A DNA stretch of 64,000 bases from Phormidesmis sp. (GTDB lineage: Bacteria; Cyanobacteriota; Cyanobacteriia; Leptolyngbyales; Leptolyngbyaceae), in NCBI GenBank assembly GCA_965248535.1, contig CBDFJR010000005.1:2240001-2304000 (forward strand). The letters are read 5' to 3'. The notes beneath the pieces are model-generated. The model had not been told where the DNA came from. It saw only the letters and a program-made list of their open reading frames with translations, and did not search any database. How positions within the stretch are numbered: position 1 is the stretch's first letter; every line of letters begins with the position of its first letter. Positions 1-64,000 of the stretch are shown piece by piece. Made by a program: the position numbers and the translations under genes.

Positions 1-1
1 T

Positions 2-592
2 CAAGGTTTGATCAAGAGGAGTATGGAAAAGTTAAAGATACAAAAAGATGGTGAGGGCGAAACAGGAAGCGCTACACAAAAGTGGCGAGAAAAGTATAGT
101 AAATACAAAAGCTTGTGGGCTGGAATTGCAGAAGGAATGGAGCTTAAAGCTGCTGCGGATCAACTGTTGGAGAACTTCAAAAAAAGGACGGACTTTAAGT
201 ACACAGGTTTTAAGGCACCGTTTAATGGAGAGGGCACCTGTGAAACCTTGTCAGATGAGTTTGCACAAATATTAATTTATGGGTTCGGCTATAAAAATGG
301 AGTCACGAGGGGAACAGCAAATAAGCCGATGCTGATAGGAGAATGTGAAATAATTGATAGTGATAGAAAAACAGGAAACGTGGAGAACGGAGGGGGATGG
401 ATATTCGTGAGCCACACATGGGCGGTGGTTGGGGGAGAGGTCTACGACGTGCTGTTCAAACAAAAGGGAAGAAAGGAACATACGCTAGGAGAAAAGAAAG
501 ACAAATATTTTATCTTTAGTGGAGAGGAATATGTCCGTAATGAAGTCAATAACCAGTACCGTCGTATGGAAGTAAAGACAAGACGGATGTAG
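2..592 (+). CDS. 3' part of a hypothetical protein with a putative Cys-His-Asp (papain/transglutaminase-like) domain; possible toxin/effector C-terminus; frame open to the window edge
   Basis: Frame open from nt 2 (QGLIKRS...). Motifs GTCETLS...SHTWAVV...YDVLF. A/G-rich, no HIP1 sites, unlike its neighbours. Confidence 0.45.
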   Translation, partial: QGLIKRSMEKLKIQKDGEGETGSATQKWREKYSKYKSLWAGIAEGMELKAAADQLLENFKKRTDFKYTGFKAPFNGEGTCETLSDEFAQILIYGFGYKNGVTRGTANKPMLIGECEIIDSDRKTGNVENGGGWIFVSHTWAVVGGEVYDVLFKQKGRKEHTLGEKKDKYFIFSGEEYVRNEVNNQYRRMEVKTRRM

Positions 593-618
593 ACACCTAG
601 ATAAAACGAAGAGCGAAA

Positions 619-951
619 TTAGAGCGATCGCTCACTGTGTTTTTGTGAATTAGTGCGATTGCTGTTCGTGTTGGAAAAAGTGCGATCGCCAGCTAAATCT
701 CCGCTCTCCAATATCACACTATTTTTCCAAAGCTCATATTCGCTGACATCAATCTCTTCGTTCCACACGATCGCATAGCCGCCTGACTCAACTTTAAAGT
801 TCTTAAAAAAAGCAGGTTGTCGAAGCGGAGCAAACATTGGAATCTCCAAAAGAGGACGAATATCGTATTTCTTAACCTCTCGATTAGTAAACTCAATAAT
901 TAGAGTCGTGTCATCGATCGCTTTAGCTTGATAAATTTGAGGATACTTCAT
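619..951 (-). CDS. DUF2442-family protein (putative antitoxin)
   Basis: LIIEFTNREVKKYDI...LRQPAFFKNFKVESGGYAIVWNEEIDVS pattern typical of DUF2442. Confidence 0.8.
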   Translation of the reverse strand: MKYPQIYQAKAIDDTTLIIEFTNREVKKYDIRPLLEIPMFAPLRQPAFFKNFKVESGGYAIVWNEEIDVSEYELWKNSVILESGDLAGDRTFSNTNSNRTNSQKHSERSL

Positions 952-970
952 ACTGCTACTAAACCTGACT

Positions 971-1080
971 CTACTTCAAAGGAGGTAGCTTCCGAAACTC
1001 TTGAGTATTCCACATTTGTAACAGATCTTGCTGATATAGCGTTGCCCACTCTAGAACTAGTTTTTGTGCCCGACTTGGTA
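971..1080 (-). pseudogene. C-terminal remnant of a DUF4160-family toxin, 5'-truncated
   Basis: Minus frame reads VPSRAQKLVLEWATLYQQDLLQMWNTQEFRKLPPLK*, directly upstream of DUF2442, the usual pairing. Confidence 0.7.
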
Positions 1081-1090
1081 CCCTCAGAAG

Positions 1091-1117
1091 TGCATCAGTT
1101 GATTTTGGCAGCACCTA
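1091..1117 (+). promoter_or_regulatory. Conserved motif TGCATCAGTTGA-N8-GCACCTA upstream of FHA gene 1
   Basis: Same bipartite motif and spacing at 3468-3494 (-), 3514-3540 (+), 8013-8039 (+). Confidence 0.6.
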
Positions 1118-1270
1118 TCAACAATAAGCGGGTTTTTAGCGTTGCATTTGTGTTGCGATCGACCAACTTGTCAAACTGAAAGTGTTGCTTCACAAATCTG
1201 CTGCTGATTCACTGCTATTAACTTTTCTAGCTGTTCGCTTGGCACAAGGCACATCTGGCAAGGAGCTTAC

Positions 1271-3232
1271 ATGAAAATTAAGATTTATAACTTCAAAACA
1301 AAAGAAGAACTGCAAGAATTTGACATTGCTTCTGCCATACGATCTAGCGGAAAGTGTACCGTGGGGCGTTCTCCGACCTCTGGGTTAGTTCTCGAAAGTT
1401 CTGATATTAGCCGTAATCATGGCGAATTTAAGTATGAAGCAGGTGACTATTACTTTTTTGATGCGGGTAGCTCGAATGGGTCTTTAGTCAACAATCAAGT
1501 GGCGGTGAAGAATCAGGCATATCGGCTAGAAGCGGGGCAAACTCTTCAGCTTGGAGAGTTTCTCTTGATCCCCCAGCCCCTTGCTCAAGTGTATGAAGCG
1601 ATGACTGTGTTGTCCTCGATCGCGATTCCCCTTCCAAATCCTGAAACGATGGTTGCTTCAGAAGCTCCTGCGACTTTGGAAGACAACGCTAAGCCCGCTG
1701 TTGTGGCGGAACCAGCCGACGATATCGCCTCAGACGGGCTGTTGCCTGAAACGGATCTCAAACACGAAGCCGTGAGCGAATCTGAACCACAATCAGCCGA
1801 TGAGCCGAACGCAGAAGTTCCACTAGAGCCAGTTGTTTCGCAGGCTTCCTTAGAGATCACTGCTCCAGAGATCAAGCCAGAATTAGCAGAGAGCGTCCTA
1901 CCCATGTCGCTTGCGGATGCACCACCGCCTGATCTCATCAATGAGAGTGCTTTACAGACCGAAGCACCCCCATTAGAAATCGCGCCTGATCCGATTGCTC
2001 TAGAAGAATTAACCGTTATTCAAACTGACGCTGAGATTGATCGATCGAGTAGCTCAGAGGAAGCAGACCTTTGGGAGCAAGCCGCGCCAGAACCCAGTCT
2101 GACAGAAGCGATCGAGCAGCAGGTTCTCATAGCAGATTCTGAAACTGCTCTAGAGATTAGCGTGATGGATGAGGCTCCGGTACAGCCTGATGAGCCTTCG
2201 GTGCAGCCTGATGTTGAAGTTGCGACTCACCCCGATCGCACTGATGAAGAAACCGCAATCGAGCTTCATCACTTAGATGAGTTAGTGTCTGAACTTACTG
2301 TTGTTCCAGAGACAGAGATCAATGAAGATACGATCGACGCTATAGAAACGACTCAACCTTCAGTGGCTCCAGCGATTTTAGAAGACGCGATCGAGGATGT
2401 TGCTGAACCGACCGTTCTACAAACTATTCCTGATCAAAGCATTACAACAATTACTAAAATCGAGGAAGAATCAACGATCGACGCTAAAGAAACGACTCAA
2501 CCTTCAGTGGCTCCAGCGATTTTAGAAGACGCGATCGAGGATGTTGCTGAACCGACCGTTCTACAAACTATTCCCGATCAAGGCGTTGCGGCTGCAATAG
2601 AGGTAGACACAGCAGCAGAACCCACTGTTCTAGAGGAAACAGATACTGCTGTTCAGGTAAACCCCAGCGATTATCTGCCTCAAGAGTTCTCGCTGATAGA
2701 GTCCGCCCCTATTGCATCCGATCTAGATACAGAAACTGAAGACGGCAACGATTTCACTCCGGTCTCAACAATTCCAGAAATTTTGCAACAGAAATACATC
2801 GCGCTGCTTGCCCACGAAAGCCAGAAAGCAGCGCTCGTAGATTTCATCGATCGTCACCAAGCAACTTTCTCAAACTGTTTGTTGATGGCACCTCCCTCGA
2901 TTGGGGCAGCGTTGCTCAATCAAACAGGAATGGCTCTGAGTCGTAGTTTACCGAATCTAACCGCAGGTGGCTATCAACAAATCAGTGCTGCCGTCACGTC
3001 TGGAGAACTGTTAGCGGTCGTGTTTCTACGAGATTTTATCGCACCGCAGCCAACCCAAGCGAACGATGAAGCTTTGTCTAGAGCCTGCAATGTTAGTTCG
3101 GTCATTTTTGCAGCAAATATCGCAACGGCTGAAGCGATGGAAGGCTACCTCCAATTTTTGATCACCTCTGCCGCGATCGCTTCGAGTTATCCACCAGGGG
3201 TCGCTAAGGATCGTGAATTAAGTGACCTATAA
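1271..3232 (+). CDS. FHA-domain protein with long acidic linker and C-terminal degenerate methylglyoxal-synthase-like domain
   Basis: FHA motifs VGRS...ISRNH...SSNGS. C-terminus IALLAHESQK...GGYQQI...VVFLRD...RACNV...AANIATAEAM aligns by eye to MgsA. Confidence 0.8.
   Translation: MKIKIYNFKTKEELQEFDIASAIRSSGKCTVGRSPTSGLVLESSDISRNHGEFKYEAGDYYFFDAGSSNGSLVNNQVAVKNQAYRLEAGQTLQLGEFLLIPQPLAQVYEAMTVLSSIAIPLPNPETMVASEAPATLEDNAKPAVVAEPADDIASDGLLPETDLKHEAVSESEPQSADEPNAEVPLEPVVSQASLEITAPEIKPELAESVLPMSLADAPPPDLINESALQTEAPPLEIAPDPIALEELTVIQTDAEIDRSSSSEEADLWEQAAPEPSLTEAIEQQVLIADSETALEISVMDEAPVQPDEPSVQPDVEVATHPDRTDEETAIELHHLDELVSELTVVPETEINEDTIDAIETTQPSVAPAILEDAIEDVAEPTVLQTIPDQSITTITKIEEESTIDAKETTQPSVAPAILEDAIEDVAEPTVLQTIPDQGVAAAIEVDTAAEPTVLEETDTAVQVNPSDYLPQEFSLIESAPIASDLDTETEDGNDFTPVSTIPEILQQKYIALLAHESQKAALVDFIDRHQATFSNCLLMAPPSIGAALLNQTGMALSRSLPNLTAGGYQQISAAVTSGELLAVVFLRDFIAPQPTQANDEALSRACNVSSVIFAANIATAEAMEGYLQFLITSAAIASSYPPGVAKDRELSDL
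2330..2581 (+). repeat. Two ~108-bp in-frame direct repeats (period 144 bp) in the FHA protein linker
   Basis: TIDA.ETTQPSVAPAILEDAIEDVAEPTVLQTIPDQ occurs twice. Confidence 0.9.
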
Positions 3233-3264
3233 AAGTCCTCTGATGGGTCATCGCCAAGACGTTT

Positions 3265-3345
3265 GCCCCCTAAATTCCCACGAGTAGGGGACTTTGAGCC
3301 AAGACTGCGGTTTCAAAGTCCCTCAGAATAGGGGAGTTAAGGGGC
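3265..3345. repeat. Inverted pair of a cyanobacterial dispersed repeat (CCCCTAAAT...GGGGACTTTGA / TCAAAGTCCC...AGGGGC)
   Basis: Related units at 15480, 15591, 15702, ~19530-19610, ~38600 and ~60950. Confidence 0.7.
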
Positions 3346-3467
3346 TAAAGCCGATCGGAACGCAGCAGGTTCTGATGAGCAAGCTAGCTGCCATTGGAGT
3401 GTAATCAGCTACTGTTTGTTGATTGATCATTATCAGTTTCAAACATCACAACTACTCGTGATCTCAG

Positions 3468-3540
3468 TAGGTGTTGGCGTTCTCAACTGATGCAACCGCG
3501 ATCGCACGTCAAGTGCATCAGTTGAGTTCTCAAACATCTA
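3468..3540. promoter_or_regulatory. Back-to-back (divergent) pair of the TGCATCAGTTGA-N8-ACAYCTA motif upstream of the WD40 gene
   Basis: TAGGTGT-N8-TCAACTGATGCA at 3468-3494 and TGCATCAGTTGA-N8-ACATCTA at 3514-3540. Confidence 0.6.
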
Positions 3541-3576
3541 TCACCTTGAATAAGCTTCTGAATCTACATCATTATT

Positions 3577-5763
3577 ATGGGTGCCTCGATCGAAGCCAGC
3601 CTCACAACACAAGCCCTCACGTTTTGCCCCGGTGGAGCCAGCGTGACCTTTGGCGTAGGTGTGCTGAATCGCAGTGACCAGTTTGTTGCCTTTGAACTGA
3701 GCATTTCCGCCGCAGGGGGCAACCACAACACTAGCTGGTATCGGCTCTATCCTGAAGTTTCTGCTGCTAAGCCACCGGGCGATCGCACTGATTTTCAAAT
3801 CGAAATTTTAGAATCGCCTATTCCCAGCTTTGTTGGAACCGTGACGCTCACGATTCGCGTCTTTTCGCCGCAGTTGTCTGAAGAACGTCGCCTGCTGCTG
3901 CGGCTCACGCTCGAACCTGGCAACGAACTGCCACCGTTGCGCGTGGACTTACCGACGCGGCGGTTTCAGGTCTATCCCCGCAATCAAATTGATCTCTTGG
4001 TGCAGGTGCAAAACTTGGGCAGTCGATCAACGGAGGTGCTGCTGCGCCTAACCGAATTGGAGCCAACGTGGATTGTCGGCAGCGCAGAGCGACGAATAGC
4101 GATCGCGGCAGGGCAACAAGGCGAGACGACGTTTCAATGTCAGCCCCCCAGTGCCAGTCAAGCGCCTAGTCAAGATTATCCCTTTACGATCGCTGTCACT
4201 AACCGTGAAGGATCAATAGCAACTGGAAGCGGCATCGTAGAAGTGTTACCTGTCGGATTTGTGCAATTTGAGGCCCATCCTCAACAGCAGCGAATTCCGA
4301 CCCAAGGCGGCTGGTTACCCGATTGGCGATCGCGCACCGCCACGTTTCAATTGCTGCTCAAAAATATGAGCAACCTCACTCAAGAGGTCAGCATTGAACT
4401 ACGCGGTAAAGATTGCCAGCGATGTGAAATTCAAATGAATCCAGTGACGGCTCTGCCGTTGGGAGAAGCGACTCCGATCAGTTTGAAAGTGAAGCCCCGT
4501 CGCGCTTGGATTGGGCGAGTCAACGTTTTGCAACTTGAAGCCAAAGCTTGGTTATCAGATCAGCGATTGGGTAGCCCAGACCCCGCGACTCAGCTTTTGT
4601 CGCTAAAAGCGTTCCCGATCGTGCCGCTTTGGTTGTTATTAGCATTGTTAGCACTATTGACATTGCTACTCATGTTTTTATTACAACCTCCTGCTGTTGC
4701 CCACACTGCGGCAGTGAATGCCGTTCGGTTTAGCGGCACGAGTGGCTCAGTGACGCTGGTATTGAGTGGCTCTGATGATTGCACCATTCGGAGTTGGACG
4801 AAAGATCAAACTCGTCTGCAACCGCATGGCTTGTTGGCAGCAGGTTCACCGACGGAAGCTTGTGGGGGTAAAGCGCGATCGTCGTCGGGACTGTTTGCAA
4901 TGACTCACCAAGCTGTTAGAACCCTGGCATTTGTTCCAGACAACAATCAACAGGTGTTTGCAGGCTTAAAAAGTGGTGAGATTCAAGTTTGGGATGTGAA
5001 TCGAGGCAAGCAAGACTATACGCTCAAAGACAAAAACGATGTTGCAGGAGATCTGTTTGACTTAGTGTTTACGCAAGATTCTCGTCGTTTATACAGTAGC
5101 TATGGTAGCGGCATTGTGAGAGTTTGGGGAAGTCCTACGGCGGGCGCACAATTTAGTTCGACTCCAGGGATTTTACGGCTTAGAATTCCCGATGCCGATT
5201 ATCAAATTCGCAGCCTTGCCTTGAGTCCCGATGAAACCGCACTGATTACCGGAGGACAATTTAAGCGCCTAGTCCTGTGGAATTTGGCTCGATCCACACC
5301 GCGACTGATTCAAATAGGCGATGCCCAACGGGGAACCAACGACTATATTTGGAGCATTGCTTTTGTGCCCAACTCTTCGTTGCTCGCAACCGCCGACTCA
5401 AACGGCTACATTACCCTATGGGACTTGAAACAATGCCGAAGCGCTCCTTCTGCGGACGGCAATCTAGCGCAAAATTTACTGCCAGAAGTGAAGTGCGATC
5501 GCCACGATCGTTGGCAAGCTTCAAAGCTAGCAGTGCGAGCGATTCAAATCACATCCGATGGGCGACGGTTGGTGAGCGCAGGCGACGATGGGCGGATTGT
5601 GGTGTGGCACTTGACACCCGACTATAAACAAGACCAAACCCAAAAAGAACATTCGATCGCAACACTATCCAGCAGCATCACTACCCTTGACTTAACTGCC
5701 AATGACAACCTGATTGTGAGCGGTGGAGCAGATTCTCAAGTCAGACTTCACTCGCTAGATTAA
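3577..5763 (+). CDS. Membrane-anchored protein: N-terminal Ig-like/COG1470-type repeats, one TM helix, C-terminal WD40 propeller
   Basis: TM LWLLLALLALLTLLLMFLL; WD40 motifs HTAAVNAVRF, IQVWD, ITLWD, SAGDDGRIVVW. Confidence 0.8.
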   Translation: MGASIEASLTTQALTFCPGGASVTFGVGVLNRSDQFVAFELSISAAGGNHNTSWYRLYPEVSAAKPPGDRTDFQIEILESPIPSFVGTVTLTIRVFSPQLSEERRLLLRLTLEPGNELPPLRVDLPTRRFQVYPRNQIDLLVQVQNLGSRSTEVLLRLTELEPTWIVGSAERRIAIAAGQQGETTFQCQPPSASQAPSQDYPFTIAVTNREGSIATGSGIVEVLPVGFVQFEAHPQQQRIPTQGGWLPDWRSRTATFQLLLKNMSNLTQEVSIELRGKDCQRCEIQMNPVTALPLGEATPISLKVKPRRAWIGRVNVLQLEAKAWLSDQRLGSPDPATQLLSLKAFPIVPLWLLLALLALLTLLLMFLLQPPAVAHTAAVNAVRFSGTSGSVTLVLSGSDDCTIRSWTKDQTRLQPHGLLAAGSPTEACGGKARSSSGLFAMTHQAVRTLAFVPDNNQQVFAGLKSGEIQVWDVNRGKQDYTLKDKNDVAGDLFDLVFTQDSRRLYSSYGSGIVRVWGSPTAGAQFSSTPGILRLRIPDADYQIRSLALSPDETALITGGQFKRLVLWNLARSTPRLIQIGDAQRGTNDYIWSIAFVPNSSLLATADSNGYITLWDLKQCRSAPSADGNLAQNLLPEVKCDRHDRWQASKLAVRAIQITSDGRRLVSAGDDGRIVVWHLTPDYKQDQTQKEHSIATLSSSITTLDLTANDNLIVSGGADSQVRLHSLD

Positions 5764-5775
5764 AGGATTATCGCC

Positions 5776-7983
5776 ATGAATGTGACTCAAACTCCGCTCA
5801 AGATCATTCTCAACCCACCCGACATGCTGGAAGGGTTTCCCGGAGAGACGGTAGAACTTCATGTTGTGGTGATCAATCAAGGACACCAAGGAGCCGTGAT
5901 TGATGTCTTTTTCGATCAGGTGTTCCAAGCCTTAAGCCAGTGGTGCCCAACCACGAGAGAACGACTCGCCCTCGACCCCCAGCAAAGTGGGGAAGTGACG
6001 TTTCGGTTTGATGTCCCGATCGAGGCGCTACCGGGTACTTACGACTACACGTTAGTCGTCGATGCGCCCGAACACTACCCCGAAGAAACACCAGTTAAGT
6101 ATGGGTGTCAGCTTAAAGTGCTGCGAAAAGAGCAAACGGTGATTCGGTTTAACAATCCTACGTTTGCGCTCAATCCGCCAACAAATCCAGAGCGCCCGGT
6201 GTTGATTCACCCAGGGGTGCCGCTACAAATGCAGGTGTTAGTTAACAATCGATCAAATCGCGTCGATCGCTTTCGCTTGGCGTGTCTCGACCTTGATGAA
6301 GACTGGTTCAAAATCAAATATTCACCCAATCAACTAGGTGGGGCGGGGCTAGTCTCAGAGACAGCGGGGCTGGAGCTAAATCCGGGCGCACATGGGCAAA
6401 TTGTCTTTGAGCTATTGTTTCCCCCCAATATGCCTGCTGGCAACTATACCCCAACCTTGCGACTCTATTCCGCCAACGCACCAGATCTCGTTTTGCTAGA
6501 TGTGGTGTATCTGCAAGTGCCGTCAGCGCATCAACTCAAAACAGAGCTAGTCACGATTTTGGGCAAAGTCAGCCGCCGACCCGGACACTATCAACTCCGG
6601 CTCATCAACCAAGGCAATCTTCTGCGAGAGTTGACGGTGCAAGCCCAGGGAACGACCGAAGAAGAACTGTGTCGCTACACCTGTGATCCCTCTCCTGTGC
6701 AACTGCTGATTGGACGCGAAACAAAGGTGGATCTGACGGTGCAACCGCTTCACTGGTGGCGACGACCCCTGTTTGGACGCGCCCTAGAACTTCCGTTTCA
6801 AGTCAAACTGGAGGATTTGAACGGTTTGCCAGTGCCAGAGAAATCGCCGCAGGCAACGCTGCTTTGGAAAGCTCGACCTTGGTGGCAGTTTTTGTTAGTG
6901 CTGTTAGCGGGACTGGGCACGATCGGGAGTCTTGGCTTTCTGATTTGGTTTTTCTTTTTTAAACCCGCACCGCTGCCCAAGCTGACGGAGTTTAAACCCG
7001 ATAGTCTAAGCTACACCGAGGGGGGAAAGGTGTTGCTGAATTGGACGATCGACAATGCCGATCAGGTTTCACAACTCACGCTCACGACGGCGAAAGATGC
7101 AGATCCCGGTGATCCAAAGACTTTTGATTTGCGTCAAGGCATTCCATCTGCTCTAAACTCCTTTTGCTCATTGCAGCAGCGCCTTCTAACTTGTGCGAAC
7201 TTCAACACAGGCGCAACCCAAGCTGGTAAATATACGTTCAAACTTCAAATCCAGCCACGTCATTCTGAGCAACCTGTTGAACGGATGTTGGCGGTCGAGA
7301 TTAAGCTGAAACCATTGCCACAAGTGCAGACGTTTGAGTCCGATAAATCTCGCTATCAAAAAGGCGATCGCGTGTTCTTAAAATGGCAGATCACAAACTT
7401 TAGTCAATTAGCGACCCTGAATGTGATTGGCAAAGATGATAATGGGGTGGCAATTCCTTCGAGCAGTTTTACCTTTAATAAGATTCCTTTGGGTTGCCAA
7501 CCGCCTCAAGGCGAGAAGTTAAGCTGCGATCGCGTCGGGATCACCCTACCGCCGATTCCTGGAGGCTATACGCTGCAACTTCAACCCATTTCAAACACCT
7601 CACAGCAACCCCAACCTTCAACGCCCATTAAAGTTCTCGTTGCCGCAACCCCGCCCAAGATTGTTGCCTTTACATTAAATGGAGCCACCTTATCGCGATC
7701 GGAGGCAGTGTCACTAAAAGCGGGGCAGACCGTGACGATCGAGTGGCAGGTGCAGGGTGATGATACGACCGTGAAACTTGAACCGATTGGAAATGTGCCC
7801 AACAGTGGCGCTCAACCAATCCCCGTTACGCCCACCTTGTCTCGAATTGCCCTCACTGCAACCAACAAACAAGGGCAGTCAGTTGAGCAAGCCTTTTTAG
7901 TCCAGGTTCAATTGCCACCATCCCCATCTCCGTCTCTGTCTCCAAACATTCAGTTGCGCGCTCCGAGGCTCCCAGCCCGCTAA
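5776..7983 (+). CDS. Membrane-anchored COG1470-like / Ig-repeat protein
   Basis: Beta-rich repeats (VINQG, VNNRSNRVDRF, LINQGNLLREL), TM WWQFLLVLLAGLGTIGSLGFLIWFFFF, C-terminal Ig-like L.W motifs. Confidence 0.7.
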   Translation: MNVTQTPLKIILNPPDMLEGFPGETVELHVVVINQGHQGAVIDVFFDQVFQALSQWCPTTRERLALDPQQSGEVTFRFDVPIEALPGTYDYTLVVDAPEHYPEETPVKYGCQLKVLRKEQTVIRFNNPTFALNPPTNPERPVLIHPGVPLQMQVLVNNRSNRVDRFRLACLDLDEDWFKIKYSPNQLGGAGLVSETAGLELNPGAHGQIVFELLFPPNMPAGNYTPTLRLYSANAPDLVLLDVVYLQVPSAHQLKTELVTILGKVSRRPGHYQLRLINQGNLLRELTVQAQGTTEEELCRYTCDPSPVQLLIGRETKVDLTVQPLHWWRRPLFGRALELPFQVKLEDLNGLPVPEKSPQATLLWKARPWWQFLLVLLAGLGTIGSLGFLIWFFFFKPAPLPKLTEFKPDSLSYTEGGKVLLNWTIDNADQVSQLTLTTAKDADPGDPKTFDLRQGIPSALNSFCSLQQRLLTCANFNTGATQAGKYTFKLQIQPRHSEQPVERMLAVEIKLKPLPQVQTFESDKSRYQKGDRVFLKWQITNFSQLATLNVIGKDDNGVAIPSSSFTFNKIPLGCQPPQGEKLSCDRVGITLPPIPGGYTLQLQPISNTSQQPQPSTPIKVLVAATPPKIVAFTLNGATLSRSEAVSLKAGQTVTIEWQVQGDDTTVKLEPIGNVPNSGAQPIPVTPTLSRIALTATNKQGQSVEQAFLVQVQLPPSPSPSLSPNIQLRAPRLPAR

Positions 7984-8012
7984 GAGAGCATTTGCGCTCT
8001 AAATGCTAAAAC

Positions 8013-8039
8013 TGCATCAGTTGATTTTGGCTACACCTA
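8013..8039 (+). promoter_or_regulatory. Conserved motif TGCATCAGTTGA-N8-ACACCTA upstream of the FHA2-kinase operon
   Basis: Nearly identical to 1091-1117. Confidence 0.6.
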
Positions 8040-8126
8040 CTAAGCATTAAACTGCTCAAGCGATCGCAGGCATACTCCAATGTCTAATGATTGCTCCTCA
8101 GACAGGTTTAGCAAAGGTGTAAAGAG

Positions 8127-9113
8127 ATGAATATCAAAGTCTTTAATTCGCGGACTCAAGCTGAAATTGCTGAAATCGATTTAACTGAAATCCTCGATCG
8201 AGAAGAAGCTTATTTAATTGGTCGATCGGCGGATGCCAGCTTAGTTTTAGACAGTGCTGATGTCAGCCGATTACACGGCAAGTTTTTCCAACAAGATGCC
8301 AATCTTTACTATATGGATCTCGGCAGTCGTAATGGTTCGAGTGTGAACGGCAATGCAGCAGAGGTCAATCAGAACTATCTTCTCAAAGCTGGAGATCTGA
8401 TCCAAGCTGGAGAGTTTACTTTAGTGATGCAGTCGATGAGCGGCATCTCTGAAGATGCAACAGTCATGCGAATGCCAGATGCAACGATCATAAGACCACT
8501 AGACGCAATCAATGCTGCATCTTTTATTGAAGGTGAGATTGTTACAAATTCCTCTAGTGCGTTAGTCAAAGTATCTCCTCATACTGACAACGATAGCGAG
8601 AATGTCGATGATCCAAAACATCAAACGCTAGCGTTGTTTTCAGCACTGAACAAGCGAGTTTTGAGTGAGCTACAAGCAACAGGCAACCTGACCCGCGATA
8701 CCTATATCAAGGCAGTTCGGAGAGCGCGCCAGACGATCGAGCAAACGGTGTTGATTGATCCAGAAGAGATTGAAAAGGAAACTGAAAAGAACTGGCAGTC
8801 GTTTGTCCAAGGAACTTCAAATCTAAGCGGGCGCGTCGGCTCGGCGGCGGCTAAAAAAACCTCAGAACTGGGGAGCCGACTGGGAAATGCGGCGGCAAAA
8901 GGGATGGTAAATTTTGGTAGTCGGCTGGGTGCTGTCACGAAAGCTGCCTTGGGTGCAGCTTGGCAAGAAATGAAGGCTCCTAAATCTCCCCTGCAAAAGA
9001 TTAACCCTTCAGAGTCAGAGCAGCAAGACGATCGACAAGAGGTTTCTAAGGAACCGGATGCCGCCCAGCCCGCAAAACAGCTACAGTCAGATCCGTCAGG
9101 CGATCCAGAATAA
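8127..9113 (+). CDS. FHA-domain protein
   Basis: IGRSADASLVLDSADVSRLHG...DLGSRNGS; N-terminus paralogous to 1271..3232. Confidence 0.85.
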   Translation: MNIKVFNSRTQAEIAEIDLTEILDREEAYLIGRSADASLVLDSADVSRLHGKFFQQDANLYYMDLGSRNGSSVNGNAAEVNQNYLLKAGDLIQAGEFTLVMQSMSGISEDATVMRMPDATIIRPLDAINAASFIEGEIVTNSSSALVKVSPHTDNDSENVDDPKHQTLALFSALNKRVLSELQATGNLTRDTYIKAVRRARQTIEQTVLIDPEEIEKETEKNWQSFVQGTSNLSGRVGSAAAKKTSELGSRLGNAAAKGMVNFGSRLGAVTKAALGAAWQEMKAPKSPLQKINPSESEQQDDRQEVSKEPDAAQPAKQLQSDPSGDPE

Positions 9114-9185
9114 ACCCCTCTAAGAAATGCTAACTTCATAGGTCTTGACGACAATCTCACAGCAGCAGTACTGGAGCAGTCCACG

Positions 9186-10817
9186 ATGAGTTCTCTCCCA
9201 CAAGACAATCCCTGGATTAACAACTTTCTCGGTGAAGATGCCCGCTATTTTGTAGAAAAGAGCATCACCGCAGGCGGTATGGGAGAGGTGTATCTGGCAA
9301 CTGACATCAAGCTCAACCAGCAAGTCGCGATCAAAGTGTTAAAAGAGTCGCTGGCGACGATGGCGGAGATGTCGGAACGATTTAAGCGAGAGGTGGCGCT
9401 GTGTGCCGCGCTCAATAGTGAGCATATCGTTGAAATTCTAGATTCTGGGGCAACTCCAGAAGGGTATCCCTTTTATGTGATGGAGTATCTCAGGGGGCAG
9501 AGTTTGGGGCAGCTACTCCGGCACGAAAAGCGCTTGTCTCCTAAACGGGCGATCGAGATTATGCAGCAGGTTTGTGTGGGATTGCAAGTCGCTCATAATG
9601 GCGTGATCGTCAATGGCGAACGGATCAGAATTGTTCATCGAGATCTCAAACCTGACAATATTTTTCTAGTAACTTCTAATCTGGGAGAACTGGCAAAAAT
9701 TATTGACTTTGGCATTGCTAAAAAACTACGCGATGGCATCAATGAGCAAGGCTATACAAATTTAACTCAGATGTTTATCGGCACGTTTCGCTATGCGTCG
9801 CCAGAGCAATTAGCCGTGCGAAAAGATATCGATGAACGGGCGGATCTCTACAGTTTGGGCATGATTTTTTATGCGATGCTCACGGGCACCGATCCGTTTG
9901 GCTTTGGGGGGCAAACACGGCAAATCAGCGAGGTCAGTTGGGCGAGAGCGCATATGTCTCAAGCTCCTCAATCCGTGCGATCGCAGCCTGGTTGTGAGCA
10001 ATTTCCCCTAGAACTCGATGCGATCGTGCTGAAATGTTTGCAAAAACTTCCCAAAAATCGCTTCTCTTCGATGGAGGAATTGAAGCAAGCATTAGATACG
10101 GTAATGCCGCTCATTGCATCGCTACCCACGGCGAAAGCCACCCCGCCCAAGTCCGCAGTTGGCTCAGAGGATGAAACGATTCCGGGACGGGCGATTCTGG
10201 TCAATCCGACTGTTGACAAGCCTGTCCAGCGCGATGCGATTGCTCAAACTGCACAGCCAGAAGCATCACCGAATTCTGAGACGATCGTTCAAATCCCGAT
10301 CGCGATTAATCCCGCATATGCACCCACTGTATTTCGACCATTAGTTCCGTCGGCTGAGGTAGAAGAAACGATTGTTCAAGCAGCAGCATCAAATCAGCAG
10401 GAAGAAACGATCGTTCAAAAGCGAGATGCTACCCATTTAGACAGTCCGAGTCAAACCATTTTTCAGGAACCACCAGTTCAACAAAATCCGAGTCAGACCA
10501 TTTTTCAGGGAACACCAGTTCAACAAAATCCGAGTCAGACCATTTTCCAGGGAACACCAGTTCAACAAAATCCGAGTCAAACCATTTTCCAGGGAACACC
10601 AGTTCAACAGAATCCGAGTCAAACCATTTTCCAGGGAACACCAGTTCAACAAAATCCGAGTCAAACCATTTTTCAGGGAATACCAGTTCAGCAGAATCCA
10701 GCGCAAAAGAATGTTCAAGAGCAGATCCAATCTTCAGTTTCTGGACTTCTCCGTGTGCCTTCGCGGATAGCAGATACAACTCGCCGCTTAATTACCTTCA
10801 TTCGGCAACGGAGATAA
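9186..10817 (+). CDS. Hanks-type Ser/Thr protein kinase with repetitive C-terminal tail
   Basis: GGMGEVY, VAIK, HRDLKPDN, DFG, GTFRYASPEQ. Confidence 0.95.
   Translation: MSSLPQDNPWINNFLGEDARYFVEKSITAGGMGEVYLATDIKLNQQVAIKVLKESLATMAEMSERFKREVALCAALNSEHIVEILDSGATPEGYPFYVMEYLRGQSLGQLLRHEKRLSPKRAIEIMQQVCVGLQVAHNGVIVNGERIRIVHRDLKPDNIFLVTSNLGELAKIIDFGIAKKLRDGINEQGYTNLTQMFIGTFRYASPEQLAVRKDIDERADLYSLGMIFYAMLTGTDPFGFGGQTRQISEVSWARAHMSQAPQSVRSQPGCEQFPLELDAIVLKCLQKLPKNRFSSMEELKQALDTVMPLIASLPTAKATPPKSAVGSEDETIPGRAILVNPTVDKPVQRDAIAQTAQPEASPNSETIVQIPIAINPAYAPTVFRPLVPSAEVEETIVQAAASNQQEETIVQKRDATHLDSPSQTIFQEPPVQQNPSQTIFQGTPVQQNPSQTIFQGTPVQQNPSQTIFQGTPVQQNPSQTIFQGTPVQQNPSQTIFQGIPVQQNPAQKNVQEQIQSSVSGLLRVPSRIADTTRRLITFIRQRR
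10446..10697 (+). repeat. Six tandem 42-bp repeats encoding PSQTIFQGTPVQQN
   Basis: Visible in DNA and protein. Confidence 0.95.
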
Positions 10818-10892
10818 TCAACGCAGACTTGCAAGTTACGGTGTTTATCCGCCCCTTGTTCGATGCTAGTCGAGGAGCAGATTAACGCTGAC

Positions 10893-11591
10893 TTATCCTA
10901 CATTAGACCTCCTGCGCGAATCCGGGAACGCCCCCTTCTTCGACTCCGCACAAACCGCGAGTCGTTCTAACACATTTTCCACTCCACGGCGCGCTTGTAT
11001 TAGATGCATTGGGTCGTTCATCATGACAAACAGGAAATTTGCAGCCAATAGCATAGCCTCGATTTCAAAAACGGCCTGAGCAACTTCTGCATTGGGATTG
11101 ATCTCTCCCAAGTCCTGCGCGTCAATGATGCACTGCCTCAATAATGAAAGCCATTGATCTAACACCTTAACCACTCGATCGCGGGCTGGGCCAGGGCGCG
11201 TGTCAAGTTCTGCGGCGACTGAGGCAAAAAAACATCCACCTGGGAAAACTCTGCGTTCAAGATGTGAAAGAAAGGAACTAGCCACTGCCCGGAGCCGCTC
11301 AATTCCCGCATGGGCGCTCAATGCAGGTTGAAGCACTTCACTCTCAAAAATCGCGGCTGCCGTTTCGATCGTTGCCAACTCCAGTTCTTCTTTAGATTTG
11401 AAGTGCGCGTAGAGACCACTCTTGCTCATGCCAATCTCAGCAGCTAGGTCTCCAAGCGACAAGCCAGTCAGTCCCTTCATTGTTGCCAACTTTGCCGCAG
11501 CAAGCAGAATGGTAGTGCGACTGGACTGACCTTTCGAGCGGGAGGGATCACCGCCTTCTAAATTAGGTTTTGAAGACGAAGCAAGACTCAT
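10893..11591 (-). CDS. TetR/AcrR-family transcriptional regulator
   Basis: GLTGLSLGDLAAEIGMSKSGLYAHFKSKEEL HTH; PGGCFF motif. Confidence 0.92.
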   Translation of the reverse strand: MSLASSSKPNLEGGDPSRSKGQSSRTTILLAAAKLATMKGLTGLSLGDLAAEIGMSKSGLYAHFKSKEELELATIETAAAIFESEVLQPALSAHAGIERLRAVASSFLSHLERRVFPGGCFFASVAAELDTRPGPARDRVVKVLDQWLSLLRQCIIDAQDLGEINPNAEVAQAVFEIEAMLLAANFLFVMMNDPMHLIQARRGVENVLERLAVCAESKKGAFPDSRRRSNVG

Positions 11592-11594
11592 ATC

Positions 11595-11655
11595 TTGACA
11601 ATAGCACGAACGGTCGTCATAATCAAAGCAGGGAAAAGAACGAACGTTCGTTCTT
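11595..11655 (+). promoter_or_regulatory. Sigma70-type promoter (TTGACA-17-CATAAT) with probable TetR operators
   Basis: TTGACA 11595-11600, CATAAT 11618-11623; perfect 20-bp palindrome AAGAACGAACGTTCGTTCTT at 11636-11655; related ACGAACGGTCGT in the spacer. Confidence 0.75.
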
Positions 11656-11703
11656 ATATACGGCCCTTTACATCAACTCAAAACTACAAACAGGAGAAAA
11701 TCG

Positions 11704-11937
11704 ATGCCCTTAATAAATGTAAAACTGATCGAAGGCGTTTTCACGTCAACGCAAAAGCAGGAGATGATCCGCAAGCTCACTGACACAATGGTGGCGATCG
11801 AAGGCGAGAACCTGCGCCCAGTGACGTGGGTTGTGATCGAAGAGGTCAAAAGTGGCGACTGGGGAATAGGCGGTGATCCTCTCACCACCAAAGATGTGCA
11901 GGCGCTTGCGGCTGGCAAGTCTAAAGCAAACGTCTAG
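11704..11937 (+). CDS. 4-oxalocrotonate tautomerase family protein
   Basis: Catalytic Pro1 (MPLINVKL), TWVVIEEVKSGDWGIGG; RBS AGGAG. Confidence 0.9.
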   Translation: MPLINVKLIEGVFTSTQKQEMIRKLTDTMVAIEGENLRPVTWVVIEEVKSGDWGIGGDPLTTKDVQALAAGKSKANV

Positions 11938-12024
11938 CCATGAGCTACAGCGAACCCGGCGATCGTGCTGTGGTGGCAACTGTGCTCGCTTGCAAGTCGG
12001 GTCGCTAAACTTAGGTTATTGGGC
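11932..12024 (+). mobile_element. Degenerate integron attC-like recombination site
   Basis: GTCTAGC (RYYYAAC-like, overlapping the stop codon)...AGCGAACCCGGC / GTCGGGTCGCT arms with one unpaired base...ATTGGGC (GTTRRRY-like). Confidence 0.5.
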
Positions 12025-12267
12025 AGACAAAGGATATGCTGAACCTTATCTAGATGAAAACTCGGACTGTAGTAGTCGGCATTGACTGGCTCAACAGATA
12101 CCATCTATTGCAGGGTTCTCACATAGCACGAGTTATTAATAGCGATGATTGATACTGGACTTTCTTGCGAGAGCCAGATGGTCACACGCTTGACCTATCC
12201 TATAGGCAAGAAATAAGATTGACCGTAGAACAGACTCCACGAAAATATGCTGCACGGGATCAACCCA

Positions 12268-12768
12268 ATGTCTAGTGCAAATCTAATTCGGTTAGGCGGA
12301 CTCGCAGCAATACTTGCAGGAATCCTACGCGGAGCCAACTCGTTTGTAGTCAGTGATGCCCCTAGTGGCGCGATCGCAGTCCTTTACTTGCTGACTGATA
12401 TCTTCATCCTATTTGGAATAATCGGTATATACGGGTTTCAGCATCAAGAATCTAGATTGTGGGGATTCTTTGGATTCTTACTAGCAATTGTTGGCATTGC
12501 ACTGATACGGACTGGAGCAATATCGGGAGTCAGTCTGTACCCGATTGGAGCACTAATATTCGCAGCAGGTCTGAGCTTATTTGCAGTCGGCTCTTGGATA
12601 GCAAGAAAGCTTCCCCGGTGGGTATCTGCCTTTTGGGTACTTTCGACGATCGTAGGATTCATCGGCTATTTCATACCAGGTCTTAACCTATTGTTTGTCA
12701 TATCTGGAGTAATTTTCGGTATGAGTTTTGCTGGAGCAGGTATGAAGGTCTGGTCAGCAACGAGCTAA
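12268..12768 (+). CDS. Multi-pass membrane protein, unknown function
   Basis: About 6 hydrophobic segments; probable start MSSANLIRLGG (ORF track starts 12247). Confidence 0.7.
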   Translation: MSSANLIRLGGLAAILAGILRGANSFVVSDAPSGAIAVLYLLTDIFILFGIIGIYGFQHQESRLWGFFGFLLAIVGIALIRTGAISGVSLYPIGALIFAAGLSLFAVGSWIARKLPRWVSAFWVLSTIVGFIGYFIPGLNLLFVISGVIFGMSFAGAGMKVWSATS

Positions 12769-12961
12769 CAACTGTCAAGAGAACTCTCCACTTAGAAGAA
12801 AGATAGTGATACCGTGCGATTTAGATGGCAGTCACAGCCCAGTTCATCAAGCGGAAATAATTGTTAACCCAGCCGATCTCTCGACTTCTGGCTATGGGCG
12901 ATCGCACTCTCAACTCCTAGCCTAGATCTTAATCAAACGTTCGACGCGATCGAGGTTTCAG

Positions 12962-13165
12962 ATGCCAGCCTGCCCTTTCCTTCCAACGATTCCTATTTCT
13001 GTGCCGTCTGACTGCGATGACGATTGCCTAGTAGCCGCAGCAAAACGCTTCATGCAAGACCCAACGCTTTTGAGTCAGTTGAGCGATCGCGTTTATGAGC
13101 TATGGCTCACCGACCTGCGCTATCAGCAAGAGCGATCAAGAAACTATCGTAACGGCAGGATTTAA
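12962..13165 (+). CDS. Small CIS-associated hypothetical protein
   Basis: LSDRVYELWLTDLRYQQER resembles the C-terminus of 13713..16910; RBS GAGG; abuts the tube gene. Confidence 0.65.
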   Translation: MPACPFLPTIPISVPSDCDDDCLVAAAKRFMQDPTLLSQLSDRVYELWLTDLRYQQERSRNYRNGRI

Positions 13166-13166
13166 G

Positions 13167-13691
13167 ATGCCTAACTCAAGTTTAGAAAGCCATGCCAAGA
13201 ACTACATCTCAGTCAACCACTTCTATATAGAAATTGGGAGCAGTATTGCTGCCTGTTTTTCTGAATGTTCAGGTCTGAGTGCCCAGATCAAAAAGGAAGT
13301 GTATTTTGAGGGCGGTGTCAATGACCAACAGCGGATTAGTGTGGGTCATGCAGAATTCGGTGATGTCACCCTTAAACGGGGCATGAGTGATGATCCTACG
13401 TTCTCAAAGTGGCTGGGTGAAGTGCTTGATCAGAAAAAAACGCAGCGCCGTAACGTCAATATTCTTGTGTTTAATCAAGCCGGGGAAATCATGCAAAGCT
13501 GGACGCTGATTGGTGCGATTCCCGTTGGCTGGAAAACTGCCGCTCTGCAAGCCGATGGCAGTAGTGTCGCGATCGAGGAACTAACGCTGGCGATCGAAGG
13601 ATTAAAAATTGGCAAGGGTTCAGGAAGTTCATCCGGTAGCGAATCGGTATCGCGGACTTCAGGCTTTTTTGCATCAAGTGCGTGGAAATAA
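13167..13691 (+). CDS. Phage tail tube protein (T4 gp19-like / Afp1-5 type) of a contractile injection system
   Basis: FSECSGL...EGGVND...DVTLKRG...RRNVNILVFNQAGE...W...P..W...VAIEELTL; likely start MPNS at 13167. Confidence 0.92.
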   Translation: MPNSSLESHAKNYISVNHFYIEIGSSIAACFSECSGLSAQIKKEVYFEGGVNDQQRISVGHAEFGDVTLKRGMSDDPTFSKWLGEVLDQKKTQRRNVNILVFNQAGEIMQSWTLIGAIPVGWKTAALQADGSSVAIEELTLAIEGLKIGKGSGSSSGSESVSRTSGFFASSAWK

Positions 13692-13712
13692 ACAACGTGG
13701 GAAATTTGAGCC

Positions 13713-16700
13713 ATGACGCAGTTTCAGCAGTCATCTCTTCGCCCTCTGCACCCAGGAATACAGTCCTACATTGGCATCCAACCGCCGTTGTTGGGCACGA
13801 GACTGCCGTTAGGACAATCACACAGTTGGGTGCAAAGGCAATTAAGCCGATTTCGACCTTTGGCTACTCTTTCTCGATTTGCTGATCAGCGACTGTCTCG
13901 CTCAATTTTGCCAACTTTTAACGATTCGATCGGGGGAATGTCTGATGGTGATGACTTAGGTTCAACCAGGGTTGAACCTGCACAAACTTCTGCCTCGATC
14001 GAGCCGTCTCAACCTGAGTTTCAACTGCTTCCAACTCACATTCAGCTTGTTGAGGAGTCTTCGCTGGATGCCCCTGTGATTGACTCTAAAAAACCTGCTA
14101 AATCTCAAAAGAAAAGAACAACAACTCAAACTACACCTCGATCGAATTCGCAGAAAGCAGTTGCTAGAAAAACACCTAAGAAGACAACACCCACCGCAGT
14201 TGAGATAGATGCTGGTCGGGCGAGTCAACGACTCCAACATTCAGAAACGACCGCACCGCTGGAATCAGTCCTTTTAGATGATTCGGGGGTTCAAGGTCAA
14301 CGGCTCGATATGTTCCCAAGCGAACTCGATCGAGCGATACAACCATCAGAGAGCAGCATTCCAGGGCAGCAGACTAGCTCTTTAATGCACCCGATCGTAG
14401 ACACTTCTGCTCTCAACACTAGCGCGATCGGGCAACAAAATAGCAAACACCAACATCTAGCAGATTCTGAATCATCAACCTCGCCCAATGCGTTAGAAAA
14501 TCCACAAATCTCTAGAACAACTCAGCCGCAATCTCAATCAAAGCCGTCAGAGCAGTTCAGCTTATCGACTGCACTAGAGAACATTACACCAAGATTAGTT
14601 GAGCGATCGCTTGAACATTCAACGCAGACTGACTCTGAACCGCAGGAGACCAGACCGTTAGATTTTGACGAACAGCCTAATCCTACAGAGATTGATCAAT
14701 CTCTGTTAGACCCTCGTACTTTTCTTTCTCCCAACCGCGATTTGTCGCAACAGACACCCGCTCCTTTAGAAAGTCAAGCGATCGATTCTTTAGAAGTGCA
14801 GCCGCGATCGGAGTCCTCTAGTTTCAAAGAACCGCGCAAAACGAGATCTAAAAAACGGTTATCTTCAGAGATAGTTCAGAACAATCTACCTGCTGACTCG
14901 ATGAGCGCAGAGCGCAACGCCGAAGGAACCGCGCCTCCCGCTTTGGACAATCTCTTGCAACCCACTGTACTCGATACTATACGCGATGCCGTTCCATTTC
15001 GCCTATCCACATCGCATCCAGAGCCAATACAATCGACTCTGCAAATTCCCACTACTGAGATTAACTCTAAAGAGATTGAATCTATAGAGGCTGATTCCTT
15101 CAATGTTCTAGTAGAAGGAGCGGAACCAAAGCAAATTTCTGCTCCAGAACCTGAATATTTTAGAGAGACGGTGGTGCCCCGTGTAGCTTCTAGCTCAGAG
15201 CCGTCGATTCAAGCAAGTCCAGACAATCAAGCTGCGACTCTAGAGACGACGATCGAGCCAAAACGTGCAGAAGCAAGTCGATCGCATGAGCAGAAGCCAA
15301 CAATCCAATCTAGTAGACAACCAGAGTTTTTGTCTCAGACTTCTCTCAATCTTGATGAATCAACACCAAGAGGGCAGCAGCATCTAGAGATTATCGAAGA
15401 AAATACTATATTGAGTCAGCCTAATCTTGTCCAATACCCAATTAAAAATAAACTGCAACAGATCAGGAGTGAAACCAACTCAAAGTCACCCAAAATGGAG
15501 GATTTAGGGGGCGAGGATCTATCGCATCCACAAATTGACTTAGTACAAGACGATAGTATTGTCAGTCGTAAGATCAGGAACGAAACCAACTCAAAGTCCC
15601 CCGAAATGGAGGATTTAGGGGGCGAGGATCTATCGCATCCACAAATTGACTTGGTACAAGACGATAGTGTTGTCAGTCGTGAGATCAGGAGTGAAACCAA
15701 CTCAAAGTCCCCAAACATGGGGGATTTAGGAGGCGAGGATCTGTCGCATTCACAAATTGACTTGGTACAAGACGATAGTATTGTCAGTCGTATTGAAACG
15801 ATTAATCCCGATGAGAATAGTCATGATCATCAGGACTTAGAAGACTTTCAACCATCGAATCGCCCTGATGCAGATAGCGATCGTTCATTGCTCTCAGAGA
15901 ATGCGAGATTACCGACTATAGCTGAACCTGCCAATCGCCAAGATCATCAGAGCAGCCCAGCAAAGACTCTCCGTAATACTTCGATTCAAGCATTTTCCTC
16001 ACCTGATGTTGAAGAAACTCAGCCGTTAGATACTCCATCCGCAGAACTGAAACACATGATCTCTCCTGATGAGATTCAACCTCAAGGGTTTGCTGTTGGT
16101 GGAGAGGTCAAACATTCTACTGCTTCTAGCCAGTCCCCGATCGCGTCCTCAGATACGGTTCCAGCACTGCTGACTCCTGGTGAATTTGTCATTCAAGCAA
16201 CTGCGGCTCAAGCGCATCTTGATTTATTGCAGCATATTAACACCGGAGGCAACCTTGATCGATTGCTTGAGCCTCCCGCGCCAGCCGAAACTCCAGAGCC
16301 TACCATCATTCAGCGAACCATTGCTCACGGCTCGTTGCCCAAAATTGCGCAAACCTTGTCTCCTCATTTTCAACGTGCGATTAGCGCCAAGCGCAACTCT
16401 CAAGAAATCGCAGAACCCTTGCTCTTTTCAACTGATCGATCCGAACTGTCGCAAATTTCAGCGTCTACTGCTCAATCAGTTCAAACAACCTACGCACCCA
16501 CTCCTTTGATCTTTCGGAAACCTCACCCTGTTCCCACCACAACACCTGATCAATGGTCGAGCATTGAGGATTTGTTGTCTAGTCAAACTGCTAACGCAAC
16601 TGCCGTCAATTCAAACCCTGCAAATCATCAGCCTTCCGTCTTGCCCGTTGCATCCAGCTTTACAGACCGTTCGAGATCGCTATCCTCAGAATTTTCTCAG

Positions 16701-16910
16701 GGTGGCGCGATCGCTCCGACTTCGATGAATGCTATGGGGAGCGCATCTTCACCCACGATCGTCCAAACCCTGAAATCTCCATCTCTTCCTGAAACTACAG
16801 CTTCTAATCATCTAGATACACTCGCAAAAGAAGTTTATCAACGGTTAAGACAACGTTTAGAGCATGAGCGAGAACGACGTGGCGGCTATGCGGGGCGATT
16901 GCCTTGGTGA
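13713..16910 (+). CDS. Large low-complexity (S/E/P/Q-rich) CIS-associated protein with a tape-measure-like motif
   Basis: FAVGGEV...SDTVPALLTPGEFVI...LLQHINTG; C-terminal LDTLAKEVYQRLRQRLEHERERRG; lies between tube and tube-initiator genes. Confidence 0.7.
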   Translation: MTQFQQSSLRPLHPGIQSYIGIQPPLLGTRLPLGQSHSWVQRQLSRFRPLATLSRFADQRLSRSILPTFNDSIGGMSDGDDLGSTRVEPAQTSASIEPSQPEFQLLPTHIQLVEESSLDAPVIDSKKPAKSQKKRTTTQTTPRSNSQKAVARKTPKKTTPTAVEIDAGRASQRLQHSETTAPLESVLLDDSGVQGQRLDMFPSELDRAIQPSESSIPGQQTSSLMHPIVDTSALNTSAIGQQNSKHQHLADSESSTSPNALENPQISRTTQPQSQSKPSEQFSLSTALENITPRLVERSLEHSTQTDSEPQETRPLDFDEQPNPTEIDQSLLDPRTFLSPNRDLSQQTPAPLESQAIDSLEVQPRSESSSFKEPRKTRSKKRLSSEIVQNNLPADSMSAERNAEGTAPPALDNLLQPTVLDTIRDAVPFRLSTSHPEPIQSTLQIPTTEINSKEIESIEADSFNVLVEGAEPKQISAPEPEYFRETVVPRVASSSEPSIQASPDNQAATLETTIEPKRAEASRSHEQKPTIQSSRQPEFLSQTSLNLDESTPRGQQHLEIIEENTILSQPNLVQYPIKNKLQQIRSETNSKSPKMEDLGGEDLSHPQIDLVQDDSIVSRKIRNETNSKSPEMEDLGGEDLSHPQIDLVQDDSVVSREIRSETNSKSPNMGDLGGEDLSHSQIDLVQDDSIVSRIETINPDENSHDHQDLEDFQPSNRPDADSDRSLLSENARLPTIAEPANRQDHQSSPAKTLRNTSIQAFSSPDVEETQPLDTPSAELKHMISPDEIQPQGFAVGGEVKHSTASSQSPIASSDTVPALLTPGEFVIQATAAQAHLDLLQHINTGGNLDRLLEPPAPAETPEPTIIQRTIAHGSLPKIAQTLSPHFQRAISAKRNSQEIAEPLLFSTDRSELSQISASTAQSVQTTYAPTPLIFRKPHPVPTTTPDQWSSIEDLLSSQTANATAVNSNPANHQPSVLPVASSFTDRSRSLSSEFSQGGAIAPTSMNAMGSASSPTIVQTLKSPSLPETTASNHLDTLAKEVYQRLRQRLEHERERRGGYAGRLPW
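15460..15791 (+). repeat. Three tandem 111-bp (37-aa) repeats, each containing a dispersed-repeat unit
   Basis: IRSETNSKSP.MEDLGGEDLSHPQIDLVQDDS.VSR x3. Confidence 0.92.
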
Positions 16911-16943
16911 ACACTTTTATTTAAGCTTTGGAGAATTCTGACA

Positions 16944-17453
16944 ATGGCACTTGAAAAAGCAAAACTAATGCTTTATAGCTCTCCATTTAACGGAGAAGCC
17001 AAAGATATTGACTTTATGTTTAATCCTACTGAAATTAGCTTTACTCGCCAAGTGACTTGGGATAGCGACCCAGGAAATCGCGGCGCTTCTCTTTTACCCA
17101 AAGTCAATTTTTCTGGCGTTCAACCCTACGAATTCACCCTAAGTAATCTGCTCTTCGACACCTATGAAACCAAGACCTCGGTAATGACAACCTATATCGA
17201 TAACATCAAGCAGGGAGTTAGCGCCCGTGCCCAAGCCCCATCTCGCCCTCCAGTTTATGTGTTTGTTTGGAAAGACAAATATTTTCATTGTGTGATGTCG
17301 AGCTTGACCTACAAGCTCACGCTGTTTTTGAGCGATGGCACCCCCGTAAAAGCGATCGTCGATATCTCTCTGCGAGAAGTCGATCCAGAAAACCTTCCTG
17401 GCAGCAGTGCAACTTCAGCAAGCAGTCGAACGCCAGATTCAAGAGTGGCTTAG
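16944..17453 (+). CDS. CIS tube-initiator protein (Afp7-like, no LysM domain evident)
   Basis: FMFNPTEISF...LLFDTYE...PPVYVFVW...LTYKLTLFLSDGTPVKAIVDISLRE. Confidence 0.88.
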   Translation: MALEKAKLMLYSSPFNGEAKDIDFMFNPTEISFTRQVTWDSDPGNRGASLLPKVNFSGVQPYEFTLSNLLFDTYETKTSVMTTYIDNIKQGVSARAQAPSRPPVYVFVWKDKYFHCVMSSLTYKLTLFLSDGTPVKAIVDISLREVDPENLPGSSATSASSRTPDSRVA

Positions 17454-17483
17454 GGTTAAACCAATTGTGCAAGTGATTTAGCA

Positions 17484-19487
17484 ATGTCAAACAACAGTCC
17501 TACCCTTTATCTATCCCGCCCGATTCTCCAAATCGGTGGAGCCAATGCTCCTGAAGAGTTGATGAAAGATGTGCTGCAAATCTCAGTTGAAGAAAGCTTA
17601 CATCTACCCGCAATGTTCACATTAGTGATTCACAATGTCTATGTGCCAGGAAGCGATCACAGCGAAGCTTGGCAAAATGAGAAATACTTCAAAATGGGCG
17701 ATCGCGTCTCGATCGGCTTTGTGGGCAGCACCACCGAAGATCCAGAATTTAGTAAAGAACAACAAGAAGATCATTTGATCGAGGGCGAAATTACCGCGAT
17801 CGAAGTCAATTTTACGAAGACCTCTGAGGCTCATCTGGTCATTCGAGGCTACGATGTCTCTCATCGGCTGCATCGAGGGCGCTTTAACCGTTCCTTTCTC
17901 AACGTCACCGATAGCGACATTGTGCGAAAAATTGCGGCTGAAGCTGGGATCTCGATCGCTCAAGTCGATAATAGCGGCGCTCCTCATGATTACGTGTTCC
18001 AAGAGAATCAAACCAACATGGAGTTTTTGCGAGAACGAGCCGCCCGGATTGGCTTTGAACTGTTTGTGCAAAACAACAAGCTTTACTTTCGTCAACCGAA
18101 GAGTGAAACCTCTCTGAGTCTCGATTGGTTAGTGGAGATTAGTAGCTTCAGTGTGCGCGTCACAAGTGCAGAACAAGTCAGTGCAGTTGAAGTACGGGGT
18201 TGGGACTATAGCGAAAAGAAATTGATTCAGGAAACGGCAAATGCTGAAAAACTGGTGACTGCGACTGGAAACGGTAAAGGAAGCCGCACCAGCACAGCGT
18301 TTCAACTTAAAGAGTCACCCAAAATGACGGTGGTTGATCAGCCTATTTTTAGCGCGAGTGAGGCAAAGAAAATGGCGCAGGCGCTCTGTAATGAACTAGG
18401 AGGAGAGTATATTTACGCAGATGCCAAAGCTGAGGGAAATCCAAAAATTCGTCCTGGAGGTGTGGTTGAGCTAAAAGGAATGGGCGATCGCTATAGCGGG
18501 AAATATTACGTTACTGAGACGCATCATCTGTATAGTCAGCGCGTCTACCGCACTGATTTTAGCGTGCGCGGCTTACGAGATGGCAATTTGCTCTCAACCC
18601 TTTCTCCACCCACTCGCCTGCAACCTGGACAAACGCTCATGGTAGGGGTTGTGACGCACAACAGCGATCCGAAAGGCTGGGGGCGAGTTAAGGTCAAACT
18701 GCCCACACTGACCGAAACGGACGAAAGCAATTGGGCAAGGGTCATTGGATTGGGGGCGAGCAACGATCGCGGCTTTTATTGCTTACCCGAAATCGAGGAC
18801 GAAGTACTCGTAGGGTTTGAACATGGAGACATTCATCGCCCCTATGTGATCGGCGGGGTTTGGAACGGGAAAGATAAAACCGTGGAAACCGTAAGTGACA
18901 CGATTCAAAACGGCAAAGTTAGACTACGCACAATCAAAACGAGAACAGGACATACCATTCAATTTGTCGAAGAAGATGCTGCTGGCACTCAAGCAGGAAT
19001 CTACATTACGACAACAGGAGGACATAAAGTTCATCTAACGGATAGTGAAATGGCTAAGGGAGCTAGAATTACCACATCAGGAGGACATAAAGTTCATCTA
19101 ATTGATACACCAGACCCTTCGATCAATATCGAAACGGCTGCAAAACAACATCTCACACTAAACGACGTTGAACTTCTGGTCGATCTTCAGACAGCGGGAA
19201 GAATCAGTGCTGAAGCTGGAATCAATATCAATGTTACTGCACCGACCATCACGATCGAAGCCGAGGCCGATGTGAACATCACATCACCTTTGGTCACGAT
19301 CGAAGCCGAGGCCGATGTGAATGTGGCTGCACTTGCTATCACGATCGAAGGCGGGGCTGATGTGAACATTGCCGCACCTGCTATCACGCTCGAAGCGGCT
19401 GTCGCAATCAACATGGTGGCTCCTATCATCTCGATCGAAGGAGTATTGCTCTCTAATGGAATGCCAGTCATGGTCATCCCCGTTTAA
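17484..19487 (+). CDS. vgrG: VgrG-related spike/hub protein (Afp8-like, gp27-gp5 fusion)
   Basis: GYDVSHRLHRGR, QENQTNMEFLRERA, GRVKVKLP, SNWARV, LPEIEDEVLVGFEHGDIHRPYVIGGVWNG. Confidence 0.92.
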   Translation: MSNNSPTLYLSRPILQIGGANAPEELMKDVLQISVEESLHLPAMFTLVIHNVYVPGSDHSEAWQNEKYFKMGDRVSIGFVGSTTEDPEFSKEQQEDHLIEGEITAIEVNFTKTSEAHLVIRGYDVSHRLHRGRFNRSFLNVTDSDIVRKIAAEAGISIAQVDNSGAPHDYVFQENQTNMEFLRERAARIGFELFVQNNKLYFRQPKSETSLSLDWLVEISSFSVRVTSAEQVSAVEVRGWDYSEKKLIQETANAEKLVTATGNGKGSRTSTAFQLKESPKMTVVDQPIFSASEAKKMAQALCNELGGEYIYADAKAEGNPKIRPGGVVELKGMGDRYSGKYYVTETHHLYSQRVYRTDFSVRGLRDGNLLSTLSPPTRLQPGQTLMVGVVTHNSDPKGWGRVKVKLPTLTETDESNWARVIGLGASNDRGFYCLPEIEDEVLVGFEHGDIHRPYVIGGVWNGKDKTVETVSDTIQNGKVRLRTIKTRTGHTIQFVEEDAAGTQAGIYITTTGGHKVHLTDSEMAKGARITTSGGHKVHLIDTPDPSINIETAAKQHLTLNDVELLVDLQTAGRISAEAGININVTAPTITIEAEADVNITSPLVTIEAEADVNVAALAITIEGGADVNIAAPAITLEAAVAINMVAPIISIEGVLLSNGMPVMVIPV

Positions 19488-19504
19488 CAGCCGTTTCCAA
19501 TCAT

Positions 19505-19676
19505 TAAACCTCCTGCACAAACCCAAGAACGCTAAATCCTCCATTCATAGAGGACTCTGAGAAAACTCGCGGTTTCAAAGTCTCCCAGGATAGAGGATTT
19601 AGGAGGCACCAGCCGACCCAAACGCAGCGAGTCTGAAAGCAGTTTATCTCTAGAATTTATTTATGCAAGAGGTCTA
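19505..19676. mobile_element. MITE-like element with terminal inverted repeats (TA[A/G]ACCTC[C/T]TGCA) enclosing a dispersed-repeat pair
   Basis: TAAACCTCCTGCA...TGCAAGAGGTCTA; related element at 61063-61171. Confidence 0.65.
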
Positions 19677-19746
19677 ATCTTGTAGGCTGAGTTGAACCTT
19701 TGTGAAGCCTAATGCTTTTAAACTACGCCACCCACTGAATTTAATC

Positions 19747-19922
19747 AGCAAAAAGACAATCTGCTTTCTCATTTTGTCCATTTACCTGCTCATTTCAGTA
19801 GTTTCCGCAAGCAAAAAGACAATCTGCTTTCTCATTTTGTCCATTTACCTGCTCATTTCAGTAGTTTCCGCAGGCAAAAAGACAATTTGCTTTCTCATTT
19901 TGTCCATTTACCTGCTCATTTC
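19747..19922. repeat. 63-bp tandem repeat, ~2.8 copies
   Basis: Units start at 19747, 19810, 19873; no spacers. Confidence 0.92.
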
Positions 19923-20117
19923 GGGAGATCGCGCACTCGTAATAACCATTACTGTAGGGCAAACGTAAAAAGTTGCTCTCGATCGGGCAAACACAGAATG
20001 AAATTCTCTTGAGCAACCAATTGCATCAGATCCCCACCGTAGCAGGTTGAAACTAGGGAGCAGGCACTCTATCTCCAGAATTCTATTCATGCAGGAAGTC
20101 TATTGATCTGCAACCCA

Positions 20118-20285
20118 AAGCCAGTACGAAACATTTCTACCGTACTTGAACGAAGGAACGCACCGAGTAGGGGCTGCAATGGAAGCTCGTCAATTAGGCC
20201 TGGTGGGGTGAGTGCTGTTGCTCAAGCGACGGGATTAAGTCCCCCTACGATCGCCGCTGAAATGAAGGACTTGCAGGACAAGACA
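20118..20285 (+). pseudogene. ISAzo13-family transposase N-terminal remnant (frameshifted)
   Basis: YETFLPYLNEGTHRVGAAMEARQLG / GGVSAVAQATGLSPPTIAAEMKDL in two frames. Confidence 0.7.
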
Positions 20286-20357
20286 GGCGAAACAAGAGTG
20301 ATAGGGCCTCAATATCGGCTGGCACTTAGGAACGAAACCTAAATAACATGGAATTTT

Positions 20358-20430
20358 GTAGGTTGGATAGAAGCTCTGCGAAACCCAACGATTGCTGAGG
20401 GGTTGGGTTTCATACTTCAACCCAACCCAC
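20358..20430. repeat. GTAG-type REP doublet
   Basis: GTAGGTTGG...GAAACCCAAC...GTTGGGTTTC...CAACCCAACCCAC nested inverted repeats. Confidence 0.65.
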
Positions 20431-20452
20431 GAAGTTATTTAATTCGCGATCC

Positions 20453-21187
20453 TTAACCGCTCTGTCCAATCGGTCGAACGATGATTTCGTTCACGTCCAC
20501 ATCTGCTGGTTGCTCGATCGCAAAGGCAATGGCGCGGGCAATGGCATCTGCTGGAATGACGGATTCACGAAACTCCGCTGTCCACTGCGCTGCTTCAGCA
20601 TCGGTGATGGTGCTGGCGAGTTCGGACTGGGTTGTTCCGGGCGAAATCACCGTGACCCGGATATCCGTCGATTCCTGCCGCAGTCCTTCAGAGATTGCCC
20701 ACACTGCATACTTGGTTGCACAGTAAACCGCAGCCGTGGGAAAGACCGCATGTCCCCCGATCGAGGACAAATTTACAAACTGCCCGGATTGCTGCTGCTT
20801 GAAGGTGGGCAAGGCGGCGGCGATGCCGTGAAGGACACCGCGAATATTTACATCAATCATTCGGTTCCATTCGTCGATCTTCAATGCCTCCAATTTGGAG
20901 AGAGGCATCAAGCCTGCGTTGTTGACCATCACATCAATACGACCAAACTTATCCTTGGCAAAATCGACAAAGGCTTGCATATCTTCAAGATTGGTCACGT
21001 CAAGGGCGCGATAGGCGGCTGAACCCCCTCGATCGCGGATTTCGGTGGCGATCGCTTCGAGGCGATCGGTGCGACGTGCGCCCAGCACAACCTGTAAACC
21101 TTTGTGAGCGAGTAATCTAGCGGTGGCTTCACCAATGCCGCTACTGGCTCCAGTAATAGCAACGACTTTGTTTTCTACATTCAACAT
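20453..21187 (-). CDS. SDR oxidoreductase (YdfG-like)
   Basis: TGASSGIG, NNAG, YCATK. Confidence 0.93.
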   Translation of the reverse strand: MLNVENKVVAITGASSGIGEATARLLAHKGLQVVLGARRTDRLEAIATEIRDRGGSAAYRALDVTNLEDMQAFVDFAKDKFGRIDVMVNNAGLMPLSKLEALKIDEWNRMIDVNIRGVLHGIAAALPTFKQQQSGQFVNLSSIGGHAVFPTAAVYCATKYAVWAISEGLRQESTDIRVTVISPGTTQSELASTITDAEAAQWTAEFRESVIPADAIARAIAFAIEQPADVDVNEIIVRPIGQSG

Positions 21188-21266
21188 GATGACTTTCCTG
21201 ACTGTTGAAGTTAATTTGAACTATCTGATTCTTGCTATAGCTCCGGTGACTAAAGCTACTTTGCTC

Positions 21267-22235
21267 TTAAGTATTGCCATGGCTATCCTCAGCAGTTACA
21301 GCGATCGGCTTCCGCTCCAAACGTGTAAACAAACGGAGATTATTGCCATGCCCATCCTCAGCAGTTACAGCGATCGAGTTCAGGTCGGCAACTGTTTGAG
21401 GTGGAAGGTGCAAAACTGCGGCTTTGAGATTCTCGCGTAGATGGTCAACTGACGAGGTTCCGGGAATCAGCAAGATGTTGGGGGAGCGCTGGAGAAGCCA
21501 TGCAAGAGCGACCTGCATGGGGGTTGCCGCAAGTGAGGCTGCGGCAGCCGCGAGCGTAGACGACTGGAGTGGCGTGAACCCACCGAGCGGGAAAAATGGC
21601 ACGAAGGCGATGCCCCGCTGTGCGAGGTCGTCGATTAGAGGATCATCATCGCGATGTGCCAAGTTGTATTGGTTTTGGACGCAAACGACATCGGTGATCG
21701 ACTGAGCCTCTGCGAACTGTTGAGGGGTGATGTTGCTCAGACCAAGATGGCGAATGAGACCCTGACGTTTTAGATCAGCGAGGGCGGTGAGCGGTTCTGC
21801 AATCGACGCTTCGGGCGGTACTAGGGGACTGCCAACTCTGAGATTGACGATGTGGAGCGTTTCGAGACCGAGGTTACGAAGATTGTCGTGAACGGCGGCG
21901 GTGAGTTCCTTCGGCGAGAGAGCAACTTGCCACGATTGATCTTCTGGACGACGCGCCCCGACCTTGGTGACGATCGTCAGATCCTCTGGATATGGGTGAA
22001 GTGCCTGCCGGATAATCTGATTGGTGGTGTGAGGCCCGTAGAAGTCGCTAGTGTCGATGTGATTGATTCCAAGGGCTACCGCCTCGCGTAGAACGGCAAC
22101 AGCAGCATCAACATCGCGTGGCGGGCCCCAGACACCTGGGCCGGCGAGTTGCATAGCACCATAACCCATGCGCTGCAAAGTGATTGAACTACTCGGAAGC
22201 GTAAAACTGCCTCCAAGATTCATTTGCTCAGACAT
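21267..22235 (-). CDS. Aldo/keto reductase (YdbC-like)
   Basis: MGYGAMQLAGPG, IDTSDFYG, IPGTSSVDHLREN. Confidence 0.92.
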   Translation of the reverse strand: MSEQMNLGGSFTLPSSSITLQRMGYGAMQLAGPGVWGPPRDVDAAVAVLREAVALGINHIDTSDFYGPHTTNQIIRQALHPYPEDLTIVTKVGARRPEDQSWQVALSPKELTAAVHDNLRNLGLETLHIVNLRVGSPLVPPEASIAEPLTALADLKRQGLIRHLGLSNITPQQFAEAQSITDVVCVQNQYNLAHRDDDPLIDDLAQRGIAFVPFFPLGGFTPLQSSTLAAAAASLAATPMQVALAWLLQRSPNILLIPGTSSVDHLRENLKAAVLHLPPQTVADLNSIAVTAEDGHGNNLRLFTRLERKPIAVTAEDSHGNT

Positions 22236-22312
22236 GTGCTGTTCCCTCCAGAGATTTTTTAGTTGTTTCAGTCAAGAGCGACAGCGAGGTATGATCTTCA
22301 ACTGGTTTCAGC

Positions 22313-23068
22313 CTATGGGTTGAGCGTCTGAAACATCGTGTCCACATTTCCATTTTCGGGGGCGGAGCGTAGAGGCTTGCAGCGCTCTACCACAACCTCT
22401 TCTACGGTGGGCTGATTAGAGAGTATGTCCATCACCTCAGCAATGAATTCGTCGAGGGGCATAGCGTTAGGATCATTCGCCTGGTGTTCGCCCGTGAGGT
22501 GGGTCTGGACGTAGGGCGGAATAATCTCGATTACCTCTGTTGTCGTGCCTTTGAACTGGTGGCGCAGCGATATCGAGTAGGAATGGATCGCCGCCTTAGT
22601 CGCGCAATAGGTGGGTGTCTGCGCCAGCGGTACAAAAGCTAGCCCGGATGAAACCGTCAGAATGGCGGACTGCGGCTGATTTTGCAGCAGCGGCATCAGA
22701 GCCGCCGTCAGGCGAATGGGGCCAAGCAGGTTGGTCGTGACGATCGCTTCAGCATCCTCCAGATAATTCGGTGGTGATTTGAGATCTTCTGCTTTCATGA
22801 TCCCAGCATTGTTGATCAGCACATTCAGCCCTGGGTAGTCTTGAGCCACTTGCTCACCAAACGCATGAATGCTGTCTCGATCGTTGATATCCAGCAGAAT
22901 GGATTTCATGCCGGGATTAGCCGCCGTCACTTCATCCAAAACCTGTTGTCGCCGACCCGCAATGACAACCTGATTTCCTCGGTGGTGGAAGGATTCAGCG
23001 AGACCGCGACCAATCCCTGATCCGCCGCCCGTAATCAGAATTGTGTTTCCTGTAATCTTCATAATCAT
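22313..23068 (-). CDS. SDR oxidoreductase (DltE-like)
   Basis: ITGGGSGIG, NNAG, YCATK, IIPPYVQT. Confidence 0.92.
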   Translation of the reverse strand: MIMKITGNTILITGGGSGIGRGLAESFHHRGNQVVIAGRRQQVLDEVTAANPGMKSILLDINDRDSIHAFGEQVAQDYPGLNVLINNAGIMKAEDLKSPPNYLEDAEAIVTTNLLGPIRLTAALMPLLQNQPQSAILTVSSGLAFVPLAQTPTYCATKAAIHSYSISLRHQFKGTTTEVIEIIPPYVQTHLTGEHQANDPNAMPLDEFIAEVMDILSNQPTVEEVVVERCKPLRSAPENGNVDTMFQTLNP

Positions 23069-23368
23069 CCTTTAATTTTCTTGTCCAAGCAGATGGTAAA
23101 AGTGCTCAGGACTGACCCAACTAGTACAGCGGTGGTTTTGCCTAGTCCTCAGAGCGATCGCTTTAGTCAGGCGAATCAATGCCTTTCTGATCATTGCCTG
23201 ATGCCTTTTTTGTCCTTCAGCATAGATTCATCCTAGGCTTGAACAGCTTTTCTTCAAATACACAAACCTTGCAGATGATTGCCTAATCCTCTCAAGCAAA
23301 GCGTTAGCAAGGGAAAGAATTCTCTATAATGAGCGGATGAGAATGGTTAAATCAGTCAGGAATGCAGC

Positions 23369-24289
23369 ATGGCGATTGAAACATTGAGCCACGAGGTGTC
23401 GATCGATCAATGTGAAGAACTGGCGGCATTGGTCGATAGACACACCAACGATCAGAGCAACGGTGCCCATGCAACCGCGATCGATTCCTTAGCCTTCATG
23501 CGAGAATGTGATTCTGCCATCACAATACATGGTGTCAGCGAACCGCTGCTCGCCATTGTGGTGCAGGGTCAAAAAGAAGTGTTCCTAAATGAGGAAACCT
23601 ATCGATACGGTGTTGCTCAATATTTGGTTGTTTCGGTAGATCTCCCGCTGAGTGGATGTGCGATCAAGGCAACACCCGATCAGCCATATTTAGGCTTTAA
23701 GCTGGGTTTAGACCCTGTTCAACTCTGTGACATCATTGCTCAAACTAGCCTAGGCATGGAGAAGAAAGACAACTCCGTTCGAGGCTGGTTCATTAGCGAT
23801 GCCGAGCCACCGTTAATTGATTGTGCTATCCGGCTGACGCGGCTTTTAGACACACCACAGGATATTCCATTCCTAGCACCCATGATTATTCGCGAAATCT
23901 ACTACCGTCTTCTGCTCGGTGAACAAGGCGAAGCGGTTCGTCAGATTGCGACATCTGGCAGTACCATGCAGCGCATTGCTGAGGTGATTAAACGGATCAA
24001 AACTGACTTTGTTAAGCCGCTGCGGGTTGAGGATCTGGCTGAACAAGCCAATATGTCTCCTTCGTCATTTCATCGCCACTTTAAGGAAGTCACCTCTATG
24101 AGTCCACTTCAGTATCAAAAACAACTAAGACTGTTGAAGGCACGTCACTTGATGCTGACCGAAAATGTTGATGCCACGAATACCGCCTACCAAGTGGGGT
24201 ATGAAAGTCCTTCACAGTTCAGCCGCGAATATTCCCGCGTGTTTGGTGCGCCGCCGATTCGCGATATTGAGCGCTTAAGAACCGCTTGA
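23369..24289 (+). CDS. AraC-family regulator (YqhC-like N-terminal domain)
   Basis: MSPSSFHRHFK...MSPLQYQK...VGYESPSQFSREY; divergent from the oxidoreductases. Confidence 0.93.
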   Translation: MAIETLSHEVSIDQCEELAALVDRHTNDQSNGAHATAIDSLAFMRECDSAITIHGVSEPLLAIVVQGQKEVFLNEETYRYGVAQYLVVSVDLPLSGCAIKATPDQPYLGFKLGLDPVQLCDIIAQTSLGMEKKDNSVRGWFISDAEPPLIDCAIRLTRLLDTPQDIPFLAPMIIREIYYRLLLGEQGEAVRQIATSGSTMQRIAEVIKRIKTDFVKPLRVEDLAEQANMSPSSFHRHFKEVTSMSPLQYQKQLRLLKARHLMLTENVDATNTAYQVGYESPSQFSREYSRVFGAPPIRDIERLRTA

Positions 24290-24376
24290 GCGAAATTGAT
24301 ATGTTATCTGCGATGTGAGCGTTGACTGAGAAAGGGCGGTAGAATTGGGGTCGAGAACTCACTGGGTCGAGCGGCT

Positions 24377-25273
24377 ATGGTTCCGGCAACACGCAAGCTA
24401 ACGGTGATCGACGGGATCATTCACATTGAGCAGGGCGACCCGCCACGATCGCCTCAAAATCTGCTGCCGACGATGTATGATTTGCCCAGCGAAGACCCAG
24501 AGGAGCCTGGTTTGCCCGACGAATTTCATAACCTGCAACCGCAACTGTTAAGTCGGACACTGAGCTTGACAGGCTATAGCCGGGAGAATTGCTTCACGGC
24601 TTCTGACCTCAACCTTTACTACAACGTGCGTCATCCATTGTGGCACAAGCGACCGGATTGGTTTTTGGTGGTGGATGTGCCTCGGTTGTATGAGCAGCGA
24701 GATTTGCGCCGCAGCTATGTGCTTTGGCAGGAAGGCAGTCCGCCCTCTGTGGTGGTCGAGTTCCTATCACCGGGAACTGAAGCAGAGGATTTAGGGCGCT
24801 TCTATGATGGAACGGTTGAAGGTTCCGATGATCAGGCAACTGCGGTCATTCTAAATGGGGTTGACGAGACAAAGAAGGCAAAACCACCCGGAAAGTTCGA
24901 GGTGTATGAAACGCGGTTGCGTGTGCCACACTATTTTGTCTACAGCCGTTATACCCAATGCTTACGCTATTTCAGGCTAGAGGGTGGACAGTATCAGGAA
25001 CAATCGCTCAATCCAGAACTGTCTCTGGTCTGGCTGGCTGATTTAGACATTGGCTTGGGCATCTGGCAGGGTGCGTTTGAGGGGGTGACTGCTGCCTGGT
25101 TGCGCTGGTGCGATCGAGACGGCAACTGGCTGCTCACCGACACAGAACAAGCCCAAGCCCAACTGCTACAAGCGGCTCATAACCTACTGGCAACTGGAAT
25201 GGAGCTAGAGCAGGTGTCTCAGCTATTGAATCTATCAGAAGCACAATTTCAAGTGCTCTGTTCACTCGATTAA
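24377..25273 (+). CDS. Uma2-family endonuclease-like protein
   Basis: LPTMYDLPSEDPEEPGLPDEFH, RPDWF, VVVEFLSPGT. Confidence 0.9.
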   Translation: MVPATRKLTVIDGIIHIEQGDPPRSPQNLLPTMYDLPSEDPEEPGLPDEFHNLQPQLLSRTLSLTGYSRENCFTASDLNLYYNVRHPLWHKRPDWFLVVDVPRLYEQRDLRRSYVLWQEGSPPSVVVEFLSPGTEAEDLGRFYDGTVEGSDDQATAVILNGVDETKKAKPPGKFEVYETRLRVPHYFVYSRYTQCLRYFRLEGGQYQEQSLNPELSLVWLADLDIGLGIWQGAFEGVTAAWLRWCDRDGNWLLTDTEQAQAQLLQAAHNLLATGMELEQVSQLLNLSEAQFQVLCSLD

Positions 25274-25296
25274 ACCTCCTGCAAGGACAAATCACT

Positions 25297-26388
25297 ATGA
25301 GTTCAAATACTACCCTATTCACTTCGGTTAAGCTTGGCGCTTACGAGTTGCCCAACCGCATTGTTATGGCTCCCATGACGCGCCTGCGGGCCGATGGCTC
25401 CGTGCCTTGGTCGCTCAACGCCACTTATTACGCTCAACGGGCTTCTGCTGGGTTGATTGTGACGGAATGCACGATGGTTTCGCCGTTGAGTTTGGGCTAT
25501 CTGAACTGTCCTGGCATTTACACACTAGAGCAAGTTGAGGGCTGGCGCTTGGTTACGGATGCGGTTCATCAAGCAGGTGGACGAGTTTTTCTACAGCTTT
25601 GGCACTCTGGACGGGTTTCCCATCCCTCTCTATTAAACGGTGAATTGCCTGTAGCACCGAGCGCGATCGCAGCCGTCGGGGATTTGCACACTCCCATTGG
25701 AACTGTGCCAATGGAGGCACCCCGCGCCTTGGAGACTGACGAAATTCCTGGCATCGTCGAACAATTTCGGCAGGGGGCAGAAAACGCCAAGATAGCAGGG
25801 TTTGATGGAGTCGAGCTACATGGCGCATTTGGGTATCTCATTGACCAATTTTTGCAAGATTGTTCCAACCAACGCACCGATGAATATGGTGGCTCGATCG
25901 AGAATCGGGCGCGGTTTTTGCTCGAAGTGGTTGGCGCAGTTGTTGAGGTTTGGGGTGGCGAGTATGTTGGCATCAAGCTTTCTCCCAGCAACACATTCTA
26001 TGGTATGGGCGACTCTGATCCAGAAGCGACCTTTGGCTATGTGATCAAAGCGTTGAACCCATTTGGCTTGGCCTACATTCACCTGATGGAACCGAATGAA
26101 CTCGATTTGCAGAAAGCAGTGCTGAATCCTGTGACTTCTCGCTTTCGATCGTTGTATCAAGGAACAATCATTACCAATGGCGGCTACGATCGCGCTAAAG
26201 GAGATGCCGTTTTGATGAATGGAGATGCTGATCTAGTTTCCTTCGGCAAATTGTTCATTGCTAATCCCGATCTACCCAGTCGGCTGGAACACAATGCTCC
26301 GCTTAATGAACCCGATCCCAAGACCTTCTATGGGCAGGGCAAAGCAGGAGCAGAGAAGGGGTATACCGACTATGCGTTTGCTAACTAG
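25297..26388 (+). CDS. Alkene reductase (old yellow enzyme, NemA-like)
   Basis: NRIVMAPMTR, YYAQRASAG, GFDGVELHGAFGYLIDQFL, FIANPDL. Confidence 0.93.
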   Translation: MSSNTTLFTSVKLGAYELPNRIVMAPMTRLRADGSVPWSLNATYYAQRASAGLIVTECTMVSPLSLGYLNCPGIYTLEQVEGWRLVTDAVHQAGGRVFLQLWHSGRVSHPSLLNGELPVAPSAIAAVGDLHTPIGTVPMEAPRALETDEIPGIVEQFRQGAENAKIAGFDGVELHGAFGYLIDQFLQDCSNQRTDEYGGSIENRARFLLEVVGAVVEVWGGEYVGIKLSPSNTFYGMGDSDPEATFGYVIKALNPFGLAYIHLMEPNELDLQKAVLNPVTSRFRSLYQGTIITNGGYDRAKGDAVLMNGDADLVSFGKLFIANPDLPSRLEHNAPLNEPDPKTFYGQGKAGAEKGYTDYAFAN

Positions 26389-26490
26389 AATTCGTCCAAA
26401 ATAGGGTCATGATTTAACTCCCCAGTTAATCGTATGAGGGCGGTCGTTGGATCGTCCAGCCCATGCTAGTCAAGGGAGTTTAGTTCACTG

Positions 26491-26952
26491 ATGGGCAATC
26501 GCGCAAACAAAAAACTATCACCAGAGAAAGCAATGGACGGAACAGAGATTATCAGTGTTGTTAATAGCATCGCCATTCTGTCTGATTTACGCGATTGGGC
26601 AACTGTGCGCCAGTGTTTTACCGATCAGGTTGCAGTCGATTACACCTCGCTCACGGAAGAACAAGCTGAAACGATCGCCGCTGATGCCTTGGTGCAAAAC
26701 TGGAAGTCAGCTTTTATGAGCACCTTCAAAACTACACAACACCTGTTAGGCACTCATGTCGTTACCATTCAGGGCGACACTGCGACTTGTCTATCTCACT
26801 TTCAAGCGCGACACGTTGCCATTGATGCATCAAAAGGAGTATGGACATTAGGAGGACACTACAACCATGATTTAGTTAAAACTCCGTCTGGCTGGCGCGT
26901 TTGCGGTATGAAAATGACCTGGACATGGGAAGAAGGGATACGCCCCTTTTAA
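26491..26952 (+). CDS. SnoaL-like / NTF2-family protein
   Basis: DLRDW...FTDQVAVDYTSL...TQHLLG...GGHYNHDLVKT..GW. Confidence 0.85.
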   Translation: MGNRANKKLSPEKAMDGTEIISVVNSIAILSDLRDWATVRQCFTDQVAVDYTSLTEEQAETIAADALVQNWKSAFMSTFKTTQHLLGTHVVTIQGDTATCLSHFQARHVAIDASKGVWTLGGHYNHDLVKTPSGWRVCGMKMTWTWEEGIRPF

Positions 26953-27007
26953 TCGGACGATAGCGAACGGGTCTGGAGATGATTAAGTAGAACAAGGAAA
27001 ATTCACT

Positions 27008-28069
27008 ATGCGCTACAAACTATTAGGCAACAGCGGCTTGCGGGTTTCAGAACTTTGTCTCGGCACCATGACCTTCGGCGAAGATTGGGGCTGGGGCGCA
27101 TCACTAGACGAATGCAAAACCATCTATGAGGCATTCCGTGAGGCAGGTGGCAACTTCATCGACACTGCCAACATCTACACCAACGGCACCAGCGAGAAAT
27201 ATGTGGGTGAACTCATTGCTTCAGAGCGAGAGGCGATCGTCGTTGCCACTAAATACTCCAACGGCACACCCAGCGGCGATCCCAACGGCGCAGGCAACCA
27301 CCGCAAGCGCATGGTGCAATCCGTTGAAGCCAGTCTCAAGCGGCTGAATACTGACTACATTGATGTGCTGTGGGCCCACGCTTGGGACTTCACCACGCCG
27401 CCCGAAGAAGTGATGCGATCGTTCGATGATCTCGTCCGGGCAGGCAAAGTCCTATATATCGGCATCTCTGACGCTCCCGCTTGGGTCGTGGCGCAGTGCA
27501 ACACGATCGCCGATTTGCGCGGCTGGACACCGTTCATTGGTCTGCAAATTGAGTACAGTTTGCTTCAGCGCACCGTTGAACGCGAGCTACTGCCTATGGC
27601 GCGATCGCTGGATGTTGGCGTGACGGCTTGGTCGCCCTTGGCAAACGGTTGGCTGACGGGAAAATACACCAAAGATAACGGCAGTCAAGAACCGAAACGG
27701 CTGGATAGCGAAGGGATGTCTGACTTTGTGCAACAGAGTGATCGCAACCACGCGATCGCTCATGCCGTTGATGAGGTGGCGGCGAAAATTGGCTGTAGCT
27801 CGGCTCAGGTGGCGCTAAGTTGGCTGCTACATCAAGGCACAATCCCGATCGTCGGTGCCCGCAAAGCCGCGCAGGTAAAAGATAATCTCGACTGCGTAAA
27901 CGTGAAACTGTCGGAGCAGCAGTTAGCTCAACTTGATCGAGTGAGTCAAATTGAACTCGGCTTTCCCCATGATTTCTTTAATCAAGCAATGCCGCAGTCG
28001 TTTATTTTTGGTGGACAATTTCAGGCGATCGACAATCACCGCTACACGCAAATTCATTTGCCCTCGTAA
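27008..28069 (+). CDS. Aldo/keto reductase
   Basis: GLRVSELCLGTMTFG, IDTANIY, WSPLA. Confidence 0.93.
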   Translation: MRYKLLGNSGLRVSELCLGTMTFGEDWGWGASLDECKTIYEAFREAGGNFIDTANIYTNGTSEKYVGELIASEREAIVVATKYSNGTPSGDPNGAGNHRKRMVQSVEASLKRLNTDYIDVLWAHAWDFTTPPEEVMRSFDDLVRAGKVLYIGISDAPAWVVAQCNTIADLRGWTPFIGLQIEYSLLQRTVERELLPMARSLDVGVTAWSPLANGWLTGKYTKDNGSQEPKRLDSEGMSDFVQQSDRNHAIAHAVDEVAAKIGCSSAQVALSWLLHQGTIPIVGARKAAQVKDNLDCVNVKLSEQQLAQLDRVSQIELGFPHDFFNQAMPQSFIFGGQFQAIDNHRYTQIHLPS

Positions 28070-28089
28070 CGACTAACAGGAGAAGTTTT

Positions 28090-28638
28090 ATGTCCAATAC
28101 CATGACTGTGACTGAACTACTCGATCGCTACACCGCCGGAGAACGAGATTTTAGGGGCGCAGACCTAGGCGCGATCGCCATAAAGGAAGCAAGCTTGAAA
28201 GGAATTATCCTCCAGAGCGCGACCCTTTGCGATGCCAGCTTTCTCGAAACCGATTTAACAGCAGCGGATTTGAGCCGGGCGGACTTAACCCAAGCGAGCC
28301 TGCAAAAAGCCGACCTGACCGAGGCAAACTTAGAGAGCGCTAACTTACACAAAGCTGACATTCGAGAAGCCAAACTGCATGGCACCAAACTACAGGGTGC
28401 GAATTTAACATCGGCTAATCTTTCTAGTGCTGATTTGAGAGAAGCGGATCTGCGGAACGTGATTCTCTGCGGCGCTGACTTGATGCACACTAGTTTTTAC
28501 AAAGCTGATCTGCGCGGGGCTGATTTGCGCGGGGCTGACCTATTTCAAGTTCATCTCAAGGAGGCATATTTTGACGAAGCGACCCAATTTGACCCTGGGT
28601 TTGATGCCCTGGCGTTAGAGATGCAGCACTCAAAGTGA
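28090..28638 (+). CDS. Pentapeptide-repeat protein
   Basis: ELLDRYTAGERDF followed by A[D/N]LXX repeats. Confidence 0.92.
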   Translation: MSNTMTVTELLDRYTAGERDFRGADLGAIAIKEASLKGIILQSATLCDASFLETDLTAADLSRADLTQASLQKADLTEANLESANLHKADIREAKLHGTKLQGANLTSANLSSADLREADLRNVILCGADLMHTSFYKADLRGADLRGADLFQVHLKEAYFDEATQFDPGFDALALEMQHSK

Positions 28639-28724
28639 ACAGTGGCCACAGCGCTTTTGTCTGCATGTGCCTGAGCAAACACATCACTAGGAACATTAAT
28701 TGATGCTGTGTGTCGCAGATCTCT

Positions 28725-28800
28725 CTAAGCTTAAATTATTTCAACACTTGCCCCAAGAGCGACTAAGCTTAAATTATTTCAACACTTGCCCCAAGAGCGA
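28725..28800 (+). repeat. Exact 38-bp tandem duplication that frameshifts the 5' end of the kinase gene (ATG 28703)
   Basis: CTAAGCTTAAATTATTTCAACACTTGCCCCAAGAGCGA x2. Confidence 0.92.
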
Positions 28801-30135
28801 CTGCATTGGGTGTGCGATCGCGCTCAAAAGGTCGAGTTAGCTGCTGGCGAAGTTTTGGTGCAGGAAGGTGCTCTGGCACGAGGCGTGTTTGTTTTAATCG
28901 CGGGCCAAATTGGGATTACGCGGATCAGCGATGGCATAGATATCCCGATCGGGCAACACAAAGCGCCAGAATTTTTTGGAGAAGCGCCGATTCTCACTGA
29001 TGAACCCGTGCTCGTCACCTTACACGCAATCACAGACTGTCGGATTTACGAAATTGCGGGCGCTGATTTTCGCACCCTGCTGCACGAGTGTCGAGATTTT
29101 GAGCGGGCTGTGTTTCGGGTCATGGCGCGGCGGCTGCGCGGGGTCGAATCGTTTGTGCGCGGTCGAGAAAAGATGGCAGCCTTGGGAACGCTCTCGGCTG
29201 GGTTAGCTCACGAGTTGAATAATCCGGCCGCTGCTGTAGTCCATGCCCTCAGAGATGTGATTCCAGCAATCATGGAGCTACAGCGCATGAACTTGGTCTA
29301 CGGACAGCACCAGATTGAGGCAGCGCATACTCGCCAGTGGGAGCAAGTTCGTGACGATGGCTATGAGATGATCCTGCACGATCGTGTGGATGCGATGAAA
29401 CTCAGCGATCGTGAGGAAGAGTTGCTAGAGTGGCTGGAAATCTATGGGGTTGCCAATGCCTGGAACGTGGCGGAACCGTTAGCGATCGGCGGTGTGACCA
29501 TAAAAACATTAGACACGCTCACGGCCCGCTGGCGAGATGACCCCACAGAATTCAGGGATCTGGGCGTGCGCTGGCTGGCACTCTCGTTTGATGTGATGTC
29601 GATGATTAAGAGCGGGCTACGCGGGGCAGAACGAATTTCTGAACTGGTGCAATCGATGAAGGCCTACTCCTATCTGGATCAGGGTGTGCAGCAAGTGGTA
29701 GATGTGCATCAGGGGATTGAGGACACGCTGCAAATCTTTTCACATCGGCTCAAACCAGGAATTGAAGTGCGCCGTTGCTACGATCGCAGCCTGCCCCAAA
29801 TCAACGCTTATGGTAGTGAACTGAATCAGGTGTGGACGCACTTAATTGACAATGCGATCGATGCAATGAATGGCAACGGGAATCTCAAAATTACAACAGC
29901 GCGGGATGGCAACTCGGTTTGTGTCGAAATCACAGATTCGGGCACGGGCATTCCCCCTGAGATCCAATCGCGCATCTTTGAGTCTTTCTTTACTACCAAG
30001 CCTGTGGGCCAAGGTACTGGGTTGGGGTTGGATATTGTCAGGCGGATTGTGGAAAATCGTCACCAAGGCACGATCGCCCTAGAGTCACAGCCGGGTGAAA
30101 CGCGCTTCTCCGTTCGCTTACCTTTGGCGACCTGA
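28786..30135 (+). CDS. cNMP-binding-domain histidine kinase (5' end frameshifted; possibly a pseudogene)
   Basis: N-terminal cNMP fold (FFGE), AGLAHELNNP, NQVW..LIDNA, FTTK..GQGTGLGL. Confidence 0.85.
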   Translation: MPQERLHWVCDRAQKVELAAGEVLVQEGALARGVFVLIAGQIGITRISDGIDIPIGQHKAPEFFGEAPILTDEPVLVTLHAITDCRIYEIAGADFRTLLHECRDFERAVFRVMARRLRGVESFVRGREKMAALGTLSAGLAHELNNPAAAVVHALRDVIPAIMELQRMNLVYGQHQIEAAHTRQWEQVRDDGYEMILHDRVDAMKLSDREEELLEWLEIYGVANAWNVAEPLAIGGVTIKTLDTLTARWRDDPTEFRDLGVRWLALSFDVMSMIKSGLRGAERISELVQSMKAYSYLDQGVQQVVDVHQGIEDTLQIFSHRLKPGIEVRRCYDRSLPQINAYGSELNQVWTHLIDNAIDAMNGNGNLKITTARDGNSVCVEITDSGTGIPPEIQSRIFESFFTTKPVGQGTGLGLDIVRRIVENRHQGTIALESQPGETRFSVRLPLAT

Positions 30136-30218
30136 AACCGCAGGTATCATTCCCCCTGTAGAAGGTTGGTTATTTGTGATAGAAGGAATCAACAAACCCA
30201 CGATCGCAGGTAATTCTC

Positions 30219-31925
30219 ATGGCTAAACCCGTTATTCTGACCGTGGATGATGATCCAGAAGTTTTGCAAGCTGTGGCGCGAGATCTGCGGCAGCAGTATG
30301 GCGATCGCTTTCGGATCATGCGCGCTGACTCTGGGGCGGCGGCGATCGATACTACCCAAAAGCTTAAACTCCGCAACGAACCCGTTGCCCTGTTTCTAGT
30401 CGATCAGCGGATGCCTCAGATGAATGGAGTCGAGTTTCTAGAGCAGGCGTTAGCGATTTTCCCAAACGCAAAACGGGCGCTGCTGACGGCTTATGCTGAT
30501 ACGGATGCGGCGATTCGCGCTATCAACAGCACGCAAATTGATTACTACTTGCTGAAGCCGTGGAACCCGCCCGAAGAAAAGCTCTATCCGGTCTTAAATG
30601 ATCTGCTCGATGATTGGTTTGCCAACTTTCGTCCCACCTTTGAAGGCATTCGCGTGATTGGCAATCGCTGGTCGCCGCAGTCGCACGATATGAAAGACTT
30701 TTTAGCGCGAAACCAGATTCCGTATCAATGGTTGGACATTGAGTTGTCCGAAGAAGCACAAAAGTTAGCGGACTTTGCACAGGGCGATCCTGCGGAGCTT
30801 GGCGAAGCCAATCGCCTCTCTTTGCCTCTAGTTCTCTTTGCGGATGGCAGTAGCTTGCTGCAACCCTCGATCGCCCAAGTTGCCGAGAAGATTGGACTCC
30901 GCACCCAAGCCGAGAAGCCGTTCTATGACTTGATTATTGTCGGTGGTGGCCCTGCCGGACTCGCGGCGGCTGTGTATGGCGCATCGGAAGGACTGAAAAC
31001 GGTAATGATCGAACGCGAAGCCCCCGGAGGACAAGCCGGAACCAGTTCACGGATTGAAAACTACTTAGGTTTCCCATCAGGCTTAAGCGGCAACGATTTA
31101 GCCCGTCGGGCCGTGACGCAAGCGAGACGGTTTGGGGTCGAAATTCTCAGTCCCCAAGAAGTGACAGGACTGCGGGTGGCAGATCCCTACCGTTTTATTA
31201 CTTTGTCTGACGGCAGTGAAATTAGTTGCCATGCCATGATTCTGGCGTTGGGCGTGTCGTGGAAACGGCTCGATGTGCCGGGACTCGATCGCCTTACTGG
31301 AGCAGGAGTTTACTATGGCGCGGCTCAAACCGAGGCGCTGACCTGTAAGAATGAGGATGTTTACATCGTTGGCGGTGCTAACTCTGCCGGACAAGCGGCA
31401 ATGTATTTCTCGAAGTATGCGCGGCAAGTAACGATGCTCGTGCGGGGTGAGTCGCTGACCAAAAGTATGTCGCAGTATTTGATTGAGCAGATTGCCGAAA
31501 CGCCCAACATTACCGTACAGACGCATTCGGGTGTGGTGGAAGCCAAAGGGGAGACGAGTTTGAAAGCGATCGTGATTGAGAACGCGCTCACAGGTGAAAC
31601 TGCAACCGTTCCCGCTGTGTCATTGTTTATCTTTATTGGTGCGGTTCCGCGCACAGAATGGCTTGATGGCTTGGTGGAGCGGGACGATCGTGGTTTTGTG
31701 ATCACCGGCCCTGACCTGAAAAGTGGAGACAGACGATCGAGCGCTCATCGTCCCAAAGGGTGGCGGCTCGATCGTGATCCTTATTTGCTGGAAACCAACA
31801 TTCCTGGTGTGTTCGCCGTGGGCGATGTGCGGCATGGCTCCATCAAGCGCGTAGCATCAGGAGTCGGTGAGGGTTCCATCTGCGTGCAGTTCGTGCATCA
31901 ATATCTCGCCAATGTTGGGTCTTGA
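30219..31925 (+). CDS. Receiver domain fused to a thioredoxin-reductase-like FAD oxidoreductase
   Basis: VDDD...DQRMP...LKPW receiver; GGGPAG, GGANSAG, FAVGD; GVYYGAA where TrxB has CxxC. Confidence 0.9.
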   Translation: MAKPVILTVDDDPEVLQAVARDLRQQYGDRFRIMRADSGAAAIDTTQKLKLRNEPVALFLVDQRMPQMNGVEFLEQALAIFPNAKRALLTAYADTDAAIRAINSTQIDYYLLKPWNPPEEKLYPVLNDLLDDWFANFRPTFEGIRVIGNRWSPQSHDMKDFLARNQIPYQWLDIELSEEAQKLADFAQGDPAELGEANRLSLPLVLFADGSSLLQPSIAQVAEKIGLRTQAEKPFYDLIIVGGGPAGLAAAVYGASEGLKTVMIEREAPGGQAGTSSRIENYLGFPSGLSGNDLARRAVTQARRFGVEILSPQEVTGLRVADPYRFITLSDGSEISCHAMILALGVSWKRLDVPGLDRLTGAGVYYGAAQTEALTCKNEDVYIVGGANSAGQAAMYFSKYARQVTMLVRGESLTKSMSQYLIEQIAETPNITVQTHSGVVEAKGETSLKAIVIENALTGETATVPAVSLFIFIGAVPRTEWLDGLVERDDRGFVITGPDLKSGDRRSSAHRPKGWRLDRDPYLLETNIPGVFAVGDVRHGSIKRVASGVGEGSICVQFVHQYLANVGS

Positions 31926-31956
31926 AGTCAGGTGACCACGACGTAAGGGGGCAACT

Positions 31957-32865
31957 ATGGGATTAGAAGGAAAATCAAGTTTAATAGGAACGCCAGCAGC
32001 AGACCTCGAAATCGATATAAGCCTGGTCTACAGTTTATTGGCAGACCAGCTTCCCGATCTGATGCATCTACCAATTCGTAGGGTTGATGCGGGTTGGGAT
32101 AATGTCATGTTTCGGCTGGGTGACGAGCTTTCTGTACGACTTCCACGCCGAAAAGTAGCAGCGACACTGATCGAAAATGAGCAAACTTGGCTGCCGCTCC
32201 TCGCCGATCATCTGTTGATCTCTGTGCCCACTCCTTACAGATTCGGCCAACCAGCGCTAGGTTACCCCTGGCGCTGGAGTGTATTACCATGGCTGGCGGG
32301 CATGCCTGCTGATCAAGATGAACCTCATGTAAATCAAGCCAAACGCTTTGCGTTATTTCTACGGTCATTGCATGTACCTGCACCATTCAATGCACCTCTC
32401 AATGCAGTGCGCGGCGTACCGTTGATTCAACGGGCGGCTTCCGTAGAAGAGCGAATGCAACGACTGGATACAAAAACGAGTCTGATCACGCCAACGATCA
32501 AAAACATTTGGGATATAGCGTTGAACACGCCCATTGATGTTGAGGCAAAATGGCTGCATGGTGACCTTCACCCACGCAATATCCTGGTCGAAAAGGGTGT
32601 AATTACAGCCGTCATTGATTGGGGCGACATTACATCAGGCGATATTGCAACAGACCTTGCTTCGATCTGGATGCTCTTTCCCAATCAAGATATACGCCGA
32701 CAAGCGATCGCAGAATACGGCAATGTTTCTAACGCAACTCTACAACGCGCTAAAGGATGGGCAATACTTTTTGGTGTCATGCTGCTGGATACAGGACTAG
32801 TTGATCAGCCAAGGCACGCGATCATCGGAGAAAGGACATTACGTCGTGTTCTTGAGGATGGATAA
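31957..32865 (+). CDS. Aminoglycoside phosphotransferase-family protein
   Basis: GWDN, VRLPR, LHGDLHPRN, VIDWGD. Confidence 0.88.
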   Translation: MGLEGKSSLIGTPAADLEIDISLVYSLLADQLPDLMHLPIRRVDAGWDNVMFRLGDELSVRLPRRKVAATLIENEQTWLPLLADHLLISVPTPYRFGQPALGYPWRWSVLPWLAGMPADQDEPHVNQAKRFALFLRSLHVPAPFNAPLNAVRGVPLIQRAASVEERMQRLDTKTSLITPTIKNIWDIALNTPIDVEAKWLHGDLHPRNILVEKGVITAVIDWGDITSGDIATDLASIWMLFPNQDIRRQAIAEYGNVSNATLQRAKGWAILFGVMLLDTGLVDQPRHAIIGERTLRRVLEDG

Positions 32866-32948
32866 CAGACTAGGCGAACGTTTCTCCTGCTCACTGGCAA
32901 TTAACCTTCCGTATACAGGATTCTCTCTAGAGAAATATCCTTCTGCTT

Positions 32949-34328
32949 ATGCAAATGAATTCCTTACGACAAATCCCCCTGTTCTCAAACCTCAGTGATG
33001 ATCAGCTACAGTGCATTGCGGGACTGGGAACCGAAATCAAGCTCGACTCTGGCACTCAAATTGCCAACCAGGGTGATCCGCCGGATGGGTTCTACATTAT
33101 TCTGCAAGGTCAAACCGAATGGACTCGCAACATCGGTGGAGAAGTCGTTCCGGCAGTGACATTAGGCGCGGGAGAGGTGTTTTCTGAACTAATTTTGCTG
33201 TTGGATGAGCCATATCCCACCAGTGGCAAGGCGGTCACTGAGGTGCAATTGTATAAGCTCACACCGGATGACTTTTGGAAAATGCTGTCACTGTGTCCTG
33301 GTGTAATGCGGCGCATTCTTAAAATTGCCGTGCAGCGATCGCAAATCCATGAAACTGTCACCCAACAGCAGGCAAAGTTAATCTCCCTCGGCACGTTATC
33401 GGCGGGTCTTGCCCACGAGTTAAACAACCCTGCCGCCGCCGTCCGCAGCAACGTCAACAACCTAGAAGCCGCTTTGCAAACTTTGCCTTCGCTGGCACTC
33501 AAACTGCACCAACAGCCAATGACCGAGGAGCAGATTACTTTTCTGAGCGACTTGTATCAAAGAGCGACGACGGCTGCGCTCAATGCCACACCACTGGATG
33601 CGATCGCTCAAAGTGAAGCCGAAGATACGATCGCCGACTGGCTCGAAGCCCATGAGGTGGCGAATGCCTGGAAGCTTGCACCCATGCTGGTGACAGCCGG
33701 ACTGGACACAGTGCAGTTGGATGATCTGACCACCCATGTTACCTTCGATTGTTTAAGCTGTGTGTTGACCTGGCTGGAAACCACTCTCACAGGCATCAAG
33801 CTATTAGAAGACATCAAGCTTGGCTCTACGCGGATTTCAGAACTCATTACCGCGATGAAAAACTACTCCTACATGGATCAAGCCTCACTGCAAGAAATCG
33901 ATGTACACGAAGGCATTGAGAACACGCTGATCATCCTAAAGCACAAGCTGAAGTATGGCATGGTAGTGGAGCGCGAATACGGTAAGTTACCTCGCATCTG
34001 TGCCTACGGGCCACAACTCAATCAGGTATGGACAAATTTAATTGACAATGCCGTTGATGCTACTAACGGCAAAGGACATTTGTGGATTCGGACATCCCTA
34101 GAAGCGGAGTATATTCTAGTAGAAATTGCTGATGATGGGGCTGGGATTCCGGCTGGGGTACGATCGCGCATCTTCGATCAGTTCTTCACGACTAAAGACG
34201 TGGGCAAAGGCACTGGTTTAGGACTCGACATCGCCCGTCGCATTGTGGTTGGACAGCACAAGGGTAAGATCAGCGTTGAATCCCAACCGGGCGATACTCG
34301 CTTTCAAGTGCGGCTGCCCATCAATTGA
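32949..34328 (+). CDS. cNMP-binding-domain histidine kinase
   Basis: LRQIPLFSNLS cNMP N-terminus, AGLAHELNNP, FTTKDVGKGTGLGL. Confidence 0.92.
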   Translation: MQMNSLRQIPLFSNLSDDQLQCIAGLGTEIKLDSGTQIANQGDPPDGFYIILQGQTEWTRNIGGEVVPAVTLGAGEVFSELILLLDEPYPTSGKAVTEVQLYKLTPDDFWKMLSLCPGVMRRILKIAVQRSQIHETVTQQQAKLISLGTLSAGLAHELNNPAAAVRSNVNNLEAALQTLPSLALKLHQQPMTEEQITFLSDLYQRATTAALNATPLDAIAQSEAEDTIADWLEAHEVANAWKLAPMLVTAGLDTVQLDDLTTHVTFDCLSCVLTWLETTLTGIKLLEDIKLGSTRISELITAMKNYSYMDQASLQEIDVHEGIENTLIILKHKLKYGMVVEREYGKLPRICAYGPQLNQVWTNLIDNAVDATNGKGHLWIRTSLEAEYILVEIADDGAGIPAGVRSRIFDQFFTTKDVGKGTGLGLDIARRIVVGQHKGKISVESQPGDTRFQVRLPIN

Positions 34329-34509
34329 TCGAGCAAAACTTTGTCGTTTGTGAGACGTGTTGTGAAATAAAATGCTTTTGTGAACAGGGTTTGCTTCCCT
34401 TTCCCTCTGGTTAAGCAGCCATGAGGTGGAAGTTCCATAACCCAGTCGCCGTGAGCATCAGATGGCCATCGAAATCAGTCAGGCGATTCTTGTAAATCGC
34501 ACTCACTGC

Positions 34510-34769
34510 CCCGTAGCGCTTGACTGTTGAATCGGACGTTTCGTGTCGTCAATCATCACCCGCTTCACGCCTAGAAATCGTGCCACAAACTGCTCAACGC
34601 TCTCTAACTTGCGCTCTGGCAGGGCGAGTTGCTTGCCCAATGCCGTCTCTAAAAGCGGTTGTAAGCGATGCAACCAGCGATTGGCTTAGGAGCGGTCGAG
34701 GTCAAACAGAATCCCAGCTAAGTCAAAGGTGAGATAGCACTTGAAATAGAACAACACAAAAAACAACTG
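34510..34769 (-). pseudogene. IS5-like (DDE_Tnp_4-type) transposase internal remnant with in-frame stop
   Basis: Minus frame LFFVLFYFKCYLTFDLAGILFDLDRS*ANRWLHRLQPLLETALGKQLALPERKLES...RVMIDDTKRPIQ. Confidence 0.7.
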
Positions 34770-34820
34770 ATGGTCAATTCCTGTGGGTAGAAAATTCACA
34801 TTGGGTTGGTGCGGTAATCC

Positions 34821-35228
34821 TCAAAAGTTGCCTTCTTGCAAATACCCTTCCAATTCTTGAATCTGTTGCTTGGTTAGTCTCGCCATGCAATTGCTGTAGA
34901 CCATCGGCGCGATCGACCCGCCTGCAAATCGACTCCTGGAAAATGCACAGCTAGCATCTCGGTATTTGATCCAGGCTTCTTCTGCGTTAACCAACTGCAA
35001 GTCTAGTTGCGTTCCTCGATTCTTTCGGAGTCGCTGGTAGACCTGATTTAATTGTCGATCAGCCTCTCCAGCGCTGAGAGATGCACATTGATTCAGTTCC
35101 AGTTGAGTCTGCGCCTTTTGGCAGTTTAATGGTTGGGCCACTGCATCTGACGGGCTAAACCCTATCATTACAGTGATACCTACCATTCCACCTGCTAAAG
35201 CTGAATTTGTGAACCACTGGCGTTTCAT
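34821..35228 (-). CDS. LprI (DUF1311) lysozyme-inhibitor-family secreted protein
   Basis: Signal peptide; C..AQTQLELNQC...AD..LN..Y...AW..YRD..C; RBS GGAG before MKRQW. Confidence 0.85.
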   Translation of the reverse strand: MKRQWFTNSALAGGMVGITVMIGFSPSDAVAQPLNCQKAQTQLELNQCASLSAGEADRQLNQVYQRLRKNRGTQLDLQLVNAEEAWIKYRDASCAFSRSRFAGGSIAPMVYSNCMARLTKQQIQELEGYLQEGNF

Positions 35229-35422
35229 AAGTGTCTCCTTGAGATCAAAAGCTTTTGAAGCCTGATTTGAATGAGCCTTTGCTGTTGACTCTATCACCTT
35301 AGTTGTTGCGGGTAAAATAGGTTTGTCTGAGTCGATCAAGAAAGGTCTAAATCTAGACACTGAGCGATCGCCACTGCCACGACTAAATACACGCAATCAT
35401 GAATCGAGTACCATCAATTCCT

Positions 35423-35510
35423 ATGCATGACAGTTCTCAAACCATTCAACTTCTGGCAATTTCAGGTAGCCTGCGTCAGGTTTCCTCTAAATACTGCCCT
35501 GCTGCAACTT
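35423..35510 (+). pseudogene. NADPH-dependent FMN reductase N-terminal remnant
   Basis: IQLLAISGSLRQVSS, then a frameshift to NTALLQ, then truncation. Confidence 0.6.
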
Positions 35511-35754
35511 ACCCCTCGAAGACGATCGAGTACAGTGTCACAGCGGCTCAAACTCCGAAACTGCGGACTTGCTGGCATGAGGTCAGTCAACGGCCCAGCA
35601 TCCAGAAAGTCTGTGCCTAGGGTCTGGGCATCTCTCTAAAGGCTAAAGACAAAGTGACATCAATTGAATCACACTGATGTTCAAGCCATTCGGTGATGAT
35701 TCAGTACTTCGTAGTACTTTCCATGTAGGTTTCAGAATAGTTTCAAGGATTGTT

Positions 35755-36561
35755 ATGCAACGACGAGATTTACTATTAGCCGGAACAGGTTTGCTAGGAA
35801 CGTTGGCTGTGCAAGGGGTCGCAATGGCTAAACCCCGTGGACAGACGGTGCAGTTGGGCAACAAGGCCCAATCTCTGCAAGCTTATTACGTGGCTCCGGT
35901 AGGAACCAAAAAGGCTCCAGCGATCGTGGTCTTCATGGAAGCCTTTGGCTTAAATGAGAATATCAAGGGCTTTTGCGATCGGTTAGCAGATCAGGGCTAT
36001 GTCGCGATCGCGCCGGATATCTATCACGGTCAGGTCTTTCCCTATTCCGATCTCCAGGGAGCGATCGCCAAGCTGAAAACCCTAAACGATGATGCCGTGA
36101 TGCAGGAGTTTGGTCAGAGCTTAGAGTTTCTGCAAACTCGCCCAGAAGTGCGCTCTGGCGGCATCGGAGTCACAGGTTTTTGCATGGGAGGTCGCTACAC
36201 TTTTTTGGCGAATGAGGTGTATGCGACGCAGATTAAGGCGGCGGTGTCGTTTTATGGCGGGGGCATTGCGTCAACCAACGATATAGCGGGTCGCCAGAGT
36301 CTGTTAAGTCGGGTTTCAGCAATGGAGGCACCCTTGATGCTGATGTATGGCAGCGAGGACACTTATATTGTGGCAGACGAGCATCAGCGCATTGCGAAGG
36401 CGTTATCTGTTGCCAAGAAACGCTACAGCATGAACGTTTTTGCTGGGGCGGGTCATGGCTTTATGAGCGATCGACGGGATAGCTACAATCCAGCGGCTGC
36501 GGCAGAGGCTGCCGCAATGATGATGGCATTCTTCGATCGGCATCTGACTAAACAGAGCTAG
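35755..36561 (+). CDS. Dienelactone hydrolase-family protein with Tat-like signal
   Basis: MQRRDLLL signal; EAFGLN, GFCMGG, GAGHGF. Confidence 0.9.
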   Translation: MQRRDLLLAGTGLLGTLAVQGVAMAKPRGQTVQLGNKAQSLQAYYVAPVGTKKAPAIVVFMEAFGLNENIKGFCDRLADQGYVAIAPDIYHGQVFPYSDLQGAIAKLKTLNDDAVMQEFGQSLEFLQTRPEVRSGGIGVTGFCMGGRYTFLANEVYATQIKAAVSFYGGGIASTNDIAGRQSLLSRVSAMEAPLMLMYGSEDTYIVADEHQRIAKALSVAKKRYSMNVFAGAGHGFMSDRRDSYNPAAAAEAAAMMMAFFDRHLTKQS

Positions 36562-36616
36562 TCAGTTGAGAGCGTTGTCATACCCTTTAGACTTCTAAAC
36601 TTATAGATTTGCACCC

Positions 36617-37681
36617 ATGCCACATTTATTTGAGCCATTTGAACAACGTGGTGTTATCTATCGGAACCGCGTTGTCGTTTCTCCCATGTGTCAATATTCT
36701 AGCGAAGACGGATTTGCGAACGATTGGCATCTGGTTCATCTCGTTAGCCGAGCCGTCGGAGGAGCCGGACTTGTGATGACCGAGGCGGCGGCCGTCATGC
36801 CAGAAGGACGAATCACGCCGCAGGATCTGGGCATCTGGCAAGATGCTCACATTGAGAGGTTGGCGCAAATTGTTGAGTTGCTTCATCGCAATGGGGCGGT
36901 GGCTGGAATTCAACTGGCTCACGCCGGACGAAAAGCCAGTACGTCTCCCCCTTGGGAGGGCGGAGCGGTGATTTCTAACTCGCAGGGAGGATGGACAACG
37001 ATCGCACCCAGCGTTGTTCCGTTTGAGCCAGATAGCCCTGCCCCGATCGCCCTCAGCATCGAAGCTATTCAAACGCTGACAACCTCTTTTGTGAAGGCGG
37101 CTCAACGCTCACTAGAAGCTGGGTTTGACGTGATCGAGATTCATGCGGCTCATGGCTATCTCTTGCATGAATTTCTGTCACCTCTCAGCAATCATCGCAC
37201 CGATGACTATGGCGGTAGTTTTGACCATCGCATCCGATTCTTATGTGAAGTTGTGCAAGCGGTGCGGAGTGTTCTGCCTGATCAAATGCCGCTGTGGGTT
37301 CGCATTTCTGCCACTGATTGGCTTCCTGATGGTTGGAATATTGAACAAAGTGTTGCACTGAGCGATAAATTAAAGTTGCTAGGTGTTGATCTGATCGATT
37401 GCTCGTCGGGCGCGATCGCGCCGGGTGAAAAGATTCCGGTGGGGGCAGGCTACCAGACTCCTTTTGCCGATCGCATTCGCCGCGATGTGAACATTGCGAC
37501 TGGAGCGGTGGGTATGATTACTGTACCTGCTCAGGCTGACCATATCATTCGCACAGGTCAAGCAGATATGGTGTTGCTCGCCAGAGAAATGCTGCGCGAT
37601 CCCTACTGGGCAATGCGGGCGGCAAAACAACTGCGGCAGTCGGTGCCCGTGCCCATTCAATACGATCGCGCTTGGCGTTAA
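36617..37681 (+). CDS. NADH:flavin oxidoreductase (YqjM/NamA-type old yellow enzyme)
   Basis: SPMCQYS, QLAHAGRK, EIHAAHGYL, PIQYDRA. Confidence 0.93.
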   Translation: MPHLFEPFEQRGVIYRNRVVVSPMCQYSSEDGFANDWHLVHLVSRAVGGAGLVMTEAAAVMPEGRITPQDLGIWQDAHIERLAQIVELLHRNGAVAGIQLAHAGRKASTSPPWEGGAVISNSQGGWTTIAPSVVPFEPDSPAPIALSIEAIQTLTTSFVKAAQRSLEAGFDVIEIHAAHGYLLHEFLSPLSNHRTDDYGGSFDHRIRFLCEVVQAVRSVLPDQMPLWVRISATDWLPDGWNIEQSVALSDKLKLLGVDLIDCSSGAIAPGEKIPVGAGYQTPFADRIRRDVNIATGAVGMITVPAQADHIIRTGQADMVLLAREMLRDPYWAMRAAKQLRQSVPVPIQYDRAWR

Positions 37682-37839
37682 TAGACCTGCTGCACAAATC
37701 CGGGAACGACCTCTTGTTTTAGAGCAAGCGGGAGCAGGCGTGATCGCCGCTGCGATCGCAGGCAGTTTCCCAAAAATTGAGATTGGGAACCTTGGCAAAT
37801 GGTTTCCCGATCCCATCCAGAAACTCTCAACTTCGGCAA

Positions 37840-37985
37840 TCAAGCCGACTCCAACAGCGATCGCCCTAAATAATCCTCTTTTTTCACCACTCCAGGCAGC
37901 GCAAAGAAAAATCCACCCCCGATCGGTTTGATGTATTCTTCTAACGGCTCACCATTCAACCGCTCTTGCACTGTCATAAAGCCTT
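37840..37985 (-). pseudogene. efeB: C-terminal remnant of EfeB (Dyp-type peroxidase)
   Basis: Minus frame [47 protein letters not shown]. Confidence 0.8.
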
Positions 37986-38197
37986 AGGGTCAGGTCGGCG
38001 GGTTCGCATCCTCGATCGGTCACTAAGACAGTGGTTTTAGCAGGTTCTGTTTGAGTAGCGCTGGCGTTTTGAGTTGAGTTTGAAGCATCACTGCTGGCTT
38101 TCGGCGGCGTTCCACAAGCTCCTAGAGAAACTGCGATCGCACTAACTATCAGCGAGGCTGAAACTCTTCTCCTTGTTCGTTGTGAATGAAGTGGCAT
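37986..38197 (-). pseudogene. efeO: N-terminal remnant of the EfeO iron-binding lipoprotein
   Basis: Lipobox LGAC; VLVTDRGCEPADLTL (cupredoxin start), then an abrupt junction to the efeB tail. Confidence 0.7.
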
Positions 38198-38225
38198 AAT
38201 AAACTCTCAAAATTTGAAGTAACTA

Positions 38226-38600
38226 CTATCGGGTGGCAGGTTGATGCTTGACCTTCCTACCGACAAAGAACAAAAACATCGTTGGGATCAGATAACCAAA
38301 GTAAGCGAGAACTTCGCTCACCCTGGGAGCATCGTTGTAGCCCAGCATTCCGGCTAAGATTGAGCCTGCCAAACTATGAACGGGCAGCACGTCGCTAGCA
38401 TCAAACACCGTCGCTTGAAAAACGTCCCACACTCCCGCTTCATGGGCAGCCCGGACTGCGCTGGCAAGCAATCCGCTGCGCCAAAATAATAAATGCGCCT
38501 GTCCAGTGAAAGAAGCGACTGAGATTAATCCGAATTCCACCCCGATAGATGCCCACACCAACCGCGATCGCGGCAGCCTATCCCAGCAATGCTCCTAGGG
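38226..38600 (-). pseudogene. efeU: 3' remnant of the EfeU (FTR1) iron permease with frameshifts and a stop
   Basis: PLGALLG*...GGIRINLSRFFHWTG / GLLASAVRAAHEAGVW...GMLGYNDAPRVSEV. Confidence 0.8.
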
Positions 38601-38872
38601 GAGAGGGATTGAGGGGGCTGAAGCTGACTGAAACGGAGCCATCAACGACTTGTGACCACACAGTAGCTTCTAAAAGCCAGGCAAAAGGAACAATTTGAGA
38701 CGGTTGTGAATCCCGCGATCGGAGATTACCACTTGACATTACTCTAACTAATTCTACTCTCTATAAGAGGCACAGCTTATCATTGCAGCGATCGGGTCAG
38801 TAGCAAGGTGTTGGATCTATAAAACACCTATTGCGAACGTTTTAGACTAAACAAGAGTTTTGGAGCATAGTC

Positions 38873-39574
38873 ATGTTTGAAGTCCTATTTCGGATGCCAA
38901 TTACAGGTCAAATTCTCGTTGGCATCACCCTTTTGCTGATGGTGGCAGCAACCGCTTGCATTGCTGAACGGATTCAGTTTTGGTGGCGCGTCACTCGACA
39001 ACAGCCGATCTTTGCCAAGGAGATTGTTAAGCTCTATCAGCATCAACCTGAGCTTGTCGCCGAAAAGATTAGGCGCAATATTGATCTACCGATCGCGCGA
39101 ATTTTTGCAGCAGCGCTAGAACTAGACAGTCCAACCCCAGAAGAGTTTCGTTTAGCAATGGAGAGTGAACTGCAAGCAGAAATCCCAATAGTGAAGCGAT
39201 TTAGCGGACTCTTAGAACTGGTCGTTGGGTTAGCGCCAATGCTGGGACTGATCGGAACCATTAACGGATTGATCACAGCGTTTAGTTCCTTAAATATTGG
39301 TGATATTGGTGGCACAAAAACGGCAGGAGTATCTTCGGGGATCAGCGAAGCACTGATTACAACAGCAGTTGGCTTGGTCGTGGCAGCGACTTGTTTAGTG
39401 TTTGCGACCATGTTTAGAAATCTCTACAACCGTCAGATGGCGCTGATTCAAGAATATGGTGGACAGATAGAGCTAGTGTATCGTCGTCAACACGATCGAA
39501 GCAATTCGCAATCGATGATTCTATCTGAGTTGTCCGATGCGATTCGGCAGTTGGCAGCAAAGAATAAGTTTTAA
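38873..39574 (+). CDS. exbB: ExbB/TolQ/MotA proton-channel protein
   Basis: APMLGLIGT..GLI..F, GISEALITTAVGL. Confidence 0.9.
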   Translation: MFEVLFRMPITGQILVGITLLLMVAATACIAERIQFWWRVTRQQPIFAKEIVKLYQHQPELVAEKIRRNIDLPIARIFAAALELDSPTPEEFRLAMESELQAEIPIVKRFSGLLELVVGLAPMLGLIGTINGLITAFSSLNIGDIGGTKTAGVSSGISEALITTAVGLVVAATCLVFATMFRNLYNRQMALIQEYGGQIELVYRRQHDRSNSQSMILSELSDAIRQLAAKNKF

Positions 39575-39595
39575 GCTTGAGTAGAGGAAAAAGCC

Positions 39596-39997
39596 ATGCG
39601 CGCCCCCCAAGAACCCGAATCTTCATTAGAGATGAACATTGTCCCAATGCTGGACGTGGTGTTTTCGATTTTGACGTTTTTTATCATCTCCACGCTGTTT
39701 TTGACTCGATCGGAAGGGTTGCCCGTAAACCTCCCCCAAGCTGCCACCGCCAAGCAACAGCAACAAACCAAAATTGCAGTCACGATCAAACCCGACGGAC
39801 AGCTTGCACTCAATCAGCAGCCCATTCAGCTAAACCAATTAGAAACGGGAGTGCGATCGCTGGTGCAAGCCAACCAGCAGCCAGTTGTTGTCATTCACGC
39901 AGATGAAAAGGTCGAGCATCGATTTGTGGTGTCAGCTATGGATCAGATCAGAAAAATTAATGGGATGAAGATAGCGATTGCTACCAAAAAGCAATAG
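39596..39997 (+). CDS. exbD: ExbD/TolR biopolymer transporter
   Basis: MNIVPMLDVVFSILTFFI, VNLPQA, VVIHAD. Confidence 0.9.
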   Translation: MRAPQEPESSLEMNIVPMLDVVFSILTFFIISTLFLTRSEGLPVNLPQAATAKQQQQTKIAVTIKPDGQLALNQQPIQLNQLETGVRSLVQANQQPVVVIHADEKVEHRFVVSAMDQIRKINGMKIAIATKKQ

Positions 39998-40090
39998 TGA
40001 AGTCCCAATGTTCTTATAAGTCATTTGTACTACTTTACAGGAAAAGAGAAGGTTGTCAAGCTAAAAATGCTGACGGTAATTTTCAAATCG

Positions 40091-40363
40091 CTATCTGAAC
40101 CGCCAACAACGCTCTAGCCAGTCAACTAGCTCTATCCGAGAAGTGGATATCTGTTTGACCACACTCCACAGTTGAAAAGCTGCGATCGCGCTATTCAACT
40201 CAATGGTCAACGGCTGATGAGCAGCGCATCGGCACGGAATCTCAAGTTCACACAGACGATGATAAATCTGCCAACGTTGTGATGCCGCTTCACTTCCGGG
40301 AGTGTGGGAATAGTGCACTGCGATCGTAATGACGGTTGGGGAAGACGCTGAATCTAAAGTCAT
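40091..40363 (-). CDS. Asr1405/Asl0597-like cyanobacterial protein
   Basis: RWQIYHRLCELEIPCRC...QLWSVVKQ...LVDWLERCW. Confidence 0.8.
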   Translation of the reverse strand: MTLDSASSPTVITIAVHYSHTPGSEAASQRWQIYHRLCELEIPCRCAAHQPLTIELNSAIAAFQLWSVVKQISTSRIELVDWLERCWRFR

Positions 40364-40376
40364 GTTAAACCTGCTA

Positions 40377-40754
40377 TTAACAAATTTTGCAGTAAGTCTT
40401 GGGCTGATTTTCTAGAGGCTGAATTAACTGCACAGTTTTGTAAGGACATAAATGATTTGGGCATCGCAGATCGTCATGCTCATCAGGTTCTGACGTTTCG
40501 TCGGCTTCTGTCTCAGCTTGGTTAACCCAGTTGATGATCGTGTTGTGGCTGACCCCGGTTGCCCGCTCGATCGCTCGAAATCCAAGCCCGTCACGAACCA
40601 TTTTTAGGCAGATTTGTTTAGCATCATTCGAGTAGCCTTTAACAGAGTGGAATTCAAGAAATTGACGACCACAGCTTTTGCATCGATAGTTTTGTTTTCC
40701 GCGACAGTGCCCATTTTTATTAACTTCAGTAGAATCACACTTAGGACATTTCAT
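40377..40754 (-). CDS. IS1 InsA-like zinc-ribbon/HTH protein (no InsB partner)
   Basis: MKCPKC...KNG...GKQNYRCKSCGRQF...GLGFRAIERATGVSHNTIINWV. Confidence 0.8.
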   Translation of the reverse strand: MKCPKCDSTEVNKNGHCRGKQNYRCKSCGRQFLEFHSVKGYSNDAKQICLKMVRDGLGFRAIERATGVSHNTIINWVNQAETEADETSEPDEHDDLRCPNHLCPYKTVQLIQPLENQPKTYCKIC

Positions 40755-41022
40755 TACTCAGTTGTGCAGCGACTTTTCGAGAGATTAATGTTAGATAAAT
40801 AAATAATTTTGCAAGGATAGGCAAGTAAGAAAAGTTCTCAGTTAGTATGCGAAGTAAATTCAAGAAACCCAGATTTAAGCTTGCTTTGTGGCTAGAAATA
40901 TGGGTCAATTCTAAATGTACGCTAGGTGAGTAGACTCTGCTTTTTACAGCAAGAAATGAGTTAAGGCAGCAGTCTTAAAGCGACTGTCTCACCTAGCTAG
41001 ATCTAATAATGGGGAAACCACA

Positions 41023-41553
41023 ATGTCTGAAACTCAAGTTTTAATTCGTGAATTTGGTCAAATTTCTAGCAACCCAGTTTTGCTTGAACACTCGACCACT
41101 GAGCCTATCTGTGAAGGATTAAATTCACTTTTGGCTAGTTTTCAAGCGTTATACCTGCAATATCAAAAGCATCATTTTGTGGTAGAAGGTGCTGAATTTT
41201 ACTCGCTTCATGAGTTTTTTCAAGAAAGTTACGATTCGGTTCAAGAACACGTTCATGAGATTGGTGAACGTCTAGAAGGACTGGGTGGAGTACCCGTTGC
41301 TAGCTTCTCTAAGTTGGCAGAATTGTGTTGCTTTACACCAGAACCAGACGGCGCTTATACCTGTCGATCGATGTTAGAGCACGACTTAACTGGCGAACAA
41401 GCCGTAATCGGACTGCTGCGTCGTCAAGCGTCTCTAGCTGAGAGTGTTGGCGATCGTGCAACTCGCTACCTACTCGAAAAAATCTTGCTCGAAACCGAGG
41501 ATAGAGCGTTTCACATTGCCCACTTTTTAGCGCCCGATAGTCTGAAAATGTAA
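41023..41553 (+). CDS. dps: Dps-family DNA-protecting ferritin-like protein
   Basis: [22 protein letters not shown]...HEIGERL. Confidence 0.93.
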
Positions 41554-42175
41554 CGGTAAGTTTGACTTAAATTCTGATCACGCCACTCCTTCTTGGCTGT
41601 TGGTCATAGTGTCATAGCCGCCATCGCCTTCAAAAAGGGATGCAAATCAACTTCGGTTTCAATCCCCACGTCGAGATTCTGAGTAACTCTGGCAACGCCA
41701 AAACTTGGAATATGAGTGGGGATTGTTTTAATTTGAACGGATGAAATTTTTACTATTGAAAGTATTTCCTAATAAGAAAGATAGAGTACTTGAGAGTAAA
41801 CGTCAAGTTTAATTTGAAAAAATCTGCATCACAGATCCATAAAAGTAGAGCGTTAGAAGCTTATAAGCTTTGCAGCTAAAAGATTGAGGCACCAACTTTG
41901 TAATTGAATGACCTGATATCTAGGCGGTAGGTGCTTTCAATAGTTAAGTTATGCTGTGGAGCTTTTTGAGAATTACTTTAGTTTTAGTTTTATCGGTACG
42001 ATCGTAGATCTGAGAGACTTCGTTGCAGTGATAAAATTGCAAGGTAAATCAACGCTTCTGAAAGTTCTCAGGCAGTTCCCCAAAATTGAGATTAGCGGGT
42101 TATCTATCTCAAACTCGTCCTAAACTAGTAAGTGAGCAACATCTGCCCTCAATCTGGTAGGCTCAAGACCTTCTA

Positions 42176-42502
42176 TTGGCAACCCGGATGACTGCACAGA
42201 CTTCCCTGAAAGAACTACGCAAACCGCAGAAACATAAACTCAAAGCAGCCGCCAAACAGAGGTTTGGTGGAGCCTGTGCCTATTGTGGGTGCGTTCCTCG
42301 GTTTTTGACCTTGGATCATATTGTGGCTCAATCGAAAGGCGGATTAGATGTGCAGTCTAATCTAGCCGCAGTTTGCCAACGCTGTAATAGAAGTAAAGGA
42401 AGCCGTGCGCTTTGGGAGTGGTGGCAAGCAGATCCCTGCTGGGATGAAGAGCGGGCCATCCAATTTGCCACGATCGTTCTCGTGTGCAAACTTAGAGTAT
42501 GA
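42176..42502 (+). CDS. Small HNH endonuclease
   Basis: CAYCG...TLDHIV..SKGG...NL...CQRCNRSKG. Confidence 0.85.
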   Translation: MATRMTAQTSLKELRKPQKHKLKAAAKQRFGGACAYCGCVPRFLTLDHIVAQSKGGLDVQSNLAAVCQRCNRSKGSRALWEWWQADPCWDEERAIQFATIVLVCKLRV

Positions 42503-43499
42503 GCCAAAAGCAGGGTTAATATCATGCCAAGATAGGGTTCGATCGGATAGGTTTCCGATCTTTGTTGTCTCTGAGGTTTATTGTCTCTGAGGTTTGTAGT
42601 TTGACTAGCTCAGACTGTTGAGGCAACAACACCACATTAACAGTTACTAAAACTCAAGCGATCGGGGATGTGAACAACGGAACCCATCCAGTGGGTCTGA
42701 GTGTTGCCGCCGTGATTCCGAAAGATGTAGACGTGCCAGTAGTATTCAACTATATAATTCTCAACAACGGGCATGGAGATCATGCCACTATTCAGCATGG
42801 TTTTGAAACCCATTGTCGGCGCTTGGTGTCAACGTGGCTAAGGCAGCAACAACGGCCATAGGGGGAGCGATCGGCGCTGTGCTCGGCGCGGAGCTTGGTA
42901 CTTAGCCTAAATTCTACGAAATTCACTCCCTGTCTTTGTCGTTGCCTTCAGCGTTCACCCGCTCTGAAATTCCTTCAGGGTGGGGCAACATTGAAGCACA
43001 ATAAATATCAAAGACTCCTCAGATAGTCTCTAAGTATTATTTAACTAACCGCGACATGAATTTCCACGATCGCGGTTTTTGTGCGATCGTGCCCGTCTAG
43101 CTTTGTTCAAACATAGGAGAGCTAAGAAGATCGTCAGTGGTAACGGAATCAGGAATGTAACTAATAAAACTCGTCAACGAAAATGGGGGTCAAACTAAAT
43201 CATAAACTGAATTTCTGATAAACGTTTGTAGCTAAAACTTACAATAGACAGTAGATAATTTTATGAGAAGCGGTATAAGACAAGTGATATCGTAAAGAAA
43301 CATTACTCTAGACTCTCTAGAGAGATGTTGACTATCACGCTCAAGCCTTGTTGTGTCTAGTTTCTAGAATCCTCTTCACCCAAGTAGGTGAGTTTACCTT
43401 AGCAGGTTGCTCCCTTATTCTAGAGGGGGTGATCGAGCGTCAAAGCGTCGGTTCCGCATCCACTGTCTAACCGTGCTGTTTGATACAAGGAGTCTGTAG

Positions 43500-46400
43500 A
43501 TGCGTTCATTAAACCGCCAGTTATTAAAGCTTGCTAGAAGTGTGCCGTTGCGTCACATTTTGATAGTCCCTTTTATCCTGCAAATTTCGTTGGCGGTGGG
43601 TTTAACTGGGTGGCTCTCTATTCGCAATGGGCAACAAGCTGTTAACAATGTTGCAGGACAACTGCGAATAGAGAGCACGGCTCGAATTCAGCAATATCTG
43701 CAAACCTATGTCGAAACGCCTCACAAAATTAATGAACTCAATGCCGATTCGATTCGGTTAGGTGAGCTTGATGTGCAAGATCTGGCGGCTTTAGAACGAC
43801 ACCTCTGGTATCAACTTGAGACGTTTGATACTGTGACAGCAATTTATGTCGGGTCAGAGTTTCAAGAACACGTTGCGGTCGAACGTGATGATGAGGGCCA
43901 CTTTCAAGTGAAAGTTTCGGGAAAGTCTACTGACCATGAAATCCGCATCTATGCTGCTGATCGTCCAGGGCATCGCACCAAGCTCCTAAGGGCCAGACCT
44001 CACTACAATCCGCAGACTCGCCCCTGGTATCGATCGGCGGTCAAGTCTGGCACCGCAAGCTGGGGCGGCATCTATCGATTGTTTGCCACCCCCAGGTATG
44101 TGCTGAATGCTAGCTTGCCGATCTATGACGATCGCCGCAATTTGTTAGGGGTTGCTGCCGTTGATTTCTCACTCACGGGAATCAGTCAGTTTCTTCGCAG
44201 TTTAAAGATTGGACGATCGGGCGAAACGTTTATTGTTGAACGTCAAACGGGTCTGTTGGTGGGCAGTTCTGCGACTCAGCAACCCTACGTGATTCAAAAC
44301 CCTGCTGCGCCCATTGCAGAACAAAATCCGATGCGAGTCAAAGCAACTGAGAGCCACGACTCCTTGACCCGCCGCACGGCTGAATATTTGCAGCAACGGT
44401 TTGGAAAGGTCGATCAGATTGCTCAACCTCAACAACTCGACTTTGATATTGAGGGGCAACGACAATTTTTGCAAGTGGTGCCGCTCAAAACGGTTCAGGG
44501 GCTAGATTGGCTGATCATTGTGGTCGTTCCAGAAAGCGATTTTATGGATCAAATTCATGCCAACACTCGCACCACGATCGTGCTTTGTCTGAGCGCCTTT
44601 GCGCTGGCAACTGCTTTAGGCATTTTAACCGCCCGCTGGATTTCTCAACCGATTCTCAAGTTAGGCAGCGCGGCAAAAGCGATCGCAGCAGGAAACTTGG
44701 ATCAAACGGTCTCTGTGAGCAGCACCACTGAGCTAAATGGGTTGGCCCAATCGTTTAACCAAATGGCGCAGCAGTTGCGCGAATCTTTCTCAGCGTTGGC
44801 CCGCACGAATGAAGAATTAGAAAGCAGAGTCGAGCAGCGAACGATCGAACTTGGTGAACGAAACATTCAGCTTCAGCAAGAAGTGCGCGATCGTCAAATC
44901 GCAGAAGCCGCGCTCAAAACTTCTGAGGCAGAACTTCGATTAATGTTTGCAGCTATGACCGATGTGGTGGTGGTGTTTGATGCAGAAGGGCGCTATCTCA
45001 AAGATATGAAAACGCAGTCTTTTATCGATGAATCTGACATTGATCGGGTAGGCAAAACGGTTCATGACGTGTTGCCTGCTCCCGTTGCTAATCTGATTGC
45101 TGATGCGATTCGTCAAGCATTAGAGCTTCGCAGACAGCCTGCTCACTCAGATAGCACTCGCAAAAATATTTTTGTGGAATATCGCTCGACAATCCACGAT
45201 CGAGAAACCTGGTTTTTAGCGAGTGTCTCTCCGTTGTCTGATCAGGCAGTGCTGTGGGTTGCTCGTGATATTAGCAAGCTCAAAAAAACCGAAGTTGCGC
45301 TCCAGCAGGCGAAGGAATCCGCAGATGCTGCAAACTTGGCTAAGAGCCAGTTTCTCTCAAACATGAGTCATGAACTTCGGACTCCTCTCAACATTATTTT
45401 GGGGTTTACTCAACTGTTATTGCGAAACCGCGCCCTCAATCCTCAGCAGCAAGACTATCTAGACACCATCAATCGCAGTGGAGAAGATCTGCTGACCCTG
45501 ATCAACGATGTATTAGAAATGTCGAAAATCGAAGCGGGTCGAGTCACCCTCAACGAAACCGATTTTGACCTCTATGGACTGCTCGATCGCCTTCAGCAAA
45601 TGTTTGATCTCAAAGCCAAATCAAAAGGCTTAGAGCTTGTTTTTGAGCGATCGAGCGATGTGCCCCACTACATTCATGCAGATGAGAGCAAGTTGCGTCA
45701 GATTCTCGTCAATTTGATTGGCAACGCGATTAAATTTACGCAGGTAGGAAGTGTGACCCTGCAAGTCAGAACTGAGAGCCAGCCTGCCGATTTAGTCAGA
45801 CTTTGCTTTAGAGTCGAAGATACTGGGTGCGGCATTGCTTCCTCTGATCTCGTTTCTCAAGATGGGTCTCAAACGCCGCGTCTGTTTGAGCCATTTGTGC
45901 AGACAGAAGCGGGTCAAAAGGCTCAAGAGGGCACCGGACTGGGATTGCCCATCAGCGATCGGTTTGTGCGACTCATGGGCGGCAATCTGACCGTTGATAG
46001 CCAGTTAGGCAAAGGCTCGACCTTTAGGTTTGAGATTAGTGCTCATGCTGTGAGACTGGATACCCTACCAGTGCCAACACCGAGTCGAGACGTGATCGGG
46101 TCAGAGCCAGGACAACCCACTTACCGAATTTTGATTGTTGAGGACAAACTTGAAAATCGACGGCTGCTAGTTGAGTTGTTGACCCCGATCGGGTTTGACG
46201 TGAGAGAAGCAGAAGACGGACAAGCGGCGATCGCGCTTTGGCAAAGTTGGTCGCCCGATCTAATCTGGATGGATCTGCGGATGCCGATCATGAACGGGTT
46301 TGAGGCAACTCAACAGATCAAATCGGCTGCTGACCAAGCTCCCGTCATTATTGCGCTAACCGGAAGTGCCTTTGAGGAAGACCGTCTCACGGCGCTCTCG

Positions 46401-46772
46401 GTGGGCTTTGATGATTTTGTGCGAAAGCCCTTTCGGACAACGGTGATCTTTGAAAAGATGGCAGAGCACTTGGGCATTCGCTATCAGTATGCAGACGAGC
46501 AAGAATCTAGGTTATTGCCCTCTTATCCACTCAAGGTTGATGACTTAAACGAGATGTCGAGCGAGTGGATTGAGCAACTCTATCAAGCAGCCCTCCGCAT
46601 CAATGCTAAAAAAATTCTCAAGTTGATTGAGCAGATTCCTGAGACCCATGATCCTCTAATCAAAGCGCTCACAGATCTCACTGAACACCTTTGTTTTGAA
46701 GAAATTATTGCTCTCACCCAGCAATCACAGACCGATCGATTAAAACCTTTTCAGATGCCACGAGAGAATTAG
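43500..46772 (+). CDS. Hybrid sensor histidine kinase (TM-dCache-TM-HAMP-PAS-HisKA-HATPase-REC)
   Basis: PQTRPWY, FNQMA, MSHELRTPL, NLIGNAIKFT, GTGLGL, IWMDLRMP. Confidence 0.93.
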   Translation: MRSLNRQLLKLARSVPLRHILIVPFILQISLAVGLTGWLSIRNGQQAVNNVAGQLRIESTARIQQYLQTYVETPHKINELNADSIRLGELDVQDLAALERHLWYQLETFDTVTAIYVGSEFQEHVAVERDDEGHFQVKVSGKSTDHEIRIYAADRPGHRTKLLRARPHYNPQTRPWYRSAVKSGTASWGGIYRLFATPRYVLNASLPIYDDRRNLLGVAAVDFSLTGISQFLRSLKIGRSGETFIVERQTGLLVGSSATQQPYVIQNPAAPIAEQNPMRVKATESHDSLTRRTAEYLQQRFGKVDQIAQPQQLDFDIEGQRQFLQVVPLKTVQGLDWLIIVVVPESDFMDQIHANTRTTIVLCLSAFALATALGILTARWISQPILKLGSAAKAIAAGNLDQTVSVSSTTELNGLAQSFNQMAQQLRESFSALARTNEELESRVEQRTIELGERNIQLQQEVRDRQIAEAALKTSEAELRLMFAAMTDVVVVFDAEGRYLKDMKTQSFIDESDIDRVGKTVHDVLPAPVANLIADAIRQALELRRQPAHSDSTRKNIFVEYRSTIHDRETWFLASVSPLSDQAVLWVARDISKLKKTEVALQQAKESADAANLAKSQFLSNMSHELRTPLNIILGFTQLLLRNRALNPQQQDYLDTINRSGEDLLTLINDVLEMSKIEAGRVTLNETDFDLYGLLDRLQQMFDLKAKSKGLELVFERSSDVPHYIHADESKLRQILVNLIGNAIKFTQVGSVTLQVRTESQPADLVRLCFRVEDTGCGIASSDLVSQDGSQTPRLFEPFVQTEAGQKAQEGTGLGLPISDRFVRLMGGNLTVDSQLGKGSTFRFEISAHAVRLDTLPVPTPSRDVIGSEPGQPTYRILIVEDKLENRRLLVELLTPIGFDVREAEDGQAAIALWQSWSPDLIWMDLRMPIMNGFEATQQIKSAADQAPVIIALTGSAFEEDRLTALSVGFDDFVRKPFRTTVIFEKMAEHLGIRYQYADEQESRLLPSYPLKVDDLNEMSSEWIEQLYQAALRINAKKILKLIEQIPETHDPLIKALTDLTEHLCFEEIIALTQQSQTDRLKPFQMPREN

Positions 46773-47230
46773 AAAGAGACACACGATCGCTCATCAACTC
46801 GCAGCACAGACTCTTGTCGAAATGTCTGTTTATAGGCTTGCCAAATCTGTTCAATCTGTTCGTTGCTTTCACCATTAGCGGGGTAGAGCACTATCAGCAG
46901 CCGCGATCGCTCTACAACAATTTTACCCCTTGAGTTTTTGAATTGACCGTTCGCCGTTAGCACTGTCAAACCATCTGGAAACAGGGGAGTCACCACAGTA
47001 TCAATAAATCCTTGAAATTCTTCGTCTGTTGTCTGTAAATTGATCGGTTCTGATAAACCAAAAAACAGTTCGGTTTTGCCAAAGTCATCACGAGACTGAT
47101 TTTGGCAAAAGTCAAGCTGAGAAGACTCGATTTCAGGTTGAGTCGAGAGATCAAAGGCTGATATGCTCGTTAGCATGACTCCTGTTGCTAACGAGATACC
47201 TACGATCGTAGGATGTATTCTGACTTTCAC
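46769..47230 (-). CDS. DUF3574-family secreted protein
   Basis: TELFFGL, VVTPLFPDGLTV, F.QESVLRVD...CVSF. Confidence 0.85.
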   Translation of the reverse strand: MKVRIHPTIVGISLATGVMLTSISAFDLSTQPEIESSQLDFCQNQSRDDFGKTELFFGLSEPINLQTTDEEFQGFIDTVVTPLFPDGLTVLTANGQFKNSRGKIVVERSRLLIVLYPANGESNEQIEQIWQAYKQTFRQESVLRVDERSCVSF

Positions 47231-47262
47231 GAATTGAACCCTGAATAATTAGTAATTAGATG

Positions 47263-47296
47263 GAGGGATGAATTGCAATGATGAGATTCATCCCTC
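47263..47296 (-). terminator. Stem-loop downstream of the VOC-like gene
   Basis: GAGGGATGAAT / ATTCATCCCTC 11-bp inverted repeat. Confidence 0.5.
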
Positions 47297-47309
47297 GTTC
47301 TTAACTCAA

Positions 47310-47807
47310 CTACTGACCCGCTTTAAGCATTTCGTTCACCTGATCGGGGTTTGCTGATAAAAACTTTTGGAGCGATCGGGGGTGCATGAAGTCAAGATAT
47401 TGGGCCGCAAGGGTTGGCGGCAAAAACTCCAGCAATTGTTGATTTTCAACCCAAACTTCAATCACGCTAAAGTAGCCTCGACGATCGCGTTGGGCGACCT
47501 GCCACCCTGCTCTCTCAGCGATCTCATGAACCTGTGCTTCAGAGGTCGGCACCGAGATTGCCGCATGAAAGGGACTATAGCCAGAAGACGCTGAGTTTTT
47601 TGACCAAGTAGTTTCATTGTCGTGTCTGGGTATAAACTCAGTGCCCCGTGGAATCACTTCAATCATGGTGCCGTGAGGGTCAAGCGCGAGCGTCACATAA
47701 CAGTCTGGATGAAAGGGAAACGGAGCAGATTGTCCTTGGCAAATTTCAGCTAAAACTTGAGCAACACGCATCGGCTGATCAGCCGCGATCGAGATATGGT
47801 GAATCAT
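47310..47807 (-). CDS. VOC/glyoxalase-like protein
   Basis: MIHHISIAA...MIEV.P...HAAISV...FSVIEVWVEN..LLE. Confidence 0.7.
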   Translation of the reverse strand: MIHHISIAADQPMRVAQVLAEICQGQSAPFPFHPDCYVTLALDPHGTMIEVIPRGTEFIPRHDNETTWSKNSASSGYSPFHAAISVPTSEAQVHEIAERAGWQVAQRDRRGYFSVIEVWVENQQLLEFLPPTLAAQYLDFMHPRSLQKFLSANPDQVNEMLKAGQ

Positions 47808-47847
47808 GATAATTTCAGAGAGAGTGGTTGCCATGCTAGGGGTTTTT

Positions 47848-48132
47848 TCAACAATAGAGGGTAACATCTTCACCACAGTGATCGGCTAGATAAGAGAGAG
47901 ATTTAAACCGAATCTCAACAATTTGATCATAGAAAGGATTCAATTTGCAGAGCGGTGGAATGTGAATAATCGGGCGATCAAAAAGTTTGATTTCTCGCTC
48001 AAAGGGGCACTGAGCAGGAATGATTTTACAGAGCGATCGAGCAATAGCAGGGTGATGAATTTCTATAGACTCAAGCCAGTGCTGAATGACAGAAATCAGA
48101 TAGATTTTGTGAATTAAACTTGAACATTTCAT
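47848..48132 (-). CDS. Mo-dependent nitrogenase C-terminal-domain-like protein
   Basis: CKIIPAQCPFER...HIPPLCKLNPFY...LRFKSLSYLADHCGEDVTLYC-type motif. Confidence 0.88.
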   Translation of the reverse strand: MKCSSLIHKIYLISVIQHWLESIEIHHPAIARSLCKIIPAQCPFEREIKLFDRPIIHIPPLCKLNPFYDQIVEIRFKSLSYLADHCGEDVTLYC

Positions 48133-48360
48133 CGATTTATCCTCAATTAGAATAACTTGATCATAGAAATTCTAGAGAGGGTAAACGTCTGAAAAATGTC
48201 ATAGATTGACCTCAACGAATGGGTGATGTTCTGGATGATTTCGCTACTCTAATTGGATAGTTCTCTATGACTTTTGTCATGTCTATTCGCTAAACATCTG
48301 CCTACGATCGAGAAACCAATGATCGATTCTAGATAGGGTCAATTTGGTAACAACCTCTTG

Positions 48361-51285
48361 TTAAAGCTGTTGTCGTGCCATCAGTTGAGCAAACAATCCC
48401 GTTTGATTGGCGAGTTGATTAAAACTGCCCTCCTGCACCACGCGACCACTTTGAAAAACATAAATGCGATCGGCGTTGCGAATCGTGCTGAGACGGTGAG
48501 CGATCGCGATTCGGGTCACCTTTAGACGCTCTAGGCTTTGGCTGACGATCGCTTGAGTGCGATTATCTAAAGCACTAGTCGCCTCGTCAAACAGTAGGAT
48601 TTTGGGTTTTAAGACGAGCGATCGGGCAATCAATAATCGCTGTCGCTGCCCTCCCGAAAGGTTTGTTCCGCCTTCGCTAATCACCGTGTGCATCCCCATG
48701 GGCATCGACTCGATATCCTCAGCAAAGCCAGCCATCCGAGCCGCTTCCCAGGCTTCATCCATCGTGATCAGGGCACCACTAGCGATATTCTCAAACAGCG
48801 AGGCAGAGGTTAGGCGGCTATTTTGCATCACCACGCCTAACTGCCGTCGCACGGCATAAACATCTAGCCCCGCTAAGTCTTGCCCGTCGTAATAGATCGT
48901 GCCAGATTCAGGAACATCAAACCCCAAGAGCAATCGAAATAGGGTTGATTTGCCACTCCCCGAAGCGCCCACAAAGGCGATGAATTCGCCCGGTTCGGCG
49001 CGGATGCTGACATCATCTAAGGTTAAAGGGCCATCGTCACGATATCGAAAAATGGCGTGATCAACGACGACTCGACCCGAAAGCCGACCCGGATCAGCCT
49101 TTTCAGAATTGACTTCGGGCTGGGCTTCTAAAATCGGTTGTGCTCGTTCCCACAGGGGGACAATGTTGAGAACATCGACGATCGTGCTACTTAAACTGGT
49201 CGCTCCACTAATAAAAGTACCAAATGCTGCATTGAATGCTAGAAAGACACCCGTTGATAAACTACCTTGCTGGGATTGTGATTGCTGAAGAAAGCTGGCT
49301 GCAAACCAAAAAATTGCTGCTGTAGTGAATGCAGGCAGAATTTTGTTAATCACCGCCAGAGCATCTTCGATGCCTTGGGTGCTCAACATCCATTTAATTT
49401 GCTGACTATATTGTTTGCCCCAAAATGCAAAGGCGCGAGCTTCGGCCCCAGCAACTCGAAGTTTAGTTACTCCGTTAATTAGTTGTACCATGACTCCAAA
49501 AAGCTGCCCCTGCAATTCTAATAACGGCCGAACTTTACGAAGACTAGAGATTCCTGATATAAGGGTTACGACAATATTAATGAGCGCAACAACGGTTGCG
49601 ATTAACGCGAGTGAAGGACTGTAGTAGAAGAGTAATCCTAGATTTAGAAATGCAAACAAGCTAGTAAAAATACTTCTGAGAACTGTGCTACTCAGCTTTT
49701 GGCGGATTTGACTGATCGCGCTGACTCGTGAGTTGAGATCCCCGATCGAGTATTGCCGAAAGAAAGACGCTTTGAGATTCAACAACCGATCCCAGACGGC
49801 CGATTGAGTCGAAGCATCGGCAAAGGTTTCGACCCGCATAATCGCAAACCCTTGAGCAAGCTGAAACAGCGTGCTGCCAAAAGCAGTTGCCAACAGAGCT
49901 AAGGCAATTTGAACCAATAAGCCACGATTGGCATCCGGGATGGCACTGTCGATTAAAATAGCGGTGGCTTGCGGCGCGATCATGCCCAGCAGCGTGGTCG
50001 CCATGCCTGCCACTAAGACAACTATTAACTCTTTGTAGTGTCCTCGCAGGGCAAATTTTAGCAAGTCGATCGTGGTCAAAACTTTATCAGGCAACGGACG
50101 ATAAAACGTATAGCCTGTTGGGGTGAGCGTCGCGGCACTTTTGGCAGTGACAGGGGTACGAGTTTGCTTGATCGGGTCAACGATCTCATAGTGCGTATCC
50201 GAGACAGGCAGCACCGCAACGGGATGAGTATCGGCCATCGTGTAAGCGAGCATGGCACCACAATCTTTTTTCCACCACTGACCTTGTAGCCCGATCGAGC
50301 GCGTTCGCAGTCGAGATGCCCGTGCGATCGCCTGTAGGGGATCATGGACTCGATTTAGGTCTTCAGACTTGGCAGGCGGGCGAATCGTCACGCCTAACAC
50401 GCGCCCAACGGCACCCGCTGCGATTAACAAGGACTGATCAGGATCGCTGGCTCCTGCTTGAGCCATAACCAACTGCGGAGATTGCAGCAGCGAGGCCAAC
50501 TCGCCCAGCGTTTCCTCCATGACCTGATGATTCAGGTGCTGTCGTTCGTGAAATCGCTGTAATTCTGCGTGAGTTTCTTGCTGGTCTAAAAAATAAAGGC
50601 TTTGCAGCACATAGATCTGAAGTTGAAAAATTCCTAGCAGCAGCGTGTTGGGGTCATCAATCTCAGACGTTGTTAAGCAAGAAAGCTCGATCGTGTCTTC
50701 GGCTTGAAACCACAGATCGGCACTTAAGGGCAACAGTCCCGATTGTGGTGTAAGCAATAGTTCATCAAATCCCATCCAAATCCCACGGCCGCGCTGAATT
50801 TCCACCCAGGACACCAGATCTCGCTGAGGTTGAAAAATCTGTCCATTCGTGAGGGAAAAGTAGCGCACGCCCTCTTCTTGAAACGGCAACGCCGGAGGCG
50901 CGATCGAGGACAGTGTCAATCCAAGTTGCTCAATCCAGCCATCTGCTAATATCAGGGCTTCGCCATTGCCCTCTGCCAAGAAGTCGCGAAAATCGTCGAT
51001 CGAGACTTTTAGCAAATCGGTGTCTGCGATCGCGACTGCAAACAGTTGATAAGGCATCGCTGCAAACTCGCTGCCGATCCCAAATAGTGCTTGTCTCGAT
51101 CGGGTTGTAAATAAGTAGCGACGAGTTCCTTCGGCAACGCCTTCTTTAATAGGAATCGCAAACACGGCTAGGGAACCCGACTTAACGATCCACACCGTTT
51201 GAGTGTCATCGAGAACAATCGATTCGTTGCCTTTTAGCTGACGATACTCTCCGGTTAATCGGATGCTCTGAATTTGATCCAACAT
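48361..51285 (-). CDS. NHLP-type bacteriocin export ABC transporter, permease/ATPase (no active C39)
   Basis: GASGSGKST, LSGGQRQR, DEATSALD; N-terminal cNMP-like region; W W..DCG motif. Confidence 0.92.
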   Translation of the reverse strand: MLDQIQSIRLTGEYRQLKGNESIVLDDTQTVWIVKSGSLAVFAIPIKEGVAEGTRRYLFTTRSRQALFGIGSEFAAMPYQLFAVAIADTDLLKVSIDDFRDFLAEGNGEALILADGWIEQLGLTLSSIAPPALPFQEEGVRYFSLTNGQIFQPQRDLVSWVEIQRGRGIWMGFDELLLTPQSGLLPLSADLWFQAEDTIELSCLTTSEIDDPNTLLLGIFQLQIYVLQSLYFLDQQETHAELQRFHERQHLNHQVMEETLGELASLLQSPQLVMAQAGASDPDQSLLIAAGAVGRVLGVTIRPPAKSEDLNRVHDPLQAIARASRLRTRSIGLQGQWWKKDCGAMLAYTMADTHPVAVLPVSDTHYEIVDPIKQTRTPVTAKSAATLTPTGYTFYRPLPDKVLTTIDLLKFALRGHYKELIVVLVAGMATTLLGMIAPQATAILIDSAIPDANRGLLVQIALALLATAFGSTLFQLAQGFAIMRVETFADASTQSAVWDRLLNLKASFFRQYSIGDLNSRVSAISQIRQKLSSTVLRSIFTSLFAFLNLGLLFYYSPSLALIATVVALINIVVTLISGISSLRKVRPLLELQGQLFGVMVQLINGVTKLRVAGAEARAFAFWGKQYSQQIKWMLSTQGIEDALAVINKILPAFTTAAIFWFAASFLQQSQSQQGSLSTGVFLAFNAAFGTFISGATSLSSTIVDVLNIVPLWERAQPILEAQPEVNSEKADPGRLSGRVVVDHAIFRYRDDGPLTLDDVSIRAEPGEFIAFVGASGSGKSTLFRLLLGFDVPESGTIYYDGQDLAGLDVYAVRRQLGVVMQNSRLTSASLFENIASGALITMDEAWEAARMAGFAEDIESMPMGMHTVISEGGTNLSGGQRQRLLIARSLVLKPKILLFDEATSALDNRTQAIVSQSLERLKVTRIAIAHRLSTIRNADRIYVFQSGRVVQEGSFNQLANQTGLFAQLMARQQL

Positions 51286-51287
51286 GA

Positions 51288-53561
51288 TTAGGTCTCCTGA
51301 AGGGCTTCGCCCTCGCTGCGAATCAGTTGCAAATATTTGCCTTCGATCTGCTGTAGCTCGTCATGGGTGCCTCGCTGCACAACCTTGCCCCGATCGAAGA
51401 CAATAATTTCGTCACAATCTCGAATAGTGCTTAATCGATGCGCCACAATAACACAGGTACAGCCTCGTTCTCGCAGCTTCTGATCGACGAGTTTCTCCGT
51501 TTCAGAATCGAGAGCACTAGTCGCTTCATCCATCACGAGAATGGTCGGATTGTTGACTAAAGCACGGGCAATTTCTAATCGTTGTCGTTGCCCACCGCTT
51601 AAATTAGTGGCTCCTTCTGCGAGGTCAGCGCTATAGCCTCCCGGCATCGACAGCACGACATCCTGAATGGCAGCATCTTTGCAAGCGCGCACCAAATTGC
51701 TAAACGGAACGGTGGAATCCCACAGGGTGAGATTGTCTCGCACACTGCCTGCAAACAGCGAGATATCTTGCTCAATCAGGGCCATTGAATAGGTGATCTG
51801 CGATCGGGGAATCTGAGATCTCAGTTGACCATCGAACAGGATCTCTCCTGCCCACGGCTCATACAATCCACAAATCAGTTTGGCAACTGTTGATTTGCCC
51901 GACCCACTTCCGCCTACCAATGCGACTCGCTGACCCGGCTTGAGCGACAAACTCAAGTCTTCAATCAACGGAGGCGCAGAGCGGTTATAGCCAAAGGTGA
52001 GGTGACGCAGATCGATATAGCCTTGCAGTCGCACCGTTGCAGCCGAGAGTTCATGAATCGGTGGAGCACTGATTTCTGTCTCAACAACGGGGTCGATCGA
52101 GTTCCGCAACACGTCATCTAATCGACCGAGATTGCCTTCCATTTCCTGAAGTTCACCCGCCAGACCCACAAGGTTATTCACAGGCTCTAAAAATCGCTGC
52201 ATCAATGCTTGAAAGGCAATCAGCATTCCAATACTCAGAACGCCATCCATCACGCGCAGTCCGCCGACAACCAGTAATAGCATCGACGTAATCGCGGTCA
52301 AAAATGACGGCAATACTCCTAAGGTTTGATTGGTTGTATCCATTTCTTGCCGAGCATTGATCGCTTTGGCATAGTAGCCTGCCCAGCGCGAGAAGAATTC
52401 TGACTCTAACCCCGATGCCTTCAGCGTTTCCATACTCTGAAGTCCTGAAATAGACACGCCGCTGACTTTGCCTTGTTCTTGCATCAGCCGCAGATTGGCA
52501 TCTACGCGCTGCCGTGACACCCATCGCCAGACAGAGACATTGACGATCACAAAGGCAATCCCGATCGAGGTCAGCACGACATCGTATTGCAACATCACAA
52601 TGGCATAGAAAACCACCGTGACGGCAGAAATCACCGTTGTTGCTAATCGCCCTGAGAGCAAGCTTGCTAGGCTGTCATTCAGCCGCACTCGACTGCTGAT
52701 TTCTCCTGCAAATCGCTGGTCATAAAAGCTGACAGGCAGCCGTAAAATATGCCAGAGAAATCGGCTAGACATTCCAACTGCTAACTTAATTCTCATGCGG
52801 CGCAGAAATTTAAGCTGAAGCAGCGTTAAAAATCCGCTTAACACTGCGGTGAAAATGATGCCGAGAATTAAGGGACGCAGCCAATCGTCTCGTCCTTCGA
52901 TTAAAACATTATCAATAAACGCTTGGGAGAATGCTGGCATAGCTAACCCAGGAATCACTAACAGCAATCCTGCGATCACACAATATATTAATGCCCCGAT
53001 CGAACTCTGCAATCGATCCCACAACGCAAGCGTCAGGCTCGGTTTACGTCCTCCAGGTTGAAACTCTAACCCCGGCTCACCGACCAACACCACCCCTGTA
53101 AACGACTGATCGAATTCTGCTTGGGTGACGGTGCGCGGGCCAGTTGCCGGATCATTGAGATAAACACTATCTTTGTGAAACCCTTCAACCACCAAGAAGT
53201 GATTAAAGTTCCAGAAAACAATATAGGGACACTCTAATTTGCGTAACCCATCTAAATCGACCTTAAAGCCCTTTGCCTGCAATCCATAGCTGCGAGCCGC
53301 GTTGAGAATGTTAGACGCTTTGCTGCCGTCGCGAGAAACGCCGCAGGCTTGACGCAATTCGGCGAGGGGAACAATCCGATTGTGGTATCCCAGCACAATG
53401 CCCAATGCTGCTGCACCACATTCGACGGCCTCCATTTGCAAGAGAGTCGGAGTTTTACGGCGACGATTACTCCGAAGGGGGAACTGTTTTGCAACGGGGC
53501 GACTCACCCTCTGTTGAAGGTGTCTCAAGCTCCGCCCAATATAGCCTTGAAGTTGCTGCAT
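51288..53561 (-). CDS. NHLP-type bacteriocin export ABC transporter, C39 peptidase/permease/ATPase
   Basis: QMEAVECGAA (Cys), NHFLVV (His), LNDP (Asp), GGSGSGKST. Confidence 0.94.
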   Translation of the reverse strand: MQQLQGYIGRSLRHLQQRVSRPVAKQFPLRSNRRRKTPTLLQMEAVECGAAALGIVLGYHNRIVPLAELRQACGVSRDGSKASNILNAARSYGLQAKGFKVDLDGLRKLECPYIVFWNFNHFLVVEGFHKDSVYLNDPATGPRTVTQAEFDQSFTGVVLVGEPGLEFQPGGRKPSLTLALWDRLQSSIGALIYCVIAGLLLVIPGLAMPAFSQAFIDNVLIEGRDDWLRPLILGIIFTAVLSGFLTLLQLKFLRRMRIKLAVGMSSRFLWHILRLPVSFYDQRFAGEISSRVRLNDSLASLLSGRLATTVISAVTVVFYAIVMLQYDVVLTSIGIAFVIVNVSVWRWVSRQRVDANLRLMQEQGKVSGVSISGLQSMETLKASGLESEFFSRWAGYYAKAINARQEMDTTNQTLGVLPSFLTAITSMLLLVVGGLRVMDGVLSIGMLIAFQALMQRFLEPVNNLVGLAGELQEMEGNLGRLDDVLRNSIDPVVETEISAPPIHELSAATVRLQGYIDLRHLTFGYNRSAPPLIEDLSLSLKPGQRVALVGGSGSGKSTVAKLICGLYEPWAGEILFDGQLRSQIPRSQITYSMALIEQDISLFAGSVRDNLTLWDSTVPFSNLVRACKDAAIQDVVLSMPGGYSADLAEGATNLSGGQRQRLEIARALVNNPTILVMDEATSALDSETEKLVDQKLRERGCTCVIVAHRLSTIRDCDEIIVFDRGKVVQRGTHDELQQIEGKYLQLIRSEGEALQET

Positions 53562-53563
53562 GA

Positions 53564-55006
53564 TTAGTAGACTCCACTCCACGATCGCAGAATTGGCAAC
53601 ACAAACGAAATCGGCGATTGTTCAGAGACTTTGACCCGCACTGAGGTCGTCGTGCCGGAGGTGATTTCGGTGTCAGGGCCCTTTGACGACGACCAGCGAA
53701 ACTGGCTTTTGGTCGTGGGGTCTGGCTGAAGCTCTGCAAATACTTGAATCTGTGCATCTTTAGTAGTCAACCCCTGCAAAACTTCAGCACCGCCTACAAC
53801 ACTCGATGCACCCTCTTTGGTCACTGGAAAGGCAGACACGTTGGTCACGGTGGCCACAATGCCCCCAAAGCGTTCTCGCTTGACCGTGGAGGGCGTAACT
53901 TGCAGTTCCATCCCTTTCTGGATTTTTTTGCCCTCACTGACGGGGAAAAACATCACCCCAACTAGCTTGCTATTAGCATCTTGAGCCTCAATTGTGCCCA
54001 TGCGTCCACCCTCTTGCAAGGTTTGTCCTGGCACGACGACAACTTCTAATACTCGCCCATCAAAGCTACTGGTGACTTGACTATTGCCTTTGAGTTGCGA
54101 TTGCAATTGCACGATCGCGCGTTCGGTCTCTTGAATTTCTTTTTGACGATTCGTTGCAATGGCTGAATCTTGTTCGGCTTGCCCTGCTGATCTTGTATCC
54201 AAAGTCGATAATTGAGCCTGTAAATCTTTACCCGCATTGACGTTTTCTAGAAACTGTCGCTGGGCATCGGTTTCTTTAACATTCAACTGTTTCAGTTCCG
54301 ATTCAATTTCACCGATTTTAGACTTGCTATTGAGAAATTCTTGCTGTGCCTGAAGCACGGTGTCGCTCGAAACCGCGCCCTCTCGACGCAACTGCTGCCG
54401 CAGTTCAAACCGTTGTTGAAAGGTGGGCACTAATTCTCGCGTCGTCTGCAATTGTTGCAGCAAGGTTTGCCGCTCTTGCCGAATCGAGTCTAATCCTTTC
54501 TCCCTCAAAATCGGCGCGATCGCTTGCGTTGTCTCTAAGCTTTGCAGCAGTGCTTGCCGCTGTTGTTGAAGAGCACCTTTATCTAAAACCGTTCGCTGAA
54601 ATTGCAGCGAGGTGGCTGTGCGATCTTGCTCTTGCAGTTGACTGAGTTTTCCCCGCGCCAAATTCAGCTTTTCTTGCAGATCAGTTTGGTCGATCGTGGC
54701 GATTATCTGCCCTTTTGTGACCCGATCGCCTGGATGAATAGTCAAACTCAAAATCTTCCCAGAACTAGGAGACTGAAATGCGGCAACTTTGCTTGGAAAC
54801 ACGAGCACTCCCTGCCCTGCAATGGTAATGGGAATGCGACCGAAAACACTCCAGATCAAGCCAACAGCAATCAAAGATCCCATCGCAGCTAACGGAATCC
54901 ATTTCTTAGGCTGAACGACCTGCATCAGTTGATCAAGCCGCTCTGGAGACGATAAGCGATCGAGCGCTTCTTTTCGGAACAGGTTGCTTTTGGGAGTCGT
55001 GACCAT
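53564..55006 (-). CDS. NHLP bacteriocin system secretion (HlyD-family membrane fusion) protein
   Basis: FRKEALDRLSSPERLDQL, single TM, long coiled coil, RERFGGI, WSSSKGP. Confidence 0.92.
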   Translation of the reverse strand: MVTTPKSNLFRKEALDRLSSPERLDQLMQVVQPKKWIPLAAMGSLIAVGLIWSVFGRIPITIAGQGVLVFPSKVAAFQSPSSGKILSLTIHPGDRVTKGQIIATIDQTDLQEKLNLARGKLSQLQEQDRTATSLQFQRTVLDKGALQQQRQALLQSLETTQAIAPILREKGLDSIRQERQTLLQQLQTTRELVPTFQQRFELRQQLRREGAVSSDTVLQAQQEFLNSKSKIGEIESELKQLNVKETDAQRQFLENVNAGKDLQAQLSTLDTRSAGQAEQDSAIATNRQKEIQETERAIVQLQSQLKGNSQVTSSFDGRVLEVVVVPGQTLQEGGRMGTIEAQDANSKLVGVMFFPVSEGKKIQKGMELQVTPSTVKRERFGGIVATVTNVSAFPVTKEGASSVVGGAEVLQGLTTKDAQIQVFAELQPDPTTKSQFRWSSSKGPDTEITSGTTTSVRVKVSEQSPISFVLPILRSWSGVY

Positions 55007-55070
55007 GATTCCATTCCAATAACTGAATTTTATAGTTAGCAATTAAGTCAACGTGATTTCCAGTGTTAAC

Positions 55071-56168
55071 TCAATTGCCTCGAATCTGCTTGAGCATCCA
55101 ATCAAATCGAGTGCCCGCTAGCGTTACCTGAGCCAAAAACCCAGAACTCAACTCATCCTCATAGGTGAAGCGCTCATCTAAGGATTGACCCGCGCTATAG
55201 GTGATTCTGCCGTAGCCCAGCCGATTGATAATGCCCTGCTGTTTGTCCGCCAACAAAATCGCCAACACCCGATAAAATCGAGCCGCAAACCCCTGATCGT
55301 GCAGCAGCTTTGCAGCTAGGTGCCAGCGTGGAATTGACAGCACTGTGGCATCGTCGATCGCGCGAATCGTCATCGCCGGAGGACTCGCTTCCACAAAGGG
55401 CGTTTCGCCTACCATGTCACCCCGCGATAACTTGGCAAACTCTCGCTCGACTTGATCAGTGTTTTCCAAACTCGAAAACGCACGCATGAGCGGATTGCTG
55501 ACATCCTCCGCGATCGCTGCTGCCATTTTGCCATCTAGCAGAATGTGCAGTGCATCAACAGGTCTTCCAGCATGAACTAAGACCGATCCCGCCGGAATTC
55601 TTGTAGCAGTGCCCGCAGCAATCATCCAACCGATATCACTATCGTTTAATTCTGCAAACGTAAAGAGAATTTCTCGAAGTTGAGGCTGACACAAAACCAC
55701 TGTGCTGTGACCGATTTGGCTCACCATCTGCTCTAATCGGTGGGCTAACAGCACCGCGATCGCCCGATAGAAATGAGCCGCAAACGGGATGTCAGTCTGC
55801 ATTTTCTCGATCAACTGCTGCTGCGGAACCACCAAGACCAGCGACTTTCTGACGGCTTTAACGGTAGTAGATGATTGATGAGAGGCTAAGAACGGCATCT
55901 CACCCACGACTTCTCCGCTGGCGAGTCTGGCGATTTCCCGCCCCGACAGTTCACCCCCTTCGAGGGCAGCAAACGCTCGCCCGATCGGGTTATCGTCAGC
56001 CTGAGCTACTGAAACGGTCAAGGCACCATCCAACAAAATATAGAGAGCATTCACGGGCATTCCTTGGCGGATCAGAGTGGTGCCAGCCGCAATTTCTTCT
56101 CTCCGGCCCGTTGCTAAGATCCAGTCAATATCGCAATTACTCAATTCCTTCAATAGAACTTCTGTCAT
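55071..56168 (-). CDS. Tandem cyclic-nucleotide-binding-domain protein associated with bacteriocin-type transport
   Basis: Two repeats EL.D.DI.W...GE.PF...FAA.FYR..A.LLA; start MTEVLL after RBS GAGG. Confidence 0.88.
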   Translation of the reverse strand: MTEVLLKELSNCDIDWILATGRREEIAAGTTLIRQGMPVNALYILLDGALTVSVAQADDNPIGRAFAALEGGELSGREIARLASGEVVGEMPFLASHQSSTTVKAVRKSLVLVVPQQQLIEKMQTDIPFAAHFYRAIAVLLAHRLEQMVSQIGHSTVVLCQPQLREILFTFAELNDSDIGWMIAAGTATRIPAGSVLVHAGRPVDALHILLDGKMAAAIAEDVSNPLMRAFSSLENTDQVEREFAKLSRGDMVGETPFVEASPPAMTIRAIDDATVLSIPRWHLAAKLLHDQGFAARFYRVLAILLADKQQGIINRLGYGRITYSAGQSLDERFTYEDELSSGFLAQVTLAGTRFDWMLKQIRGN

Positions 56169-56373
56169 AGTTTGATGTCCTCTTGGGTTGCGAACGGGCG
56201 AAGAATGGGAACAACTCATTTGAATCATTTGAACAGTAGGCACCCCCAGCAATCTCGATCAGTTCTTGAACCCACGCTATGGATTAATCGCACGGTGTGG
56301 TTTCCATTAGCATGGTGTGTTCTGGTTAGGTTGTTTGCTTGGTTCAATCAATCTGATCAATTAATCTGATCAA

Positions 56374-56673
56374 TTAATCTGAACCTTCGATCGCGGCTGC
56401 ATTTCCCAGCAATCCGCCCAGAAATTCCAGATCCTCCGCACTCGCATCTGTAATGACGATTTGCAGCCCTGCCGACTCTATGGTTTCTGCCGAAAACGCA
56501 GATTTTGAAGAGCCACACCCTGCCCCGCCAGTCTCTTGAGAAAGCGAGACATTGGACTGCCGAAAAAAGGCTGCGTTTAACCGCAGATTAAGACCGCCTG
56601 ATACATCATCTAGCTCCTGATCGGATAGCTCGGCAAACGTCGGATCGGTGGGCTTTATTTCGTGGTCTGACAT
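56374..56673 (-). CDS. Double-glycine-leader peptide precursor 4 (CTB-like; 72-aa core)
   Basis: FAELSDQELDDVSGG leader; RBS AAGGAG. Confidence 0.88.
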   Translation of the reverse strand: MSDHEIKPTDPTFAELSDQELDDVSGGLNLRLNAAFFRQSNVSLSQETGGAGCGSSKSAFSAETIESAGLQIVITDASAEDLEFLGGLLGNAAAIEGSD

Positions 56674-56732
56674 AGTTGCTCCTTTAAGTCGTTTGGTAAG
56701 GGCACAGCCGAGCCATGCCCCCTCGAAATCGA

Positions 56733-56951
56733 TTATTTACCCGTTTCTTCTTCTTCAAAGATTGAGGCGCTAAAGTCGTCTGTCGATTGGAATAGAGTGC
56801 TGCGAACTCCATTGCGATTGGCTTCAAGCGTGCTGATCTGCACATCTTGTAACTCTGTGGTAGAAGCCGCTGCTCTACGATGTGCGCCGCCCGCAACAAT
56901 ATCGAGTTCTTCAGAAGTCATTTCCATGACGATGTGGGATTCTGTATTCAT
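56733..56951 (-). CDS. Double-glycine-leader peptide precursor 3 (50-aa core)
   Basis: EMTSEELDIVAGG leader; RBS AGGAG. Confidence 0.88.
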   Translation of the reverse strand: MNTESHIVMEMTSEELDIVAGGAHRRAAASTTELQDVQISTLEANRNGVRSTLFQSTDDFSASIFEEEETGK

Positions 56952-57018
56952 TGAGATCTCCTAGGATAATGGGTAGATAGTTGAGTCAGTTTCAGTGAAT
57001 TTAGAGCACAGGCAGACC

Positions 57019-57231
57019 TTAGTGGCCCGTTTCGGTAAACTCAACGATCGCAGCTTTAAAGTCGTCGGTTTGTTGAATGTTGGTGCTGTGAACTCCGTCG
57101 CGATTGGAACTGAGGTTGCTCAGTTGCACATCAACCAGTTCTTGGGTTGCAGCCGCTGCTGCTCGTCTTGCACCGCCTGCAATGATATCGAGATCTTCAG
57201 CAGACAATTCTACGGGCTTGTTGTTAGACAT
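57019..57231 (-). CDS. Double-glycine-leader peptide precursor 2 (50-aa core)
   Basis: ELSAEDLDIIAGG leader; RBS AAGGAG. Confidence 0.9.
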   Translation of the reverse strand: MSNNKPVELSAEDLDIIAGGARRAAAAATQELVDVQLSNLSSNRDGVHSTNIQQTDDFKAAIVEFTETGH

Positions 57232-57283
57232 GATGGTTCTCCTTAAGTGTTGTTGGATTGCAAAGAGTAATGAGAGTTCAGAG

Positions 57284-57314
57284 AGAGGGGATTGATCCTA
57301 AAATAATCCCCTCT
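57284..57314 (-). terminator. Intergenic stem-loop between precursors 1 and 2
   Basis: AGAGGGGATT / AATCCCCTCT. Confidence 0.45.
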
Positions 57315-57340
57315 ATAAATAGATGACCCAGACAGTAGAA

Positions 57341-57556
57341 CTATTTGCCTGTCTCGGTAAACTCAACGATCGTGGCTTTAAAGTCGTCGGTTTGTTGAAT
57401 GTTGGTGCTGTGAACTCCGTCGCGATTGGAACTAAGATCACTCAGTTGCACATCAACCAATTCTTGGGTTGCAGCCGCTGCTGCTCGTCTTGCACCACCT
57501 GCAACGATATCAAGTTCGTCAGCAGACATTTCCATGGGCTTGTTATTATCAGACAT
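57341..57556 (-). CDS. Double-glycine-leader peptide precursor 1 (50-aa core)
   Basis: Start MSDNNK after AAGGAG; EMSADELDIVAGG; near-identical to precursor 2. Confidence 0.9.
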   Translation of the reverse strand: MSDNNKPMEMSADELDIVAGGARRAAAAATQELVDVQLSDLSSNRDGVHSTNIQQTDDFKATIVEFTETGK

Positions 57557-57949
57557 GATGGTTCTCCTTATTGTGTGTGTTGCTGTGTGTAATGGCTCAA
57601 GTAGAAATGTTTTGGTGAACTGGTTTGTTCCGTTCCTGCTTGATGTCCTAAGAATACGAATATGAACCCGCAATCCACATCTGAAAAACGTCTAGGATTC
57701 CTTCTAAGCGAAGTAAGTAGATGCCCTCTAACTTTCGTTGCTCTCCTAGAAGAGCGACTGAGACTTTCGCCATAGGTGAGCAACGATCGTCCCCTCTAAA
57801 GTGATGGATCGGTGCTTAAAACAGTGCATTCAGTCCAGAGTGCTGTATGAATAGACAATGAAAGCTGTAATCAGAAATCAGTGCCGCTTTAATGATTCAT
57901 GATCATTCAACTATTCTCAACAATGTTGTCTATATAGACAGGAACAGCA

Positions 57950-59014
57950 ATGTTAAATCGATTTAAACTTGCAACCAAATTCACCCTATTGCTATCGCTG
58001 GTGTTTGTCGGTGCGATCGTGGTTAGTGGGGTCGCGTTCTCTCACGTCCTAGAACAGAAAGCCGAATCTGAAATTAGCTACCGTAGCCAAATTTTAGTAG
58101 AAACTATGAACTCGGTGAGAGCCTTCACAAACAAAAATATTAGCCCACTGCTCATGCCGATGGTAGAGACTCAACCGACCTTTGTTCCTGAAACGATTCC
58201 CAGTTTTGCAGTCAGAGAGGTGTTTGAAAATCTTCGCAAAAATGAAGACTATAAAGACTTTTTCTATAAAGATGCGCTGCTGAATCCAACCAATTTAAGA
58301 GATAAAGCAGATGAGTTTGAAGCCAGTCTCACTAAGCGATTTCAGAGCGAACCAGACCTTAAAAATATCTCTGGTTTTCGAGATTCTGTGGGTGAAAAAC
58401 TATTCTATAGCGCTCGTCCATTTTCAGTCAAAAATGCAACGTGTTTGCGCTGCCACAGCACACCAGGCGTAGCTCCAAAAAGTCATGTTGCCAGCTATGG
58501 GTCAGAAAATGGCTTTGGGTGGAAGCTGCACGAAGTTTTAGGTAGCCAGGTGATTTATGTTCCTGCGAGTCAAGTATTTAATGATGCCAATCGAGCATCT
58601 TTGTTAATCATGACGATCTTCGTTGGCATTTTTGCACTCGTCATTTTGTTGATTAACTATTTGCTCAAGCGAAATGTGCTGCAACCGATTAAACCGATGG
58701 CACAACTCGCCCAAAAAATTAGTATGGGTGAGGTTAGCGCTGAAGAAGCGGCAGAGTTTGAACATGAAAAGCTAGCCCCGATCGTCAAACGCAATGATGA
58801 ATTAGGTCAATTGGCACGAGTGTTTCAACGGATGGTGCATGAAATATATGCCCGTGAGCAACAACTCAAACAACAATTGCAAAAACTGCGTCTTGAAATT
58901 GACGATAACAAGCGAGCGCGTCAAGTCGCTGAGATTGCCGAATCAGAATCGTTTCAAAAGCTCCAAGAAGAAGCAAAAGCCATGAGACATAAACGCGATG
59001 CTGACCACGAATAA
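57950..59014 (+). CDS. Membrane protein with c-type-heme (DUF3365/Tll0287-like) domain, HAMP and coiled-coil tail
   Basis: 2 TM helices; NPTNLRDKADEFE; CLRCH; DELGQLARVFQRM; no kinase or cyclase domain. Confidence 0.88.
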   Translation: MLNRFKLATKFTLLLSLVFVGAIVVSGVAFSHVLEQKAESEISYRSQILVETMNSVRAFTNKNISPLLMPMVETQPTFVPETIPSFAVREVFENLRKNEDYKDFFYKDALLNPTNLRDKADEFEASLTKRFQSEPDLKNISGFRDSVGEKLFYSARPFSVKNATCLRCHSTPGVAPKSHVASYGSENGFGWKLHEVLGSQVIYVPASQVFNDANRASLLIMTIFVGIFALVILLINYLLKRNVLQPIKPMAQLAQKISMGEVSAEEAAEFEHEKLAPIVKRNDELGQLARVFQRMVHEIYAREQQLKQQLQKLRLEIDDNKRARQVAEIAESESFQKLQEEAKAMRHKRDADHE

Positions 59015-59079
59015 GCACGATTTCTAATCATCCTTTTTTGAGTTAGTTCCACTAGTTGTTTTACCCTTGAGGATTCACC

Positions 59080-59889
59080 GTGTCTGAAATTATCTCGATC
59101 CATTCATTTCGTGGCGGAACAGGTAAGTCAAACGTAACGAGCAATCTTGCTACTCTCCTCGCTCGCTCTGGAAAACGAGTTGGCGTGGTCGATACCGACA
59201 TTCAATCACCCGGAATTCACGTCTTATTTGGTCTTGAAGAAGATCGCATTCGCTACACGCTGAATGATTATTTATGGGGTCGTTGCACTATTGAGGAAGC
59301 CGTTTATGAGGTCACTCCTACTCTCAAGCAGAAACCATCTTTTTTTGGTCGCCAAGGTAGTGTTCATCTGATTCCTTCTAGCATTAAGATGAGCGATATC
59401 TCTCGCATTCTGCGCGAAGGCTATGATGCTCGGTTGCTCAATGATGGACTGCGTGATCTCGTGCGTCGCTTAAAGTTAGATTATCTTCTGATCGATACTC
59501 ATCCCGGTATTAACGAAGAGACACTATTGTCGATTATTCTCTCAGATACCTTTATCTTGATTCTGCGACCAGACAAACAAGACTATCAGGGAACAGCCGT
59601 CGCGATCGACGTTGCCCGTAAGTTAGAAGTGCCTAAGATGCTGCTGGTTATCAACAAAGCATTGCCCTCTCTAGACTTTAAAGAATTAAAGCTGCGAGTC
59701 CAAAACACCTACGAAGCTCCGGTTGCAGGGATTCTTCCAGTCTGTGAAGAGATGTTTGATCTGGGGAGCAGCGGGATCTTCTGTCTGCGCTATCCCGATC
59801 ATCCCTGGACGCGAGCAGTTAACGAAATCGTGCAGCAAATCACAGGTTCCAGTTCACTTAAACAATCGAACGGGTTTTTGTTGAAGTAA
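59080..59889 (+). CDS. MinD/ParA-family ATPase
   Basis: SFRGGTGKS deviant Walker A, DTDIQSPG, IDTHPG. Confidence 0.9.
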   Translation: MSEIISIHSFRGGTGKSNVTSNLATLLARSGKRVGVVDTDIQSPGIHVLFGLEEDRIRYTLNDYLWGRCTIEEAVYEVTPTLKQKPSFFGRQGSVHLIPSSIKMSDISRILREGYDARLLNDGLRDLVRRLKLDYLLIDTHPGINEETLLSIILSDTFILILRPDKQDYQGTAVAIDVARKLEVPKMLLVINKALPSLDFKELKLRVQNTYEAPVAGILPVCEEMFDLGSSGIFCLRYPDHPWTRAVNEIVQQITGSSSLKQSNGFLLK

Positions 59890-60783
59890 CGTCACCGTCT
59901 CCCGCGTATCGCCTGGGAAAATGGCTCTCACCCGCTCGACTACAGAAATCATGTAGGTGTAGTCTGCAACAGGCGCATTGGTCACAAACTCCGCTTCTTG
60001 AGCAACTACAGACGGCGTTTCGCTTAAAATCTTGCGAATCGATTCTTGAGCCTTACTCTCGATCGTAGGACTGATCAACACCGCCCCAGTCGGCACTGTG
60101 TGAACATCCGTCAACACAATCCGCAAATTAAGGGGAGTAACTTGACTTTTGTAGGTCTCAAATTCTTCTAGCGACACGGCACCAACGGCTGCTTTGCCTT
60201 GAGAAACCGCTTCTAAAATCGCCTTGGGCGTGGGAGGAAAGATCAGTTCAGCCAGCGTTAACCCATACAAATTAAAAATCGGAAGGTAATATCCTGTGGC
60301 TGAACCTGGCTTTCCAAGCGCGACTGACTTACCCGCGATCGCGCCAATCTCTCGAATCGGGCTATCATCTCGCACGACCAGCACTGAGCGCAACTCCTGC
60401 ACCCCAATCATCGGAAAGAGAGGCCTATATTGATGGTGCGCGATCGCGATTGCGGCTAACCCTGGCGGTGCAAAAACCAGCGACCACTCCTGACGTTGAA
60501 TTCTCTCTAAAGCCCTGCCTTCGTTGAGAGCAGGTTCTAACTCTACCAGCGACTGAGTTTTTTCACTGAGATAGTGTTTGAAGCGATCGTATCGATCAAG
60601 AGATTGACGGCCCTCTTCATAGCTGACGGTTCCTACCACCAGCGATCGCCGTTGCGGCGAAGGAAGTGTCGCTTGGCAGGAAGACAACAACAATAAACCG
60701 AGAAACCCACGACGAGAAAGCCTGAGAGGTAAGCCTGAACTCAACAATCTAATTGCTCTGTGGGCAGTTGCGTTAGTCATCAT
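59854..60783 (-). CDS. PhnD-like phosphate/phosphonate-type substrate-binding lipoprotein
   Basis: SRRGFL..LLSSC Tat/lipobox; SVLVVR.DSPI, GSATGYYLP. Confidence 0.8.
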   Translation of the reverse strand: MMTNATAHRAIRLLSSGLPLRLSRRGFLGLLLLSSCQATLPSPQRRSLVVGTVSYEEGRQSLDRYDRFKHYLSEKTQSLVELEPALNEGRALERIQRQEWSLVFAPPGLAAIAIAHHQYRPLFPMIGVQELRSVLVVRDDSPIREIGAIAGKSVALGKPGSATGYYLPIFNLYGLTLAELIFPPTPKAILEAVSQGKAAVGAVSLEEFETYKSQVTPLNLRIVLTDVHTVPTGAVLISPTIESKAQESIRKILSETPSVVAQEAEFVTNAPVADYTYMISVVERVRAIFPGDTRETVTLLQQKPVRLFK

Positions 60784-60946
60784 GTCTTTACTCTGCTAGT
60801 TGCCGATCTAAAAGAATGTCTGAGAAGTCTTTCATCGTTATTCCGCCTCAATAGTGCCCCGCCCGAAATCTACTTTAGGGAGAGCTAGCAGCAAAGAGGC
60901 ATTAAGCGTTTTGTGGCGTTGCTAAATCACGGGATGAATGGTTCCA

Positions 60947-61171
60947 TAAATCCCCCAATGCTGAGGTTCAAAGTTCCCCAGAGTGAGGGACTGAGGGGGC
61001 GAGAGGATTAACAACTTGCACAGATTCATCGGTTTTTCAAGCGCTAAAAGCCCCAGTTAACCAGACCTCCTGCATCAATAAAATGCTGACAGAAATTCCC
61101 CAATTCTAGGGGAACCGGAGTTCAAAATTCTCCAGAATTGGGGAGCATGTCCAGATTCGCGCAGGAGGGTT
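60947..61171. repeat. Dispersed-repeat pair plus MITE-like element (AGACCTCCTGCA...GCAGGAGGGTT)
   Basis: Same repeat family as 3265-3345 and 19505-19676. Confidence 0.6.
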
Positions 61172-61184
61172 ATTCTGGCGATGA

Positions 61185-61889
61185 TCAGTCAGTTATTCCT
61201 AGCCTAGTGGTGAGAGTCTGTTTTTCGCTTGACGTTGCATTCGCATAAATGGCAAGCTGCGATCGGTTTTTCAAATTAAGGCGGTTGAGAATACTCGTGA
61301 CGTGAGTTTTAACAGTGCCTTCTGTAATGTATAGCTGTTGAGCAATTTCACGATTGGTCGCACCTACAGCTAGCAGGCGCAATACTTCTTGTTCTCGTGC
61401 AGTCAAGTCTGATGATTTGAGAGAAGAAGAGCTTTGATGGGGTGAGTCTGCGGGCGCGTCAGTTGATAGAAGTTTGTCAAACAACCCGGGCCCAAACTGA
61501 GTATAGCCATAATATCCAAAGCGGATGGCATCGGCTAATTCTTTTGAGGGCATATCTTTGAGTAAATAGCCTTTTGCCCCTGCCCGCATTGCGCCTGCTA
61601 GATAAGAATCATCATCAAAGGTGCTTAAGATCAGAACTTTGATATTAGGAAAGTTTTGCATAATATGTTTTGTAGCAGTTCGTCCGTCCATTTCGGGCAT
61701 CCGAATATCCATAAGCACCACATCGGGTTGCAGGGCGGCGACTAGTTCTAGAGCGACTTTGCCATTCTCAGCATCGCCCACCACTTCTAAGTCAGATTCT
61801 TGTTCTAGCATGGCTTTGAGTCCCTGACGAATCAGGCTTTGGTCATCAACAATCAACAGACGAATGGTGGGGGAGTCATCGCTTTTCAT
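61185..61889 (-). CDS. NarL/LuxR-family response regulator
   Basis: VDDQ, MDIRMP, GYLLKD, LTAREQEVL..TNREIA..TVKTHV. Confidence 0.93.
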   Translation of the reverse strand: MKSDDSPTIRLLIVDDQSLIRQGLKAMLEQESDLEVVGDAENGKVALELVAALQPDVVLMDIRMPEMDGRTATKHIMQNFPNIKVLILSTFDDDSYLAGAMRAGAKGYLLKDMPSKELADAIRFGYYGYTQFGPGLFDKLLSTDAPADSPHQSSSSLKSSDLTAREQEVLRLLAVGATNREIAQQLYITEGTVKTHVTSILNRLNLKNRSQLAIYANATSSEKQTLTTRLGITD

Positions 61890-61934
61890 GAGAGCACCTT
61901 GTTTAGTCGGAATTCACGATCGAGCGCACTTCAA

Positions 61935-62348
61935 TCAAGCTTCAATAAGTTGAGCGATGCCGTGCAGCGATCGGGTTTGATAAGCTTCAACTTGTCCATC
62001 AACTCGGCGCACTCCGCTTTGTTGTGGCAATCGTCGAGTAGTCGTAATGATCTCCGCTTGGATGGCTTGCTCCATCACACCAGCGGGTAGATAGACTGTG
62101 GGCAACAGCAGGGTCAACATAATTTCGTTTTTTTGGTCGAGGTCAAACACGAGGGTGACGGTGACGAGTCTACCGATCTCCGTTGCCAAGAGATGAATGT
62201 CGTCACCGCTAAACTGGTAGAGGCGATCGAGACAGGTTGTTTGATAATCTAGTTCAGGAATTCCAGTTTGGCGGTTGATCGAATACTTAATATGGGTGTC
62301 GTTGTCGTGAAGATTAAACTCATTAGGTTCAAAAACTGGGTGACTCAT
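61935..62348 (-). CDS. Conserved hypothetical protein
   Basis: Clean 137-aa ORF (EPNEFNL...TEIGRLVTVTL...LTLLLP) between the two regulators. Confidence 0.7.
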   Translation of the reverse strand: MSHPVFEPNEFNLHDNDTHIKYSINRQTGIPELDYQTTCLDRLYQFSGDDIHLLATEIGRLVTVTLVFDLDQKNEIMLTLLLPTVYLPAGVMEQAIQAEIITTTRRLPQQSGVRRVDGQVEAYQTRSLHGIAQLIEA

Positions 62349-62663
62349 AACAAATTCGATCAGGAGACTTGCTTGAGGATATTTGGCAAATTAGTTTAGA
62401 TTTCACCTCGCCCACTGGTTGAGTTGTGGGAGTTAAATCGCTCTAATTTGACAGTCTTAGTGTACCGAAGTTAAAGGGTTGTCCACATCTCATAAATGTC
62501 ACGGCTCAATAATGACATTTGTCACGCGATCGCCCGCTTGCCCCCTAGAACTCTATCCCAAACTGGGAGAGGGAAGCAGGAATCTGGTTCAAAAGAGAGT
62601 AGGGGGGTCTTCTACCCGCGTCGCAAGGAGGGTGAAGATCTCAGCATTCATCAATCTACACCC

Positions 62664-63332
62664 CTAAGCCTTGTCTAACCAGTCGCGACAGGAATTGGCC
62701 AAGATCGCGGCTTGCGTGCGATCGCGCACATCTAGCTTGGTCAAAACATGGGAGATGTGATTTCTCACAGTGCCTTCAGATAGGTGAAGGGTTTGGGCAA
62801 TTTCTCGATTGCTGGCCCCGATGGCAATCGATCGTAAAACCTCTCGCTCTCGGTCTGTCAGGTTTGTTAGCCCTGGGGAAAGGGTCGGCGTGGGCGGTGT
62901 TGCGGGTGTGTCTGCAATCATTTTCTCGACGATTCCAGGCCCAAATTGGGTATAACCTTGATGGATCGATCGAATCGCCTTTGCTAGTTCATCAGTTGAG
63001 GTGTCTTTTAACAAATAGCCTTTTGCTCCATAGCGCAGAGCCTCTGCAACATAGGACGTATCGTTAAATGTGGTCAGCACTAAAACTTTGATGTCTGGAA
63101 ATTGGCGACAAATCAGTTGAGTGGCTTCTACGCCATCCATCCCCGGCATTCGGATATCCATCACTACAACGGTGGGGAGTTGAGCCATCTTTTCTAGAGC
63201 GATGAGTTGCTCGATAGCGTGGCGACCATTGACGGCCTCGCCAACAATTTGAACATCGGGCTTTGCCTCTAGCAGCATTTTTAGACCCCGCCGGACAATC
63301 TCTTGATCGTCTACAATCAGCACTTTAATCAT
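62664..63332 (-). CDS. NarL/LuxR-family response regulator
   Basis: MIKVLIVDDQ, MDIRMP, LTDREREVL..SNREIA; start overlaps the kinase stop. Confidence 0.93.
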   Translation of the reverse strand: MIKVLIVDDQEIVRRGLKMLLEAKPDVQIVGEAVNGRHAIEQLIALEKMAQLPTVVVMDIRMPGMDGVEATQLICRQFPDIKVLVLTTFNDTSYVAEALRYGAKGYLLKDTSTDELAKAIRSIHQGYTQFGPGIVEKMIADTPATPPTPTLSPGLTNLTDREREVLRSIAIGASNREIAQTLHLSEGTVRNHISHVLTKLDVRDRTQAAILANSCRDWLDKA

Positions 63333-64000
63333 GGGGTGGTGCCTCTCGGAAAGTGGGCCACAATACGACAACCTGCGCCCGGTTCACTGATAATTTCTAA
63401 CTGCCCGCCGATCGTGGTCGCTCGCTCATACATGCCTCTCAGCCCATACCCTGTGACGAGTTGATCGGGGTGAAAGCCATTGCCGTTGTCTTGCAGCGTC
63501 AGCGATAGTCCTGCGTCAGTGGTGTGGATTTGAATCTGCACGATCGTCGCATCAGCATGTTTACAAATATTGGTCAGTCCCTCTTGAATGATGCGATAGA
63601 CGGCTTGATTGACTGCATTAGGGAGCGGGTAGGACAAATCGAGTTGACACTCTAACAACACCTCAGTTAAGTGATGAAACTCTTCTACGAGGGTGGCGAT
63701 CGCGCCTTCGAGCAATTCTCCTTGGAGGGGATCTGAGCGAATCGCAGACACCGATTGCCGCACCGCTTGCAGGGCTTCAGAGCCGAGTTGCTTGGCTTCG
63801 ACTAGCGTTGAGTGGGCCCGATCGGCATCGACGTGCCAAAGAGTGAGTGCAGCTTCCATTTGAATGTTGAGAGCCACAAGCGAATGTCCGAGTGAGTCGT
63901 GAATATCGCGGGCGATGCGATTGCGTTCTTCGAGTGCCACCATTGTTTCGATGCGCTGATTGAGGGCCCGTTCTTGGTCGAGCGATCGCCGCAGATCGGC
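63329..64000 (-). CDS. NarX-type (HisKA_3) sensor histidine kinase, 5' end outside the window
   Basis: ERNRIARDIHDSLGH, RIIQEGLTNICKH, DNGNGF, GYGLRGM.ER. Confidence 0.92.
   Translation of the reverse strand, partial: ADLRRSLDQERALNQRIETMVALEERNRIARDIHDSLGHSLVALNIQMEAALTLWHVDADRAHSTLVEAKQLGSEALQAVRQSVSAIRSDPLQGELLEGAIATLVEEFHHLTEVLLECQLDLSYPLPNAVNQAVYRIIQEGLTNICKHADATIVQIQIHTTDAGLSLTLQDNGNGFHPDQLVTGYGLRGMYERATTIGGQLEIISEPGAGCRIVAHFPRGTTP

Follow-up and report, generated by a model that had tools for sequence, protein, structure and literature searches.

The locus and its genes

The window, a stretch of 64,000 nucleotides from a Phormidesmis sp. genome, contains a cluster in which four precursor genes (P1 to P4) are followed, all on the minus strand and in that order, by genes for a cNMP-fold protein, an HlyD-type adaptor, a C39-peptidase ABC transporter and a second ABC transporter. 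The features discussed here are the following, where CTB stands for cyanobacterial tandem bacteriocin.

57341..57556, minus strand: P1, major CTB precursor, 71 aa; 21-aa GG leader and 50-aa core (57344-57493), predicted to be a hairpin; NF038167 33.2 bits
57284..57314, minus strand: stem-loop between P1 and P2, without a U tail; -15.4 kcal/mol, z about -2, a weak candidate
57019..57231, minus strand: P2, major CTB precursor, 70 aa; core 57022-57171, modelled as a single hairpin with strands 2-23 and 26-47
56733..56951, minus strand: P3, divergent last major CTB precursor, 72 aa; core 56736-56885
56698..56724, minus strand: stem-loop between P3 and P4; -17.4 kcal/mol, z about -2, a weak candidate
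56374..56673, minus strand: P4, single-copy minor CTB precursor, 99 aa; predicted hairpin plus C-terminal amphipathic helix; NF038167 42.3 bits
55071..56165, minus strand: TIGR03896 protein with two cNMP-fold domains (PF00027 twice); 302 bits (cut-off 161)
53564..55006, minus strand: HlyD-type adaptor, TIGR03794; 397 bits (cut-off 156)
51288..53582, minus strand: C39-peptidase ABC transporter, TIGR03796; 1167 bits (cut-off 853)
48361..51285, minus strand: second ABC transporter, TIGR03797; 1048 bits (cut-off 709)
57950..59014, plus strand: Tll0287-like (CxxCH haem motif) and HAMP membrane sensor, divergent from the cluster and co-conserved with it
59080..59889, plus strand: MinD/ParA-like ATPase, divergent from the cluster and co-conserved with it

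All four leaders follow the pattern E-[LM]-x-x-x-[ED]-L-D and end in GG, and AGGAG or AAGGAG lies 5-7 nt 5' of each precursor start. The Ser/Thr-rich cores of P1 to P4 have net charges of -3, -3, -4 and -6, contain 0, 0, 0 and 1 Cys, and have calculated unmodified masses of about 5407, 5385, 5516 and 7250 Da; their GRAVY values are -0.46 to -0.72 in P1-P3 and span -0.72 to +0.16 across all four. The first-pass annotation had described tandem GG-leader precursors with strong ribosome-binding sites and acidic, Cys-poor cores, followed on the same strand by the export genes, and these descriptions held, the last through NCBIfam scores above cut-off. The cores of P1 and P2 are 94% identical, and that of P3, about 60% identical to both, shares 72% identity with the last major of a relative locus. 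P1 and P4 pass the NF038167 cut-off of 32 bits; P2 (31.9, E 1e-7) and P3 (23.6, E 4e-5) fall below it, with cores 60-94% identical to that of P1. In an Atlas search the clusters nearest to the precursors were those of PF28158, and the best score outside this family, 0.82, was a chance-level lead. A second CTB array lies on another contig (C2), and the claim that the exporter is dedicated to these four peptides is therefore not established.

A scan of the locus for promoters and terminators gave no excess over shuffles. The P1-P2 stem-loop is a possible, weakly indicated mRNA-stabilising element, and the P3-P4 stem-loop may, on similarly slight grounds, lower P4 and transporter mRNA relative to that of the majors. 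Hairpins of -12 or better occur in 12 of 26 major-to-P4 spacers versus 12 of 79 major-to-major spacers, which is weak evidence.

The Cys, His and Asp motifs of the C39 domain are intact, as are the ABC motifs of both transporters. The second transporter has no C39 Pfam match and carries a degenerate N-terminal cNMP-fold domain with a weak CAP_ED match (E 3.7e-4). A TolC-like match was found elsewhere in the genome (C5:1.62 Mb). The divergent sensor and MinD-like gene pair was present in 23 of the 33 loci with at least 6 kb of upstream DNA, and apart from this pair and the exporter no gene recurs in most loci.

The cNMP-fold protein had been taken as a sign of cyclic-nucleotide control, which our data do not support. 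The Arg that binds phosphate in the cNMP cassette motif was found in none of the 79 cassettes from 41 TIGR03896 orthologues (the pattern missed 3 first domains) and in none of those read from 19 further proteins, several of which the pattern missed, whereas 4 of 5 other cNMP domains of the window genome, taken as controls, retain it. Some exporters that adjoin CTB cores also have no TIGR03896 gene. Judged by these sequences, the TIGR03896 protein probably assists the transporter rather than acting as a cAMP switch.

Neither a LanM, YcaO or radical-SAM gene nor an immunity gene was seen in the cluster by ORF and domain searches (for immunity genes, among ORFs of at least 50 aa), in agreement with the first-pass annotation. 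A genome-wide search for trans-acting RiPP enzymes, in a genome 99.8% complete, returned no LanM (control genomes likewise gave no match), no LanC (3 of 4 other cyanobacterial genomes positive), no YcaO (controls positive 5/14) and no SPASM domain (controls positive 9/14); 22 ordinary radical-SAM domains and one Nif11-leader ORF lie elsewhere in the genome, outside the cluster. No conserved tailoring enzyme was present among 144 neighbour representatives. These results suggest that the cores are unmodified.

Fold of the cores and couplings between hairpin faces

AlphaFold2 predicted the P2 core to be one uninterrupted, bare antiparallel hairpin of about 22+22 residues (pLDDT 90.9) that has no core of its own, and P4 to be a hairpin followed by a helix at 52-61 (pLDDT 76.3). 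We then analyzed couplings in an alignment of 184 CTB relatives with an effective depth of about 104, in which one cluster supplies 60 of the rows. Mutual information peaks on the hairpin register, a result matched by 0 of 100 shuffles, and pseudolikelihood couplings at i+j=51 have a mean z of 2.09, with no other register above 0.67; the model and the couplings rest on overlapping sequences. Taken together, these data predict that the core fold is one long bare beta-hairpin. Of 70 majors, 65 keep the same arm length; P1-P3 of the window lack the family F10 and have one arm shorter by one residue.

Fold searches with the P2 and P4 models gave no significant match, none with a Foldseek E of 0.001 or below. 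The top VIA-align matches, all weak, were for the most part hairpins that a subunit contributes to a multi-subunit barrel, collar or ring, and the best match to the stem of a beta-pore-forming toxin was not significant (Z 4.5, rmsd 5.5, 50 aligned). No natural fused multi-hairpin protein was found among 8000 longer candidates, which is weak evidence.

The remaining couplings link opposite faces, the base half of one with the tip half of the other, at a constant offset of 13-15 residues. This offset-13/15, base-even class makes up 5.2% of the 840 off-hairpin pairs, yet accounts for 9 of the top 20, and for 10 of 20 both in 77 library representatives alone and in majors alone. We noticed the class in the ranked list and tested it afterwards. 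Its strength was reached by 0 of 3000 position permutations, also when face parity was kept, and it ranked first in 12 of 12 disjoint halves of the clusters as well as in 53 rows drawn one per cluster. Conservation is higher on the two faces predicted to be buried (2.3 and 2.7 bits of entropy, versus 3.4 and 3.4), and these faces carry less charge. In 2x2 physico-chemical tests on the stagger pairs, 2 of 5 were significant; the hydrophobic and F10 pairings were not. Fold-back of a single chain was rejected as a source of the off-hairpin couplings, its pattern being an ordinary one (1001 of 3000 permutations). Because a single chain of 50 residues could not make the staggered contacts, these couplings between aligned positions imply that hairpins stack head-to-tail in a shingled arrangement.

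P4 differs from the majors in ways that bear on such stacking. In all 30 loci with a P4-type gene, the order was majors (0-9), exactly one P4 and a Pro/Tyr class (0-2). P4-type peptides keep the docking face, vary the tip and add a helix, and their arm is of full length in 17 of 41 and shorter in 22 of 41. P4 stood alone in 3 loci, and in 8 loci with upstream DNA the exporter had no adjacent peptide. From this family comparison, P4 is likely the terminal cap or surface anchor of a polymer.

A proposed polymer and its alternatives

We propose, with moderate confidence and from models and sequence comparison, that a group V exporter secretes four CTB hairpin peptides which assemble outside the cell, head to tail, as a two-layer beta fibre, tube or sheet, and that P4 is its cap or anchor. 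The first-pass annotation had suggested secreted structural subunits, several similar majors and one longer minor, and this reading gains support because the hairpin is bare, the couplings are staggered and the gene order is fixed with exactly one P4-type gene. The so-called CTB bacteriocins are thus probably building blocks rather than antibiotics. That they form a novel class of extracellular filament, double-walled and made of roof-tile hairpins at 14-residue steps rather than in-register cross-beta, with a helix-bearing cap or anchor and cassette-swapped majors, is a more tentative proposal, to which we give slightly less than an even chance. Among the points in favour of the polymer are transcript levels in Nodularia, where four CTB-annotated genes account for about 0.9% of transcripts and for 2.4-3.1% under phosphorus starvation, with their exporter at 0.008-0.013% in replete medium; against it, the expressed cluster adjoins a different exporter type from that of the window, and a second Nodularia CTB cluster is barely expressed.

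C39 transporters cleave after GG and export their substrates via HlyD and TolC. The cores would be cut after GG by the C39 domain and exported through HlyD and a TolC encoded elsewhere. Outside, neighbouring chains would pack with opposite faces in contact, hairpin positions 2-12 (the base half) of one chain against positions 15-25 (the tip half) of the next, and each subunit would add a step of about 14 residues, or about 4.6 nm at 3.3 A per beta residue, while free edge strands would pair sideways. P4 would offer the same docking face with a dispensable tip, so that nothing would stack beyond it and the polymer would stop there; its amphipathic helix would hold the polymer at the envelope or seal its end. 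As the weakest step, the polymer may serve adhesion, aggregation or matrix formation, by analogy with EbfG. Spinae were considered as the product and set aside; spinin is reported at 42 kDa, with a pitch of 11.6 nm.

The couplings say nothing about purpose, and could fit a weapon polymer or a closed ring as well. The same shingled polymer might be a contact weapon, forming surface fibres or beta-tubes like Cdz or MccAB1, with the majors as an arms-race cassette. Cdz and MccAB1 are leader peptides secreted by type I systems that both aggregate and kill, and the toxin stems stand at the top of the non-significant fold matches. Majors also differ sharply between strains whose exporters are more than 80% identical, subtypes being swapped, and with a core dN/dS of about 0.5 an arms race fits too, though this value, from non-independent pairs filtered at 60% core identity, does not discriminate between the readings. 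We nevertheless judge a weapon unlikely: no small membrane immunity gene was recognised in the window cluster, and no gene besides the exporter and the sensor/ATPase pair recurs in most loci, in a neighbour scan that covered mainly clusters of 200 aa or more. Nor do the acidic, polar cores show the hydrophobic or cationic membrane-active character of class II bacteriocins, microcins or Cdz; there is no lipid-facing strand face, and best-face hydrophobicity at the hairpin tip is at least 0.7 in 4% of 121 rows and -0.27 to 0.31, with 4-5 charges, in P1-P3. The copies in one locus are nearly the same in sequence, a hint of dosage.

It is rather improbable that the hairpins form small closed oligomers, for instance a ring in which they overlap tangentially, or that they work as soluble bacteriocins or signals. 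Subunits arranged as a screw may also close to a ring, and couplings do not distinguish a ring from an open fibre. Annotators and one study (PMC9846622) treat CTB peptides as allelopathic bacteriocins, and phosphorus starvation induces CTB genes in Nodularia. However, a bare 22+22 hairpin has no core of its own, a form that occurs once per locus and can do without its tip is easier to explain as the end of an open polymer, and a literature search found no activity for CTB peptides.

The stagger could also be an artefact of alignment or phylogeny, with hairpin-prone peptides aggregating non-specifically like the EbfG amyloid and P4 acting as a surface adhesin. A shallow alignment, a post hoc class and the large subfamily cluster would favour this; we find it very doubtful, given that the signal survives disjoint halves and permutations that keep all phylogenetic noise, that face-wise conservation backs it independently, and that tree simulations reached at most 0.23 versus the observed 1.12 (0 of 25, under a lenient null in which strong hairpin coupling deflates other z values). 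Modification of the precursors in trans, as lanthipeptide, azole or radical-SAM products like the NHLP/Nif11 precursors that use the same exporter, is scarcely credible: the exporter families were defined with NHLP/N11P precursors, often near LanM or cyclodehydratases, and the cores and the Nif11-leader ORF would suit it, but no LanC/LanM, YcaO or SPASM domain was found in a genome searched with positive controls in three of four cases, P1-P3 lack Cys, the short leaders are not of NHLP/N11P type, and CTB cores travel with different exporter types without a shared enzyme.

As for the wider bearing of the polymer of stacked hairpins, it is common practice to class cyanobacterial double-glycine arrays among bacteriocin or RiPP clusters, yet their products often escape metabolomics. 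If CTB peptides are polymer subunits, a family that 23 of the 251 genomes sampled from the class carry, and that can reach about 3% of the transcripts of a bloom former, would turn from antibiotic to building material. The EbfG lesson would extend to an unrelated fold, cyanobacterial surface structures that are still genetically uncharacterised would gain a candidate gene set, and the peptides would amount to a minimal protein material that assembles itself and brings its own terminator. The architecture is predicted in such detail, to single residue pairs and a repeat of 4.6 nm, that it is testable with a 50-residue synthetic peptide and cryo-EM.

Comparison with known systems

The gene set and cluster type were already known; new here is the structure, that is, the predicted hairpin, the stagger and the division into majors and cap. 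All four precursors match the CTB family (NF038167/PF28158), two above cut-off. The family is a bioinformatic label, and these structural traits apparently lie outside its description; a literature search that covered mostly journals outside subscription turned up no work on the function or structure of CTB or group V peptides.

The cluster type, whose earlier publication the first-pass annotation leaves unmentioned, is group V of Wang, Fewer and Sivonen (2011, PMC3140520), exemplified by Nostoc punctiforme Npun_R1804-R1814. Group V shares with the window cluster a protein of two CAP_ED domains only, HlyD, a short C39 transporter, an extra CAP_ED-bearing ABC transporter without the peptidase, tandem precursors and the lack of LanM. 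The precursor lengths given there (82, 99, 79, 85 and 79 five times) match the pattern of the Nostoc loci that we retrieved. The paper files the precursors under the NHLP family of modified-peptide precursors and, in the text consulted, gives no function, structure or subunit hierarchy. The three window genes for TIGR03794/03796/03797 all pass the cut-offs of the NHLP-type exporter (Haft, Basu and Mitchell 2010, PMC2887384), but their cargo is short-leader CTB instead of NHLP/N11P, in a genome without a LanC, YcaO or SPASM match.

In Synechococcus elongatus, EbfG1-3 form amyloid, EbfG4 is on the surface, and matrix building has been shown (PMC4997328, PMC9981879). The window cluster resembles EbfG/PteB in having GG-leader peptides, three alike and one different, with predicted C39 cleavage and export, and by this analogy it likely works in the same way. 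The link to EbfG drawn in the first-pass annotation stands as this analogy only; homology is not detectable. EbfG1-4 have no NF038167 match, their cores are cationic (+2 to +4) where those of the window are acidic, and 20-196 and 68-236 of 300 shuffles score as high against the CTB core and P4 profiles, respectively. The S. elongatus control genome had no NF038167 match and no TIGR03896 above cut-off, and the EbfG exporter belongs to group III of Wang et al., without a second ABC or two-CAP_ED gene. Peptides of two further loci (L100 and L106) looked like EbfG by eye; against the CTB profile, their cores scored no better than shuffles.

CdzC/CdzD of Caulobacter (PMC5380434) and MccAB1 of Acinetobacter (PMC13188072) are likewise type I-secreted leader peptides that form surface aggregates or fibres, as proposed for CTB. 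They differ in that their cores are hydrophobic, of glycine-zipper or GAV type, that they come with an immunity gene and that killing by them is proven; the CTB cores are polar, acidic and predicted to be hairpins, and no gene for immunity was seen. Curli, which are exported by Sec/CsgG, combine a bulk subunit, CsgA, with a minor nucleator or anchor, CsgB, in a beta-solenoid of short repeats. The major/minor division is the likeness to CTB, and an analogy with curli has also been drawn in the EbfG preprint; the difference is that each CTB subunit would be one long hairpin, stacked face-to-back with a stagger.

Family and gene content of the cluster

The eight genes described in the first-pass annotation, four double-glycine (GG) precursors followed by a cNMP-domain protein, HlyD, a C39-peptidase ABC transporter and a second ABC transporter, were found in that order on the minus strand (48361-57556). 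The precursors (three majors, P1-P3, and the longer, single-copy P4) have GG leaders of 20-27 residues and, as claimed, strong ribosome-binding sites and acidic, Cys-poor cores (for P1 to P4, net charge -3, -3, -4 and -6, and 0, 0, 0 and 1 Cys). Curated cut-offs of TIGR03896, TIGR03794, TIGR03796 and TIGR03797 were all passed by the downstream genes, and the C39 peptidase and ATPase motifs of the exporter were intact. With NF038167, the model of the "cyanobacterial tandem bacteriocin" (CTB) family, P1 and P4 scored above cut-off; P2 (0.1 bit short) and P3 (23.6) did not. Judged by sequence, the window peptides are members of the CTB family. Stem-loops 3' of P1 and P3 might perhaps raise major relative to minor transcripts. 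Elsewhere in the window, a small ORF (42176-42502, plus strand) has two CxxC pairs and looks HNH endonuclease-like by eye.

In architecture, the cluster belongs to group V as defined by Wang et al. 2011 (PMC3140520), and its exporter corresponds to the NHLP-linked cassette described by Haft et al. 2010 (PMC2887384), going by the available text of both papers. Precursor lengths in the Nostoc loci that we fetched agree with the nine precursors listed there for the Nostoc punctiforme group V example. In the available parts of the cyanobacterial literature searched, CTB genes were named in only two papers, both times as annotations, and Npun locus tags were found only in the Wang paper; the cluster is of a published kind without known function in that literature.

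We compared 40 loci retrieved via the TIGR03896 protein. Exactly one P4-type gene was present in 30 of them and two in none; of the ten P4-less loci, 2 were at contig edges and 8 had no adjacent GG peptide. The majors (0-9 copies) all preceded P4 in 30/30 loci. They were near-identical within a locus, yet strains with exporters >80% identical to the window's carried different subtypes. A third GG-peptide class, acidic and Pro/Tyr-rich, followed P4 as 1-2 genes in 21/30 loci (L027:9602-9829 and 20 others); it is not a CTB hairpin and is absent from the window. Scytonema/Brasilonema-type loci (L046-L052, L054) retained the complete exporter but had no GG peptide beside it, and most carried an RsbR/RsbX-like partner-switching module upstream. 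A DUF3455 protein, also absent from the window, lay 3' of the second ABC transporter in 15 loci (e.g. L032:17992-18606).

An independent NF038167 pull gave matches in 23/251 genomes of the class. Among 20 such loci, 9 were group V clusters, in 9 a short C39 transporter was the neighbour and TIGR03896 was absent, and 2 were left unclassified. The P4 profile matched 5/301 genomes of the phylum; in each of the four besides the window's own, a P4-type gene stood immediately upstream of TIGR03896. The window's own genome carries a second array (contig C2:2435336-2437735) of three CTB peptides and one longer, with an L-x-Y-L-E leader different from the window's, a PpiC-like gene and no transporter. 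Against the CTB core profile, the cores of this array scored above shuffles, and it is probably exported via the long C39 transporter and HlyD at C5:2201769-2206783. Because the group V, short-transporter and C2 contexts differ, the CTB core is a module that depends neither on the type of exporter nor on any of the enzymes observed. In two short-transporter clusters, a longer peptide with a seemingly amphipathic tail (L087:5239-5565, L089:4660-4956) is possibly a P4 equivalent, with marginal profile support (3/300 shuffles).

Predicted hairpin fold and staggered couplings

Searching 1.84 billion representatives with a profile gave 177 matches, of which the best 150 were used; 23 leader-only or truncated matches and long proteins were removed before classifying. 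Mutual information peaked at the hairpin register (0/100 shuffles). In 226 aligned cores, pseudolikelihood coupling gave i+j=51 a mean z of 2.09 (other registers <=0.67), and 10 of the top 30 pairs lay on this register, spanning 6-45 to 23-28. AlphaFold2 on 55 cores predicted strands 2-23 and 26-47 for the P2 core (pLDDT 90.9, pTM 0.44). On 24 cores it predicted for P4 the same hairpin plus a helix at 52-61 (pLDDT 76.3), amphipathic in most orthologues (median moment 0.52; window's P4 0.32). Solved structures gave no significant match to the fold; the best VIA-align rows (Z up to 4.5) were in most cases hairpins that a subunit contributes to a barrel, collar or ring of several subunits.

We also analyzed the off-hairpin couplings in 184 unique cores (effective depth 104), taking x as a residue's distance along the hairpin. 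The strongest were 28-41, 8-23, 30-45, 19-45, 23-41, 6-30, 25-39, 6-19 and 26-41. They paired x=6-12 with x=19-25 at a difference of 13 or 15, the base always on the even face and the tip always on the odd, in all four strand combinations. This stagger class makes up 5.2% of 840 pairs, yet supplied 9 of the top 20, with mean z of 1.05 and 1.19 against <=0.14 for 34 other offset/face classes. Since the pattern was seen before it was tested, the nulls took the best class each time: no permutation of x reached it (0/3000, parity kept or not). A tree simulation, a lenient null, reached <=0.23. When the cores were halved by 45%-identity cluster, the class ranked top in 12/12 halves; it did so also in 53 single representatives. 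In an independent test, the two faces predicted to be buried showed higher conservation and fewer charges than the other two. Of five tests made at residue level on stagger pairs, 41-28 (p 0.012) and 45-19 (p 0.0001) reached significance; hydrophobic and F10 pairings did not. A constant-sum fold-back within the chain was rejected, its best class being reached by 1001/3000 permutations.

A constant difference implies parallel translation, opposite faces imply face-to-back packing, and segments separated by two or three residues allow no S-bend within one chain. For these reasons, we infer a contact from chain to chain, whether in an open screw or a closed ring, with ~14 residues per step. Covariation, which supplies this geometry, makes staggered stacking between chains quite probable.

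P4 may occupy the end of such a stack. The base-face residues F10, I/T39, S41, A43 and Q45 are retained in P4-type cores (21 rows parsed), and the hairpin is full-length in 17/41 and shorter in 22/41; in the majors, arm length is fixed in 65/70. Because the docking face is kept and the tip lost, P4 with its helix is likely to be a cap or envelope anchor. Exported hairpin cores would thus stack staggered into a polymer with P4 at its end. We lean towards this full model, in which hairpins shingle into a polymer that ends in a cap or anchor subunit, by a narrower measure than towards the stacking itself. Applied to the CTB family as a whole, this reading is new and testable, and we did not find it in print.

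Candidate regulators

The cyclic-nucleotide control first proposed was not supported by the TIGR03896 protein itself: the phosphate-binding Arg is missing from both domains, in 79/79 cassettes read from 41 orthologues, and present in 4/5 control cNMP domains of the window's genome. Canonical cAMP/cGMP control thus appears unlikely, and control by another ligand is conceivable. TIGR03896 adjoins Gly/Ala-rich peptides of another kind in L077 and is missing from short-transporter CTB loci L087, L091 and L096; by its gene neighbours, it tracks the exporter, not the cargo. Two further gene pairs lie beside the cluster:

57950-59889, plus strand: Tll0287-like haem-motif/HAMP sensor without kinase domain, and MinD-like ATPase, divergent to the cluster
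59854-61889, minus strand: phosphonate-binding-protein homologue and LuxR/NarL-type response regulator

The sensor/ATPase pair accompanies the cluster in 23/33 loci with enough upstream DNA (in L047 it is found downstream). Of the 10 loci without it, 9 also lack adjacent majors. The pair is a likely candidate for regulating the system. The LuxR/NarL-type regulator recurs near the cluster in 12/40 loci and the phosphonate-binding protein in 2/40 (plus L092 and L100). This recurrence is of interest next to the finding that P starvation induces CTB genes in Nodularia.

Function and comparison with known systems

The genome-wide search for modifying enzymes (5.03 Mb, 99.8% complete) found no LanM, LanC, YcaO or SPASM domain; control genomes rang for LanC, YcaO and SPASM, and none for the LanM model. 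From 55 loci (three of them repeats), 589 neighbouring ORFs formed 229 groups, of which 144 representatives were scanned with Pfam, the core genes, three transporter fragments and most groups <200 aa being set aside. The scan revealed no lanthionine, YcaO or radical-SAM domain. Stray enzymes were not conserved (2OG-Fe oxygenase in 3 related loci; GNAT, cupin, P450 and methyltransferase in single loci). Around the 20 NF038167 loci, 48 of 86 unassigned neighbours were scanned, giving only kinase-domain cross-hits with lanthipeptide synthetase models, far below cut-off. The genome also holds a lone Nif11-leader ORF (C5:834260-834607), with no modifying enzyme found. A recent preprint, in its available part, proposes that oligomeric cyanobacterial peptides are widespread via covalent lanthipeptide cross-links.

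The proposal that the peptides are structural subunits gained support from gene dosage, from the polar, acidic hairpins without a lipid-facing side, and from the lack of any immunity gene recognised among cluster ORFs of >=50 aa. We also counted high expression in Nodularia for this role: according to the available data, one array reaches ~0.9% of length-corrected transcripts (2.4-3.1% when P-starved), although it has another exporter type and is CTB by annotation, and a second array is nearly silent. Such a polymer may also kill neighbours, as do fibres in the accessible parts of PMC5380434 and PMC13188072; the majors swap as cassettes between strains and dN/dS is near 0.5, but the same lack of a lipid-facing side and of a recognised immunity gene would argue against killing.

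The likeness to EbfG may hold for mode of action, and no homology was detected. The four ebfG genes (locus L109; system described in PMC4997328 and a Frenkel preprint, both available in part) have lengths that agree, allowing for start-codon choice, with Table S3 of Wang et al.; they include the published EbfG2 hotspot, and a source gives the protein name. EbfG1-4 cores did not beat shuffles against the CTB and P4 profiles, EbfG1-4 gave 0 matches to NF038167, and their cores are cationic whereas CTB cores are acidic. Ala/Gly-rich GG peptides of 48-50 residues at L100:9552-12556 and L106:9617-10542 score on NF038167 but not on the core profile; by eye they are like the EbfG1-3 C-terminal half and might link the two systems. 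EbfG candidates in Anabaena are described in the available text of PMC12267927. By this analogy, EbfG is likely what the CTB system works like, rather than what it is.
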